Shown piece after piece: positions 1 to 64,000 of a stretch of DNA of 64,000 nucleotides. Each line of letters opens with the position of its first letter. Positions within the stretch are counted from its first letter, which is position 1. The DNA comes from Entomortierella parvispora E1425. Lineage: Eukaryota; Fungi; Mortierellomycota. Below the pieces are notes generated by a model. It did no database searches, was not told the DNA's origin, and saw nothing but the letters and a program-made list of their open reading frames with translations. The stretch covers positions 992,001 to 1,056,000 of the forward strand of contig BQFW01000004.1 in the NCBI GenBank assembly GCA_020891255.1, in the 5' to 3' direction. The position numbers and the translations under genes were made by a program.

Positions 1-814
1 ATCTTTTCTCCAGACAACTCTAGGACCTTCATGCCGCAATTGGCCCGAATCACAGCGGCTTGCTGGTAGACAAGGGGTACATTGTTGACAACAAAGAAGC
101 ATAGCTTTTTCTGCAGAGGAATAATAACAACCGCCAGGGAAACAATAAGTCTGTGAATTTTAGTGGTGTAACAAAAGGATCCATTCTTCTCACCTCCTCC
201 TTGGGCCTCTGGGCTGCTCGCTCGCGGTCAAGCATTTCCTTGATGAGCATGACTGAAACAAGAGTCTTTCCGCTTCCGGTGTCCATGACGGCGATGACAT
301 TCCCATCTCGCGCCTTTGCGAATAGCTCTTTCTGGTACTGTCTCGGCGTCATTTCAAAGCCCTCTGAAGTTTTGGGCACCACCGCGTTCTGCACAGGGGG
401 TTCAATGGGAGAAGGGCTCAGGGGTATCGTTGCCGGGGAGGCATGGGTGTTGGTAAGCATGGTGATTGGTCTGTTCGTAGGAAAGGCCGAGGGTATCTGG
501 GAGTTGTGGATGGGAATCTGTGGCAGGCTTGGGTGCACGGGACTGGTCAGCGCGGCCACGGAGGTGGCGACGCGTTGTGGAACAAGGACTGCTGAGGACA
601 GGGGCGGGATGGGATCAGTCCACAGGCAATCGTTGTTGATGTTTTTATTGCTGTTGCTGCCGAGCGAAGCCGCTGTCAAGCCGACGGGGACTGGCACAGC
701 CGCGGCTGGCGGCCGCGGGATAGACGGGGGCAGGGGCGGCGGTAAAGAGCGGGCAGCGAGGCTGTCTTCGTCCCCCCAAAGGAGCAAATCGACCGCTGAC
801 TCGCCCTTTGTCAT
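1..814 (-). CDS. DCL: Dicer-like RNase III helicase, 5' part only (continues off window start); exon 814-194, intron 193-111, exon 110-1
   Basis: PRQYQKELF...NVIAVMDTGSGKTLVSVMLIKE then, after a GT-AG intron, KKLCFFVVNNVPLVYQQAAVI: motifs Q, I and Ia typical of Dicer DExD helicases, preceded by a low-complexity N-terminus. Confidence 0.85.
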
Positions 815-1874
815 TGTGAAATGAGGAGGAGAGGAGATTGTATTGTGGGCTGGGGCGGATTCGTTGGGATGGTGCAGGAAACTGCCAGGGGGATTAGGCG
901 CTGAACATGTGAGTAAGCAGAGGGGAGGGGAATGAAGAGAGACAAACAAAAGGCAAAGGAAGGCAAAGGAGGCAAAGAAAAGGCAAAGATGGAGATAAAG
1001 GGGACGTGTGCATGCTAGTATGTGTTCACATGGATGGCATGCAAAAAAAAAAAGGGACCAGGGGACGATTTGCCACCAAAACACGCATGGGTATGCACGT
1101 GACTTGGACTTGGGACTTCGAGCGAGGGCCTTGCCGCACTTGCGCCGCGTCCCTTGGAAGGTCCGTCGCAATGTTACAAAATCCCTTTGCACGGCCCAAG
1201 GCCCGCTGGCAGTGCACCGTTGTTGTTTTTGTTGCGGCTGCACTGTTGCGCTGCACCGCATTGCTTCCGCCGTTTGTTCCTGAAAGCGAAAAACTGTGTT
1301 CTGGGCGCGGCCTCTTTTTCCTTCGCTTTCTGTGCTCAGTCCTCCTCTTCATCGTCTCGTTGTCTCTTTTGTTGAGTTGAGAGCGCGCTCCTCTTCCTCT
1401 CTTGTCCTCTCCCCTCTCTTCTCTCTTTTCTTTTCTTTCCACCCCCAGCAGTCTGCGTTTATCCCCTGCCCTGCCTTTGCGTTTCGGTCATTGTTCATCT
1501 TTCCTCTTCCTCATCTTGATTCCTCTTTCCACCTCTTTCTCATTCATCCACACTATGCTGTCTTCCTCCAGGTAGACCACAGTTTTCCTTCCTTCTCTTC
1601 TTCTTTTCTGTGTCTAGTTCTTTCCCACTAGTCCACTACTAGTGTAAACGGAACTGCTCTGCACTGCACTCAGCTCAGCACAAATCTATCGGATTCGCCT
1701 CCTTCTCTCCACGTCCTCTTAACCACAGCCAAGCTCTTGACAAACCCCCTTGACTTTGGCACTAAAAAATCGATCGACATTCCCTCCTCGTTCGCCTCGA
1801 CCTCTTCTCCTCGGACTCAACACCCACCCCTTACCCATTTACCACCACAACACAAACAAAGTTACAAATCGATC

Positions 1875-4431
1875 ATGGCCCAGAAGAGGTTTGGTGTGAC
1901 CAGCCACTTCGTGGCCTCAATTGCTCTTGCGCTCCTCGCCGTTTCCTCTGTTGTTGCCCAAACACAAACAAAGCCCTCTTCGACCGCCGTTCCTGCAAAA
2001 CCAACAAACGCCACCACCACTTCCTCGGTCGCGCCTGCTCCCTCTTCCACTGCGGCAGCCCTGCGTGGTCCCAAAGCCTTTGTGGGTTTGGCGACAGCAT
2101 CGAACAACAATACAGTGTATTTCCAGGGCGGACAGATCAATGCCAACACTGTTGTCTATTCCGGCGAATTGTTTGCTTTGGACGTGACAGCTACTTGGCC
2201 TCTCAGTAATCCTGCTTGGACCAACCTTACGATCCCTAGTAGCGGCTCTAGTGGTCCCGTAGTCGCGGGTCACTCTGGCACCCTTTCCAAGGATCAATCA
2301 ACGCTCTATGTGACCGCACCCTCCGGTGTCGCTACGAACCCATTCCTGTACGAGTACGACATACAGGCCATGACCTGGTCCACCCAAAATGCTCCGGCAG
2401 CGTAAGTTCACCTCATAAGAAAACATCTTTTTTTAAAACAAAGTGCTCTCTACTTTTTTTTCTTCTTCTTTTCATTCGTATTGTCCCTGGTCCATCTGCG
2501 ATTTTCCCCACTCTCTTGGCTGGCTGTGATCGAACAACAAATAATGACAACGGACCAGTCAGAGCAGATGGAGGTTCTGTGGAGAAATAACAAGGAACCA
2601 CCTGTACTAATTGTTTTTTTTCTTTCTTTCTCATTGTTCTCTTTCTTCCACTTCTCTTGCGCACATACCCCCTTAGTGATGCTGCGTTGTGGACCAACAG
2701 AAAAGAGGCTCAGCTTGTGACCGACCCAGCCTCGGGCTCGCTCTGGTATGTTGGAGGCAGTTATCCTGGCGGTACAGGCACCAACGAACTTGACCAGTTT
2801 TCGAGCGGCACTTGGAACGCCAATGTGACAACATCGCCCGTCCTCGGTCAGTTCAGCTCCGGTACCGCGCAATTGATCGGCACCAAAATCTATCTGTTTG
2901 GAGGACTCGGCTCTACTGGTGGTCAGCGTACTTACCAGTCTTTCCAGGCTATCCCCTATGTCGACATCTCGACAAACCCTCCCACCACTGGTGTCCAGGT
3001 AACAGTCGTTCGGCGGGAATGAAGGGGGGGATTCAACTTGGAACTATGACAACTGACTCGATCGACAACCATCTGGGATGCCAATTTTTCATCATTTTTT
3101 CCTAACTAGCTGACTATCGGAGGATTTCCCAGCGCTCGCCAGGACCACTGCAGTGTTTACAGTAAGGGAACAGTCTCGGCGTTAGAAACCACCATGCCAT
3201 TTGAAGTTTGGGAGAGCTGACATCTCTTTTTCCTCCTTTTTTTTTTGCTTTATGAATAGCCGCCAGTGAAAAAGTCTTGATCTATGGAGGCTATAACGCC
3301 AACACACAGACGACCCTGAATGATATCTGGACTTTGGACATGGTGACAATGACCTGGCAGCAGGTCGTGACCACGAACCCGACCTCTGCCCGCTACTCAC
3401 ACTCTTGCAACCTTGTCGGCGCTAATATGATTGTGCACGGTGGAATGATCGGTACTTCAAGCGGCTACATTGGAGACATTCAGGTGTACGATGTCATGCA
3501 ATCCTCATGGATGCTGAGCTATGCCCCCAAGCAGGATACGACCCCTCCATCCAAACCTCTATCTGGAGGAGGCTCCAGCAGTCAAGGATTGTCCACTGGA
3601 GCCTTGGTCGGCATCATTGTAGGAGTGGCTGTTGTCCTTGGTGCAATACTCGGTGGAATCTTTTACCGCCGGCGCCAAAAGAGGATTGAGATCCGGGAAG
3701 CACAGCTGGAAAAAGAGGCTTACCTCGCATCCCTGGGCACGGACGATCCAGACGACTCTAGCAAGCGAAAGGCACAGCAGCGCGGCAAGCACCCCTATGG
3801 CTCCATGGCATCCCCCAATTCTACGTCTACTCGCCATTTGAACGATGGTGGTTACACTGCACCCAACTCTCCTGGTGACAATCACTATGCAGTGGGTAGT
3901 CCAGGCCGCGACCAGGCAGTGGCTGGCTTGGAGGCTGGAGGACCCAACATCCAATACTTGATGCAGCAATTGCCCGATGGTACGATCGCAGTTCAACCCG
4001 TGTATCTGGACCATCAGGCCATGCAGTCTCCAGGAACATACTACGGGGAGGCCACCTACCCAGCGTCTGCATCAGCTAGTCCCCGAGTGAACGCTCAAGG
4101 CGAAGGACAGGCCTATTTTGCACCACCCCCTCCTACTCATAACACATCGGCAGCCATGAATGCTTACGGTCAACCCATCCAAAGCTCTCCCAACTCTCCC
4201 ATAGCCCAGTCCTTTATGACTGGAGGAGCCACACCTGCTCTTGGCCATGGGTATGTGATGCCACCCACCGTCCCCGCAACTCCGATCGTTTCTCCTCAAG
4301 GTCAATGGCAAATCCCCATGCCACCCTCTTCTACCCACGACCCCTACGCCTCCCAGTCGAGTGGCCCTTCAGGCTCCCCTCTTCCCCCTTCCGCCTCACC
4401 TAGGCCCCCAAGATCCCCAAGAAATCAATAA
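1875..4431 (+). CDS. Secreted-signal, kelch-repeat, single-pass membrane protein (multi-exon)
   Basis: Signal peptide (IALALLAVSSVVA), S/T/P stalk, kelch-like blades (VYFQGG, LWYVGG, IYLFGG, LIYGG...LNDIWTLD..W, MIVHGG), TM helix GALVGIIVGVAVVLGAILGGIFY followed by RRRQK, P/S-rich tail. Assembled from ORFs 1737-2405, 2657-3022, 3277-4431. Confidence 0.75.
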
Positions 4432-5410
4432 TATCTCTCCCCCCCTCGAGTCCATTCACCCTTCATCATTGCCCCTTAAAACAAAAGCAGGAATAAAAAA
4501 TAAAATAAAAACTAAAAAAAAAGGGCGCACTATGGAACATTTATGATTTATCAAAAACACCATATGGGTCGACTATTGTTCACGTCTTCCGAACCCCTTC
4601 GGTAACCCTTTCACTCCCGATGGTCACTTGAAGGAATTCCACCCAGTTTTAGGCTCAGTTATCTCTCCTGTTATATTTTTTTGTCTCGGCTTTGATGTCT
4701 CGCACCATAAAAGTTTGGGTGGAAGTAGAGACGGACCATTGTGACAACCAAAGTGAGAGCCACAGCAAGAAAAAGAGAGAGAAAGAGGGGGGAGAGGATG
4801 ACAGGAAAGTGAGAAAGGTCGAAAGAAATGCAAAGCCTCTCCAAGACTCGAGAAAACAACCAGGTTTTGCTACACTTGTTTCGACTTTTGGAGATATGAC
4901 CGATCACAGAGCATTCTCTAGATCCCTAGATCGTCTTTATTCAGGAAATGGAAGGTAAAGAAGGTAGTGAGGAAGGAGGAAGAAGATGGGGAAGATGAGT
5001 ACGGTAATGTATGCAAGTGTCGAGCCTGTCCTGGAATAGTAAACAGGAACTAAGGTATATACGAAGAATGTGATCAAAGACGGGAAGACCATTCAGCAAG
5101 TGGATCGATAACGAAAGAAACAGGGGAGGGGGAAGAGAGAGAGAGGGGGGAGAAGGCGAAGGGGACAGATGGGATATGAGAGCTAAAGAGGCGAGGGGGA
5201 GGAGAAAATTCTGTTCATTCTTTCGTTCACTGAATGGAAAAAAAAAAGTATGCTGCAGTGGCTGGTTCGGGGTTGCTGTCAAGTAAAATTAATAGCAGAA
5301 AACAAAGTGGAAAGTAGGATAACGTACAAGAGAAGGGAACCGAGCTTTGTAGCCCATCTTCTCTCCTGGACTTCAAAAAGCGACCTACATCTGCAAAGTA
5401 TATAGAGATT

Positions 5411-5428
5411 AGACACCTTGCGAGTCAG
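5411..5428 (+). repeat. Harbinger left TIR
   Basis: Reverse complement of 7892-7909 with one mismatch; weaker similarity continues about 40 bp inward. Confidence 0.75.
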
Positions 5429-5673
5429 TCAGATGTCGATGTAGATTGCATTTGTAGAGTTTAAAAAAAATCTTATTCTTAAAAAATGAACCTTAGTACC
5501 CTACATCGACTTCTGAACAAGTTTTTGTTGGTGTAGAGCGATCCTACATTTATTTAATAAAAATGTAGAAACCAATCGGTGTAGACTGTGGCGCGAGGCG
5601 GCGAGAGACAAATAAAATCTGAGACATAAAAGCGCAACAAAAAAAACAGCTAACTCACCGTTCTCCCTCATCA

Positions 5674-6499
5674 ATGACAACTCCTGCCACCACCTTACCT
5701 CCTGCATCCACTGCTGCCCATGATGGCTCTACAGTTGTCTCAACCGCGGTCGGTCCCGCTGTTTATGTCTCCCCTTCTCGTCCAGATCCAATTATCAGCA
5801 TGACCGACTCGACCACTCCTTTGATCACGGTAGCATCCTCCAAAGCACCTCGTAAAGTACAGTGCCGCGGCCTTACCTCCAACAACAAGAACATCATGGC
5901 CAACACTATGACGGTCCTCAATGCGATGATCCAGATTCCACCGTTTGTTCCTTATGGTCGAAAGCGTGTGGCATGGGAGAAAAGTAGCACAGTTGTGTCA
6001 AGCAAGAAATAAGGAACTGGCAGCCGTTACCGGCGCTTTGTGTGAAGCCCGTTATATACTAGTCCGAGACGAATACCGGCTCGCTCAAGCCACCGCTATC
6101 CGTCGCACAGGGGAGGACGAGGAACCCCCTACAGAGCAAGATAATGCTCTAGAGGAACTCATTGGCATGGAGGAGGGCTTCGAGAACCAGCAACGTGACG
6201 AGCAAGCAAGAGTGATCAACATTCAAGCGGAAGAGAACCTCTTCAGGGCAGCTGCGGAGGATAAACGCGAATCGGCAGTTGTAAGAGTTCTCACAGCAGC
6301 AGATACCACAGAGATTAATAACAATCTCGCCTCTGTTTCCGAGCCAAGTACCCCAGTTTGTCAGCAGTCAGCAAACACTACTCCACCCAGACAAAAGAGA
6401 AAAAGGAGAAGACAAGAACAGGATGACCTACTTGATATCGTGAAGTCAACCTCTGTCCTTTTCAAAGCGGTTGCAGAGAAATACTTGCGCAAAAAATAG
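5674..6499 (+). pseudogene. Harbinger ORF2, Myb/SANT-like DNA-binding protein, with a +1 frameshift at the A4 run 5980-5983 (about 274 aa if corrected)
   Basis: Frame 1 gives ...VLNAMIQIPPFVPYGRKRVAWEK, frame 2 continues VAQLCQARNKELAAVTGALCEARYILVRDEY...TGEDEEPPTEQDNALEEL. Joined, this reads like the fungal Harbinger accessory trihelix plus coiled coil; basic QKRKRRR near the C-terminus. Confidence 0.7.
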
Positions 6500-6519
6500 G
6501 CAGTTATGTTTATTAAAAG

Positions 6520-7713
6520 CTAGTCGTGGAGGTATTCTTCAAGAGTAGGAGGAGATAGTCCGAACTTGCCTACTGATGCATTCTTTTGAGTGATGCATGA
6601 ATGTAAATTGGCAAATAATACAGATATGGTGTACTGAACATGAAGAGCTGAAAGTAAACTGCGTTGAGTTTTCTTGAGTTCAGTGAAGGAGAAGTATTGG
6701 AGAGTGTGGCCAAAACTCCATTCAACCGCAATTCTGACTTCTGCCATCGCTTTGTTGAAAGCCCTTTGCCCAGCCGTCAGCTCGTTGTCTCTTCCTGGAA
6801 AGGCGACTTGCAAGACAGGTGATAGCTCATATCCTTGATCACCAAAAATGCACATGTTGTTTCCAGCAACATCTTTCACTCTTTCTAACAGAGTATCTTG
6901 TAGCCGTGATATCCTGTACATTGCTGTGTCATGTTGTTTTCCATGGTACGGCCCTGAGAGATGAACAACGATGCCATCTGGGGTTGTCACTGCTTGAAAC
7001 TTCATGGCATGAACCCTGTGATGACCATTGTACTCTTGTCTTTGATTTTCCATTGGTCTAGCAATGGGCCGTACTGTACCATCAATAAATCCTACTACGT
7101 CTTGAAGTGGTGATCCTGCTTCGCGAATGACAGCAGCGAACTGCTCAAGCTTGGCAGGTGTGAGTCGTGCATGGTCCCAAGTGAAGAGTTGCCGCGCCCA
7201 ACGATTGTAGATCCATGTAATAGTTTTGTTGAAGATACGACTGAGCATGCCTTCTGATCGTCCAAACATGGGCATGAGGTCAACCAGTCGACAAGGGAAA
7301 GCAAGGCGGCGGAGAACAATGCATACTCCTTCGAGGGAAGAGAACTTTGATCCATTATCCAACACCAACACGTTTGGTACACGAAGTGCTTCAACGATAT
7401 CGAGGATCTCATCCGTCCTGAAGCGAAAGAGGCGCTCGCTTGTAATGTTGTCGTACTGGTTGAGGTTGAAAATAGCGAAGGGTACTGGTGGGTTCCTATT
7501 TCTTCTTTGGAGGATTCGGGCAGCATGTTGAATGAAATCGTTGGCCATCCCCATTAAAAAGACTATTTCTTCATCGCTGTCTGACTGGCGGTCAAGATTG
7601 TTGGCGTCCTCATTTTCGTTGTCAATATCTTCATCGTCGTCTTCTTCGTTGTCTTCTTCATCGTTGTCTTCGTCATAAGGAAAGATACGCGGTATTTGTT
7701 CTTGGTCGTCCAT
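6520..7713 (-). CDS. Harbinger/HARBI1-type DDE transposase (DDE_Tnp_4 family), 397 aa, uninterrupted
   Basis: LFRFRTDEILDIVEAL, RRLAFPCRLVDLMPMFGRS (HTH), GFIDGT, YNGHHRVHAMKFQAVTTPDG, GPYHGKQHD, FGDQGY, RIAVEWSFG catalytic motifs. Confidence 0.95.
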   Translation of the reverse strand: MDDQEQIPRIFPYDEDNDEEDNEEDDDEDIDNENEDANNLDRQSDSDEEIVFLMGMANDFIQHAARILQRRNRNPPVPFAIFNLNQYDNITSERLFRFRTDEILDIVEALRVPNVLVLDNGSKFSSLEGVCIVLRRLAFPCRLVDLMPMFGRSEGMLSRIFNKTITWIYNRWARQLFTWDHARLTPAKLEQFAAVIREAGSPLQDVVGFIDGTVRPIARPMENQRQEYNGHHRVHAMKFQAVTTPDGIVVHLSGPYHGKQHDTAMYRISRLQDTLLERVKDVAGNNMCIFGDQGYELSPVLQVAFPGRDNELTAGQRAFNKAMAEVRIAVEWSFGHTLQYFSFTELKKTQRSLLSALHVQYTISVLFANLHSCITQKNASVGKFGLSPPTLEEYLHD

Positions 7714-7891
7714 GTCATGAGATGTGTTGATGCTTCATGTCATTCATCCCAAAAAAAAAAAAAAAAAAAAAGGAGGCAAAAAATCACAGTCACATTCAGA
7801 TACGTACGTATTTTGAAAGCGTACGTGAATTCTACATTTATTAAGGTTTTCACAACCTCTACATTTGCAAACTCTGTCTACATCGGCTCCT

Positions 7892-7909
7892 CTGACTCGC
7901 AAGTTGTCT
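7892..7909 (-). repeat. Harbinger right TIR
   Basis: Inverted copy of 5411-5428, followed by ATT. Confidence 0.75.
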
Positions 7910-9798
7910 ATTCCGAGGTAACAACTGCAGTTTTCCTTGCTAGAGAACGTGAAATGGCAAGTTCAGCTCCATCCATCATGCTTTAAACCGCATTGAGCAG
8001 AGACGCAGACAAAATGGGCGGCAGTTTGTCGTCTGTGTGCACCCCGAAAAATGATAACGCTGCAGCCGAAAGAATACAATCCAATCCATCTATGAATCAA
8101 TAGCAACAACTACGTGTGCGACCAGAGCAGGCACAGGCACTGCCCATGAAAAACACTTGCGGGCGAGGGAAGTTATATTCAAAAAAAAAAGGGTTTGCCA
8201 AGCGTTCTGTTCATTGCTGGTTAGAATGGCGAGATCCCATGAAAAAAAATACTACATTGACACAGGGACGAGGAGAGGGCAAATGGTCGGGAATGTCACT
8301 GTTGAATATTGATAGCAAATCTGATGCGGACCAAAATAAAAATAGGGCGAAGATAGATAGCGTCGGACGTGCCTGCTGAAGGGCGAAGGACCATTCCGCG
8401 TTGGAACAGAATGAAAAGGTTACTGAGGGCTGAGAATTGGCATCCCTCGCCTCATTCTGAAAACTACGTAGACCCTTTGTGATTGTTTGGAGTAAAAAAA
8501 TGCTACAGCCGCGATTTAATTTTTTGCCCGATTCAACCGTGAAAAAAAAGAGAGAATAAAGAACAAAAGAAAAGTAACGCGCGCTTTGTGTTCTACATAG
8601 ATGTGTACGCGTAGATAGGTTCAACGGTGAAGAAAAAAAGTGACTGGTGCGTGTGTGTGAGCATGTATGAGCAACAACAACCGATGAGTGAAGTGAGTGT
8701 GTGAAAATAGCGAATGGGGATTGAAAAACGATGCACCAATGCAATTCGTCTATCCCACCATCTTAATCCTGGGGTTTGATGTTGCCGTTTGGTGGGAAAT
8801 TCGCCCTCTGTTTCAACGCGCTCTCATTGCGGCCTGAACTAACTGCAGCATGAAGAGTGGTCTCCAGAGCAATTCCTTGGAAGCTTTGGAGTAGGCTGTA
8901 GGGTAAACCCCGGAAACCTTTGACAGCAAGTCGATCAGGACGAGTCGGAGCTTCGTAATGTCCCTTCAGCTCTCCTTCTGAACAGAGTGCCTTACCAGAA
9001 GGAACCCTTTTCTTCATCTTTCAATGCGCTCTGCGCTCAAAAGTCTCGTTCATTCTGGTATCGCCAACGGGGTAAAAAAAGAAAGATTTCTTTTAAGACC
9101 AAAATCGAAGACCGACCGTTTGGTGTAACATTCGTTACCGATGGTCCAGAAATATAAACGCTATGGACTAGACGCGACTTTAGACCATGGCTGCGCCGGG
9201 GTTCCTTCATGGTTACTCGTTCTTGCCTTCTATCTAGCAGATATCTAGTTCCCAGAAAACACTTGGTGCAGCAACAGTGGCAAGAAGACAATATAACAAG
9301 TGGGAACAGACGTGCTTTTTTGCCCATGTTTCCATTCCCAGGTTATTTTTAGTTGAGCAACAAGCAAGTGGGAAATGAGAAATGGGGAGAAGAGGGCACG
9401 ACATCAACATTTGTGTATAAAGTTGCCTTGGATGTTTTGAGCAAAGGATGATCCAGTTGCGTACCCCGGCCTTCCAGCTTGGAATGGGGGCAAGGTGGGG
9501 TGAGATTAAGAGCCGGGACAAACAAACAACCATCCACACCACCGAAAGAGATCAAAAATGAGAGCAATCGGAGGGCAAGTGACCATGAACTTCGCCCTAG
9601 ATTGGTCCACAACGCTCTTATTGACAGTCTCCAGTGGGCTAGTGAGCACCTTTCTGTTCCTTCTAGGCTTTTAACTCGTTCGAATCTACCGGCAGGTATT
9701 GCGAATTCTGCCTTTTCTTCGCCCGCGTCCTTGTATGAGCATCACAACGGAAAGAGGAAAAACAAGAAAAAAAGACATCCTCTGTTCCTGCCAGGAAC

Positions 9799-9804
9799 TA
9801 TAAA
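9799..9804 (+). promoter_or_regulatory. Putative TATA box of first small secreted-protein gene
   Basis: TATAAA about 110 bp upstream of ATG 9911, followed by a pyrimidine-rich leader; the paralog has a TATA at a similar distance. Confidence 0.5.
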
Positions 9805-9910
9805 GACTTCTCGTTCCTCCCGTTCGTTTCTCTTTTTTTCTTCTCTTCATCCAACACATCACCTCACTTTCCAACCAACCCTTCCCCACCAACTCCACTC
9901 ACTTTTCACC

Positions 9911-10243
9911 ATGAAGTTCGCCACCATCATCGCCACCCTCGCCTTCGCTGCCACCGTCATGGCCGCTGAGTCTGCCCCCGCCTCTGGCTCTGCCACTGCT
10001 CCCGCTGCCACTGCCCCCGCCTCTGGCTCTGCCACTGCTCCCGCTGCCACTGGCCCTGCCACCGGCTCTGTCCCCGCTGCCACTGGCTCCGCCACCGGCC
10101 CCGCTGCCACCGGCCCCGCCGCCACCGGCTCCTCCACCGCCTCGACTGCTCCTCCCCAGAAGACCAACGGCGCTGCCCAGACCGCTGCCAACACTGTCGT
10201 TGCCTTCGCCGGTCTCGGTCTTGCCGTTGCCCTCGGAATCTAA
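9911..10243 (+). CDS. Small secreted Ala/Thr/Pro/Gly/Ser-rich, probably GPI-anchored cell-surface protein (copy 1, 110 aa)
   Basis: Signal peptide MKFATIIATLAFAATVMA, PAATG-type repeats, C-terminal omega-like NGA plus hydrophobic tail VVAFAGLGLAVALGI; strongly C/T-ending codon usage; no intron. Confidence 0.85.
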   Translation: MKFATIIATLAFAATVMAAESAPASGSATAPAATAPASGSATAPAATGPATGSVPAATGSATGPAATGPAATGSSTASTAPPQKTNGAAQTAANTVVAFAGLGLAVALGI

Positions 10244-11680
10244 GCCGTCCAAGAATTTAGGGATCTCAATGAATTAGCCTGTTGTCTCCTTCCGAACCTG
10301 CCTCCCCTTTAAGCTCTTTGATAGAGAAAAGGGGCATTCAGGAAAGGATACTAATGATGGCAAGCCGATCTAGTAGACTATTTCAGTACCCTTTATACAA
10401 CTCCAACTCTTAATACCATACCATACTATTCTCCCTTTGCTTATAAAGAGTAATCTTTAACACAGGCTTGTCCACGAAGCGTGTGAACTCCTTCAGCTTT
10501 TCCTGCTGTTGGGTCGTAGGCTCATTTAAAAAAATATATATTTTTTGTCTGAAGGAAACTGTGGTGTCATGTCGTGTGTCTCTCGCGTTTGTTCTCGTGT
10601 GAGCAAGGCCAATTTTGTTCGATTTTGGCGGTACGCATTCGTTTTTGGGTTGTTCCACAATCTCGACAAGGTGGGTGTGTGAGCTTGTGTTTCTTTTTAA
10701 GCGAATGGGTGCTTCGAGCTTCGTTATTTGTTCATTGGTCTTGGACCGGGGCACCTTCCTCCCCGCCTTCTCATGGTGTGATTTCTTCCCCATGGTCATT
10801 GGACGCTACCAATGTGTCTTGGTCGTTTTATCCCCGGTAATGATATTGTCATACCATCGTGAAAGGCAGACATTGTCAATATGAGGTCCCGGCCATTTTT
10901 TTTTGAAAGACCGAGAATTGGCCACCTGGATCTGTGACGTCTTTTCCCGTGCGTTGTCCCTGGCATGCAATGCCTTTGCACGTAGTTGAGGCCAAGGGCT
11001 GAAAAAGCACAGAGCAGGCTCGGCGATGTTATCAGTCCTCAGCTGCCTGACAAGCCCTGCGTCAAAAGTCGACGCCCTCTGGCTGGCTGTATTTCTTTGA
11101 CCAACCTTTCCAGTTGATAAGACCCTACGGTTTAGTGCAGCAGGTGCAAGGTGTAAAGCGCAAAGGACGAAGGCGTGGGTTGCAGCTTTTGACGTCTCAT
11201 TTCTCTATTGTTTCCTCCCGTTCGCCCTCGGATATCCTTGCGCCCCGATGCAGGCCCTCCACTGCTCACTCTCAGTTGCCCTTTTTCGCCCTTTTTTTTA
11301 AATTGTTTTCTTCTGTGCACCACATGCCTTCTGTCCCACTTCCAAGGACCCCGCGCCCTCATTTAGGATGCCAACAGCCCAAATCCCTTCCTTTTGGTCC
11401 ACCTCCCGAAAAGAATCTATTTTTCGATAGACTACCATCGCACCCAAAAAGCCGCACTTCACTGACTGTCATTACTGTCATTTGTTTAGGGATCGGACAG
11501 TCATTGTGCGTGCCATTTTTTTCATTCCATTCACGCCTCCAAAACTTGTACCACGCACCCACAGACGAGACCAATTAGGCACTCTTGTGCTTCTCCGACT
11601 CCAAAACGCGTCCTTCACATCACCGCTATCACGCATCCTGCCATGCATCTTGGCGTTGCATCGCCCTTCCTTCCGCCAGC

Positions 11681-11688
11681 TATATAAA
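11681..11688 (+). promoter_or_regulatory. Putative TATA box of second small secreted-protein gene
   Basis: TATATAAA about 105 bp upstream of ATG 11790. Confidence 0.55.
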
Positions 11689-11789
11689 CGCTCGCCTCAA
11701 CTGCCTTCTCCCTTCCTTCTTCTTCTTTATCCCATTACTCACTCTTTCCCCAAAACACACCCTCCCCCCAACACTCTACATAACCCACC

Positions 11790-12122
11790 ATGAAGTTCAC
11801 CGCCGTCGTCATTGCCACCCTCGCTTTCGCTGCCACTGTCATGGCCGCTGAGACCACCACCTCTGCTGCCGCCGGCAAGCCCTCCGCCCCCGTCTCGGCC
11901 TCTGTTCCCGCTGCCACCGGCTCTGCCACCGCCCCTGCCAAGTCCACCGCCACCGGCACTGGCGTTGTCCCCTCCGGCCCCGCTGCCACCGGCCCCGCTG
12001 CCACCGGCTCCTCCACCGCCTCGACTGCTCCTCCCCAGAAGACCAACGGCGCTGCCCAGACTGCTGCCAACTCGGTCGTTGCCTTTGCCGGTCTCGGTCT
12101 TGCCGTTGCCCTTGGACTTTAA
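11790..12122 (+). CDS. Small secreted, probably GPI-anchored protein (copy 2, 110 aa), tandem paralog of 9911-10243
   Basis: MKFTAVVIATLAFAATVMA signal; C-terminal ~45 aa nearly identical to copy 1 (GPAATGPAATGSSTASTAPPQKTNGAAQTAAN...ALG). Confidence 0.85.
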   Translation: MKFTAVVIATLAFAATVMAAETTTSAAAGKPSAPVSASVPAATGSATAPAKSTATGTGVVPSGPAATGPAATGSSTASTAPPQKTNGAAQTAANSVVAFAGLGLAVALGL

Positions 12123-12299
12123 AGACTTTTAGTTTTTTAAAAAAGTTCTTTTCTCTTTCATTCTCTTTGAGGCCATCTCTTAATCTATCCCCCCTAATTT
12201 GTCGCTACCATACAGCTATCTTAGTCATATTAAAAAGAATGTAGCCATTTCTCTACCACTTTGCTCTATAAGCCGTAACAGAGATGAAAGAAACACGAA

Positions 12300-12324
12300 T
12301 GTGTGTGTGTGTGTGTGAGTGTGT
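12300..12324. repeat. (GT)n microsatellite
   Basis: (GT)8 plus an interrupted continuation, read directly. Confidence 0.9.
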
Positions 12325-13133
12325 TTTGTTCCCGAGTTTGCATAACAGCTAGCAAAAGACAAGACGAGTGAAGCGAGTTTGAGGAATGCGCGTTTTTTTT
12401 GGGCCCTGCAATTCTGCAGTTGACCAAAGCGACAATCATAATAAAAGAAGAGTGGTACCGAGGGAGGGGAGCACGGACGGCTCAACGGTTCTTTTTTTTT
12501 ATTTTTTCTTCTGATATATTATATTCGTTTTCATACAGCAAAGAAAAGAAAAAATAAAAAGAACGCCCAATGGGTTTTTTGTGCACACGACCCAACTGGT
12601 TCTTTTTTAAGTTTTCCTTATTGGGGATGTCCCAAGCTCTCCCCTTCTCTGTCGGCGTTGGTGATTTGGGACCATGCAAGAGAGCAAGGGAAACTCAAGT
12701 GTGGTAAAGGTGCAAAAGGTGGGCAATTAGTCTAGCAGGCAACAGACAGACAGAGAGGGGGACGGAGAGTGCGCGTTAGCGCGTGTGCGTGCAAGAAAAG
12801 TAGACTATGAACACACAGAGAGAGGGGCCTAGAGAAAGAGGAGGAGGAGAGGGGAAGGAGACCAACCCATCTGCTATTTTTACGGTCGTTTGAGTTACAT
12901 AGCCATATTTTTGCACCCCTTCTCCCCTTCTCTCATAGTTCATGAAGTCATGGGCACATGCATTCACCCGACCCTCAGGCACAAGGGAGACGAAGCAGAG
13001 TCGGGTTCTCAGCTACGCCTCAATAGTGCAGGAAACCAATCCGCAGGCAAGAGAACGAGATGAAAGAGTGGAGTGCATACGTGTCGTGAGGGGATGGTCG
13101 CGACGCGTCCACTCCCTCTGCTTGATTTTTTTT

Positions 13134-13273
13134 GGGTATATCGAATTTAGTTGAGTGTGCTCACAAGTTGAGTGTGGCATGTTACCTTAAATTCATCGGC
13201 ACAGGTTGGTGGCGCATCCAATTACCTTAAATAAAATGGATACGTCACCGAATCCATTTGAGGCCCATTCAGC
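13134..13273 (+). repeat. MULE left TIR (140 bp)
   Basis: GGGTATATCGAATTTAG...GGCCCATTCAGC; compared base by base with the reverse complement of 21652-21791, no mismatch seen. Confidence 0.95.
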
Positions 13274-14339
13274 GAAAAGCGCCACCAATCCGTCCCTTTT
13301 TTTTTTCCCCCTCTGCAGGATCGCGATGAACCTCTGTCTTTGTTCTCTCTCTCCTTCTCTTTCTCTTTCTCTTCATCTGCCCTAGTATTTATGTTCACAT
13401 AACCTTCACATCCTCGAAGTCATCTCTTGTGATGCAACCATTCTACTTTAGCGACACGTCCAACAAAGGCCCCCGAGGTGCAGAACACGTCTCATTCATT
13501 CACATTTGGCAACACTCCAATTCTGTTGTCCCACCGGTGCAGTTGATATGGTCGGTTCCTCCTTGTAACTGTGTTAGATCACAAGTTCTAACTTGAGAGT
13601 CGTCACCATGGCCTAGCTTCGAGGGGACTTCGAGGCATAGACGGTCTCAGCGTTATCAGCTTCAACAAGCTTGGCGTACAAACACTTGCAAGGGTTTATG
13701 AAGTGGGTGGATATCGTGTCACTAAACATTCTAGAAGAGGTCGACTATTTAAATTACGAGATGGGGAGAGTGTCAATGCCTTCGTGTGTTATGTTAGCAA
13801 AAGAAGTGACAACAAGATCAAAGAGAGCGACTCTGTACAGTACATGTCACGAACGGTCGAACTGCCAAATATGGGACACGACGGTCTTTCCCAGCCCGTC
13901 GTGTAACATCAGATGTACCTGTTGTCACGGCCAAGAGCCCAGATCAGACTTCGACTCGACACACTTTCCTAGTATCATGACCCCCGATATAGTTGACATG
14001 AACTATAGAACATCAAGACCATGGAGCCCAAGGTCCAGCCCACTCTGTGTCAGCTTCAGCCTCCGTACCAGACCAGTCCCCACTTTGGTGTCCTCCTCAA
14101 CTCATGATAAATAGCTAGGCCCTGTACTTCTCAGTCTCCAATTCACAATAAACCATATCTTTCCTCTCAGTGACAGTACACAGCCGCTGAGAGATCCCAT
14201 TGTGTGTCTTCCCCTTTCCCTAACAACGTGTGAACTGCCCTTCACCCTCTGAGCTGCATCAGATCCCCAATCGTTTGTAGCTATACCGCGCCGTTAATAT
14301 CGTTCTCCACCCGAGGTAGCGCGGACTGCACTGTCGTCT

Positions 14340-14975
14340 GACAACTCAGTTGGAATAGGCTAAGGCGACGGTCAGTGAAGTGAGCAAGGGGAATAAACGA
14401 TTGAAAAGCATAGTAGATCTATGTGACCATGTTGTAGGCGAATTTGATACTGCAAAGTCAATGTTGGTAAAGTCAGGGTTGGCAAAATTAGAGGTTGAGG
14501 TACAAAACTGTAGGATCGCAGACGCGCTTTTATTGTACCAATCCTCGCGAGAATCGATCTCGTCGCTGAGCTTGTTCAAAACTTGTGCAGCTCCGTGAAA
14601 ATACTCCTTCCTTTACGAGAGGTCCAATTGAGCAAACGAGTAACGGCCTCGGCGACCCCGACAGTTCTGAACTTGGAGGCACATTGTCGCTGGCTTTGTG
14701 TCCAATGCGCGTCAGTGGTCCATCCACATTCAACCGCGATTGAAAGCCTGGTTACCACAAGGATTTCAGCCAAAGAGCTTGCTGCAAACATGGTACTATT
14801 TACGAATCTACGCGCTTCCACGCACTTGAAGTGCTGGACATCTTCACTACAAAAAAAAGGGAAAAAGAGCGAGGTATCGAACCTGGGTGCACAAGAGAGA
14901 GAAAAAAAAGGAGTCGCTCTACCCAAACTTGCAAAACCACCACTGATTATTGAAATCCTCAAAATTGAGCACCAT
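14340..14975 (-). other. Possible spliced cargo gene or gene remnant inside the MULE, divergent from the 15087 gene; product unknown
   Basis: ATG 14975 (MVLNFEDFNNQWWFCKFG) joins in frame across a GT-AG intron 14922-14847 to EDVQHFKCVEAR. Further intron-like 3' ends lie downstream but I could not build an unambiguous model. Confidence 0.35.
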
Positions 14976-15086
14976 GTTATATCACTTGCATGACCACGTG
15001 ACGCGAGTCTACTTTGCTTGCAGCACTGACAGCGAGAAGATTTACCGCCTCTTGACCCCCACCCCCATCCTTGAAGCGACCCAGCA

Positions 15087-16285
15087 ATGACACCCCATCG
15101 ACAAAAGAGGATTATGAAGCCTAGCAGGAAGCTGGAGATTAAACCGAACGCCTCATCGCATGAAAGGCGCGAATACTACGCCAAGGTATTCATGGACCCA
15201 CCAAATGCAATGCAGCTCATGGATGGCAATTCAGGACAAGGTAGGGGAGCTTTAGCTATAGAAGTCCTTGATGTTTGCCCAGTCTACTCTCTCTCACAAG
15301 CTTGCCGAATCTTCCATTTGTAGATCTGCATAAAGTCGGAAGAATAACATCAGATGCTGCAGCTAGCCATGTTTTTCGCCTTTTTCAATTCAATGCAAAT
15401 TGCACCAATCGCGAGAATATTTTCAGAGCTGTCCTTTTTCTCTACAAAAATCTCCGCGAACTTTCTCAGTTGCAGGACGAGGATTTTTATTTCTCTCACA
15501 GTAGAGATGGAGCAGGATTCAGGGATTTGGCGATGAGACTTGCTGGGGCGGAACCGATACTGGCTGGCGTTACTGCAAGAGCGCTATTTCCTCTATATGA
15601 GCGTCTTGTGCAAGAACGAATAGGCCTGAGTCAACATATTCTGTCTTCTGGGGATGCATGGGTCGACACACGAATGTCAGCAATGGTGCAGGAGATCGTG
15701 AAAATTGACGAGGAAATCAGACGCAGGGACGATCGGCAAAGGATCGCCAAAGGCGTGGAACCAAGAGATAAGATGTATATTCCTATAGGGAGGTCCCCGC
15801 CGTCACTATCAGAACCAACAACCCAGACCATGTCGAACGGCAATCATCCTAGGCATTGCTCTTTGGAAAGGGACAGACAATCGCTCTCAGCCTCAACACG
15901 AGCCGACCCATGTCAGACCGAACTCCCGTCAAAAGTCCCAATGGCTGCTACAGAGTGCCCGCAGAGAACATATTCTTCAGCTGCTGACTATGTGGAAAAC
16001 CTGAAGATTGAAGCCTTTTGGAACGGATTAGGTCATAATTATTGCACATGCCAAGTTTGTGCCCTCTCGAGCAGCATTGTCAGCGGCGTCAACATCATCT
16101 TCAGCGACTTAGCAGCCCTCGTGAACGTCGTTCATCCCAGAGCGCACGAGTCCCCAGAGTCAGAAAGCAAACGCCGAAAGTTCGAACCTCTGCCCAAAAG
16201 CAGCGCGCAGGAATCACAGTCTCTCTGTTCCCGAGACTCAGAGCACGTTTTTGATGTAGTGGCTGAATCAGGATTAAAAACTTGA
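15087..16285 (+). CDS. MULE cargo gene: Myb/SANT(trihelix)-like protein with coiled coil, 371 aa after splicing (intron 15241-15323)
   Basis: Phase-1 GT-AG intron joins ORF 15087 to ORF 15275-16285 in frame. The segment GFRDLAMRLAGAEPILAGVTARALFPLYERLVQER...SGD...TRMSAMVQEIVKIDEE resembles Harbinger ORF2-type proteins; KRRK near the C-terminus. Confidence 0.65.
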
Positions 16286-16520
16286 TTTTTTTTGTGCCCT
16301 GTTCTCCTTCATGGCTCCCTATCCACTTTTTCGTGCTACTCTATAACCGTATCCACTATTTTTTGTTCATCGACGTTTTTGCGATAAGAGATTTGATGGG
16401 GCGTGGGAATGGGGTCGTTTTTGATTGTCGTATGACTAGTGCGGTCACCATCGTTTTTCAGCTTCAGAATTCACACTTTCTTTCAATCCCTACCAAAACC
16501 TCTCCCCCCCCACTACCCCC

Positions 16521-19500
16521 ATGCCCTCCACCGTCGATAAAGACTTCAGTCTATCTCTCAGTGTTGCTCGCCTACTCTCCTTGGATGGAAGACCTCGCCT
16601 TGAGAGTTCAGTCGTAAGGATGGTGAATGATATTCTAGCCGTCAATTCGACACGACCTCTCGAGCGCGTCAACTCCGCTTCAGTCCCTGCCTCGGAGCGC
16701 GCCAACTCCGCCTCGATCCCTGCCTCGGAGCGCGCGAATTCGCCTCCCCAAAGGCCGAGCTCGCCTCCTCAAAGGCAGAGCTCTCTTTCTCAAAGAAGTA
16801 GTGCATCACCCCAAAGGCGGAGTTCGTCTCCTGCCGCCGCCCACCGTATCGGCTCGTCCTCGCATCACTCCTTGGGGACAGCCGCCAAACGACCAGACCT
16901 TGGAAGCTTGAACGAGGGCCCAACATCTCAAAATCAAGGCATCAAGTCTCCCTCGTGGTCGATTTCTTCGAACGAGGCGCTTTTCTCTGATGACGACGAC
17001 TGGCAAGTTATTAGCCAAGAGAAAGGTGTGATCGTCATCAGCGATGACTCCAGGTAAGTCTGATGAAAACTCTGCTACGCTAGCTGATCATTTTTTCGCT
17101 GCCCTTTATTCTTATTCTATTCATCCTTTCCACTGCTTGATAAGTGATGATGACGGCCAAGGGTAAGTCGTAAAATGCAAGGCCAGACTTCAGAAACGTT
17201 TCTGACTTGTGTTTGCACATCCACTATACTATATATTTGCATTGATGTAGCTCTATGCCTCCTAGAGTCAGCTATGCTGACGCTTTGAAGCGGTCCACAG
17301 TACTTGCATCTCGGTAAGGGTTAGCTGTGGAACGACGAGTTTGTACAATAGAACTGACCTTTAATGCTGGCTCCAACATTTTCTGTCCTTTTCTCTATTG
17401 CTTGCTCTCACCGTTACCCTGACCACAGCCCAGCATCCTTGTTCCCAAATGACTCTAATGTCAGTTCATCTGGCAATCAAGGAAAGGCGATTTCAGTCGC
17501 CACTGAAGCTGCGCCTTGTACTGAGTAAGTAAAAGCAGCAGGTAAAGTTGTAATAGATAATGGGATCTTGGACCTGACTCCCTGTCTCTTCCCTTTTTTT
17601 TTTTTTTTTTTTTCTTGTCTTTTAGTGCAGTGTCCAACTCTTTTCCCTCCAACGTGGGTGGCTATTCGAATGAGCTTCAGGATCAACGTTGGGTTGACGT
17701 GCGTGTTATCCCCGGTCCCCCCAGTGAATCTGTTATCCCTGGCGCTGTCAAAGTCGTCGCGCCCAGTGCCAGCTCTAAGCCTGATGTGATCAGTGCCGAC
17801 ACTACTCTCGGCGTCTCTACAAAGCGTGATAAGCCTGGCGTCAAAACATCAGGGTAAGAATTACGGGGAGGAAATCGTGCTGTGGTAGCACAATGAGACT
17901 CACAACTCGTTCTATTCGATTTCAGGGCTACACATCGTTCATCTTCACTCGGATTGGCGCAGGTCATCTCTCGCACCCGCGAAAGAGGTGCTATTCTTGT
18001 TCCTGATGTACATTCTAGGAATAGGAGTGGGTATGTTGCTGTGCCCATGTGCTGTTTTATTAAGATCAACGCTACATGCAAGGAGGGACAAAAATTTACA
18101 GGAGTTTTTTTTTTCTTTTGAAAACGTTAGACTTAGTATGTTTTACCCGCCGACATTGACACAGACCAGTCCCTACACTCGAGGAGAAGATGTATCTTCT
18201 GAAGATGGGCCTCGATCTAGGTATGTTAGTATACGTTTCTTTCCATGATGCTATCCGACGAATTGATCTTCAAATGTCGGTCTCTAAGTTTTTTTTTGAC
18301 CGCAGCCCTCTACACGAATCTTCGGATGAGTTCCCCAACGGTGATGTGCATCTGATACGACTACTTTCAGATTACAGTTCACTTCAATTGGCTCGCAGCG
18401 TTGGATGGGCAACGAAGGTCACCAGCCAATACACACTGAGAACTTCCGGGAAAGTTATCCGCAAGCGCTGTCTCGGTGTGAGCCGATGCCCTCTCCCTTA
18501 CTGCCCTTATGTACGCCGACCAAAAGTCTCGGCGGCTGCTGAAAATACCACCTTCTCCTCAAGTCAACTATCACAGGAGCTGGAAGACGATGATGCCATT
18601 TGTCGTGTACACCAGTTACCACTAGAACCCACTGGCTGTAGTGCAACGATGGATTTGGTTCAGGCAGGAGTAGACCGCATTGAGCTCATCCACCGTGGGT
18701 TCCATGAGCATCCTAAACCGTTGCCCGCGCGTGCAAGTATGGTTGCTCTAAACGATCTTGAAACGATGGTCAACACAGCCCCAGAGGCGAAACCTAAACA
18801 TCTCGTGATCGGAACCGCGACAAGACCTTCAATTTCTATCAAGCATCCGGTTCTCCACAATCTCGGCTATACGAGATACCTGCGATTGCGTTCCCTCAAC
18901 CATGGGAAGACAACCGATAACCTTGGCGAGCTCGCAAATCTGGAATCCAAACTGGGATTCCATTTCCTTCAATCTCACAGTTTGGAAGCAAAGGCTGGTC
19001 ACATTTGTGTGCAGACTGAATTTCTGCGTCAGCGTTGCCGTGGCCCTCTGACCCACATGCAGACAGACTCTTTCCACGGAGCGGTGTTTGAGATCCATAT
19101 CAAAGACGCGAACATCACATGCACAGTTGCCTACTGCGCCTTCGCCGCAAAGGTCATCCCAATTGTTATATCCGTCTTGTTTGGCAAATCCGCGGAGCAC
19201 TACAAACGCCATTTTTCAGTCGTGCTACAGTCTCTTGAGTACAAGTCTTGGGAGGAGTTTGATGATAACTTCCCTGGTATGACCTGCGACTTCTCTGATG
19301 CCGAGCGAAAGGGATTCCAAGCCGCAATCGCCGAACACTACAATGTCAGCGTTGATATTGTTTCACTTGAAGGGCATTACCAGTTTTGCACTGTTCATTA
19401 CCGGCGGTCTTTACGACGCGTGTGTAGGGAAGCCTCTGTTATCCCTGCGGCAAGATCAGATGAATTTTATTTCATTGCTGAGAGTCTCACTCGGGAAGGT

Positions 19501-21454
19501 ATGACTCTAGTCGAGTTTGAAGAGTCTGTTGCATACCTTCTTGAACAATTCCCTCGAGCCCGCAATTGGATCGCCTGGTACATGAATGCCGATCGGAAAA
19601 GCCTTATTTATCCGGCACTGAGGGGGCACCCCCACGTTCTGGAGACATTAGCTTTGGACACGAATGCTCAAGAAGGCTTTGGGGCTCATCTTCGTAACTA
19701 TCTCGAGCGGACAGCGCCCAGAGGCGGTATTGTCAAATGTGTTGAGGCCATTGCACTTTATCAGCAGTCATTCGCCCGAGACTACGACCACGTCCTTCGA
19801 GGCGGAAAACTGACTTATGGCAAGCGACCACCGGTTCCAGAATCTTATATCAATGATGGACGCGCTCCAGATAACGCGAAAGCATTGAGGGCAGCGCAGG
19901 TTAAAGATGAAGCTCGACGTAAACGGGAGTCTGCGCGTTATAAACCCAAGGTGCCCAAAGACTTACTCCAGAAGCCGAAGCAAGGGCGTCGCCTAGGCAG
20001 CCAAAATAAGGCGCCTTCATCGAGGGAAATATTTGACCACAACACGTTCGGCATTCCCTGGGGTGTGGAGCCTTCAAAACTGTCAGGCAATGCACGGTTT
20101 GCGCTCACCAACACCTGCGCCCTCGATTCCTCTCTGATGGCGTGGTACATGTTGGTGTCACTTTCTGGAGCGACGCTCCCCCCCGCTATGATTTCTTCAA
20201 CTGTAGGCTTGGCTCTTCTGTCAGTAATGGCCCACCTCCACGCAAGGCGATATGACATGGCTAGGCGCCTCTGGTGCACAGACGTGATGAAGCTACCTGG
20301 AAATAGACATCACGACCTCTATCTAAGTCTTGAGGCGGTCTTCCTTGATCTAGTGCCAGGCCTGACAAGGTTCGAAGTGTCCAGGGTATCCTCGTGCAGT
20401 GTACCCGGGTGTCCTCAAGAAGTCAATCATGCCGCCCCACGGTCTGTCATCATGCTTTCTCCCGACATCATTACACAGAAAACATTTAATGAAGCACTGT
20501 CGGCATCATTCCCGCACAGTTGTACCAAAAGGGTTGCTGGATTCAACATCACGGGCCACAGTCGGCAAGAGTGGACGATCACCGACGAGGGCGAGGAGTC
20601 CTGGACTGCATGCTCAGGGCAGAGATCTCAAGGCCCGATGCTGGTCGCAGAATATCCGCCTGTCCTGCTTTTTGGACTGTGTCCAAGAATACAGGAGCAG
20701 TCAACACCGGGGGCCGTGGATCATGCCTGTTTCCGTCTTGAGATTTGATGCCGAGATCTACCACTTGGCAACGATTTTCTACTTCAACAACAATCACTTT
20801 TGTTGTGCTGTCATCGTTGGTAACAGCGTGTACCTCTATGATGGCAAGCCCTTATACCCGCGGACGAGGCTGATTAATCTTTCGCTTTTGAAGGATTTTT
20901 GCCAACCCGAAGGGTACCGACCGATCCTTTTCTGGTATTTGCATCAACAGACAACCTCGCTGGATACGACAGATATGGACCCTAAGACCAGCAGCAAAAA
21001 TGATCAAAACTACACTATGACCGCCGCCGTTTCTCCCACTGTGGCTCAAAGCCCTGTGCCCGTAGCGCTGGTGCCGTCTCAGCCGCAGTCTGGTGTCGCG
21101 TCGCCAACGCGCTCCTCTGATGTTGGCAAAGAAACAAAAAAACGAGAGTTTCCTTCCATCACAGATCAAGAAGCTGCCAGTAATTCGATTGTTCTTCGGA
21201 GAAGCAAACGGACTAAGCACCCTATTGGATTCAGTTATGGAGAGATTGCTTCGAACGGCCCGCTTCCTATCTGCCAGTCTTGTGGGAAAAAAATAGAGCG
21301 AGATAGCAAGAGGTTTCTGCTAACAACACTGGAGGACGATGTGAAAAAATGGCGTAACACCAAGTCTTACCACTTCACAAGAGAGTGCATGAGGGCAATG
21401 CCCTCCAAGTATCATCATTCAGCCGAGGTTGCTCTGGAGCAGAATGGGGCATAA
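16521..21454 (+). CDS. MULE transposase: low-complexity N-terminus, GCM DNA-binding domain, DDE core, USP-like Cys protease, PARP-like Zn finger. 8 exons; +1 frameshift near 20669-20713 (1191 aa as written, about 1426 aa if corrected)
   Basis: Exons 16521-17053, 17145-17162, 17251-17313, 17429-17524, 17626-17853, 17926-18030, 18131-18220, 18306-end splice in frame. GCM-like GWA...KRCLGVSRC...RRP...C..H...C...HRGFHEHPKP; D 19066 (QTDSF), D 19288 (TCDFS), CTVH 19387-19398, E 19672 (TNAQEG); NTCALDS 20110; NHF 20792; YDG 20837. Confidence 0.85.
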
Positions 21455-21651
21455 GGAGTAGGAGATGTTGTGTCTCTAATATTGGGAAATAAAGAGTGGT
21501 TTTTTTTTTTTATTGAAACGCCTGACGGGGTTCAATGAATTAGGAGGCGCACATTGATTCCGCCTGCCTGCACTGTGATTTGAACGGTGCCATCGTCTCA
21601 TCATTTGCGCCGAGGGTGGGAAGTGGGAAAATATGGTGTTTTTGGCGCGTT

Positions 21652-21791
21652 GCTGAATGGGCCTCAAATGGATTCGGTGACGTATCCATTTTATTTAAGG
21701 TAATTGGATGCGCCACCAACCTGTGCCGATGAATTTAAGGTAACATGCCACACTCAACTTGTGAGCACACTCAACTAAATTCGATATACCC
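21652..21791 (-). repeat. MULE right TIR (140 bp)
   Basis: Exact inverted copy of 13134-13273, followed by TSD ATTTTTTTT. Confidence 0.95.
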
Positions 21792-22168
21792 ATTTTTTTT
21801 GAGGCGTAGTGGGCGTTGCACAAGATTTTCTTTCTTTGCCCGTGAGCCCTGTTTTCTGGAAAAAAAACCTCAATTTGTCAGTTTCTTTCGAGGACGAACG
21901 GCGGAGGGGTAGCTATCGTCATCCCCCCGTGATGGCGGTCGTCGAGAAGAAGAAGAGGAAGTGGAGGCGAGGATGTTACAGCATGTCTTTATCTTGAACA
22001 ACACTGTGGTATATTTTGACTCCATGGCGCAATGGATTTTTCAAGAGATGTGTTTTTATTATATGGTACACGGGGGACAGAGACGAGATGAGAAAGACGA
22101 GAAAGAAGTGATATTTTGTTTGTGGTCTCCCTCCCTCGTCGTTGTTTTTGTGGGTTGGGGGGTTTTTT

Positions 22169-25100
22169 TTACCAGAAGGCACAGTATCCGATCCAACACT
22201 GACAGAGGTTCTCAGTCGAGGTGGCCTGCTGAATCAGTTTCTCAACCTGAGATTGAACATCCAGACTCTTGTCCGGGGTGAAATCACGTCCTGTCAACTT
22301 GTTGGTCACCCTGTTCAAGACCGTGATGGCCCTCTGGTTCAAGGGCTCGGCTGGATTCTGTTGACTGTCCGAGGTAGAGAGTCCCTCCAAGGAATCCGTT
22401 ACCGTCGAATGGTGACCATTGACTGGAACAGCCAAATTGTTTTTGGCGCCTCCTGCGGCAGTTTTGGTAGTAGCCCCTGCCGCTGTTGCTGTTGCTGTTG
22501 CCGCCGCCGTCGCCGCCGCCGCCGTCGCTTTTTTCAATTTCTGATTCTTTTCCTTTTCAATCAATTCTTGTTCACTTGGCACGATGGGCCGTCTCAAACT
22601 CCGAGCCAGACTCAGTCCTTCCTGCTCTCCTTGGAGTGCGGTGTTCGCAGTGGTCGTCGCCACAGCCTTACGGCCGCCAGCAGCGCCACCGCCAGCAGCA
22701 GCAGCCGTTCCAGTGGCGCCTGCCGCCTGCTGTGAGGCTTGTGTGGACTGCTGTGGCTGTTGAGGGCTAGTATGCAGGATCCTCCAGTTAATCAACGGAT
22801 CATGGACAAAGGCCTCCAAAACGGCCATAACCGACTCCTTGTTCTCCCGCAACACTCTCATGACCGACTCACTCGTCTTCCTGAACGACCCCTCATATCC
22901 GCTGACCTCCATCGCCAAGACCAACATTCGCGTCAATCGGAAGGGAATCCGTTCAGGGAACTGCGCTCGATGCATCGCCACCTCAAAGCAGTCGCCGAAA
23001 TCAATATGGACGATCCGTCCCGTGTTGCGATCCATCATAATGTTGGACGGGTGACGATCGCCCAAGCCCAGGATGTGGCCCACCATCGACATGACCGCCA
23101 AGGACCGCGTATAGGTCGTCCTGCGTTCTAACCACACTTCAGAGTTCTTGGACTTTAGCCAAAGAATCTTGTAGAGGTCTTCGCCCGAGGTCTTGCTCAG
23201 CATGTGCTCAAAGATTTCAACCTTCTGCATCACTGTCAACAGATCAAAGCCGCGATCGGCTGGAGGTGGCGCCATCTGGGTCAAGAGCTGATGCTCTGTC
23301 TTCAAAGAGAGGCCGCGACTATCGCGGTAGCCCTTGATCAAGTTGTGAAGGGTGTCCGTATCCTTGACCCATCCAATCAATCCCGAGTTTGGAGACAGCG
23401 GCGTCACAGAGTATTGCTGAATCGACAAATGGCGCTTGAACGTCTCAGGATCGGCCGCCAGCAGCGTGTTCACCAATCCAAACAACTGCATCACTCTTTC
23501 ATCCTGTCGCAGATCCTCATGACCCTTGAGCAAGAACTCATGTTCCCGACCATCGCTGCCCAGGATGCTCAGTCGACGGGGGTGTTGTTTCGAGGACAAG
23601 ATGGACATGGTGGGGACAAAGGATGTGATTCTGACAATCGGCTCGCCACTCTTGTACGTTCCTGGAATCGCTAGATCCAGATCCCGGACGCCTTGAAGCT
23701 GAGGCGAGACATAGGGCAGGTCCAGAGTCTCGAGGGCCGGAATCTTTCGAATCTTCTCAAAGACATGCATGTAAATGCTCCAGGCATTGTTGAGTTCATT
23801 ACCATCGCGTGTTTGTCTGTACCGAACACAGCAATCAAACGCTTCCTTCAGCTCCCGTCCGAATGTCTTGACAAACACGACCTCACTCATTGTCTCTGGC
23901 CGCTATTATAAGAACAAGTAACAGAAAGAGAATGCGTATCAGTAACAAACGAGCAAACATAAAAGGATATGACCAAAAAAAAAAGAAAAAAAGACGCACC
24001 TTCATAATCATCCGATGCAACGGGTCCAAGATAGCAAACATGGTGTCGATGTTTCTGTTGCCTTGAGCGCTGTGGTTATACACATCTTGCAGTCCCTCCT
24101 CCCACATCTCATGCCAAAGAATCGCCACGCGGACCAGCTCACTGCTGACCAGCAACGCTTGGTTGACCAGAACAGGACTGTGGACCATCATGCTCTCAAT
24201 AATGGCCACCGCAGCATTCTTTCGGAACACGCTCGGAGATTTCGAAGCCACGGCGAGAGAGTATACCAAGGCCTGAGGGTGGGCTTGTCCAACATCCGAG
24301 AGCAGCTTGTGGATCAGCCGATGCACATTCTGACTGGGCGCATGGATCCTGGCAATCAATTGAGGAATCACTTGAAGCCAGGTATCGATCGATACCGTCG
24401 GGAACCCTTGGCTGAGTGTCGCACTGACATCAGCCCGGTGACCAAACTTGAACCAGAGTGTCAAGAGTCGAAGCGTGTCTTGAAGCGAGTTTCCGGCAGA
24501 GAGCGCAATGGATCGGAAGAACCCTTCGATCGAGGGGAAAACGTGTCTCAAAACTTGCTCTGCCGTTCCCGAGGCCGCGTTTTGTTCATAGTACGAGATC
24601 ACTTCGAAATTGGCTAGGGCCCATGTATGCCAGGCCTTGTACCAATGTTTGTCCAGTCGAGTTGCATACTGATAGTGGGTCAAGATACTTTCAACAGACT
24701 CCTACAAAACACAGTGTTTTTTTTTGTCAAGTTTGAGTATAGCCACTCCGATATGCAACAAAAAGAAGTAAATAGAATGAATGAACAAAATATCTTACCG
24801 GTGTCCACTCCTCTTGAATGGCAAATTGCCACTCTCCTTGCTTGAGGTAACAACGGGCCAGCAGTCGGGCAAAATCATCTTCCGTGCCTCCGCCCTTATG
24901 AAGACCTGTCAGTGTGTCGCCCTTTCCTGGTGAAAGAGCCGCACCGTTCCTCAAATCTGTCGCGAGTCGATCAGTGAATTCATGAAGACAGCTTAGCGTT
25001 TGTGCCCGGACTCCTGTCGCCCACATGTACTTGAGTTTAGCATACACGACCTGCGGTGGCGTCACAAGAACTAGATTCGTAAACTTCATCTCCACAGTAT

Positions 25101-28100
25101 CCTGTCCGATTAGCGCAACCATAGCTTGCTCCGCCAGCCGTAGGCGACCCGACTTTCGACAGAGGTTCATAAACTTGATCCGAACCACCATGTCCTCGGC
25201 CGGTGTCAAAGCCAGCGCATGGACCTTGATGGTCTTTTGCCAAATCTCCACGTTTCTCTCACAGCCCAGGAGGCGTTTCATCCAGGTTCGTCGAATGGTG
25301 GCCTGTCTCTCTGGCTGCTGAGCGTATTTCTTGTACGCAATAACCTCCTCTAGCTCCGCCATCATCTGAACCCGGACCACGGTTTCGTACGCTCGACTGT
25401 AACTCTCGCTCACCAACGCCGTCATCTCGGTATCCAGCGAGCTTCGAGTTTGCTCAATGCACTCCTTTGCTTGGTCGAATTGCTCCCGTCGCAGGTACAA
25501 GATGGCGCGGAAGAAGGCCTTGTTCGAGGTGTTGTCCTTCATCACCGAGACATATTCACTCAGCAGGTCCCACTGACCAAGGCCCCAAGCTGCCGCAGCC
25601 ACATAGGATGCCATTTTACTCCTGATATTGGCTGAGGCGTGACTCCATTTCTCCTGGGCCAAGGTCGAAAGAGCCTCCCATTCTCCCAGGGCATGAAGAC
25701 ATCGCATCCGTCCGACTGTCAACCACAGATCCTGCGGGTGTTCCAGCTGTTTCCGCTCATAAGCCGCCAAGGCATCTCCCCATCTTTGGAGACGCTCGTA
25801 CCAATACTCCTTGAGTTCAATGGTGTGATGACTCTGAGCATAGGTCAAGATACCAGCTGCCGCATCCGGCTGTTGCAAGTCATCGTTGATCACGATCAAA
25901 GATTCAATGGCCTCCTTGGAGCGATCCTTCATAAACTCCAGCTCTTTGTAGTGAAGTGCCTTGGCATAGGCGTGGCAAGTCATGGCGTATTTGCCCAGTG
26001 TCCTGATCTCGATCGGCAGTGGCTTGTCGTCGTGCTCCATATACTCCGCTACGTTCAAGATGGTCTGGATAATTTCAGGAGATACGTTGGGTGCCACAAC
26101 CGCTGTCCTTAAAGCCTCTGCAAACTCAGCCTACAAGTTCGTAAAATATCAAAAAGCATATGAGTACCGTCGGCAACAAAACCATAATGGTTTCCATAGC
26201 AATCATCGACAATCCTCCTTAATTTCATCGCTAAGCATACCTGGAACTGCTCGGTGAGCGAGGTCCAACAGGACATGAAGGCTGCGTTAAAGAGTTCTCT
26301 TGCCAGGGGTTGAAACGAATTCGCCATTTCGGCACAGGCTCTCAGTGAATGTGAAGGCGTTCCTTTGAGTAGCTCCAGACGGAGTCGTCGGATCCAGTCC
26401 ATCCAGTCGTCCTCTGTAGACCGGGACTGGGTATTCCAGGCTCTTCGCAGAGCCATGGGATTGACGGGCAGCTTTCGGTTGTCGGATTCAGCTTGAGGGA
26501 CATCAGTCGTCAGCACATATCGATCATCGCCCGTTCCAGTCAGTTCTGAAGGTGAAGGGAGGGGATCCTTGTTCATCAGTTTTGTCATGACCAATTCATA
26601 GTTCTTATGAACAATATTCTCTCTTGTCAACACCTAGTAAAATAAAGATATGGTTCGGTCAGGACATTGGATCAGACCATTATAGTCAAATGCGCATGTG
26701 TCTTGGCTTCGCTGGTTACCTTTCGAACGAGCGGAGCAAAGTTCAAATAATTTTGTCCAAGTTGAATCACCATCAAGCAGAGCACATCCATTGTCGCCGT
26801 TCTCAACTCTGGGATAGATAACGCCAGAATTCTGGACAACGCATGCGTAATCCTGGAAGCGTGGTCCGACAGGTCGACTCTCCTCGATAAAGCACCAATC
26901 GTACTAATGGCCGCCCGTCGCAAATTCAAAGGTGCCTCTGGTCGCTCAAAAGTCTTGACCAGCAGTGGAATAATCATGTGCATATACTCCTCGATATTCG
27001 TGCCGAGCTTCACAAGGGCCTGCAAGACCCTGAATGAGGCATTGCCGTGGTGATGATGGGGTTGCTGACGTGGTTGCTGCTGTCTTTCCGAGGACAGATC
27101 TGCTTCCAGAATTGCCATCATGGATCGAAGGAATTTGGGCATGTAGGATTTATACTCTCCATCCAAACAGAGTGCAATGCTCTCGATCAGTCCAATGATA
27201 CGCTCCTGCACGCGGGTATGAGTCCAGTTATCCTGCACTAGCTGGAGGAGCTCGGGTATATAAGGTCGAATATGTTCTTTGACAATCGCCACTAAAAAGC
27301 TCATGTTTTCAAAGTAAAAATCCAGATTCAACAATGTTCCAGATTGCATGATGTTCACGTAAACAGGCATGATCTATATTGTTGTGAAATCGGACCTAGT
27401 TAATTACACATTTTTGACATGTCGCCCATTTTCACATGGTTCAGAGCGAGGGAGGCGTCTTACCTGAGGGAGGAAAGGGACCATCTTCAATCTGAGGGCC
27501 TGGAAGATGTTCAAGATGGCCTGGGTCGCAGGTTGGTACTGTTGGCTGAGGGATGGGTCCTTTAGAATCTTTAACAGGGCAGTAATAACAACGGTGGGAT
27601 AGTACTCATCCGAGGATGGGTCGACTCCATTCATCAGCAGGATCACATCCGTATTGTCCGATTTGTCGCTTTGGTTGGGGTCGCCTGATTCAATCACCAT
27701 TTGCTATTTGAATGGACAAATTGGACAAGTCAGCAAAAACCGTTTCAAGTAAACAAAAAAGAAAAATAGAGATCAAATCCTAGCAAATCTCCAGTTAGCG
27801 GACATTACCTTGTGACGATAAGGATCAAGAGCACCAAGAACTCCAATTAGCTTCATAGTCTCCTGTCGAATTCGGACTGATTGCTCCGATTTCAGAATAA
27901 ACACCAGGATATCCAGAAGAATAGGGTATTTGAGATAGGGATCAATGACATATCCCGTGTTGCTTGCCAGCCTTCCTAAAGCCGTCAGAGCCGCGCTTCG
28001 TTTCATAGAAGAACTCTGGTCCTGCAGAATCTCGATGAAGTTGGGCATCAGCTGGTCCATGTAGGGCAGCATGGCCTCGCCGCCCACCTGTGCTAATTCT

Positions 28101-31100
28101 CCGAAAGCCTGAAGAACACTGGAGACTACCCCAGGACTGCTGTCCTTAATGTTGGGCAAAAGAACCTTGAAAATTCTGTCGATATAGGGCTTGATCATTG
28201 ACTCTGAAGCAACGATCAACAGTGTCAAGAGCCTGGCACTTTCTTCCTTGTTTCTTCCCATTCCAGAGTATTCAATCTCGGTCAAGAGCTGGATAAGAAG
28301 CTTCCGCAGCGATGGAACCACATAGGCCGGGTTGTGCACAGTGAGTCTGCCAATGATCGAGATGGCCATCTCACGAATCACAAAGGTCTCGTCGTTCAAG
28401 GCGAAGAATAAAGATCGCACATGCTCTGCCTTGGCGAGGTGTCTGTCAAATCTCTCATCCAGTGAAGTCAAGATGGCTTGACGAATAGTCGGGTCCGGAT
28501 CAGCTGTGACGACCAACAAGAGCCGCTCCAAGACTTCTCCCACCACCTGAACTGCATGGGTGCTGGTCTGAAAGACGATGGGATCCCTGGCAAAGAGCCT
28601 ACAGCATGTAAGAGCAGCTGCGCGTCTAACACCCGAATTGTTGTGGTCCAGATAGCCGATACAGCTGTCCCTAACAAATTCATTCAAAACGTGTCCGTTG
28701 AAGTTGAATGACCCAAGGGTTCTCAGCGCCAGAATGAGTGCGTCCGTGTCCCGATCACCAAGGACCGGTGTGGGCATCTTTTTCGGCAACGGAGCCCCTG
28801 GTTCCCTGTACAGTTGGCCACTTAGAATAATCGAGATGATATTGAGGAGTCGTTCTGTGATATTTGAACACCATGAAGAGAAGAGTGTTAGCCATATAGT
28901 GGCCACGTACAAGCAACAATAATCACCAAAACAAAACGTCCATAATTACCTTGAACACCGGCCAGAAGGTCTGGGATCTGAACAGACAATATTGCAAGAG
29001 ACTGACACATTTCCTGACTTAAACCTGTCATGAGCATCAAGTCCAGCAGTTCTGACATGTGAGGTGACAACGTTGGTCCAACAGCCTTTGCCAACATGCT
29101 AATGCAGTTGAAGATCGGAATATCTGCCACAGCGCGGTTTTTGCTACAAAAATAGTAAGAATGAGATTTAGTTACAGAGGCATTGTCAATCTAGGAACCT
29201 CCTATTGTGATGCAGTCCCAGATTTACCTCTTGGCTCGTAAACCATCCTTGATGCACTGCATGACGTCGTTCAAAAACGGGTCCATGTCATGTTGCGCCA
29301 CCAAGGCAATTTTTCCAATGGCCAAGAACGCCATGGCTCGATCTGTCTCATTGACTGGTTTGCGTTCCTTGTCCATATATAGCTGGCCGATAAGGTGTAG
29401 CATGGATCGACGAAGATAGAAATTAATGAATGCCGTGGGGTTGTAGGCTGCAAGTTCGGGAATAAGATTGATAATTGTCCTCCGCACGAGTGAATCCCGA
29501 TGGTCCTTGAGCTGCAGCACAATATGGCATGTATTCATGAATCTTTCATCCATGAACTAGGGGTTTCACAGTAATATTATAACATGTCAGCGCTTTGTTC
29601 GGTAGTGAGCCCTTTAAGCGCGGACGAAAACTGGATCCCAAATCCATGAAGCTTACCATTCCACCATGAAGTAAGAGCTCCTTGATGATCAGGAGCGATC
29701 CATGAATACTCTCCACAGAGCCTATCCGGAGACCTCTTTGTGCTTCCTCATCTATCCTGCTGTACCAATCCGCCTTTTCTGAAGAGTCGCGATCTGTGAT
29801 GAGGACAAGGAGAGCGCTAAGAGTATCCGCAGCTGCCTCGCGAATGATTTGCTATTGGACAATTGGACGATGTAGTTAGATATTTTCCGTCATCCCTTGG
29901 ACTTCAAGTCGATTGTTAACGCTTGTCCGATCCATTAGAGTTCATACTTTTTGTTCGCGAAATGTTCCCCAGATGTGCTCCAGAATCGTCCCAACATAAG
30001 AATAGACAATGACGCTAGCATGCCTTGCAAGTTCCGCCAATACGAGCACACTAGCATGTCGCCTTGCTTCCTGTCGGTCACCTAGAGTTATCCGTGATCA
30101 CACAGAGTCCTGGTGAGTACACATGTCCCATCTTTTTTGATTTCTCTCCGCTGAAGGATATCACTCGAACAGCACCCCTTTGTACCTGCAAGTCGTTCTA
30201 TAGCTCGTTTGACTTCGAACTCGACAAACTCAGTCGTGAATGTGCCTCCCTGCTGCGCCAGTTTTCCTACGGTCCCAAAAATAAAAGCCATATCAGCCAT
30301 CCAGCCTTGTCTCGTGTCAGCAGTCATCTTTAGTGTCAAGGCAGTGTCTTCATACCAAGCGCTCTTGCAGCCACCGTCATCGTGGGCACATCGGAAGGTA
30401 GCAGTTGGCGTAGGAAGTTGGCAAAGCGGGTATCCAGGGCCGTGTTGTCGTCCTCGATTCCAATCAAGTTATCTATAGATCACAAGGTTTGAGGTCGAAT
30501 TCGGTCAAAAAAAGAAAGCATATGACAAGTGTCGTGAGTGTCAACAATTTTTGTCAACAGCAGCGTCGAAAGAGCAAACGTGGGCGTCTATCTTTGGGCG
30601 TCTGTTGGGACACACGATCTGATTCCTCATGGCCGATCGCTATTATTTCTTTTTGGCGCGTTTTTTTTGATACCTATGATAAGGACTCCGCAGAGCTTGT
30701 CGTCGCTGTCGGCACTCTGCACCAGGACGCGCAAGACGTTTGTGATTTCATCGTAGAACTTTGCCAGATCTTGTCCTGAAAGCTCTCTTGAGGTCAGTGT
30801 GACCTGCATAGACAAAAAAAGAAAATCGTATCCAGTCAGTCATTCAGTCATTCAGTTTGGTCTGCAGAACTGCTCCCAAGGGCGAGGGATTGTCGGCATA
30901 TCTCCTTACGTATCCTTTAAGCGCTTCGGCACTGATGTCTCTCGCCTTGTCATTGTGAAGACTAGATTGTACAAAGAGGAATCAAAACAAGGAGGCACGG
31001 GTGAGCGACCGGGCTGTCAAAGGTGGTTGAAGGTGCGTGAAGCAAAGCGAAACGGCTTCCTCGCTTCTTTCCACAGTACCTGGCTTTCAGGTCGTTGGTG

Positions 31101-31135
31101 AGGCGGGTGAGGGAGAGGGGGGATGTAGTGGCCAT
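22169..31135 (-). CDS. TOR: Target of rapamycin kinase (HEAT-FAT-FRB-PIKK kinase-FATC), multi-exon, complete
   Basis: [49 protein letters not shown] start [26 protein letters not shown]-type end. 5' exons traced to [19 protein letters not shown] (ATG 31135). Confidence 0.97.
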
Positions 31136-31533
31136 GGCCAGGGGGACGGAGCGGTGGCCAGTCTTGGATTGTCTGTCCTGTCAGACAGACAAAAGCCGAA
31201 CTAGGGGATGGCGCCTTTTTGAGGGAAATGGAAGGATGGATGGACTGATTGCAATTAGCGTGAGATTAAGATGTCCGAGGCGGTGTCTTAATTCAACGTG
31301 GGGTTTAAGGACTAAAGGAAATGGAGGGTGGAGCAGTAGAGGGTATGCCAGGAACGAGGGGATGGGGGGATGGATGTGTGGAGTGAAGATGGAAGAAGGA
31401 AGACGATCCCTTCAGACAGCTGTCAGTCAGTCAGTGGGTCAGTCAGTCACTCTCAACGGTCTGCAATCGAGATTGGAAGGGTGTGCATGGTGCAGAAGGA
31501 CCGCGAAAGGGGAACACCATCGGCAATGGTTTG

Positions 31534-31543
31534 GTCACGTGAC
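31534..31543. promoter_or_regulatory. Palindromic E-box GTCACGTGAC in the divergent TOR / transporter intergenic region
   Basis: Perfect 10-bp palindrome read directly; RTCACGTG is the known site of Cbf1/USF/MiT-TFE class bHLH factors. Function here is inferred. Confidence 0.4.
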
Positions 31544-32215
31544 TGATACTTCATTTCATTCTTTTTTTTTTTTTTTTTCTTTTTTTTTTTTTTCGGGTCG
31601 TGTTGAAGCTAGCTGTGCTGGCGTGTTTCATTTCGTAGCGGTCGTTGTCATCGTTACAACAGGCCCCCAGGCACCGTCTTCTCTCGCTCCACCGCGATCT
31701 GCACCTTCTTTTCTCCGCGCACAACATTCCTCCATCCGAGGGTCGCCTTTTTCGTGTTGCTCGTCCAGGCAGTTGGAAAACTCAAAAATTACAAGTATTT
31801 TTATACGCTCGCTGACTGGTGCAACTTCAAGTTTCTCGACGGTCAAAGGGGGAAATCGTTTTCACGCAGCAAGGGACGGAAGGAGCGAGGAGATATTGGC
31901 TTTGAGAAAAGAGTCCCATGGGCCGTTTACATACAAAAGGCACCCGTGCGCTTCCTCTCTTTCTCTTTTTTTTCTTCATCCTGTGCTCGTTTTTGTTTTC
32001 TCTCTTTTCTCTCTCTGTCGGTTGTTCTCTTCTTGTCCTCATATACCCTCCTCCGCCTTTGTATACCAATCACACCCCCTTCCTTTGCCCATCCTCGACA
32101 GTACAGACCACCTCCCGCGCAAAAAAAAAAAAAAAGAACAAACGAAATCATCAAACAACTTTCACTCTCCACACACAAACACTTCTCGCGCAAATCTCGT
32201 CAAAGCACTATACAC

Positions 32216-33847
32216 ATGTCTACATCCAAGGATATCTTTGACCTCGAAAAGCAGGAATACCAGCTTGTCGATCACCCCATCCAACGCCTTTCCCTTCAAC
32301 AACAGCACCAGCAATTGGAGCAACCACAACCACAGCAGCAGCAACAGCAACAGCACCAGCAGCTCCCTCTTCACGCCCACCTCGAACCAGAGGATGTTCG
32401 TGTCTCCCCCTTCCACATGGACGTCAATATGAACCCACCTTTGAACGCCGTCATCCAATCCGCGGTCCCTCCGCCAAACCCCGGTCCCTTTGGTCTCTGC
32501 GCTTTCGCGTTGACGGCTTTCTGCATGGGTCTTTACAACCTTCGGGCAGGTGTGGGAGCGAATGCACCGGGCAACATTATTACGGGAACAGCCATGTTCT
32601 ATGGTGGTCTTGGTCAGGTAATGACGCTTTTTTTTCTGTCTCTCTTTTTTGCCTTTCTATTTTTTTTCTCCCAACAACTCAACTCGGTCCTTGAAGGAGA
32701 GAACTGGGGCGAAGTAGGGAAAGCCCTGCCAATTGGTTTCTCTGGTTTGCAATTTTTGTTTGTTTGTTTTGTTTTTATGATGTCCGCTCCTGTCGTTCAA
32801 AGGGGTGGATCCTTCCTCCTCTTCGATGATTTGTGATTCGATCGACAGCACAGAAGCCTTGTATTTTTTTTTTCTGGACACGGAGCAAGTAAAGTTCCCC
32901 GCAAATTGCCCATCATTTTTGTGGGCAACGTATTCCTCCCCTCCTTCTTTCTCCCCTTCCTTCCCCTGTTACTGGCCCTGCACGCCTTTGCCTGCTTTCT
33001 TGGACTGTATCCAGCCTAGTTCCTTTCTTAACCTACCTTTCATCTTCCGCTCCCATTTCTTCCGAGGTCACGCTCTCACGTCTCACGGACAAGCCCTGCC
33101 ATTGATCCACCCCCCGCTTCATTTAACATCTTAGCCCCATTTTTTTTTCGTCTTCATACTTTCGGGCACGGTTGTCCTTTTTTTCTATTTGGCAGGGGGT
33201 TCGGACACAAAAATGATCACCAGCAAAAAAAAAAAGTCAAAAACGAACGACGCGCAGACCTCAGCCCATGGTGCACGGTCCTAGCAATCACAACACGCGT
33301 CAACCTACTCTTGCTAACCCAACGATCCTTCCCCCCCCCCCCTTTTTTTTTTCTTCTACTACTCTTTTCATTTCTCCCACTCCCTCCACCCCCTGATTAG
33401 GTCATTGCTGGTCTGCTCGAGTACCGCAACGGAAACACGTTCGGAGGCACAACCTTTTGCTCTTATGGTCTCTACTGGATCTCGTACGCCACTCTGTTGA
33501 TCCCTTCCTTTGGCGTCGCTGCTGCCTATGCTGATTTCCCCGAGGATTACATGACTGCTGTCGGCACCTATCTCTTGGGCTGGACCATCTTCACCTTCTT
33601 GATGTGGACCCTGACCTGGAAATCCAACCTCGCTTCCTCAGCCCTGTTCTTTTGTCTCGGACTGACCTATCTCTTCAGCACCATCTCCAGTCTGGCTCAT
33701 TTGGAACCTGGTAACATTGTTCAAAAAGTCGGAGGCGCCACCGGTGTCCTCACCTCTTCGATTGCCTGGTACTGTGCTTTGGCTGATCTCAGTCATGCCC
33801 AAAACTCGTTCTATACCTTGCCTCTCGGTCAATTGGGTCGCAGATAG
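32216..33847 (+). CDS. Gpr1/Fun34/YaaH (Ady2/SatP-like) acetate/ammonia transporter; one 783-nt intron (32618-33400)
   Basis: NPGPFGLCAFALT signature (family NPAPLGL), MFYGGLGQ|VIAGLLEYRNGNTFGGTTFCSYGLYW, six hydrophobic helices, poly-Q N-terminus. Confidence 0.92.
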
Positions 33848-34144
33848 ATGCAAAAAAAAAAGACTTTTTTTTCTAGACACTTTCCTCAGGAATGAAAGAA
33901 AGCAATCATACCTTAAACTTCTCCATCCAGCATATTGCATCCTCTCCGCCTGTCCATCGCCTTTACAGCGGGTACCAACCCATTTTCCTTCCATATACCA
34001 CGTTGCCTTATCTTAATAAAAAAAAAAGGGTCTACACTTTTAATGTCGTGTGCGATGAACGAGTATCTGTCTATGTACGAGGTGTCTATATGGGTAAGGT
34101 ATCTTTTTCTGATTCTTGTTCTACTTTCCCCCCCTTCAACGTTT

Positions 34145-36600
34145 TTAGTTCTTGGTAAGACCCAAGTTCTTGCGGTTCAATCCCGCCAATTGGCTTCCAA
34201 TCATCCTCCGGCGCTTGCCCTCCAAATACAACATCGACTCGGCATAGGTCCTGGGCATGATTCTAGGCGTACCCTTGACGGGGTCTGTAAAAGTGAACCA
34301 GAAGGTGTTTGTGGTCTCCCTCGTTCCCTTCTTGACATCCAACACATCAGCCTTGACCATCACTTGGAATGAATGGTGGTCTCCTCCTTCAGCAAACACA
34401 ATCTGGGAATCCAGGGCCAAGAACGTGCCAATGGGCACAGGCTTGCGGAACGAAATCTCATCCAGAGCCAAAAATGTGGGGCGGGAAGAGATAAAGACCG
34501 AGGCATTGCAGAACGCAAGCTCGTAGGCCAGACGCATCAAGTAACCTCCGAAAATCTAACATGGGAAAGCAACGGGGGCAATTAGATCGAGTTGCATGGA
34601 AAATGTTAGGAGAGAAGGAAAAAGAGTCTCACCTTGTCGTGGATGTTACGATCCTGAGGTTGCATGATGGTGATCGAGCTCTGCTTGGTGTCTGCCATCC
34701 ACTCGACATCATCGGGCTTCTTGACCTTCAGGTGAGGGTCATCATATTTGGAGTACTCAAGATACAAGTCGTGGATCAAGAAACGCTCCTCCTGAGTGGG
34801 TGGTCGCTTGGTCAGGGCAGAGTCGGTAGCCACACGCTTCTTGGCCTTGTGATCTAAGGATGATATAGTAATATGTGTTGGCAAAACAAGCTGCAGCACC
34901 ATAAGCAGCAGTCTGTCAGAGCGTTTTTTTGCAAATTACCTTCACCCATCTGGAACAGTTTCTTCTCAGTATCATTTTGGAGAAGCATGGGGTTAACTTG
35001 GGCAGCCTTGCCAGTGATGGCATCTCTGGCGACCATAGTGAAGCGGGCCACCAAGATGGTGTCTCCGTGCTGTCCTGGCTTATCCTCAGAGATTTCCTCC
35101 ATCTTCATGAAAACTAAAGGTGTCAACAGGAGAAACAGGAGAAAAGAAGTTAGCTATACACACCTAATCAAGACCTACATCCTTTCCTTCAATAGTCCCT
35201 GCACATACTCTCCATGGATGAGTATCCGACATAGGTGACATGCCCCGAGAGTCGCAGATCAGTCACTCCCAAAGGCTTGAGAAGGTCAATTCGATCCACA
35301 GAGGCTGTGACAATGGTCAGAGGTGTGCTGTCGGCCTTGCCGTCGTCCGCATGCTTGTACGAGATGGCTCCAGCAAGAGCATCCAAGTCCTCCATGATCT
35401 TGCCATGTCTATCGAAGGAAGAGAAAGACGTTAGGCCTCTATCGTCTAGACCTGTAGTAGATCAAGATGGGCAAAGAAGGAGTTCCTATTGAGACAATAC
35501 CTGAGAGACCCACCGACGTTGATGTACTCTTCCAAGAGCGCCTTGTCGGTTTTGAAGGGCAAAATGATTTCGGTATAAGAATCCTGCATCGTCTTCAAAA
35601 CCAGAGCACGCTTCTGGTAGGTCTTTGGTGGTGCCTCAGCAGGTGGAGGAGTGGAGGCGTTAGCTCCCGTGGGCGCTCCATGTTGACTTGCCAGTTTGTC
35701 GATCCAGGAGGTGATGGGGCGAACGGTGAAAACTTTGCCGTGGGGCAGAGCCGAGTTGATCTCGGCAGCGGCGGCGGCGGCAGCAGTGATAGAGGAGGTG
35801 GAGGTGGACCAAGGGCCTAGAGCAGAGAGTAGAAAGTAGCGGGTTAGAGGCAATGTAGGCAATGTAGTGGGTATGTCAGGGATAACTGATCTGTCGGGTC
35901 TTCGGCTGCGTGTTTTGTTTTTGCTCAAGTCGCCCTGGTGTCGACCGATCCACCATTGGCAGTCGAGAGCGGTCTTGGGCGAGGCGCGGAATCCCTTTTG
36001 GAGAAAAAGAGATTCTAAAGCGAAGACATTTTTTTTTTTTTTCATTTTCAATTGCGACTGAATAAACTGCAAGCGGAGGATGAATCACCCAGGTTTGTCT
36101 CTTGTCTTTTGCAGCTTTTCTTCTCACAGTGCTGTTTGCTCGCTGATCTTGGTTAGTACGCTTCCTTTTTTCTTCTTTACTCTGACGCAAAGTAGACCCG
36201 AGTGCATGCGCAAAGAGAAGAGAAAGCGCGGGCTCGGGCACTTCTTTGTGTTGTCATCATCCTGTCGTGTTGTATCACCATCCGCCTGCATGTGGCCGAT
36301 CAGAGCACTCCTCAACGTGCAAAACATGGAAGAAAAAAGAAACAGAGAGAAAGTAGTACCTGCAGTGGCTACAATCTTGCCAGCAGAGTTACTGCCGAGC
36401 TTGTCGAGAAGTTCATTCCTGGTCTTCTCCAATGCCTCTTTGGAGGCAAGCGCCTGGCTCGTCTTCTGGGTAGCAGTCTGATCGCGCGCGTTCTTGCCGA
36501 CACCGCTGGTGAAGAGCTGGGGGTTCTGTGTGTTGAGGCTGCGCTTGGTCAAAGTGCGGGAGGCGAGGTTGACCAGCGATGATCTCGGTTGAATATTCAT
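34145..36600 (-). CDS. Double hot-dog acyl-CoA thioesterase (ACOT9-like, probably mitochondrial), multi-exon
   Basis: MQDSYTEIILPF, EDLDALAGAISYKH, IVTASVDRIDLL, SGHVTYVGYSSME, QPQDRNIHDKIFGGYLMRLAYELA, LDEISFRKPVPIG. 5' exon assignment (ATG 36600) is less certain. Confidence 0.88.
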
Positions 36601-36766
36601 GGCGATGAGGTACGTGTCGGTAGCAAGTCAGAGGAAGGGAGGGGTGCAATGAGAAGGATGCACAGCAACGAGCGGCAACAGATGTTGATGCAATGAATGA
36701 ACAGGTGAATGAGGGATCTGCAGTTGGAAGCAGAGCAGAAAGGCGAGAAGGGAGGGATACAGAGGG

Positions 36767-36847
36767 GAGTGAAGAGAGTGAAGAGAGTGAAGAGAGTGAA
36801 GAGAGTGAAGAGAGTGAAGAGAGTGAAGAGAGTGAAGAGAGTGAAGA
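36767..36847. repeat. Tandem repeat (GAGTGAAGA)x9
   Basis: Nine perfect 9-bp units read directly, just upstream of the thioesterase ATG. Confidence 0.95.
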
Positions 36848-37688
36848 GATAAGAGAGAGGAAAGAAGGTGAATAAAATGAAGACGCAATAATTCAAAGAG
36901 GGAAACACCCGCCCAATGAATCATCTTTCTTCCTCTCTTTCGGTCTCGTCTCTCGGCCCTTGTTCAGCCTCTGGTCTTGTCGCCACGCTGCCAGGCGAGT
37001 AGGACATCCACAAAACGTGCTCTGTACACAGATCAGGGTAACAAGACGGGTGCTACCGAACACTGTCGCCTGCTGGTCTCTTTTCGCTCTTCCCTAGGGC
37101 CAATTTGTTGGGAATGGCAACATCTCTTCTTTCGTTCTTTGCAGCGAAATGCAACAAGGCACCCCGGTTTTTTTCCAACACCGACTCGATGACTCTGAAC
37201 GTGGCTCTCCATCGTTGCAGATCCTTGGGCCCTCTTTTCTTCTCTCTCACACACACTCTCTTCACTCTCAATTGCTTCCTTTCCTCACTTGCTCCCTTCC
37301 TTTCTATCTTACTTCCTGTAGTCAGAAAGATAGACCTTTAGAAAATAATAATCATAAAAAAAAAGCACTTCCTGTAGTGAGCTTGTCGACCTCAAAGTAG
37401 CTTGCAACTCTAAACTGGCACCCCGCCGTGCCGGATGTCAATCGCGGACGTGCTGTGCTTTCCGATGTGCGAGTGCAGGCGCGGGCACCTCTGTCTTTGT
37501 CCCTGTGCCTTTAACTTGTCCTTCGTCAAGAAGAGAAAGAACATCATAAGGGGCAGACAATAAATCTTGGTCTGTGTCCTTCCAAAGGGAAAAAAAAAAA
37601 AGTGACTGCAAGCAGACACGGCGCAACCCTATCTCCTCCCACGCTCCACGCTCCACACTCCCATCTCGCATTCCTCCACCATCGTGAC

Positions 37689-39093
37689 ATGCGGCCCTCT
37701 TCCTCATCTCTGGTAGGGTAGCCATGGCTCATCCTTTTATCTCGAAGGCCTCGTTCTTATCACTATCTCTTTGTACTGACTTTTTTTTTGTTGTTGTCTT
37801 GTCTCCCTGATCAAACCAGCGCTCTTGGACGCGCCTCATTCGGTGAGTCAAAGGGCGACCAAAGGAGACGCGTTTCCATTCGAGAGCATTCATTCAATGG
37901 CAGTGTGCCGAGGAGTAGAGACTCATTCATCTCTTGACTTTGTGACAGATTCCTCGGCAAGGACGGCAAAATTTACCATGGCGAGCCCCAAGGTGCCCTG
38001 ACCTGGCCTCACCTTAAAGCCCGCGCAGGACACGGCGACGGAGCCAACCTCAACCACCCCGACTTGGCAGACTTGAAAGCAAAGGTCATTGTCAACTCGA
38101 GTCCCAGCAAAGACCAAGCATCGGCAGCACTGGATATCTTTACACCAGAGTCTTGGACAGTGACAGACCAGGTTGTTCCAGTCGCTCGACTGTTGTCACC
38201 CTTGGCCCACGTCCCGACCTTTCGTTGCATTGGACTCAACTATGCCAAACACGCAGAGGAGACAAAGATGCCTATCCCCAAATTCCCGATTCTGTTCATG
38301 AAGCCCTCCATGGCCCTTCAGGATCCTTTTGCGAATGTGGTCATCCCCTCCATTGCTGAGAACAATCAGGCGGATTTTGAGAATGAATTGGCAGTGGTCA
38401 TTGGGAAGCGGTGCAAGAACGTCAAGGAGGAGGACGCCCTCGATTATGTTCTCGGTAAGGACCGGGAGGTTACAATCGCGATATGGAGAAGGATCAACAA
38501 TGGTCAGAAAAAAAAATCTAACTTGCAGTTCCCTTTCTTTTGTTCCCACGCCATGGTATGCCTTGAAGGTTATACGGTCGGAAACGATATCAGCGCCCGA
38601 AAGTGGCAAGGAGCTACTCTCGGATCTGGCCAATGGTGTTTTAGCAAATCCTTTGATACCTTCGCTCCTCTGGGTCCTTGCTTGGTCTCTCGCGATGTAA
38701 TCCCAAACCCAAACAACCTCCGGATTCGAACAACCCTGAATGGAAAACCAATGCAGGACTCGAATACCTCGGACATGATCTTTAATGTTCCCCGATTGGT
38801 AAATAATTGAAGAGATTAAGAGCTACAGAGTATCTCTTTTACTCACCACGTTTTCTTTCTATTGACAAAACTCTGACATTTCGACCCCCTTTATCCACGG
38901 ATAGATTGCCTTTCTGAGCCAGTCCACGACGTTGATGCCAGGAGACGTGATTTTGAGTGGAACGGCTGAAGGTGTGGGCTTTAAGCGTGAACCTCCCGTG
39001 TTTTTACAGCACGGGGATCATGTCGTTTGTGAGATTGAAAGCATTGGCGAGCTCCATAGTCCCATTGTGTACGAGAGTCGAGTTGAAGAATAA
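37689..39093 (+). CDS. Fumarylacetoacetate hydrolase-family protein (FAHD2-like), multi-exon
   Basis: WTRLIRF, CIGLNYAKHAEE, PILFMKP, DFENELAVVIGK, GYTVGNDISARKWQ, QWCFSKSFDTFAPLGP, PGDVILSGT. Start codon approximate. Confidence 0.92.
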
Positions 39094-39141
39094 ATAATAT
39101 ATACAAAGTGGTGGTTTATTGCCAAAGTAAAGACTACTTTT

Positions 39142-42038
39142 TTACAGGGGACCAGATCCTTTGGTTCGAATGCGATCGCCGACATGGACCACATAAGGCG
39201 CCACGGACAAATCGGGACGATGCAACATGTGCATGCCAAAGAAAATTTGTCCGCTAGGGGCTTTTCGATTTTTAGAAAGGGCCAAGAAGACATCCGAGTT
39301 CTTCATGGCCGTCTTTTGGTCAATGGTGACCATATGGCACCGACGGCAAGGTCCCAGGATATCAAAGACTTGTTCTCCAATTTGGATCCTCGTCCAATGG
39401 TCTTCCTCGAAGGACAGGGCGGGGTCTCCACCCTGGGTCACAAAGTTGGCTCGGAAAGAATCCGACGTCATCTCGTGGCGGGCCGAGGCAGGAAGATCCA
39501 ACGAGCTGTTGGCCAAACGACGGACCGCTCCCTGACCCTCATCATGTTCATCGATCCAGTCACGGACCCGCGACACAGACTTGTCCGAGATCAACAGGAA
39601 CGGACTTTCGTTCGAGAGCAAGATCGGCGCACCCTCAGGCGCGTTCAAATGAGATTTAACAAACCGCGACGAAGGTGTGTTGGTCGGCGTGGCAGATCCG
39701 ACTGACGGCTCCGTCACGGGCTGCCTTGCCAGTCTACAAGGCTTGCCCAAGAACCGAGAGAACCATTCATTGATCTGAGGCGATGTATAGTGAACCACCG
39801 TCGTGCAGTCTCCACAGACTCTGGACGAGCTCTTTGCTGCCTCTGTTGGCATCTCGTCCAGCGAGATGTACAGCCGACGATCCGCAGCAGTGGAAGCAGA
39901 GGCCTGGGTTTGGACGTGCTCTTTCTGCATCTCTTCTTGATCGTGCTCGACTATCATCAGATTCTGATCCAGCAAGATCTCGGCACGGATCATACACATT
40001 CTAGGGAATCGTTTCTGAGTCAAGGCTGCACCGGTAATTTCGTCCACCAACATCCATTCACGGTCATAGAGCAGTCCATGGGGCGCAATCGGCCATGCTT
40101 TGCCCCGGGGAATCTTGTAACCTCGGCAGGATTTGATGGGGTAAATAACCACAGAATCAACGTGGACAGGAGGAAGAGTCGATTGTTCGGCCTCAATGCT
40201 TTCGCCAATGAGATCCATGCTCTCGACGATTGCATCGGGATCACTGTGGTCGATAAAGTATTCCTCCAAAAAGGAGACAAAGAAGAGGACATCATCCACC
40301 GAGGACATGGCACCTAATGATACTCGAATAGAACCCGTTGGTTTACCATTCAGGATATCTGTGTCGTCCCAGCAGACGTGACCGGCCTATTTGGGGTTTA
40401 AAACGAATCATTTAGTATACCGATATCACACATGTTATTCAAGGCGTCAGTCGTGAAAATGCGCCCACTCACCTCCAAGTTCTTCTTCACTTCATCAGCA
40501 GAGAGATCAAGCCAGCGCTGCATAGATCCAGGGTTGCAGAACCCACCAGTGCGGACATGAATATTCTTCATGCTCGCCAGTCGCTCCACATCGCCGTATC
40601 CGATCCACTGACCGTTACTTCGTTTCAAGTTGAAGTTCAGGATAGGTCCATACTGCCCAGGGGTGTCCATATCGCTGTCCTGGTCAACATAGATCTCACA
40701 GACTGGGGTCTGGTTATAGTGCTTCAGATCCTTCATGGAGCGGTACAAGAGTCGATGAAGTGCAGAAACATGGGGTCCAATCTTGTCGTAGCCCCCGTAA
40801 ATCTCGCGCATCGAATCAAACGCAAGGTCCAGGGCAACAATGTCCAAAAAGTTCAAAGTGCCATCTTCGAATCGCCCGTGCAGCTCGGTTCTGTACACTT
40901 GCCAGGCCTCATCTGAAGCGATAGCCGAGACAGTGCCTCCGCCAAAGTACCGATCTTTGCGGAGCTTGTCTGCTAATTCTGTCTTGACAATGACGGCACC
41001 CAGACCCGTTGGGAAACCAAACATCTTGTAAAACGAGATAACAACAAAGTCGGGGCTGGTCTCCAGATCACTAAGATCCAGGTCCGAAGAGGTCATAACA
41101 TAGGAGGCGGCATCAAGGAGGACGAGCGTCTTGGAGTCTTGGGTATCGAGACGGTCCTTGATTTGGCGTGGCCAGGAAAGGGGGAAACGACGACCACCAA
41201 AGTTGCATTGCGCTGGGTAGGCAAAGAGGTTGTACACAACGTCGTTGTCTGCCTGGTCAGACGTCTTTGAGAGGGTGGTGGAAGCATCAAATGTCTCCAT
41301 AAGGTTCGAGGTGGATCCGCTAGGCGACGGTGGCGGTGAGGGGTGGTGCGAGCGAGCTTCGTTTCTGGCACAGCCCATTGGGAAGCTGATCGAGTTGATT
41401 AAAGGAGAGGACTTGCTCGACAAGAGTTGCTGGACCTGATGTTCATGGACTGTTTCCACGTCGATACAGGGGCCATTCTCATCTTGGGCCATACCTCGGA
41501 GTCCGACTAAACTTGTGTGAGCCTCCCGGAGAATCGTGAGCCTACTTCTCCGAGTGGATCTTGACGATACAAGATCAGACTGACGAGTCCAGGGAAAGGC
41601 ATCCCCGACCAGCTTGATGCCGGCAGTAGCGTTTGCAGTAAAAATGACGTCCCATTCACCATGGGTCGAAGCCTTGAAGTGCTCGAGGACTTTTTGCCGA
41701 GCAGAGTCCACTCTGGCTGAGGTTGCTTGAGAAGAAGGAGATTTGGAATGGGGGTTGGCATAGAGGTTTGAGGTGAGGTCGGAGGTGAACCGTTTGATGT
41801 GAAGCTGTGAGGGCAAGGTGGCACCGGCATGATCCAGGTAGACAGCATCTACAATATTAAGGCGAAACAGGTGTCACTATAGATCGACACAAGAGTAGGA
41901 GATGCAATGAAGAGGACAAGAATGAGGTATACCGTTGAGCTGAGGGTATTGTTCTCGTCGGATGTCATCAATAGAGGTGTTATAGCCAAGGGCGTCTTGG
42001 CTGTTAAGGAACAAGGCCTTTGCCGTGGAGGTGGTCAT
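39142..42038 (-). CDS. MOCOS: Molybdenum cofactor sulfurase (NifS-like PLP domain plus MOSC domain; hxB/ABA3/MOCOS)
   Basis: VYLDHAGATL, FTANATAGIKLVG, SFYKMFGFPTGLGA, RFEDGTLNF, HVRTGGFCNPG...AGHVCWDD, IYPIKSC, LLYDREWM, FRANF, GPCRRCHMV. Confidence 0.95.
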
Positions 42039-42198
42039 TGTGGGCGAGAAAGTGTTGGCAGTTAAGGCAAGGGGAGAGCAGAAAGGAGGGAGTGGTCAAT
42101 GGGCCAAGTGCGGGGGGGAATGGGGAAAGTGGGGAAAGAGAGAGAAATGAGGAAGCGATTATATAGTGCGGAGAATGAGAATGAGAAAGAGAGACAAA

Positions 42199-42255
42199 GA
42201 GAGAGAGAGAGAGGAGAGGAGAGAGGAGAGAGGAGAGAGGAGAGAGGAGAGAAGG
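42199..42255. repeat. (GA)n / (GGAGAGA)n purine microsatellite in the MOCOS-SEC9 divergent intergenic region
   Basis: Read directly. Confidence 0.85.
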
Positions 42256-42871
42256 ATCAGGGGACGGAGCCTAGGCAGGCTCGTTTGAATGAATGAAAGA
42301 GCGAGCAAGCGAGAAGGTGAGATGAGAAAGAGGGTGGGTGCATGCGATGAACAGACGAACAATGAGTGAAAATGACAAGAGGAAGGGAAATAAATCTCCG
42401 TGGGTGGATGCTTCAAAAGTGAAAAAAAAGTGGGTGCGAGTCCGTGTGCGCGTGCCTGGCCGAGCTTGTGCGACCGTCCGCCTTGAGGTGTGACGGAAAG
42501 AAGGTGGGGCGGGCCAGGATTTGTCGGATTTGTCCTGGGGCTGTCCAGTGGAGTGTCGGGTGCGGGGAAGCTTGACTCGATTGGAAATGGATTCAAAGAT
42601 CGCATTTGTCCCGTCCCGTGATCACCTTGTAGTCTATCACGTGTTGCAATGGCGGGGGGGAGGCTGTGCTGCTTGGCTGCCCCTTTCTGCTCCAAAGACC
42701 CAGAACGGGTGGCTTTGTCACGTCCTACCATGGGGCGATGTATTTTTAGAGCAAACACATTCAAACGACTTGGCATCGCCATCCTGTCCACTCAGTCCTC
42801 TTCTTTTGTCATCATCATCTCATCCCCCCTCATCCCAGCCCGTCATCTTGCTTTCCTTCCAATCCCCACTC

Positions 42872-44124
42872 ATGGCATCATACGGCAACAACTCATACGG
42901 CGGAAACTCGTACGGTGCCAATGCTGGCAACTACGGTCGTCCTGCAAACAGCACAGGAAGCGGCGGCTCCTACGGCGGTAACAGCTCCTACGGTGGTAAC
43001 TCACCTGGTGCTGCAAGGGGAGCAGGAAGCAACTACAGCAGCAGTACCTCTTCCAGCTCGTATGGTGGCAACTCCCATGCCCCCGGCGCAGGCGACTATG
43101 GCGGACGCAACGGCTCTTATGGCGCAAACAGTTATGGAGGTCAGCAGCAGCCACAGCAGTACGGCCAGCGTTCTTATGGACAGCAGCAACAATACGGCCA
43201 GCAGCGCCCGCAACAGTATGGTCAGTATGGTCAACAACAGCAATACGGTCAGCAGCAGCAGCAGCAGTATGGCCAGTACGATCAATATGGCAACCAAGGA
43301 CCTATTCCTGGACAAGAGACCGAGGAGGACGTTTCCAGAGTCAGTCAACAAATCCGTGATGTCCGACAAGAGTCTGTCCAATCCACTCGTAACGCTCTTC
43401 GTGCTCTTCAGGAGGCCGATGAGAGCGCAGGACGAACCATGATGCAGCTGGGCGAGCAGTCAGGTAAAGAAAAGCTCATTCCTTGGTATTCAGATAAAAA
43501 TTCATTTTAAACTGAGCCAGAATCAAACTAACGATCATACCTTTTAATTATGTAGAACAACTTGGACGTATTGAGCGCAGCTTGGACTCTGCCCAGATCC
43601 ATGCCGACAATGCACAGGAAAAGGCTGGTGAACTCAAGACTGTAAACCGTTCCATGTTTGCCATCCACGTCAAGAACCCATTCAACTCGAGCAAGAAGAA
43701 GGAGCGTGAGCTGGAGGAGGCCAAGCGCAAGGCTGCGGAAGAATTGATTCAAAGAGAGAACATCCGCAAGGAGGAGTGGGAATCTAAGCAGCGCGTCAAT
43801 GTCGCCTTGGGACAAGGTCCTTATGGACGTGCCCCTGGTGGCGGTCCTGGCTACAGTAACAACGGGCGTGGCGGTCCTGGAGAGCGATCAGCATACTCGT
43901 TTGAAAACACAGCTGAGGATGATCAGCACGAAGAAGAAATTGACCGCAACTTGGACATGATGGGAGGTTTGTTGGAAAACTTGAAGAAGGGAGCCATGAC
44001 GATGAACACAGAGGTGAACCGCCAAAACGAGCGTATGACTGGTATCACCTCCAAGACCGATAACCTTCATGGATCCGTGACCCACAACACCAACTTGCTG
44101 CAGAAGATTGCCAAGCGCGGTTAG
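42872..44124 (+). CDS. SEC9: Sec9/SNAP-25 family Qbc-SNARE with G/S/Y/N/Q-rich N-terminus; intron 43464-43555
   Basis: RQESVQSTRNALR...GRTMMQLGEQSEQL (SNARE motif 1), HVKNPF, EIDRNLD...MNTEVNRQNERM (SNARE motif 2). Confidence 0.9.
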
Positions 44125-44406
44125 AGCTCCTGTTCTCTAGTCGGATAGCAAACAAACATCAGGCAGGAGGCAGGCAGGTTGGGCTCAATGGTGGGAAAGC
44201 AACCGAAATAAAATACCCCTATTACACTATATGTTCTGCATTGATCGGGCAGTAACGGATGCAACATAATCCTTTTGCGGTAACCCATCCTTGGCCGGGA
44301 ATCGAAATGTGACTGCGCCCAGAAAAGAAGTGGAGCCAGAAGAGATCTCCACATTTGAAAAGAGATTTGACAGGAGGGTTCATTTCACATTTACACACCA
44401 CACCCC

Positions 44407-46390
44407 ATGAAGGACAATTCATCACACCATGCAGCAGAGGAGCTGCTCCGCAAGGTCGCTCTACTCGAGGCCGAAAATGAGGCGTTGCAGAGACAGGTTC
44501 AAGCACTTCGTCAAGAGCAGTCTCAGCAAGCTGCTGTGAAGTCCTCCGCTGCGCCTTTACATCCCTTGGAGAAGGTTGCCCGACTCACAAACTCGGAGAT
44601 CGCACGCTACGGCCGCCAGCTCATCCTTCCAGACTTTGGCATTCATGGTGCGTGCATGAGATGAGGTTGAAGAATATCTTTCTTTGAATCACCTCTTCTT
44701 GATCTGACTTTGTTCTATACACATCTCATTAGCTCAACTGGATCTCAGGAATAGCTCCGTTCTCGTGGTCGGCGCCGGAGGACTAGGAGCTTCCTGCATT
44801 CTCTATCTTGGCGGAGCAGGCGTTGGACGTTTGGGAATTGTGGATCATGATACCGTAGATACCTCTAACCTGCATCGCCAGGTCATTCACAACGAGGCAC
44901 GACAGGGAATGTCGAAGGCCCACTCGGCGGCTTTGTCTGTACGCCTGTAAGTCATCTTACAAGTGCTTGATCACAGCTCCCGCAGGAGATTCGGATGCTC
45001 CAATGAGCAAATACTTGATACTAACGCCTATTTATTACTCTAGGCTGAACCCTCATTGTAACACAGTTGTCCATGACCTTGTACTCGACAGCTCTAATGC
45101 CCAGCCTATTATTGACTCGTACGACATTGTTGTGGATGCTACTGACAATGTGGCAACTCGGTACCTTCTGAACGATGCCTGTGTACTCGGCGGAAAGCCT
45201 TTGGTTTCTGGATCTGCCCTTCGCCTGGACGGGCAGCTGACAATTTACAACTACCGGGGAGGACCATGCTATCGCTGCCTGTTCCCAACACCACCACCCG
45301 CTGAAACTGTCACCAATTGTTCAGACGGAGGCGTTTTAGGAGTTGGTAAGGACATCGATCTACGGGTGTTGCACACAAGAAGATAGCCTGGACAAAAGAT
45401 TTGAGTTGCTGACATTCCAGAACTTGTATTTGTTTGTAGTACCAGGAATCGTGGGCTGTCTCCAAGCCCTTGAGGCAATCAAGATTGCCACAAAGATGAA
45501 CAGTAAGAATTCGCCTCCTACCAGTACCTAATTCTGGCCCTCTCCCTGTAGGAAAACGATGAGTATCAAACTAACCCGCCACAATAATACGCCATAGCTC
45601 AAGATCCCCCAACCATGACCCTTTTCTCTGCCAACTCGACCACAATGTTCAGAACGATCAAGCTTCGAAAGCGAAAGGCAGAGTGCATCATGTGCGGGGA
45701 CGCACCTACGATCACTCGTCTGATCGACTATGTCAAGTTTTGTGGAAGCAGCGCGACGGACAAAACCCCGGATCTTTTTTTGATTCCCCTCCAAGAGAGA
45801 CTGACATGCGAGGTAAGTCGTACGCGAGCACCGATAATATTTTTTTATGTGAAGACAATCTCCAGGTCGTTGACATTGAAATCATTGCCTGTGATCAAAT
45901 TCATTAGGGATACAAGAAAATCCTGGAGACCCATACGCCCCACTTACTTTTGGATGTGCGTGAAAAAGTGCAGTTTGATATCTGCAGTCTACCATCATCG
46001 CTTAGTAAGTACAAGGTCCTGAACTTGACAGGTGGTTGTGTCAGACTATGGGTTTCCAACTAATTGATACTGTGTATACTACTAGATATTCCACTCAAGG
46101 ACTTGGAGCTTCCAGAATCTATTGAACAAGTGAAGAAGCGACTCAATGCGAAAGACGAACCAGGTAAGGATAGTGAGAGCATCGACGCGTGTGTCCTTAG
46201 TTGTAGAGTGTTGTTTTAACCCCTTTCTCGTTCATCTGCAGTCTATATCGTATGCCGCCGAGGAAATGATTCTCAGCCAGCTGTCAGAATTTTGCAAGAG
46301 CAAGGGATCACAACTGGTGATATCAAGGATATTGTCGGAGGACTTAACTTGTGGACCGATAAGATAGATCCTTCGTTCCCCAAATATTAG
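44407..46390 (+). CDS. UBA4: Uba4/MOCS3 adenylyltransferase-sulfurtransferase (ThiF plus rhodanese), multi-exon
   Basis: [65 protein letters not shown], rhodanese [16 protein letters not shown] stop. Confidence 0.95.
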
Positions 46391-46498
46391 AATCAGGAAA
46401 GAGTTGTCATACCCTTAACGAATAATTCCCCGCCGACGAGGCACAAAAAGAGCCGTCGTCTCGTACAATGTGAAGCCTTCTCTTTCAATCACTCCAAA

Positions 46499-47850
46499 AT
46501 GGTACGGTCACGTGTCATGCGGACCTTTTTTTTTACTTTCTATGGATCTGGGACCATGAGGGCATCCATCCATTGCGACCAGCGACCATGCATCCATCGA
46601 CCCAGGAAGCTACAGGAGATATTATATCATTGGATACTAGGCGACTTTGCTGCGAGAGCTCTGGATCAAGAGGGCGAACTTTGAACTCTGAAGATTTTTC
46701 GGTGATTCCATGTACCCATGCATGTTGCATGATGGGTGTCTTGCAATTGCTCGAAATAATGAAGGAGGATTGTCCAGGTGTTGAGGAGGAACACACGTCG
46801 TCCTCACAACTTGAATCATTGTCTCTTCAGGAGAGGCAGCTAAAGCCGACTTCCTCGTCGTTTCAGTTTCCGGGCGGGAGCATCGAGACAAAAAGATGTC
46901 ATCCTGAGGAAACATCCATTATCAAACGAAAGAATGGCAGATCCGACCTATGATCCTGCATCTCGACCACAACAAACGCACCTCCTACCAACTCGCTGCC
47001 AACTCTCTCTTCAGAGGATACTCTCTAGAAGAGCACTCGACACCCGCAACCTAGTTTCTGGACCATCGCCAGTATTTTTTTTTTTTTTTTTTTTGAGTAG
47101 GAGGTACTCATCAACCCATTCCTTTTTTTTCTTCATCCCTTCTCACCAGGCTAAGCGCACTAAGAAGGTCGGAGTTGTCGGTAAATACGGTGTCCGTTAT
47201 GGTGCCTCGCTCCGTAAGCAGGTCAAGAAGATGGAAATCACCCAGCACAGCAAGTACACCTGCACTTTCTGCGGTCGTGTAAGTACTTTTCTTAATATCA
47301 TTTTCGGGACACAATGACACAGGAGCTTCTCTTCTCAAAGGCGGCCTTTATACTTGGAGAGTTCACTCTGGAATATTGTTGAAAGCACGCCAACCAAAGA
47401 ATGACTCGGGAGAGAAGATTGCATAAAAAAAGACAAGGAGGTGGCAAACAAAGCGACGAATAATCCGGCATCGTCCACAAAGACATTGAGGGCTACTTTT
47501 GTAAGCCGCCGGACAGTCATCACAAGCACTGCAATCGAATATTCGAACATCAACAGCAACTCGAGATTTTTTCATTGCGTTGTGTCGACACCCAATATTC
47601 AGCTGGACATTGTAGCAGGGACTACGCATCACTGTTTTTTTCATGGGAAGCAACACAACACTCATCGTCATTTTCGTTCTCTTATTTCTTTTCTTGTTAC
47701 CAGGATGCCGTCAAGCGTCAGGCCGTCGGTATCTGGGGTTGCAAGGGATGCAAGAAGGTCATGGCTGGAGGTGCCTGGACTTTGTCCACCACTGCCGCTG
47801 CCACCGTCCGCTCCACCACCCGCCGTCTCCGCGAGATCATGGAGGTTTAA
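46499..47850 (+). CDS. RPL43: 60S ribosomal protein eL43 (L37a), 92 aa; exons 46499-46501 (ATG only), 47150-47278, 47704-47850
   Basis: [43 protein letters not shown]|[16 protein letters not shown]; the upstream ATG is followed directly by donor GTACGG. Confidence 0.93.
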
Positions 47851-48425
47851 GAATCTTTGTTCCCTCAACAGACTTCTTTTACTCTTGTGAAATAAAAAGG
47901 ACACAAAGCAGCTCAATGCATGCCAAAAAAAAAAAAAAAAAACTCTATCCTCTTGTCTTGATTTGTTCATATCGCTCGTTCGCATCGTCTACGAAAACTC
48001 TGAATCCACAGTGATACGTGGGATCTCGAAAAGAATGTATGCGATCTCATTGCAAAGGTGGACGTGTTGGGAGGCGCGACTGGTGAATTCATAAAGTAAG
48101 AGGAAGCGCGTGAGAGTGAGGATCATAGGGTCTAGACGATGTTCGTTGTTCAAGAGGGAGAGCTAGAATGTTCTGGATAATATTGACTGTGTTGTATGTG
48201 GTACAACGTGGCTCCAAAGGGGTGGCGATTAGGTGGAGGCGCAAGCCCAAAGAGGACTTTGGCTTTGGACCAACTCTGGTCAGCTTGTTGCATGTTGGAC
48301 TTTTTCCCTTTGTTCTCCAATATCAAAGCCACTTTGCCGCAGTCACAACTTGATTTAAAAGTCAAAGGACAAGTTTCTTTCACCAACAAATCATTTCATT
48401 CTTTCATACTGAAGGCTCTCTCAAG

Positions 48426-50353
48426 ATGGCGAGCGTGGACGATATTCGGGATCAACTAAGGAGTCTTGGCCTCGAAAGCCGCGGGAACAGGGCAACACTC
48501 AAAGAACGGCTCAGGAAATATCTCAAGCTGCATCCAGAGATCAAAAGATCTTTGTCTGGCCAGGGGAGCGACAACGATTCAGAGGAGGACGAAAATGGCC
48601 AAGGGAGCGGGAAGGATCTCAAGGGAGGAGATTCTCACTCTTCTACTATTCAGACAGTGAGAGATATCAACAAATCTGAACAAGAGATTGGAGACGATAC
48701 GTCGCATGGATCAGATCGGACTGCATCAGGCGCGCTATCGAAAGAATTACACCAGAACAGTCGATATGACTACTACCTGTGCTTTGATGTCGAGGCCACA
48801 TGCGAAAAGGGCTTCTCATTCGAGTTCCCGAACGAGGTGATTGAGTTTCCCGTGGTTTTACTGGATGGATCCACGCTGGAGGTGGTAAGTTTATTTCTCC
48901 TTTTATTCTTGATCGAGTAGCGACATGCAGAGCTCTGATGTTCTATCGTTCTTGTACAGGTGGATGAATTTCAGTCTTATGTGCGGCCAACGTACCGGCC
49001 GACCCTCAGTGAATTTTGTGTAGAGCTAACAGGAATCCAACAGGTAAGAAGAAAGCAGATATACTTGTGCCTGAGGAGTAAAACGGTGTTATCGACTTAG
49101 ATATCTTACCATTTTCTTTGACTTTTTCTGTTTTTGTTCAGGAAACCATTGACGCCGCGCCTACATTTACAGAGATGTTGATCTTGTTTGACGAATGGCT
49201 TACAAAACACGGCATCATCCTTGGGGAGCATCCCCTCGCTCATCTTGGTCAATGCACCAAAGAAAAGACTCAGAAGAATCGATCCAACAAACAACAAAAA
49301 CACCCGTCGAAAACCCGCTCGCGCCCCTCCAATAACAAAAAAGGCAGGAACCCTCACCAGGAGACCTCTACCTTTGGTAGTCCAGAGCCTCAACATGGTC
49401 CCACCGCCCTGAACGATTTCGTGTACGGGGCTACGTTTTGTTTTGTTTGCGACGGTCCCTTTGATATCCGGGACTTTATCCAAAAGCAATGTATCCATTC
49501 CGATATCCTACGACCGTCCTATTTCGCAAAACCTTTCCTGGATATCCGCACTCTGTTCAGGGATTACTTTGGTCTGATCCATTGGCTGAACCTAGAGGGC
49601 ATGCTCAGGTTCCTGGGAGAGACTTTTCAGGGTCGACAGCATAGTGGGATCTGTGATGCCCGGATGGTGGCTTTGATCGCGAAGCGGCTCGCTCATGGAT
49701 TCAAATCCTTACCAAAGTCTGTTCGGTCGATCCAGGAAGCTAAAAACAAAAAAGCCAAAAGAGTCAGTCAAAGCGGCGGAGGTGATTCTACACATACCCC
49801 AACAAACAAGGATCCAAACGTACAGCAAGGAGATGGCGAACAACAAGGACAAGAGCAGGAGCAGCAGAAAGAGGAAAGTGATGAGGGCGATCCCATTTTT
49901 CGAGAGGAGAACCAAGACAAGATCTCGCCTCAGTGGAGTGTCGAAAAGATGGTCAAGATGAGTCAGGGCTGTGTGCTGAAGGCCAATCGAGTCATTGATC
50001 CGTCTATCCCTGCAAGGATGATACCCTTTTATCGATTGGAGACAGTTGACGCCTCCGACTCTGAGATCACCAACGATGACACCACACACGAAAACCAAGA
50101 CCGTTCTGGGACCAGCCATTGCAGTGCAAAATCAACCGCAGAAGACAAGACGTCGGTTGTAGGGTCAACAGACGTAGAACTGGACGATACCAAGGGCGAC
50201 GAGGCCATTTCCTCAGACATTTCCGAGATTCTCACGATCCAAACATTCTTACCAAAAGACAATGATCTCTACCAGACCGAGGACGAAGAAGAAACGCGCG
50301 AAAACGAGTCCTTTGTACAAGAGTCACGGTTTGCAGCTTTGATGCTTGAATGA
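48426..50353 (+). CDS. ERI1: ERI1/3'hExo-like DEDDh exoribonuclease with N-terminal SAP domain
   Basis: SAP (LRSLGLESRGNRATLKERL), YLCFDVEATC, EVIEFPVV, FQSYVRP, LSEFCVELTGIQQ, DGPFDIRDF, FQGRQHSGICDARM. Confidence 0.88.
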
Positions 50354-50477
50354 TGCATGTATCAATAAAAGCATTCAATTTTTTTTCCTCTTTCGAATCT
50401 TCACATTTTTTGAAATTTTGAGATTTTGTATTATATTTTCAATGCGTATCATTTCATGCATCGTCTCTTAAGTCATT

Positions 50478-52765
50478 TTAAAAGTCTCTCAAGACGAGCA
50501 CCATCTCTGCAACACGAAGCTCCTGGATCTCGAGCTTTTCAAGGACGGCATTCAAGGTGTCCAGTTCCCTCGTCTCTGCGTCGTTCAACAAGGCCGCATT
50601 CTCCTTGACGTCCGTACGTTCCGTCTTGGCCAAGAGAACAGCTCTCTTGGAACGTTCCACAAACCGCCTCTGCCTCAAGTTGGCCATTGTCTGGTACAAT
50701 CGATCCACGATCGTCATCGCCGCCCTATCTTCCACCACCTCCCAAAGGTAAAAAGTTCTTGAAGGCGCCCTCTCCTGGGTCTTGGGGACCTCTTGCAAGT
50801 TCAAGACGCCAAAGGTGCAAAGGGTGGTAAGCTTTTCCCGAACGTCCTTGACTGGCATCATTGAGAATTTGGAAATCATCTTTTCCTCCAGCTTGCCCTT
50901 CTCCAACAACATATTCATGATGCGAACATAAGGCAATCCGAACCGACTCGTCACTACATCCTGGATCAGTTTCTTCCTCATCACCTTGGCGGCCTTCTGG
51001 AGGAGGACAGTGTACTGTCCGCTTCGGCCCTGAAACTTCCGCACAATCTCCAAGCGGTCCTCTTCCAAGAGATCCATGTATTTATCCAAACACTCTCCTG
51101 CTTCGCTGTTGACTGGGCTATCCCTTGCATCCTCGAGCGTGCCCACCATGTTGACATCTGATGGAAGACGGTTGAACAACATCATGACGTTCACAGCCGA
51201 AGAGTGCTCTTCCTTGCAGTTGATCATCCTGTCCTCGGCCAACTTCAAGATCGTCTCCACAATCTTCTTTGCAGTCAAGTTCAATCTTGACTCGAACATT
51301 TCGGCGATTTTCTAAAAAAAACAAAACAAAAATAAATAAATAAATTAAAAAAAAAAAAAATCATGATCAATACGCAATGGTCTTCCTGGATAGAAAAGAA
51401 AAAAAAAAATTCAACCGAGAGGGAGAGAGACATACCGCGTTTCGCCAGCGAATCGTGTACCGCTCAAAGTTGATCTTGAAGTAAACGTCCTCCTCGACTT
51501 CATCTACAATCTGAACATCCGAAGTCGTCAGCTTACGACGCTTATCCATCTCCCAATCGTCATCATCAACTGTATCCAACGTGCGTTTCTATTACATGGA
51601 GCGTAGGAAAAAAAAAAGACAATGGATAAATAAGCCTGTTCATGGTAACCAACGAGTCCGTGCCGAAACGATGGCGGCGGTGCGAAAAAAAGCTGCCGAT
51701 TAAAGTAATAGCCCTTACCAGTCCCATAATTTGGTTTCCTCCCTCAAGTCCTGCACGCTTGGACTCGATGGTTCGGCGAATTTCCGCCTTCTGTGCTGCG
51801 GTAGGTGGCATAGCCAACTTGTCAGTCTCCCTCTTTTCCTCCACCATATCCCGATCTGCTGCTGTCAAAGAGTCGGCGGGTCGAACGGCAATCAAGCACT
51901 TTTCCTTGACCATCTTTGTAAACACTTTCTTGATTGCCATTGTGCCTGGTGTAGGTGCCAAGGTATTACAAAAATAAAAGATGTCAAAGGAGGAAGGTAT
52001 CGTTAATGATCTGTGAAAAAGGCTACAAGCCCTGCTGCCCTCTGACAACAACAATTGCTAAGCGTGCATCTAAAACATCTGCCCGTTGCTTACGTTGAGT
52101 GGCCGATCGTCCGGCAGCCGTTCCAGTGCTCTTCAGGATATCCTCGATACAATCGGTAATGGTCAATTTTCCATGGGTCAAGATGGACTGTGCAACCACA
52201 GCTCCTTCACGCTCAAACCATTCCTGACTCGAAAAGAGGACTTTGGGGATCATGGCCCGATGCAGGATCTCGACCCTGTTGACTTCATAATAGGTCATAA
52301 TCCTGGTCTTTTCCTGTGTTTCAGCATAGACGGCCAAGTTTTGCTGGATAAGAACCACAAGTGACTCCCGGACCTGGCGTGTCGTCAGCTCTGTGAACTT
52401 TGCAATCATATGCACGGGCATGCGGCCCTTCCTGATAAGTACATTGGCGACTTTCTATAATCGATGCGAAAGGTATAGAAGGATAGGGACGAGTATGAGA
52501 GGCACATTCCATTTTCTAGGATCAAGACCAACAGGTCGACCCGACCAACTGGCAACGACGGGCAAAAGCGAACCTCGACAATGGGACCAAAGTGCTCCCT
52601 CACAATGAGGCGGCACAGTCTGTTTTCTAAAAGATGAATGGATGGTGTGCGTGCATGTGTGAGCAAGTGGTGGTCATTCATGTGTGGATACAACGAGCAG
52701 TGGTGCTGGGCCAACGCGCATGACCTCTCCAAGAACTGGGAGCATGACCTACCATGGGTACTCAT
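50478..52765 (-). CDS. RPC82: RNA polymerase III subunit RPC82/RPC3 (POLR3C), multi-exon
   Basis: LCRLIVREHFGPIVE, VRESLVVLIQQN, YFKINFERY, SRFGLPYVRIMNML, KLEEKMISKFSMMPVKDVREKL, LQEVPK...APSRTFYLW. Confidence 0.88.
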
Positions 52766-53114
52766 CGCGAAAGGGGAGGAGTCAGGACAATGAACGCAAC
52801 GTTGCGCCTCCAAGCTTGACCTTGAACAAAGACAGTTGTGCATGTATATTTAGCAGTCACTTTTGTTTGTTTTTTCAATTTCCCTTGAATTCATGTGGGC
52901 CATGATCAGACAACTCAAGCTGTAACGCGTTGCGCGCCAAAAAGGTGCTTGTGCCTGCTGCGATATTCAGTGAGCTATAGAGTGAATGTGTGAATGCATC
53001 CGTTCCTTTCTCCTCGGACCATCACCTCCTTCCGTCTCTGTTTCGATCTATACAAAAGGTATTTAATTTATCGTGCTTTGTCTTGATATTATTATCCACT
53101 ATCCCTTCAACTTT

Positions 53115-54906
53115 TTATCCAAGAATCTGGATGCTCTCCTTGGCCTCGGCCTCCTTCTTCTCTGCTGCAACCTCAAGTCCGACACGGTGCACAGTCTTCA
53201 GGAAGAGACCCATGGCCTCTACTGGGACAGTGGGGAGAATGCCATGGCCCAAGTTGGCAATGTATCTCTCTGTCGAGCCAAAACCGCGGATCATCCTCTC
53301 CACAGTCGAAACAATAGCCTCATCGCCTCCAAAGAGAACGTTGGGATCCATGTTACCCTGAAGAGTGACACGGCCCTTGGTTGTTGCCTTGGCCTGGGCG
53401 GGGTCATGGGTCCAGTCCAAAGAAACGGTCTCATAGCCAATCTCGGACAACTTGTCGAGAGCGTACCATGATCCCTTGGCAAACACAGTCATGGGCACAG
53501 CATGCTCATGTCCGAGCTCAGCCTTGACACGCTTGGCAATCTGGGCCAAGTATGGAAGGGAGAACAGATCAAAATCATGGGGTCCCAATTCGCCTCCCCA
53601 GGACTCGAAAACTTGAAGCATCTTTTAGTGTTTGCCGTTACAATGACAGTAGTCGAAACCAGGCGGTAACGCCCCAATTGGTATCCACGAACAGATAAAG
53701 AGTGAGAAGGAGAGAGAAAAACGATGAAATGAAGGCGAGGGTGAGTATCAAAGGACACAAGCGCACTTTCGCAGTTGGGCACAATTTTAAAAAAAAAAAA
53801 AAAAAAAAACACCCTGGGGCTTTCCTTACCTGAGCACCAGCATGCACCTGGCCAACCAAAAAGTCCACGCAGACATCAGTGATGCGCTGCAAAAGGGCGT
53901 GACTCTCCTTGGGATGCTTGAAGATCCACTCCTTGGCCTTGGACAAGGTTTTGCTGCCGCCTCCTTCAATCATGTAGGCCTAATTCATCAGAGAATATTA
54001 TGGCATTAGAACCATGGAAGGCAGACAGAAAGGGTTTCGAACCAGATCTAGCACCTTACCATAAGAGTCCAGGGGGCTCCAACGAATCCGATCAAGGGCA
54101 CACGTCCGTTAAGAGCATGGCGGGTCATGGTGATAGCCTCAAAGACGTACTTCAGCTCCTTGTTAACATCCACGTTCTCGTTCAACTTGGCCATGTCACC
54201 GGGCAAGACCAAAGGCTCGGGGAAGTGAGGACCCTTGCCAGGAACCATCTGAACCTCCATACCCATAGCCTGAGGGATGACCAGAATATCCGAGAAGATA
54301 ATGGAAGCATCCAAGAGACCGTCATAGCGATCAATGGGCTGCAAAGTCACCTTGGTTGCCAACTCGGGTGTGCGGCAGATTCTGAAGAAGTCGTTCTCCA
54401 CACGCTCAGCGCGGAACTCTGCAAGCAAGAAAGGAAAATAGGGCATGAGTGGTCAGCATGACGCGAGGCTGGATCGGATCAACATGGCTGCAAGGGTAGA
54501 GATATGATGATGGATAGTCCTTCTGCACTGGTCAAGAAGTTCTGGGGGTTGGTCCTGCGCTGTTCTTGTCCTGAAGTGCAATCGGAATGACAATGTCCTC
54601 TGGGTGCGATCCGTTGTAGCACCAGTCATTTTTTCCAAAGAGTCTTCCGGAGCCTTGTTTCTCCGAGCGAACAGTTGAATCCGCTCTACCCGTCCTGGGG
54701 GGGGGGGGGGTTCCCGTTGTTTGCATTGCAAGACATGGCCTGACAAGGCATGGCCTGGTGGAAGGACAAATGAACCGATCCATACCAGGCAGGTACCGTC
54801 CGGCCTGACGCATGACCCAGACGGGGGCGCGCTCAGTCTTTTCACCGCGAGCAGCACGGAGGATGAGGTCGTTCTTGAGAGGAGGGAAAGGCTTTGCGTC
54901 GGTCAT
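53115..54906 (-). CDS. HEM12: Uroporphyrinogen decarboxylase, multi-exon
   Basis: [83 protein letters not shown]. Confidence 0.97.
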
Positions 54907-55343
54907 GATGTGCAGAGGAGGGAAGGGGTGATGAGGAAGGAGGAGAAGAGAGGAGAGGAAGAAGAGGAAGCAGACCCTACACAGAACACATATTCACCGC
55001 TTCTTTGTCCGACCCTCGCCCGCCCAGAGGATCGTCCTAAAGTGGAAGGGAAACAGAGCCGGTTTTTTTGTTGTTGTTCTCTCCTGTCACTTTTCGCTCT
55101 GCTCTGCTCTCATCCCACCGCCACTTTATTCCTTCATTTCATTCCTCATTCGCCTTCCCTTTCTTCATTCATTCTCCTCCTTCAATCCGAACCTCGCCCT
55201 CTCCCTCGCCCTCTCTCTCTCTCTTCCTCTCTTTCTCTCTCCCTTGCTTCCGGACTGGACTCTGGGATACCAACGGCCGTTTTTATTGTCTCCGCAGGAA
55301 GGAACTTGTATTTATTTTTATTTTATTCATCAATCCCACTTCA

Positions 55344-58269
55344 ATGGACATGGACCCGTTCGAGGCTCGTCTAGAGTTCACCGGCCTGCTCTCAAGGTTA
55401 AATGCCTCCCAGCACTCTATCCAAAAGGTCGGCAACTTTGCCATGAAGAACCGTGACATGTACGAGGACTTGTACAATTGCATCACTGAGGAACTGGAAA
55501 AGGTAAACAAGAGTTGAGCACATATTCAAATGTTTAGTTGAAACCCATCACTCCACCGCGCACCACACCACCAGGAAAAAAAAAGAGGCGTAGTCAGAGG
55601 CCTATTAATGGAGCATCCGGGACATGACATGACGTATTGGAAACCGCACGCGAAGGCGGTGTTCTGTTTTCAGTTGCATTGGAAAATGGAGTTCTTGACG
55701 GGCTTTTATGAAAAGTGGGGCTTCATGTTTGAACCTTTCTGTTTTCTCGCCAGAGAACGAAGCAGCTTGTCCATGATCTAAAAACCTGAAAAGCAAAAGC
55801 GACCCAATCGTTCTTGTGGCAATAAAGACCCAGAAACGCAATTCCAATGCAGGCAGTGAGAGATCAAAGAAAAGGGAGGGTGAAGCAATTTGCTCCACCT
55901 TCCCGTTGTTTGACCTTCTCAATTTGCAAACTCCCTAAACACATTTTTTTTTACTTCTGTTCTTCATCAAAAGTGAACCGACCTCACACGTTGCACTGAA
56001 AAAGCACTGCCAATTGACCACACCACGTTTTTTTTTTGTTGTAATTGTTATATCGCGTAAATAACACGCCAAAAAACATAGACATCCATCAACGCTCGCA
56101 TGAACATCTTGTATGTTCTCGACTCGATCAGTCAACAGAGCAAGAAAGCCGGGTTTACTGGGTATATCGATCTGATCCAGAAAAACTTGCCTCAGATCAT
56201 TGAGAGCATTGCACCTGTTGGTCCCAAGGGCAACGTTAATGTTGCCGGAACGAAAAAGGTACCTCCGATTTCAGTTTTTGGCACCTGCTCTCTTTCCGAT
56301 CAGAAACCAAAAGATAAGCTAATGATTGTTTTTTTTAATACGCTTTGGAAATAGGTCCTGGACTCATGGCGGACAAAAAGGTTATACCACGAAGGAGCCA
56401 TTGCTAAGGTGGAAAGACCGCTCCTTGCCAGAGAACTTGGGTAGGTAGTCCAGGCGACTGGATTCGAAGAGTGAATCAAAGCTCATGGGCGGTTTCAAAG
56501 TAGCTTACCTGAAAATTTCATATTGTTAGTGCTAACGCGCCAGCAACATCCGAGACGGGACTTTCAAAGGACGACATTCTACGGAGAATGGATGAAGATC
56601 GAGAGCGGGTAAGGGAGATATCATACCGTAACGGTAGTGGTTGGTCAGCATCCTTACTTGTTTTAAAACTAATGACCATTGTCCTTGATTAAAATAGCAC
56701 AAACGGATACGGGAGGATATTTGGATTCGAGCTCCAGAGGAGGATCCAGCAGCCGAGTTTTCACAGCAATGGAATGAAGTTCCAGATTTAGATGAGGCAG
56801 ACTATGAAGAGATGGTGGATGAGAACGACAAGTATCTTCCCGGATACCAATGGTCTATTGAATTCGAGGCCGTCCCATCCCCCCCGCCCCAGTCACTGCA
56901 GCGAGATGCGCCTCTGAACGGTAACAAGACACACGGTCCAGAGTCGCCTTCTGTAGGATCCGTAGGCGTTGCAGGGTCGCATCTCCAAAGCACAGGGCCA
57001 CCACCACCACCACCACCACTTCCTCCACAACTTCCCCGACTGTCTCCAAGTGTATTGGAAACCCCGTCACCGCCTCCTACATCCGACGCACGAACCTTTG
57101 CCGAGCCTGTTATCCCAACAGGCCCAGCCGTTCCAGAGGCATCGCCTACACCCAATAATGTCCCTGCATTGCAAGGACAAGGCCAAGGCCAAGGACAAGG
57201 AGGAGAAGGAGGAGATCGCTCTGTATACAGCAATGATAGGAAGCGGCCATACGTTCCTTATTCTCATCACCCATCACACCAACAAGACTCTGGACATGAG
57301 AGAGAAGACTATTTGTCCAGTAACAAACGTATCCATCCGTTTGACAATAGTCACCATCAACACCTGCACCACCGTCACCACCGACAGACCTCATCTGGCT
57401 CAGTTGCCTCGACCTCCACCATCTCTGGAACCTTGACGCCGCTCTCAGCCTCAGGAACCCCTACATCCTCGTCGTCGTCTTCAGCAGCTGCTGCGGCCGC
57501 CGCCCTCTCTGGTTCCGCGGGACATACCGCCTCTCATCTGGATGCACCTCCTCGGCGTGAGGGACATTTGACGACAGACGATCGAGAGCCCTCACGGTAC
57601 GATCGTCATTTAGGTCTGTCGAGCTCTCATCGTCAAGGACGGATTGAAGATCGGTTCTATCATCATTCTGAGCGGTATGAACCACAGGAACGTCGTCCTC
57701 TTGAAGACAGAGATGGAGTAAGAGAACCCGCTGTAGAGACCGGTTCTAATCCAGGTGCAGCATCTAGCTCAATCGCAGCCCCAGGGCCGCCGGCGGTCGA
57801 TAGAAGATCGGATTTAGGCTATGGAGCAGATCTTGGCCGGGATCGTGACCGTGACAGAGACCGAGATCGCGATCGCGACTATGACCGGGACCGGGACCGG
57901 GATCGGGACCGAGACTCTGATAGAGGAGGGCTCCACTCGCGATCGTCGTTATCGCACCACGATTATGATCGCGACCGCGACCACTACCGTGATCATCGTG
58001 ATGCACCCCCTCCTCGAAGTCGTTATAATCCATCCTATCATCAGAGCCATCATCACCGCCATTACCCACGCGATGCTCGAGAGGAACATGACCTTCGGGA
58101 CAGGGCACCGCGTGAGAGAGATCATGATCTCCGTGACAGAGCTCCAAGGGAAAGAGATGAACCGCCTAGTCAGTCCTACCGGCATGGAGGGGATCAGCGG
58201 GACCCACGGGACCAACCTCCACCTCAAGACCGTGAGGACGAGCACTCAGACCTTAGAAAACAATGGTAG
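55344..58269 (+). CDS. CTK3: CTD kinase subunit gamma (Ctk3-like, CID fold) with long P/S/H/R/D-rich C-terminal extension
   Basis: MDPFEARLEFTGLLSRLNASQHSIQK, EDLYNCI, RMNILYVLDS, ILRRMDEDRERHKRIREDIW match Ctk3 N- and C-terminal conserved blocks as I recall them. Confidence 0.82.
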
Positions 58270-58429
58270 CAAAGTTAGAAACCCTTTTTTTTCGCCTCCA
58301 AGCTGGTCTCCTCTTACTGCTACTTTTTTTTTCCTTTTTTTTTCTTTCATTTTTTTCTTTTTTCATTTTTTTTTTTTTACCCAAATAATAATGGAAAAGG
58401 GGATGGGGATCCTTTATTGATTGTTCCTC

Positions 58430-61400
58430 CTAAATCTGAATACAATGGCTGGCTGGGAACCAACCCGTGGTATCCTTTCCAACCTTCTTTCCGAAATACC
58501 ACCCGTCGTCATTCAATCCAAAGACGATGATACTCTCGCCTGCCTCAAAGCTCAGCTGTCGATCCTCCACAGATTGGTAAGGGTAAATGGCTGTGCACTC
58601 AAACAGCGCCTGTGCGATACCAATCTCGTCCATATCCATGCCATCATCCAATGCAGGCGGCTTCGTCTGTGTCTCTTCTTCGTTGTAATGCTGGCGCCCT
58701 CCATAGCCAGAGGAAGCATAGGATGCAGACGACAGGGGCCGGTCTGAGGAGGTCCCAAACACATTTCGACCTCCACTGCCATGGATGCCAAACTCATCCG
58801 AGAAAGACGATACTGATCCATTGTCGTGAAAGATAGACTCTGGCATTTCGAATGGATTCTCGTCCTCTCCAGGGTAGAATCGCGGTTGGATCGGGCTTTG
58901 GAGAAGAGGCGAACTACGTCTGGAAGAGTCCTCGTCATCATCTCCATCCAACAATGGTTTGGACCGGAAACCACCAAGAGAGTTGGACTTGCTGTGACGT
59001 GGAGCAGTGATCGACGAAGCGTTCGAAGAACTGCGGGCTCTTCCAAGACTGAAGGATTTGCTCCGTTGACGTCGTTGGGCCGTCTCGCGCATGCTTGCAA
59101 ATGATACCTCTAAAGAACGCCAAAAAATGTTATCAGCTGCCCGTCTTTTTTTTTTGTCAGACACCACAACACTTGGAATACTCGATTGAAGGACTCACCA
59201 TGATCGGCAACGACGTTTCTGATGAGTGAAATCCTGGACATACGATCGATTGGTCCATCGGGACGTTTCATCGCCTCAATGTATTCCTCGGTGATATTCA
59301 TATTAGCCAGATATTCCACCAGAGCTTGCTCTTTGTCTGTCGATGCCGATGCAGCCGCGCCATCCAAATGCTCGACATAGAAAGAATGCACCTTGGCCTT
59401 GACCTGAGCGTAATAAAACATTTGGACTTTGCTGAACTCCATGACAATGATGTCAAAGTACTGAGTCGTGAGCCCCAAGAACTTTGGAAGCTCGTCCACC
59501 AATTGTTCATTGATGGCGGTATAGGCATTAGCGGATTCCAGCATGTTCTTGTCCACCTAATGCACAAAACAAGGGATGGGTCAGTACCCCACCAACAACA
59601 TGGAAAGCAGAGCGTAATACAAGTGTCTTCCTTACCGTGTCTCCGCGCTCTTTCATACCACGCACACTGTCGTAGTCCAGAAGCTTTTTCTCGCGCTTTT
59701 TCATCACCTGAAGAGGACCCGAAAACAACTTGAGATATCGTTCAATACTCTTGTAAACGGTCTTTTTCAGCCTGCTCTCCAACTCGCGACCAATTGTCTT
59801 TGAAAACTGGGCGATGCTCTTGTGGTACTCTTGAACTAGAATAAAAGACTGATTCTCATCGTTTCGGTGGAGGGGTACCATTCCATAGATTTCCATCAGG
59901 GTCAAAGCAAAAGCCTCCTGAGTATCAAAGTATTCTAGTGGAATGACAAAAGAGACAAGTATAACGCTTGAGTATACGCCGCCATTGAGGAGCCCAACAA
60001 GTATCACCAGACATCTTACGTTTGACAGAGATCAACCAAGTTTGAATATACTTGGCAAATTCACGAACGAGACGCTGCTGCAAGTTGAATTTCTCCAAAA
60101 GAGCCTCAAAGAGAATATCCACTGTGACATCCGAACCACCCACTGCCTGTCGCAGTTGTTGTGTTGTCCTAGCAAACTTTTTGTTGAATCCATGGCTATC
60201 ATTGAAATGAAATGAGTTTGGATGATCAGAAAATATTCAAAACGAACCAGCCATTGTCAATGTTCTTCTTGAGCCTCAGAACACATACACAATCTAAATA
60301 AGACAAGGCGTAAAACATTAGTAAATATGTTAGAGTTGGGTTCGAAGGTTAGACCCTCCAGAAAAAATAATGATCAAGCACGTGTGGTCTTCATACATCA
60401 GAATCATTCTTTTTCTTGCTCCCGACAATTTTCTCCACGATGTCCTTGCGCTTCTTGATCTCGTTAATTTCCTCCGCAACCTGCAACATGTCTTTTTGTA
60501 CTGTCACCAGGTTTTCATAGTCAGTGTGGTCAGGAGGCGTGAGCGCATGAATTTGCTAATAAATACAAGCAAAGGTCGATCGTGATTAGAGAAGCAGTTA
60601 AAACACAAGAACCCTGATCTGCCTTCCAGTGCAAATCTCGCGTACATTAATCAAGAGCGGGTATTTCAAGACTCTCTGCACAGGCTTGATCAGCAAACTG
60701 GCCAAGTCCCAACCAGTCGTTTTGCCCTTGCATTTCTCTGTGCATGCATCAAAGAAGGCTTTCAGATCCTTCCGGTTGTCAAGGTCCTGAAGATGCTGTG
60801 CTGAAGCCTCCTGTCTTTTGCAATACTCAGAAAAGATACGTCGAATACGTGATATCTATAGGAAAATCAGAAGCCGCGTTAAACATCAACGTGATATTCG
60901 ATATTTGCTGTTATTTTCAAGGTCAAGTTTTGAAGCCGTATTACCATCTGGAGAAACACTTCTCCCACAAATGTTCCTGCATCGTCGTATGTTCCTTCAT
61001 CTTCAACGCCTCCGCATGCAGGGGTTAGCAGCGCGATAAGGTCCAGTGTCAGCGTAATAACGTCAGCCAAGTTCATGAAAATGATCTTTTCGTCAGCAGA
61101 GGTGAATAGACCGGACGCCTCCATGTCGGTAACATAAACCTATGAATGCAACAGTGAGGAACGTGTCAATAACCGTCAAAGAAAAATCATGACTTATACA
61201 CAGATGCCAAATTACCTCCTGCAAAAGAAGCATATCTTTGGAGTAGCTGATCTCGGTCTCCAACAATTCCTGAATGACTCTGCGCCTCTTATCCAATCGG
61301 TGCTTTCTTTCCTTCTCCTCAGGCGTATCCTCAGCCATGATTGATGCACTGTTGGATCGAGAGGGTAGTCTAGGAGGAGCTCCTGAAGGTGGCGGTGAGA

Positions 61401-62655
61401 TTGGTCGGGGGGCAGCTCGTTGAGGTGGCGGTGGAGCAATTTTGGCAGCAATGAGTGCACCCGTAGCAGCACCCACACTGACCGCAGCACCTGGGCGCCC
61501 AAAACTGCTGTTCAGTTGCTGGAAGGCTGGGTTTTGGTGAATCTTTGATGTTGACCTTGAAGGCATGGGCGGTGCTGCAGTCCGTGACGGTGCCTTGGAG
61601 GCGCTAGCCTCATCCTCATCACTGCCCATAAAAGGGTTTTTCTCCTCGTCCTCGTCGGGTGAAGCTGCTCTTGGTGGCGTTTTCGGTGGCGTGGGGGTCC
61701 TTGCTGCAATGTTGGGTTTGGTGACTGGTGGCTTCGGTGGTTGTCTAAACGAGCTAGATGATGCACGACTCATTGCTGGTGACGCCGATCCAGAAGCGGC
61801 CAGTGCTGGCGGCTGCGGCGTGGGAAAACGGTTGATGCTGCCAATGCCTCCCGCAGTTCTGGTAGCGTCCAGCGACATTCTTGGGATAGAAGGAGAAGGG
61901 GCTGGTGATGATGCTATTGAAGAAAAGGTGGGCTTTGGGCCATTGGCACCAAAGGTAGGCTTTGGTCGAGGCGTGTCCTAAGGGCATCAACAAGGACAGG
62001 TCAGCATGCATAATGACAGGGTCGATAACGGGCTTTTGACAGAGCATCTATCAACAAGTCTCACAGGTTTTGGAAGGGACACATTCGACACCGATGCCTG
62101 GGACTGGAAGCGCGCCCTGAGATTTCCAAAGTCTGGCTGGCTCTTGTCGATCCCCTCACCCGAAGCAGGTTCCTCAACCTTACGGGCTTCGTCTTCTCGC
62201 AACGGTGGCGCGGGAGAGGACAAAGAGCGTGGTCTGTTACTGTTGTTCAGGGACGGGACCCCCAACAAGGCGGAGGGACTAGCCTGCAACGACGTCCTCG
62301 TTCCAGCACTATTGTTACTGAAGTTATTGTGGATACTGCCTGTGCTCGTTCCCCCGCCGATCCTCGATCCTATAGCATTGTTGCCAGTGAAAAGCGGTCC
62401 TGCGTTCTGCTGTCGCTCAAATGCTCTCTTCAGGTCTCCAAAGGAGTTCGAAGTTGGTGCTCCGTTGTCGGTAACAGTAACACCCGATCGATAAGATGTG
62501 GAAGAGACGCTGCTACCTGCAGAGGCCCCGCCAGTGGGCGTGGTTGCAGCTGCTGCAGAAAGACCAGAGGGTTTGGGCCGAATAGGCGGCGGTGCTCGCT
62601 TCTCGGCGCCCCCGCTTTTACTCCTGGACAGATTCGCGGTGCCTGTGGGGTTCAT
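58430..62655 (-). CDS. RhoGEF (DH)-BAR-SH3 protein (Tuba/DNMBP or Gef3-like), multi-exon
   Basis: RRRVIQELLETEISYSKDML, KIIFMNLADV, WDLASLLIKPVQRVLKYPLL, INEIKKRKDIV (DH); KKREKKLLDYD, YTAINEQLVDELPKF (BAR); AIYPY...LSFEAGESI...DGWY...GWFPASH (SH3); Pro-rich N-terminus. Confidence 0.85.
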
Positions 62656-63134
62656 GGCGACGGCGGCTTTGACGGGGTGAAGGAATGTCAACGAGTGTGG
62701 ATGGAGGAAGACCTGCAATCGTCGGAAGAAGGAGGATGGAGTGGACGGATGGGAGAGAGACGACGCGTGCTGAATGGAAAGAGGAAGAGCAGAGGAGAGG
62801 AAGGAGGTCGAAGGGCGAAGGCGAAAGAAACGAAGGAAGGGGTGTGGTGTGTGGGAGGTGGGAGACACGACACTGCGGCTGTTCGTTGTTGGCGAATTTT
62901 CACTAATAATCTTGATTAGTTCATTCCGGTATTTATTTTTATTCGAGATCGGGTTTCTGTGGAGGCTAAATTGGCTTCTGCGCGCCGGACCATCTGTGTA
63001 CATGTACATGTAATGACGCAAGGTCTAGGTTCGGTTTATTGTAATAGAGAGGTGTGGGTGGGGGTAGGTGCAAGTGAAGATTCTCGCATATATCATAAAA
63101 ACAGGGACAGACAATTGAATAGTACAGCAGAGAT

Positions 63135-64000
<866 letters not shown>

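What the first reader, a model, noticed from the sequence alone, without database searches (positions are those of the whole stretch)
20050..20960. USP-like (ubiquitin-specific protease fold) cysteine protease fused to the transposase
Seen: Cys box ALTNTCALDSSLMAW (Cys 20116), Cys pairs CSVPGC and HSC...C in the middle, PPVLL, then His box YHLATIFYFNNNHFCCAVIVGNSVYLYDG (His 20795, Asp 20840). Established: this order and spacing mirror USP/C19 (GNTCxxNS ... Y.L....H...GHY......W..(F/Y)DD); protease-carrying Mutator/Zisupton elements that I know of carry Ulp1/C48 or OTU domains instead. Inference: a transposon-encoded deubiquitinase-like enzyme that could remove ubiquitin/UBL marks from chromatin, silencing factors or the transposase, or self-process the polyprotein. 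This GCM-DDE-USP-ZnF architecture is my best candidate for an undescribed system in the window.
Basis: partly seen in the sequence, partly recalled or inferred. Interest (0 to 1): 0.85.

Follow-up and report, generated by a model that had tools for sequence, protein, structure and literature searches.

The report
Jumping gene carrying a deubiquitinase-like domain
A young, transcribed Mutator-type jumping gene in the soil fungus Entomortierella parvispora has a ubiquitin-specific-protease (USP) fold with an intact catalytic triad built into its transposase, an arrangement that recurs across eukaryotes and that I found described in no paper.

Summary

The domain (20047-20944) is a true but divergent USP fold:
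- A homologue's model (pLDDT 90.6) matches only USPs in the PDB (VIA Z up to 16.6).
- A 31-sequence family profile hits USP46 (E 4.6e-6), Cys box on Cys box and His box on His box.
- Across homologues Cys is kept in 51/54, His in 57/57 and Asp/Asn in 54/54.
- No Pfam model fires.

The apparent frameshift is a T-run at 20669-20673. Read-derived contigs from the source sample carry one T fewer, which gives one ORF of about 1426 aa. One of these contigs is spliced, so the gene is transcribed.

The host protein is a GCM-like finger, a Mutator-type DDE transposase, the USP-like domain and a C-terminal C2HC finger. It sits in an 8.66-kb element with 140-nt perfect TIRs, a 9-bp TSD and about 4 copies.

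The same C-terminal fold appears on Drosophila NOF and on GCM/SWIM proteins of other eukaryotes. Its nearest named structure is vertebrate C14orf28/DRIP1.

The isopeptidase function is inferred, not shown. This scan had already noted the architecture on other copies in this genome.

The parts
13125..13133 (.). left target-site duplication ATTTTTTTT (9 bp)
   Evidence: the flanks read ...GATTTTTTT|T GGGTATATCG... and ...CGATATACCC A|TTTTTTTTG. With the TIR taken as GGGTAT.../...ATACCC, both flanks are ATTTTTTTT.
13134..13273 (+). left terminal inverted repeat (140 nt)
   Evidence: arms 13133-13273 and 21652-21792 are 100% complementary. The outermost T/A pair is better read as part of the TSD.
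16521..21454 (+). transposase-USP gene; annotated exons start at 16521, and the last exon 18304-21454 holds all recognisable domains
   Evidence: P0001 = EMPS_02890, 100% identical; tblastn places the exons at 16521-17051, 17249-17314, 17430-17531, 17627-18031, 18132-18218 and 18304-20745. With one T fewer at 20669-20673 the last exon stays open to 21454, giving about 1426 aa.
18030..18129 (+). intron (100 nt, GT..AG), removed in a read-derived contig
   Evidence: table 5: the X2 contig skips 18029->18130. This coincides with an annotated exon junction.
18219..18303 (+). intron (85 nt, GT..AG), removed in a read-derived contig
   Evidence: table 5: the X2 contig skips 18218->18304. This coincides with an annotated exon junction.
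18463..18720 (+). GCM/WRKY-GCM1-like zinc finger (KRCLGVSRC...HRGFHEHPKP)
   Evidence: PF03615 GCM hits 3 of 18 aligned relatives, best E 6e-7; 1odh (GCM domain bound to DNA) has probability 1.00, E 0.11 and TM-by-target 0.41. The window's own sequence gets no Pfam hit.
19057..19680 (+). Mutator-type DDE core: D 19066-19068, D 19288-19290, C..H 19387-19398, E 19672-19674
   Evidence: the second D, the C, the H and the E are invariant in 18 relatives; the best PDB matches are the ISCth4 (IS256-family) transposase, E 7e-5; the nearest ESM Atlas clusters carry PF10551 MULE or SWIM.
19852..20010 (+). linker with the invariant NDGRAPD motif and a basic AT-hook-like G-R-x-x-G-S-x-N stretch
   Evidence: N549, D550, G551 and P554 are invariant and R552 is nearly invariant. 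One search gives the coordinates. Function unknown.
20047..20944 (+). USP-like (C19-like) papain-fold domain: Cys 20116-20118, His 20795-20797, Asp 20840-20842; conserved finger cysteines at 20395, 20410, 20521 and 20611
   Evidence: profile hit to USP46, E 4.6e-6. AF2 model of homologue P0002:590-910, pLDDT 90.6; the Foldseek top 50 are all USPs. VIA Z up to 16.6; triad conservation.
20669..20673 (+). T run that is one T too long in the window (apparent frameshift)
   Evidence: table 4: 'left out 1' at 20669 in the contigs of X1 (depth 303) and X2 (depth 172); removing one T restores a single ORF.
21266..21388 (+). C-terminal C-x2-C...H-x4-C zinc finger, possibly PARP-type
   Evidence: C30, C33, H63 and C68 are invariant in 12 relatives; the family profile's best PDB hits are the PARP1 zinc fingers (E 4e-4 for two-finger constructs; single stretches are weak); there is no PF00645 hit, only sub-threshold DUF7576.
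21652..21791 (-). right terminal inverted repeat (140 nt)
   Evidence: The X1 and X2 contigs end or branch at 21789-21798 (table 7).
21792..21800 (.). right target-site duplication ATTTTTTTT

Best explanation
The segment encodes a divergent but catalytically competent USP-fold (C19-like) cysteine isopeptidase. It is a built-in domain of the transposase of an active Mutator-superfamily DNA transposon. The domain order is GCM-like DNA-binding finger, DDE core, linker, USP-like domain, then a C2HC finger.

The most likely mechanism is as follows. After the transposase reaches its element ends, the tethered USP domain removes ubiquitin, or a ubiquitin-like modifier, from proteins at the transposition site. 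Candidate substrates are the transposase itself, histones or DNA-repair factors. This would protect the transpososome from ubiquitin-dependent turnover or silencing, or steer repair of the excision and insertion breaks.

Shown: the fold, the conserved Cys-His-Asp triad, the in-frame fusion kept over long evolutionary distance, the intact ORF in reads, transcription and splicing, perfect TIRs, the TSD and about 4 copies.

Inferred: that the domain is enzymatically active, that its substrate is ubiquitin rather than another UBL, and that it benefits transposition.
For: Fold:
- The AF2 model of the intact homologue P0002:590-910 has pLDDT 90.6 and pTM 0.87.
- All 50 best Foldseek PDB matches are USPs, E 1e-10 to 1e-8.
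- VIA-align gives Z 14.7-16.6 over about 240 residues to USP35, CYLD, USP30, USP1, USP46, USPL1 and USP7.

Sequence:
- The 31-member family profile hits USP46 (E 4.6e-6) and USP12 (3e-4). NTC aligns on the GNTC Cys box, HF on GHY, and YDG on FDD.
- In the model the Cys is the first residue of helix 34-49. The His and Asp flank the hairpin 267-280.

Conservation: Cys 51/54, His 57/57 and Asp/Asn 54/54 among homologues down to about 20% identity.

The fusion is old and in frame. The same order is seen in P0002-P0012 (Mortierellomycota and soil metagenomes) and P0013-P0015 (Agaricomycetes). AFDB clusters named 'GCM domain-containing' or 'SWIM-type domain-containing' carry the fold at their C-termini, and so does Drosophila NOF P16320, residues 773-1056.

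The element is alive:
- 140-nt perfect TIRs and a 9-bp TSD.
- Read depth 303 against 77 in the flank, with several different flanks.
- A spliced contig that carries the 4-T, open reading frame.

Precedent for the idea: Ulp1, OTU, VTD and one C19 domain have been reported on transposon proteins (PMC2836005, PMC1702500, PMC9741609).
Against: - No Pfam USP model (PF00443/PF13423) matches any single member, even at E<=10. TM-scores to solved USPs are only 0.45-0.51. The domain is therefore an outlier whose substrate cannot be read from homology.
- USP folds include SUMO-specific (USPL1), ISG15-specific (USP18) and inactive (PAN2) members, and all of these appear among the matches.
- The triad geometry could not be measured, because model coordinates are not exposed.
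- No biochemical or genetic data exist.
- Read contigs collapse the roughly 4 copies. This particular copy could truly carry 5 T and be broken while its sisters are intact.
Confidence: 0.62

Rival explanations
1. The domain is a SUMO (or other UBL) isopeptidase rather than a deubiquitinase. It would be a USP-fold functional replacement for the Ulp1/C48 SUMO protease that many Mutator elements carry, countering SUMO-dependent silencing or repair control.
For: USPL1, a USP-fold SUMO-specific enzyme, is among the good structural matches: Z 15.5 and E 4e-9 to 6e-9. Ulp1 domains are the commonest protease on MULEs and Ginger1 elements (PMC2836005). The family is too divergent from canonical USPs for a Pfam hit, so ubiquitin specificity is not guaranteed.
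Against: USPL1 is not the best match. USP35, CYLD, USP30, USP1 and USP46 score higher. The only significant sequence-profile hits are the ubiquitin-specific USP46 and USP12.
Confidence: 0.17
2. The domain is a cis-acting processing protease. It would cut the 1426-aa polyprotein, for example releasing the transposase core from the C-terminal zinc-finger tail.
For: Processing was proposed for the OTU domain fused to Medicago MULE transposases (PMC1702500). Long low-complexity linkers flank the domain.
Against: USP-fold enzymes recognise a folded ubiquitin or UBL moiety upstream of the scissile bond. No ubiquitin-like domain was detected in the protein by Pfam. No conserved Gly-Gly site stands out in the linkers of the alignments.
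Confidence: 0.07
3. The domain is a non-catalytic ubiquitin or UBL-binding module (pseudo-USP, as in PAN2). It would tether the transposase to modified chromatin.
For: PAN2 pseudo-USP domains are among the structural matches. Activity is unproven.
Against: The nucleophile Cys, the general-base His and the Asp/Asn are kept in 94-100% of homologues. This is not expected for a binding-only module, and PAN2 has lost its catalytic Cys (established knowledge).
Confidence: 0.1
4. The domain is a passenger: a host USP gene fragment recently captured by the element (Pack-MULE style) with no role in transposition.
For: Mutator elements are known for capturing host gene fragments (established knowledge; PMC6446971 abstract).
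Against: The fusion is in frame. It is shared by relatives at 20-60% identity in two fungal phyla, always in the same position between the DDE core and the C-terminal finger. It is far from canonical host USPs, with no Pfam hit. The same arrangement is seen structurally in other eukaryotes.
Confidence: 0.03

Closest known systems
Ubiquitin-specific proteases (MEROPS C19; e.g. USP46/USP12, USP7, USP35, CYLD, USPL1)
   Same: The thumb-palm-fingers papain fold is shared over about 240 residues (Z up to 16.6). The catalytic order Cys...His...Asp is the same. The Cys sits in an N-T-C box at a helix start, and the His box is followed by an aromatic-Asp. Conserved cysteines lie where the finger zinc ribbon sits.
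   Different: No Pfam PF00443/PF13423 hit. The motif variants are NTCxxD(T/S)xLM instead of GNTCYxNSxLQ, and HF...YDG instead of GHY...(F/Y)(D/N)D. The domain is embedded in a transposase rather than a cellular regulator. Its substrate is unknown.
Vertebrate C14orf28 / DRIP1 (classified as a USP-like papain-fold protein of unknown function in PMC10318531)
   Same: It is the best named structural neighbour in three comparisons: AFDB Swiss-Prot E 2e-15 and 1e-14 against about 1e-9 for canonical USPs, ESM Atlas shape search TM 0.66/0.64, and protein-language-model features 0.96.
   Different: C14orf28 is a free-standing host protein of about 310 aa with no transposase. Sequence-level homology to the fungal family could not be tested here, and identity in the structural alignments is only 15-16%.
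Drosophila FB-NOF element 120.7-kDa protein (Swiss-Prot P16320; RepeatMasker class DNA/MULE-NOF)
   Same: It is a large transposon protein whose C-terminal residues 773-1056 match the USP-like model (E 1.6e-9, TM 0.51). The class name places it in the Mutator superfamily (the term is seen in papers).
   Different: It comes from an animal foldback element. I could not obtain its sequence to compare the transposase cores or the catalytic residues. I found no paper that mentions a USP domain in it.
Protease-bearing DNA transposons: Ulp1-MULEs (KI-MULE/CUMULE), Ulp1 or OTU Ginger1, OTU-MULE of Medicago, OTU/VTD Helentrons, and a C19-IS5-like fusion in Trichomonas vaginalis
   Same: In each a papain-superfamily Ub/UBL protease domain is fused C-terminally to, or carried beside, a transposase (PMC2836005, PMC1702500, PMC9741609). 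The same functional speculation applies: ubiquitin or SUMO control of transposition or repair.
   Different: Here the protease is USP-fold, not C48, OTU or VTD. The only C19 precedent I found is on a different transposase superfamily (Pfam transposase_11) in a protist.
Mutator superfamily transposases (eukaryotic MULE; bacterial IS256 such as ISCth4) with WRKY-GCM1 N-terminal fingers (PMC1702500)
   Same: Shared features are long TIRs, a 9-bp TSD and a DDE core with a C-x2-H motif between the second D and the E. The nearest solved fold is ISCth4. The nearest Atlas clusters are MULE/SWIM. A GCM-type finger is present.
   Different: PF10551 and PF00872 are not reached. Only one of 18 relatives hits PF00872, at E 0.033. 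No SWIM finger was recognised. The extra USP-like and C2HC domains are present.

Membership tests
USP / peptidase C19 | Papain-like thumb-palm-fingers fold of the USP catalytic domain | tested here: met
   The model has pLDDT 90.6. The Foldseek top 50 are all USPs with probability 1.00. VIA-align Z is 14.7-16.6 over 216-251 aligned residues. This was tested on homologue P0002 (43% identical to the window's piece), not on the window's own chain.
USP / peptidase C19 | Cys box: catalytic Cys at the N-terminus of a helix, preceded by Asn | tested here: met
   NTC aligns to GNTC of USP46/USP12. The Cys is the first residue of helix 34-49. Cys is kept in 51/54 and Asn in 51/54. The window codon is 20116-20118.
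USP / peptidase C19 | His box with catalytic His, and a downstream Asp/Asn after an aromatic residue | tested here: met
   HF...YDG aligns to GHY...FDD of USP46. His is kept in 57/57 and Asp 51 plus Asn 3 of 54. The window codons are 20795 and 20840.
USP / peptidase C19 | Cys, His and Asp side chains within hydrogen-bonding reach (a formed triad) | not testable with these tools
   Model coordinates are not exposed to scripts. Only the alignment to catalytic positions is available.
USP / peptidase C19 | Score above the curated threshold of Pfam PF00443 (UCH) or PF13423 (UCH_1) | tested here: not met
   No hit at E<=10 for the window ORFs, P0002 or P0003. None of the 31 family members hits at E<=1. 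Only a family profile reaches USP46.
USP / peptidase C19 | Isopeptidase activity on ubiquitin conjugates | not testable with these tools
   This needs probe and AMC assays.
Mutator superfamily (MULE / IS256) | RNase-H-like DDE core with a C/D-x2-H motif | tested here: met
   D318, C351, H354 and E451 are invariant. ISCth4 transposase is the best PDB match, E 7e-5. ESM Atlas shape matches go to PF10551/SWIM clusters, TM 0.45-0.54.
Mutator superfamily (MULE / IS256) | Pfam PF10551 (MULE) or PF00872 (Transposase_mut) above threshold | tested here: not met
   Only one of 18 relatives hits PF00872, at E 0.033, and none hits PF10551.
Mutator superfamily (MULE / IS256) | Long TIRs and an 8-11 bp TSD | tested here: met
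   The TIRs are 140-141 nt and 100% complementary. The TSD is the 9-bp ATTTTTTTT.
GCM / WRKY-GCM1 zinc finger | Match to the GCM DNA-binding domain | tested here: inconclusive
   PF03615 hits 3 of 18 relatives, best E 6e-7, and precomputed hits exist for P0013 and P0015. 1odh has probability 1.00 but E 0.11. The window's own sequence gets no hit.
PARP-type zinc finger | C-x2-C-x28/30-H-x2-C finger (spacing recalled from memory), Pfam PF00645 | tested here: inconclusive
   The invariant pattern is C-x2-C-x29-H-x4-C. The best PDB hits of the tail profile are PARP1 fingers 1 and 2, at E 4e-4 for the whole sequence but about 0.8 per stretch. PF00645 is not hit, and only sub-threshold DUF7576 appears.
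Ulp1 (C48) or OTU proteases, the usual transposon proteases | His-Asp-Cys order (C48) or the OTU fold | tested here: not met
   The order is Cys...His...Asp. No C48 or OTU chain appears among the listed top structural matches, and there is no Pfam hit.
C14orf28 / DRIP1 family | Sequence-level homology to vertebrate C14orf28 | not tested
   Only structure and language-model similarity is available. No C14orf28 sequence could be fetched, and the profile search of the large protein database returned nothing.

The most novel reading that the evidence does not exclude
The USP-like domain is an ancient, dedicated module of one Mutator lineage. That lineage would include Drosophila NOF and GCM/SWIM-bearing transposases of fungi, plasmodiophorids, cnidarians, rotifers and aphids. 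The uncharacterised vertebrate gene C14orf28/DRIP1 would then be a domesticated copy of this transposon domain. That would give a human orphan 'USP-like' protein a transposon origin and a testable enzymatic ancestry.
Probability: 0.3. Interest if true: 0.75.

Novelty: new variant of a known kind. Interest (0 to 1): 0.6.

Why it matters
Transposon-borne ubiquitin or SUMO proteases (Ulp1, OTU, VTD) recur in unrelated element superfamilies, yet their role in transposition has never been established. This is a USP-fold version in an element that looks currently active. It has perfect ends, about 4 identical copies, a spliced transcript and an open 1426-aa frame, and its fungal host can be cultured. 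That makes it a practical system to ask what a transposase-tethered isopeptidase does.

It also defines a divergent USP clade that Pfam does not see. It links that clade structurally to Drosophila NOF and to human C14orf28/DRIP1, whose function and origin are unknown.

A practical point: the public gene model EMPS_02890 is truncated by a homopolymer error in the assembly and so misses the His box and the C-terminal finger.

Tried and rejected
- Pfam scans of the window ORFs, P0002, P0003 and all 31 domain sequences gave no protease family.
- phmmer of P0002 against PDB sequences found nothing. Only the family profile worked.
- The word-indexed search with the family alignment A1 returned no hit at all. 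It therefore could not supply C14orf28 or NOF sequences, and sequence-level tests of those links were not possible.
- I considered an intron as the cause of the frame change at 20670-20750. I rejected it because the read contigs simply lack one T and the homologues are collinear there.
- Ulp1/C48 and OTU identities were rejected on residue order and on fold matches.
- The Kyakuja-Dileera-Zisupton (KDZ) idea for the transposase was rejected. Neither structure nor language-model neighbours point there; they point to MULE/IS256.
- Literature searches for USP or C19 on Mutator, NOF or KDZ elements gave no description. One search gave only the T. vaginalis C19-IS5-like remark, read. The library lacks most subscription journals and Repbase Reports, so this is not proof of absence.
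- Triad distances could not be measured, because no coordinates are available.
- One of my scripts translated the upstream piece in the wrong frame (piece A). That output is ignored.
Full report
WHERE AND WHAT

The window comes from the mortierellomycete Entomortierella parvispora. The big ORF 18190-20748 is 100% identical to the annotated protein EMPS_02890 (P0001, 1191 aa). The finding lies in the last exon of that gene.

The gene sits inside a DNA transposon bounded by 100% complementary inverted repeats at 13133-13273 and 21652-21792. Read with the outermost T/A pair as flank, the element is 13134-21791 (8658 bp). It then has 140-nt TIRs and a 9-bp target-site duplication, ATTTTTTTT.

OBSERVATION

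- Cys box TNTCALD, Cys codon 20116-20118
- CSVPGC, 20395-20412
- HSC, Cys codon 20521
- ACSG, Cys codon 20611
- PPVLL, 20656-20670
- His box NNNHFCC, His codon 20795
- YLYDG, Asp codon 20840

As assembled, the Cys box and the His box are in different frames. The annotated protein stops at a frame-1 stop (20746-20748), before the His box.

THE FRAMESHIFT IS NOT REAL IN THE READS

Contigs assembled independently from two runs of the same sample were laid on 18000-22300. Both leave out one letter at 20669, in the T run 20669-20673 (table 4). With four T the frame runs on as ...YPPVLLLDCVQEY...EIYHLATIFYFNNNHFCC...YLYDG... to the stop at 21452-21454, giving a protein of about 1426 aa. This is collinear with the uninterrupted homologue P0002 (...YPYLLVLDCLQ...).

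Those contigs collapse several copies and can drop rare variants. This particular copy might therefore still carry 5 T. What is shown is that the intact form is the dominant one in this genome.

The X2 contig also lacks 18030-18129 and 18219-18303. Both have GT..AG ends and both sit at annotated exon junctions. It is therefore transcript-derived, so the gene is transcribed and spliced, and the message carries the open frame through the USP-like domain and the C-terminal finger.

Depth in X1 is 303 over the element against 77 in the unique flank. Several different sequences continue beyond the right end. This indicates about four near-identical copies at different sites. Two other strains under the same species label lack the element body.

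WHAT THE DOMAIN IS

Single-sequence searches are blind to it. There is no Pfam family at E<=10 and no PDB sequence hit.

Homologues exist. The word-indexed searches and the exhaustive HMMER search over 1.84 billion representatives found 81 proteins at E<=1e-3, of which 47 are at E<=1e-10. Most come from soil metagenomes. One is named Dissophora globulifera, another member of the Mortierellaceae. More distant full-length relatives come from the Agaricomycetes Candolleomyces, Tulasnella and Mycena.

A 31-sequence alignment of the domain (A1) has near-invariant positions. These are the Cys box N-T-C-x-x-D, the His box H-F, and Y-D-G 13-15 residues later. There are also cysteines at the positions expected for a finger zinc ribbon. 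Over all homologues that cover each site, Cys is kept in 51/54, His in 57/57 and Asp/Asn in 54/54.

The A1 profile hits USP46 (E 4.6e-6) and USP12 (about 3e-4) in the PDB sequence set, with USP7 just below significance. It aligns NTC on GNTC, HF on GHY and YDG on FDD.

An AlphaFold2 model of P0002:590-910 built on A1 is confident (pLDDT 90.6, pTM 0.87). The Cys is the first residue of a long helix, and the His and Asp lie on and after a beta hairpin.

Foldseek against the PDB returns only USPs in its top 50, including USP18, USP7, USP14, USP28 and USP35, at E 1e-10 to 1e-8. VIA-align gives Z 14.7-16.6 over about 240 residues to USP35, CYLD, USP30, USP1, USP46, USP54, USPL1 and USP7.

I conclude the domain is a divergent member of the USP (C19-like) fold with a preserved catalytic triad. 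It works like a USP. It fails the curated Pfam membership threshold, so I file it as USP-like rather than as a canonical C19 member.

WHAT IT IS FUSED TO

The N-terminal 600 residues of P0002 were modelled on 18 relatives (pLDDT 74).
- The best PDB match is the IS256-family (bacterial Mutator-like) transposase ISCth4, E 7e-5. The GCM domain-DNA complex 1odh also matches with probability 1.00 at E 0.11.
- ESM Atlas shape neighbours are MULE/SWIM clusters, TM 0.45-0.54. Language-model neighbours are all PF10551 MULE clusters, score 0.95.
- Pfam GCM (PF03615) fires in three relatives, best E 6e-7. PF00872 fires in one only, at E 0.033.
- The invariant D, C-x2-H and E map to window codons 19288, 19387/19396 and 19672. 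The first D is at 19066.

The C-terminal tail has an invariant C-x2-C-x29-H-x4-C pattern. Its profile finds the PARP1 zinc fingers as best PDB hits (E 4e-4 for whole sequences, weak per stretch). Pfam zf-PARP is not hit. A PARP-type, DNA-break-sensing finger is therefore a reasonable but unproven reading.

An independent homologue on a 24.6-kb metagenome contig is also bracketed by inverted repeats about 4.4 kb apart.

HOW WIDE

AlphaFold-DB cluster representatives that best match the USP-like model are long proteins carrying the fold at their C-terminus. They are auto-named 'GCM domain-containing' (A0A0H5R1N7, E 9e-23, TM 0.74; F4RLB4; A0A2N5TJL9) or 'SWIM-type domain-containing' (A0A814FZU2). 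Further unnamed long proteins follow. From their accession series I believe these include plasmodiophorids, rust fungi, a sea anemone, a rotifer and aphids. That attribution is from memory, because the tool hid the organisms.

In Swiss-Prot, rank 4 is the 120.7-kDa protein of the Drosophila NOF-FB transposable element, residues 773-1056. RepeatMasker calls this class MULE-NOF (the term was confirmed in papers).

The best named neighbour of all is vertebrate C14orf28/DRIP1. It scores E 2e-15 and 1e-14 against about 1e-9 for canonical USPs, is the top shape match in the ESM Atlas with TM 0.66/0.64, and is in the top language-model tier. A 2023 survey classed C14orf28 as a USP-like papain-fold protein of unknown function (PMC10318531).

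This suggests, but does not show, that C14orf28 descends from such a transposon domain.

MECHANISM

Shown:
- a USP fold with an intact, conserved triad
- permanent in-frame fusion to a Mutator-type transposase
- expression of the gene in an element that looks active

Inferred: the domain is an active isopeptidase that travels with the transposase to the element ends. There it would strip ubiquitin, or a ubiquitin-like modifier, from the transposase, chromatin or repair factors. This would stabilise the transpososome, oppose silencing or direct break repair. It is the same idea proposed for Ulp1, OTU and VTD domains on other transposons (PMC2836005, PMC9741609).

I put about 0.6 on a ubiquitin or UBL isopeptidase with ubiquitin as the modifier, and about 0.17 on SUMO specificity. 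USPL1 shows that the fold allows SUMO specificity, and Ulp1 is the usual MULE protease. Smaller weights go to a binding-only pseudo-enzyme, self-processing, or a functionless passenger. The conserved triad, the lack of any ubiquitin-like domain in the chain, and the ancient conserved fusion argue against those three in turn.

NOVELTY

The kind of system is known. Examples of a Ub/UBL protease riding on a DNA-transposon protein are:
- Ulp1 on MULEs and Ginger1 elements
- OTU on a Medicago MULE, on Ginger1 and on Helitrons
- VTD on Helentrons
- one Peptidase C19 domain on an IS5-like transposase in Trichomonas vaginalis

These come from PMC2836005, PMC1702500 and PMC9741609. I found no paper that describes a USP-fold domain on a Mutator-superfamily transposase, on NOF, or the link to C14orf28. 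The searchable library is incomplete, and automatic databases already label a few relatives 'USP domain-containing'. I therefore rate it a new variant of a known kind.

This scan had already noted the same architecture on other copies in this genome (s1-176298, s1-201140). Those notes agree with this report but are not independent evidence.

Noticed in passing
window 20669-20673 and 18288: The assembly shows homopolymer-length disagreements with read-derived contigs. There is one T too many at 20669-20673, which truncates the public gene model EMPS_02890. The X1 contig has an extra T behind 18288, inside intron 2. Other frameshifts in this assembly may have the same cause.
   Followed up: partly
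window 21741-21798: Runs of two other strains under the same species label lack the element body (depth 0). They do hold sequences like the outer ~50 nt of the TIR at very high depth (515-896) on many different contigs. This suggests related elements or MITEs sharing the TIR tip.
   Followed up: no
window 22169-26097 (minus strand): A TOR-kinase-like gene (PI3K/FATC-type C-terminus in ORF 22169-23890) ends about 375 bp from the right end of the transposon. The element therefore sits just downstream of an essential gene.
   Followed up: no
window 15275-16285: A 336-aa ORF inside the element, upstream of the transposase gene, has no Pfam hit at E<=1. I did not test that further.
   Followed up: no
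L001:8357-8434 and L001:12778-12857: The inverted repeats that flank a homologous transposase-USP gene on a soil metagenome contig are built from repeated CACAGTG-containing units (AAAAACACAGTG...). This heptamer is the same as the V(D)J recombination signal heptamer, which may be coincidence.
   Followed up: no
P0003 (EMPS_03911) and P0006 (EMPS_07363), same genome: A second, about 55%-identical family of the same architecture exists in E. parvispora. One copy has lost the middle of the USP-like domain (finger region). Another is truncated at both ends of the protein. These are decaying relatives beside the young family in the window.
   Followed up: partly
P0068 (1440 aa, from the representative library): A protein that carries nine tandem copies, at a 147-residue period, of the roughly 40-residue stretch just before the His box of the USP-like domain. 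Origin and meaning are unknown.
   Followed up: no
window 19852-19875: The motif N-D-G-R-A-P-D between the DDE core and the USP-like domain is invariant or nearly so from Mortierellomycota to Agaricomycetes. It matches nothing that I could name.
   Followed up: no

Follow-up and report, generated by a model that had tools for sequence, protein, structure and literature searches.

The window analysed here, a 64,000-nucleotide stretch of the genome of Entomortierella parvispora E1425, carries on its minus strand a full-length TOR gene. We call this diverged TOR copy TOR-D. The gene and its parts are listed below with the evidence by which each was recognized.

22169-31000, minus strand: multi-exon TOR-D gene, encoding a full-length TOR/mTOR-family kinase (minus-strand ORF segments, Pfam, reference alignment)
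27776-28945, minus strand: mTOR_dom, plus HEAT families (Pfam, mTOR_dom E 2.6e-24)
24802-25608, minus strand: main part of the FAT domain (Pfam, E 1.1e-81)
24000-24140, minus strand: first half of the FRB domain, helices 1-2 (Pfam FRB_dom positions 1-44, HMMER, MAFFT)
24078-24080, minus strand: codon TAT, encoding Tyr at the position of human S2035, yeast Tor1 S1972 and yeast Tor2 S1975 (sequence, HMMER alignment to human mTOR)
23903-23999, minus strand: 97-nt GT-AG intron of phase 0 inside the FRB domain (sequence)
23744-23902, minus strand: second half of the FRB domain (Pfam FRB_dom positions 48-99)
22778-23539, minus strand: PI3/PI4-kinase catalytic domain, PI3_PI4_kinase (Pfam, E 1.4e-77; alignment with human mTOR)
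22373-22750, minus strand: low-complexity insert rich in Ala, Thr, Gln and Gly, between the kinase core and FATC (translation)
22172-22264, minus strand: FATC domain with the terminal residues CWIGYCAFW (Pfam, E 3.7e-15)

The stop codon of TOR-D occupies 22169-22171 and its 5′ end lies near 30,900-31,020, with N-terminal exons that match those of a syntenic relative, L030, as far as position ~30,963. Over 2353 residues the locus aligns to a Cavenderia TOR of 2366 aa (P0254). Every hallmark of the TOR family is found: mTOR_dom and HEAT families, FAT, an FRB insertion in the kinase N-lobe, the kinase motifs and FATC. A first-pass annotation of this DNA had described the kinase motifs as intact, and residue-by-residue alignment with human mTOR bears this out. 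The kinase Lys, the DRH..N catalytic loop and DFG are identical, and a 20-residue catalytic stretch and the motif HIDFGD both reproduce the human sequence. Judged from these motifs, TOR-D looks catalytically intact. The low-complexity insert varies in length and sequence even among the closest relatives, and it is the main reason why identity between the window and metagenome contig L013 falls from 98% over the first 310 residues to 89% over the whole of exon B.

An intron divides the FRB domain; each half was analysed on its own, with only counts pooled. Both halves exceed the Pfam cut-off for FRB_dom (40.6 and 58.7 bits vs 24.7). The minus-strand translation of 24001-24683 terminates in a 22-residue FRB motif, and the first half presents V/Y/N/H/S/A and an inserted Q opposite human A2034-F2039. 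The translation of 22172-23902 starts with RPETMSEV and includes a 13-residue motif of the second half. HMMER alignment to solved human mTOR chains places Tyr at S2035 together with a one-residue insertion, and equates N38 with T2098, W41 with W2101, S42 with D2102, M45 with Y2105 and F48 with F2108. When less diverged relatives are included, MAFFT puts the insertion after position 2039, which yields Y2038S, F2039A and the extra Q. In the second half W2101 and F2108 are retained, D2102, Y2105 and R2109 are replaced by S, M and E, and one residue is deleted directly after the last FRB helix. Taken together, the two alignments bear out the five groove substitutions claimed in the first-pass annotation (S2035Y at 24078-24080, Y2038S, F2039A, D2102S and Y2105M) and its one-residue insertion, and the retention of W2101 and F2108 that it also reported is seen in the alignment to human mTOR.

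These residues can be set against an anchored window scan over 143 TOR cluster representatives from across the eukaryotes. Of these, 119 have Ser at position 2035, 11 have Ala and 13 have some other residue, and W2101 is retained in all but two (141/143). The same scan removes one item from the list of peculiarities, since T2098N, which had been presented as one, brings in the commonest residue at that position (Asn in 59/143), a residue that the second TOR of this genome carries as well. TORs that depart from Ser at 2035 exist in very diverse lineages. One sequence from an unrelated lineage, a 228-aa product of a Logan contig (P0141), reads EESYKLCF and so has Tyr at 2035; two others, also from unrelated lineages (P0198 and P0199), read EEACRLYF, with Cys at this position. 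The best matches to TOR-D in the representative search are distant, at 66% for Piptocephalis and 52% overall for Cavenderia. An assembly error as the source of the Tyr was considered and rejected: the independent metagenome contig L013 has the same TAT codon and an identical FRB protein, at a synonymous divergence from the window of ~0.5.

The published contacts of the FKBP12-rapamycin complex are W2027, L2031, S2035, Y2038, F2039, T2098, W2101, D2102, Y2105 and F2108. At S2035, even the change to Thr blocks binding on its own and confers resistance beside wild-type mTOR; the yeast alleles TOR1-1 and TOR2-1 are S1972R and S1975I, respectively. The statement in the first-pass annotation that bulky substitutions at this serine abolish binding is thus in keeping with published genetics. 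Of the features of a binding-competent FRB, the window's copy lacks Ser or Ala at 2035, the Y2038/F2039 pair, D2102 and Y2105, and it has W2101 and F2108, which are themselves among the residues whose mutation yields resistance. Since five of the ten contact residues are altered, and a residue is inserted in addition, we predict with high confidence that the FRB of TOR-D does not bind FKBP12-rapamycin.

A six-frame search of the fungus's own genome (38.9 Mb, 20 contigs) reveals a second full-length TOR on contig 11 (~723980-733000, minus strand; loci L029 and L010). Both TORs align along the whole length of the 2366-aa reference. The kinase exon of the contig 11 copy is 71% identical to that of the window, and its FRB, which scores higher against Pfam, is canonical at every contact position (EEASRLYF, AWDIYYQVF). 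The paralog count that the first-pass annotation had proposed as a check therefore stands at two loci, with a canonical FRB in the contig 11 copy only. Of the two readings offered there, the diverged second paralog is the correct one for the window's copy. The FRB of the contig 11 gene is interrupted by an intron at the same point as that of TOR-D; the common intron position implies that the duplication was DNA-based.

The genome contains one locus each for Raptor_N, RICTOR_N and Sin1/CRIM. Its 1043-aa Raptor exon matches the NCBI protein of E. parvispora with 100% identity, ahead of other Mortierellaceae at 79-84%. The genome also has the following FKBP12-like genes.

C13:794969-795331, plus strand: FKBP12-like gene of at least two exons (genome search)
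C1:2559590-2559948, plus strand: FKBP12-like gene of at least two exons (genome search)

The rapamycin receptor is thus duplicated alongside its duplicated target. The proteins encoded by these genes deviate from human FKBP12 at some positions. The best FKBP match in the genome, L017, was rejected as FKBP12, as it is an ER-type FKBP ending in RDEL.

What is predicted to ignore rapamycin is this TOR copy, and not necessarily the whole fungus. Intrinsic resistance of the organism is not established, with a canonical TOR and two FKBP12-like genes present. The canonical copy alone leaves such resistance unrefuted, however, because resistant TOR alleles act beside a wild-type copy. Our literature search found no rapamycin growth data for Mortierellaceae, and a search pairing Mortierella-family names with "FRB domain" found only a mere species listing.

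Relatives of TOR-D were collected as exon-sized ORFs from metagenomes, Logan contigs and public assemblies, in a search spanning proteins of 0.55-1.75 times the query length. Nine related exon sequences share the insertion and the loss of Y2038 and F2039. Common to all TOR-D relatives are the motif WHEMW[E/K]EGL, an NAQG segment with the one-residue insertion, and the one-residue deletion after the last FRB helix. Position 2035 is Y in the window and L013, I in L032, R in P0243, L in L030 and L033, and S in L015 and L016; the R and I found here are the resistance residues of yeast TOR1-1 and TOR2-1. Elsewhere in the groove, position 2105 is M, F or L and position 2108 is F, A or Y, such that F2108 is mostly kept. 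W2101 is invariant and L2031 is kept, and the loss of D2102 belongs to the window's subclade. In one Logan contig (ERR12035940; P0002, with P0243 as its upstream exon) Arg at 2035 is joined by the loss of F2108 (SIYMNVAGK), and by its residues this groove is the most degraded of the clade.

The canonical copies, namely that of contig 11 together with L031, P0125, P0131 and P0132, have a textbook FRB. A maximum-likelihood tree of the exon-A region, built with IQ-TREE from these five canonical rows and ten TOR-D rows among other eukaryote TORs, recovers the canonical clade (93/94) as sister to the TOR-D clade (100/97*) within a joint starred clade (99/99*). This sister relationship indicates that the duplication was specific to the Mortierella-family lineage, and the topology places it before at least three TOR-D sublineages separated. 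The stem of the TOR-D clade is longer than that of the canonical clade (0.25 vs 0.16).

Genes upstream of TOR-D (window 32,166-35,063) match those of the L030 metagenome contig in order and orientation, which identifies these two TOR-D loci as positional orthologs. Members of the Gpr1_Fun34_YaaH family are among the upstream genes on the L030 contig. Unlike the upstream side, the downstream side is not conserved between the window and the TOR-D loci of relatives. Just downstream of TOR-D, at 18190-20748 on the plus strand of the window, lies an ATG-initiated ORF of 852 aa without a Pfam match.

By Nei-Gojobori counts, made exon by exon, TOR-D is a working gene, with an omega of ~0.01-0.03 over synonymous distances of 0.4-1.5. 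For the FRB, the window and L013 differ with a pN of 0.008 vs a pS of 0.49, L015 and L016 have no nonsynonymous changes at a pS of 0.44, and the window and L032 give an omega of ~0.04; in close TOR-D pairs generally, FRB omega is ~0.01-0.04. The alignment and dN/dS analysis across the clade suggested in the first-pass annotation thus bring out both a shared insertion with loss of Y2038 and F2039 and strong purifying selection in close pairs. Relative to its flanks, the FRB has 1.9-fold the nonsynonymous divergence between paralogs and 1.06-1.44-fold between TOR-D sublineages. These values suggest that the FRB changed rapidly once the gene had been duplicated and then came under constraint, except at a few groove positions and above all at 2035. 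The codons at this position are TCC and TCT (Ser), TTG and CTG (Leu), TAT (Tyr) and ATC (Ile), a set consistent with Ser having been replaced independently several times. The five states of the five close lineages, four of them bulky, are compatible with diversifying selection, in which a drug could be the agent, and equally with relaxed constraint at this site. The strong present constraint on the new FRB suggests that the groove still binds something.

The FRB face does more than receive a drug. In mTORC1 it is a secondary substrate-docking site for S6K1, 4E-BP and PRAS40, and in TORC2 it is masked by the C-terminus of Rictor/Avo3. In the account that we consider likely, TOR-D is a lineage-specific TOR duplicate whose rebuilt FRB groove does not bind rapamycin, and a division of labour between the two copies is proposed, with modest confidence, as the cause. 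A DNA-level duplication within the Mortierella-family lineage produced the canonical TOR of contig 11 and TOR-D. The latter has kept all TOR domains and catalytic residues and evolves under strong purifying selection, while its hydrophobic FRB groove, at once the FKBP12-rapamycin site and, in TORC1, the docking site for substrates such as S6K1 and PRAS40, has been rebuilt.

The assignment of tasks can be proposed with modest confidence. The canonical copy may keep both TORC1 docking and the drug site, and TOR-D may work in a setting that makes no canonical use of the groove. This would most likely be TORC2, in which the site lies beneath Rictor/Avo3; alternatively, TOR-D may have changed its docking partner. 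Drug insensitivity would then be a by-product and, again with modest confidence, at most an added benefit, and tolerance of the whole fungus would hinge on whether TOR-D also serves in TORC1. Division of labour is the most economical account because the oldest shared changes alter the docking groove rather than the one serine that would suffice for resistance. The changes far exceed the needs of drug resistance, which speaks no less strongly for an altered function. However, S. pombe Tor1 and S. cerevisiae Tor2 serve in TORC2 with canonical FRB residues, and service in TORC2 alone therefore does not force divergence.

Several known systems resemble TOR-D in part. As in TOR1-1 (S1972R), TOR2-1 (S1975I) and mammalian mTOR S2035T/I, the same FRB serine has given way to a larger residue. 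Each of those alleles is one induced substitution in an FRB that is canonical in other respects, whereas TOR-D is a natural, fixed paralog whose losses extend to Y2038, F2039 and Y2105, and in the window's subclade to D2102, and which has both an insertion and a deletion. The presence of two full-length TORs beside a single Raptor and a single Rictor, following an independent lineage-specific duplication, recalls S. cerevisiae Tor1/Tor2, S. pombe Tor1/Tor2, Batrachochytrium dendrobatidis, Pleurotus ostreatus and Phanerochaete chrysosporium. Unlike TOR-D, both FRBs of those fungal duplicates keep S2035, W2101, F2108 and the phosphatidic-acid residues. Kinetoplastids offer another parallel, as their TOR1-4 include extra paralogs that have specialised roles and no longer have, or never had, an FKBP-rapamycin site. 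These protists are unrelated and have four paralogs, of which TOR4 has no FRB, whereas the FRB fold of TOR-D persists under constraint, with its groove rebuilt. Finally, TORC2 masked by Rictor/Avo3 shares with TOR-D, as predicted here, a TOR activity out of reach of FKBP12-rapamycin; in the masked complex a partner conceals an FRB of canonical sequence, whereas in TOR-D the site itself is changed.

It is also possible, though we regard it as unlikely, that TOR-D is a drug-resistant TORC1 kinase retained owing to rapamycin-like macrolides of soil actinomycetes, in which case the fungus should grow on rapamycin and position 2035 should be under diversifying or positive selection. No FRB site in the clade varies more than position 2035 (Y, I, R, L and S across five lineages), two of the residues found there are those of yeast resistance alleles, a resistant TOR functions alongside a wild-type copy, and Mortierellaceae are soil fungi. 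However, a single change of the serine would be enough for resistance, whereas the oldest shared changes, the loss of Y2038 and F2039 and the insertion, alter the substrate-docking groove; one TOR-D subclade (L015, L016) retains Ser; and the literature search mentioned above found no rapamycin data for the family. Should this improbable account hold, Mortierellaceae would possess a rapamycin-proof, TORC1-capable paralog that confers dominant tolerance to macrolides of soil actinomycetes, and the repeated replacement of the serine by Y, I, R and L would reflect a chemical arms race still under way at one residue.

A new function for TOR-D, in which the rebuilt groove would dock another substrate or another regulator, within a new complex or one like TORC1, and would not simply be hidden in TORC2, likewise seems improbable to us. 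The tight conservation of the diverged FRB within sublineages (omega ~0.01-0.04) would be expected if this were so, as would the persistence of a hydrophobic groove through W2101, L2031 and, mostly, F2108, and the kinetoplastid paralogs illustrate that extra TORs can acquire new roles. Conversely, the genome has no duplicated partner genes, with Raptor, Rictor and Sin1 all in single copy.

We think it very unlikely that the FRB of TOR-D still binds FKBP12-rapamycin, perhaps by way of the fungus's own FKBP12. The retention of W2101 and F2108, two resistance-associated residues, and the deviations of the genome's FKBP12-like proteins from the human protein leave some room for this; yet even the conservative S2035T blocks binding, and TOR-D has Tyr at this position in addition to the loss of Y2038, F2039, D2102 and Y2105. 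Despite the longer stem of its clade in the exon-A tree, the probability that TOR-D is a decaying duplicate heading for loss is close to nil, given a full-length gene with no frame breaks in the exons examined, intact catalytic motifs, an omega of ~0.01-0.03 and retention in at least four diverged lineages; a pseudogene was rejected on the dN/dS results.

The rebuilt FRB in one of two TOR copies bears on several expectations about this kinase. Surveys report the FRB serine and its aromatic neighbours as conserved in every fungus examined, all known fungal TOR duplicates among them; TOR-D represents a natural fungal TOR clade that breaks this rule, some of whose members carry the yeast resistance residues. 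As of 2010, zygomycete lineages were the only group without a known two-TOR species, and these former "zygomycete" lineages now gain such a case. With its groove rebuilt and then frozen by selection, TOR-D also offers a natural experiment on the role of that groove. In Mortierella-family fungi, rapamycin may be an unreliable probe of TOR. These fungi serve in lipid production and in research on plant association and endobacterial symbiosis.

Beyond the TOR-D locus, two further features of the window were observed. On the minus strand at 6520-7713, a 397-aa ORF has a DDE_Tnp_4 transposase domain of the Harbinger/PIF type (E 1.7e-24). At 39142-41816, also on the minus strand, two adjacent ORFs match Aminotran_5 and MOSC_N plus MOSC, respectively, and together resemble a molybdenum-cofactor sulfurase gene that an intron divides.
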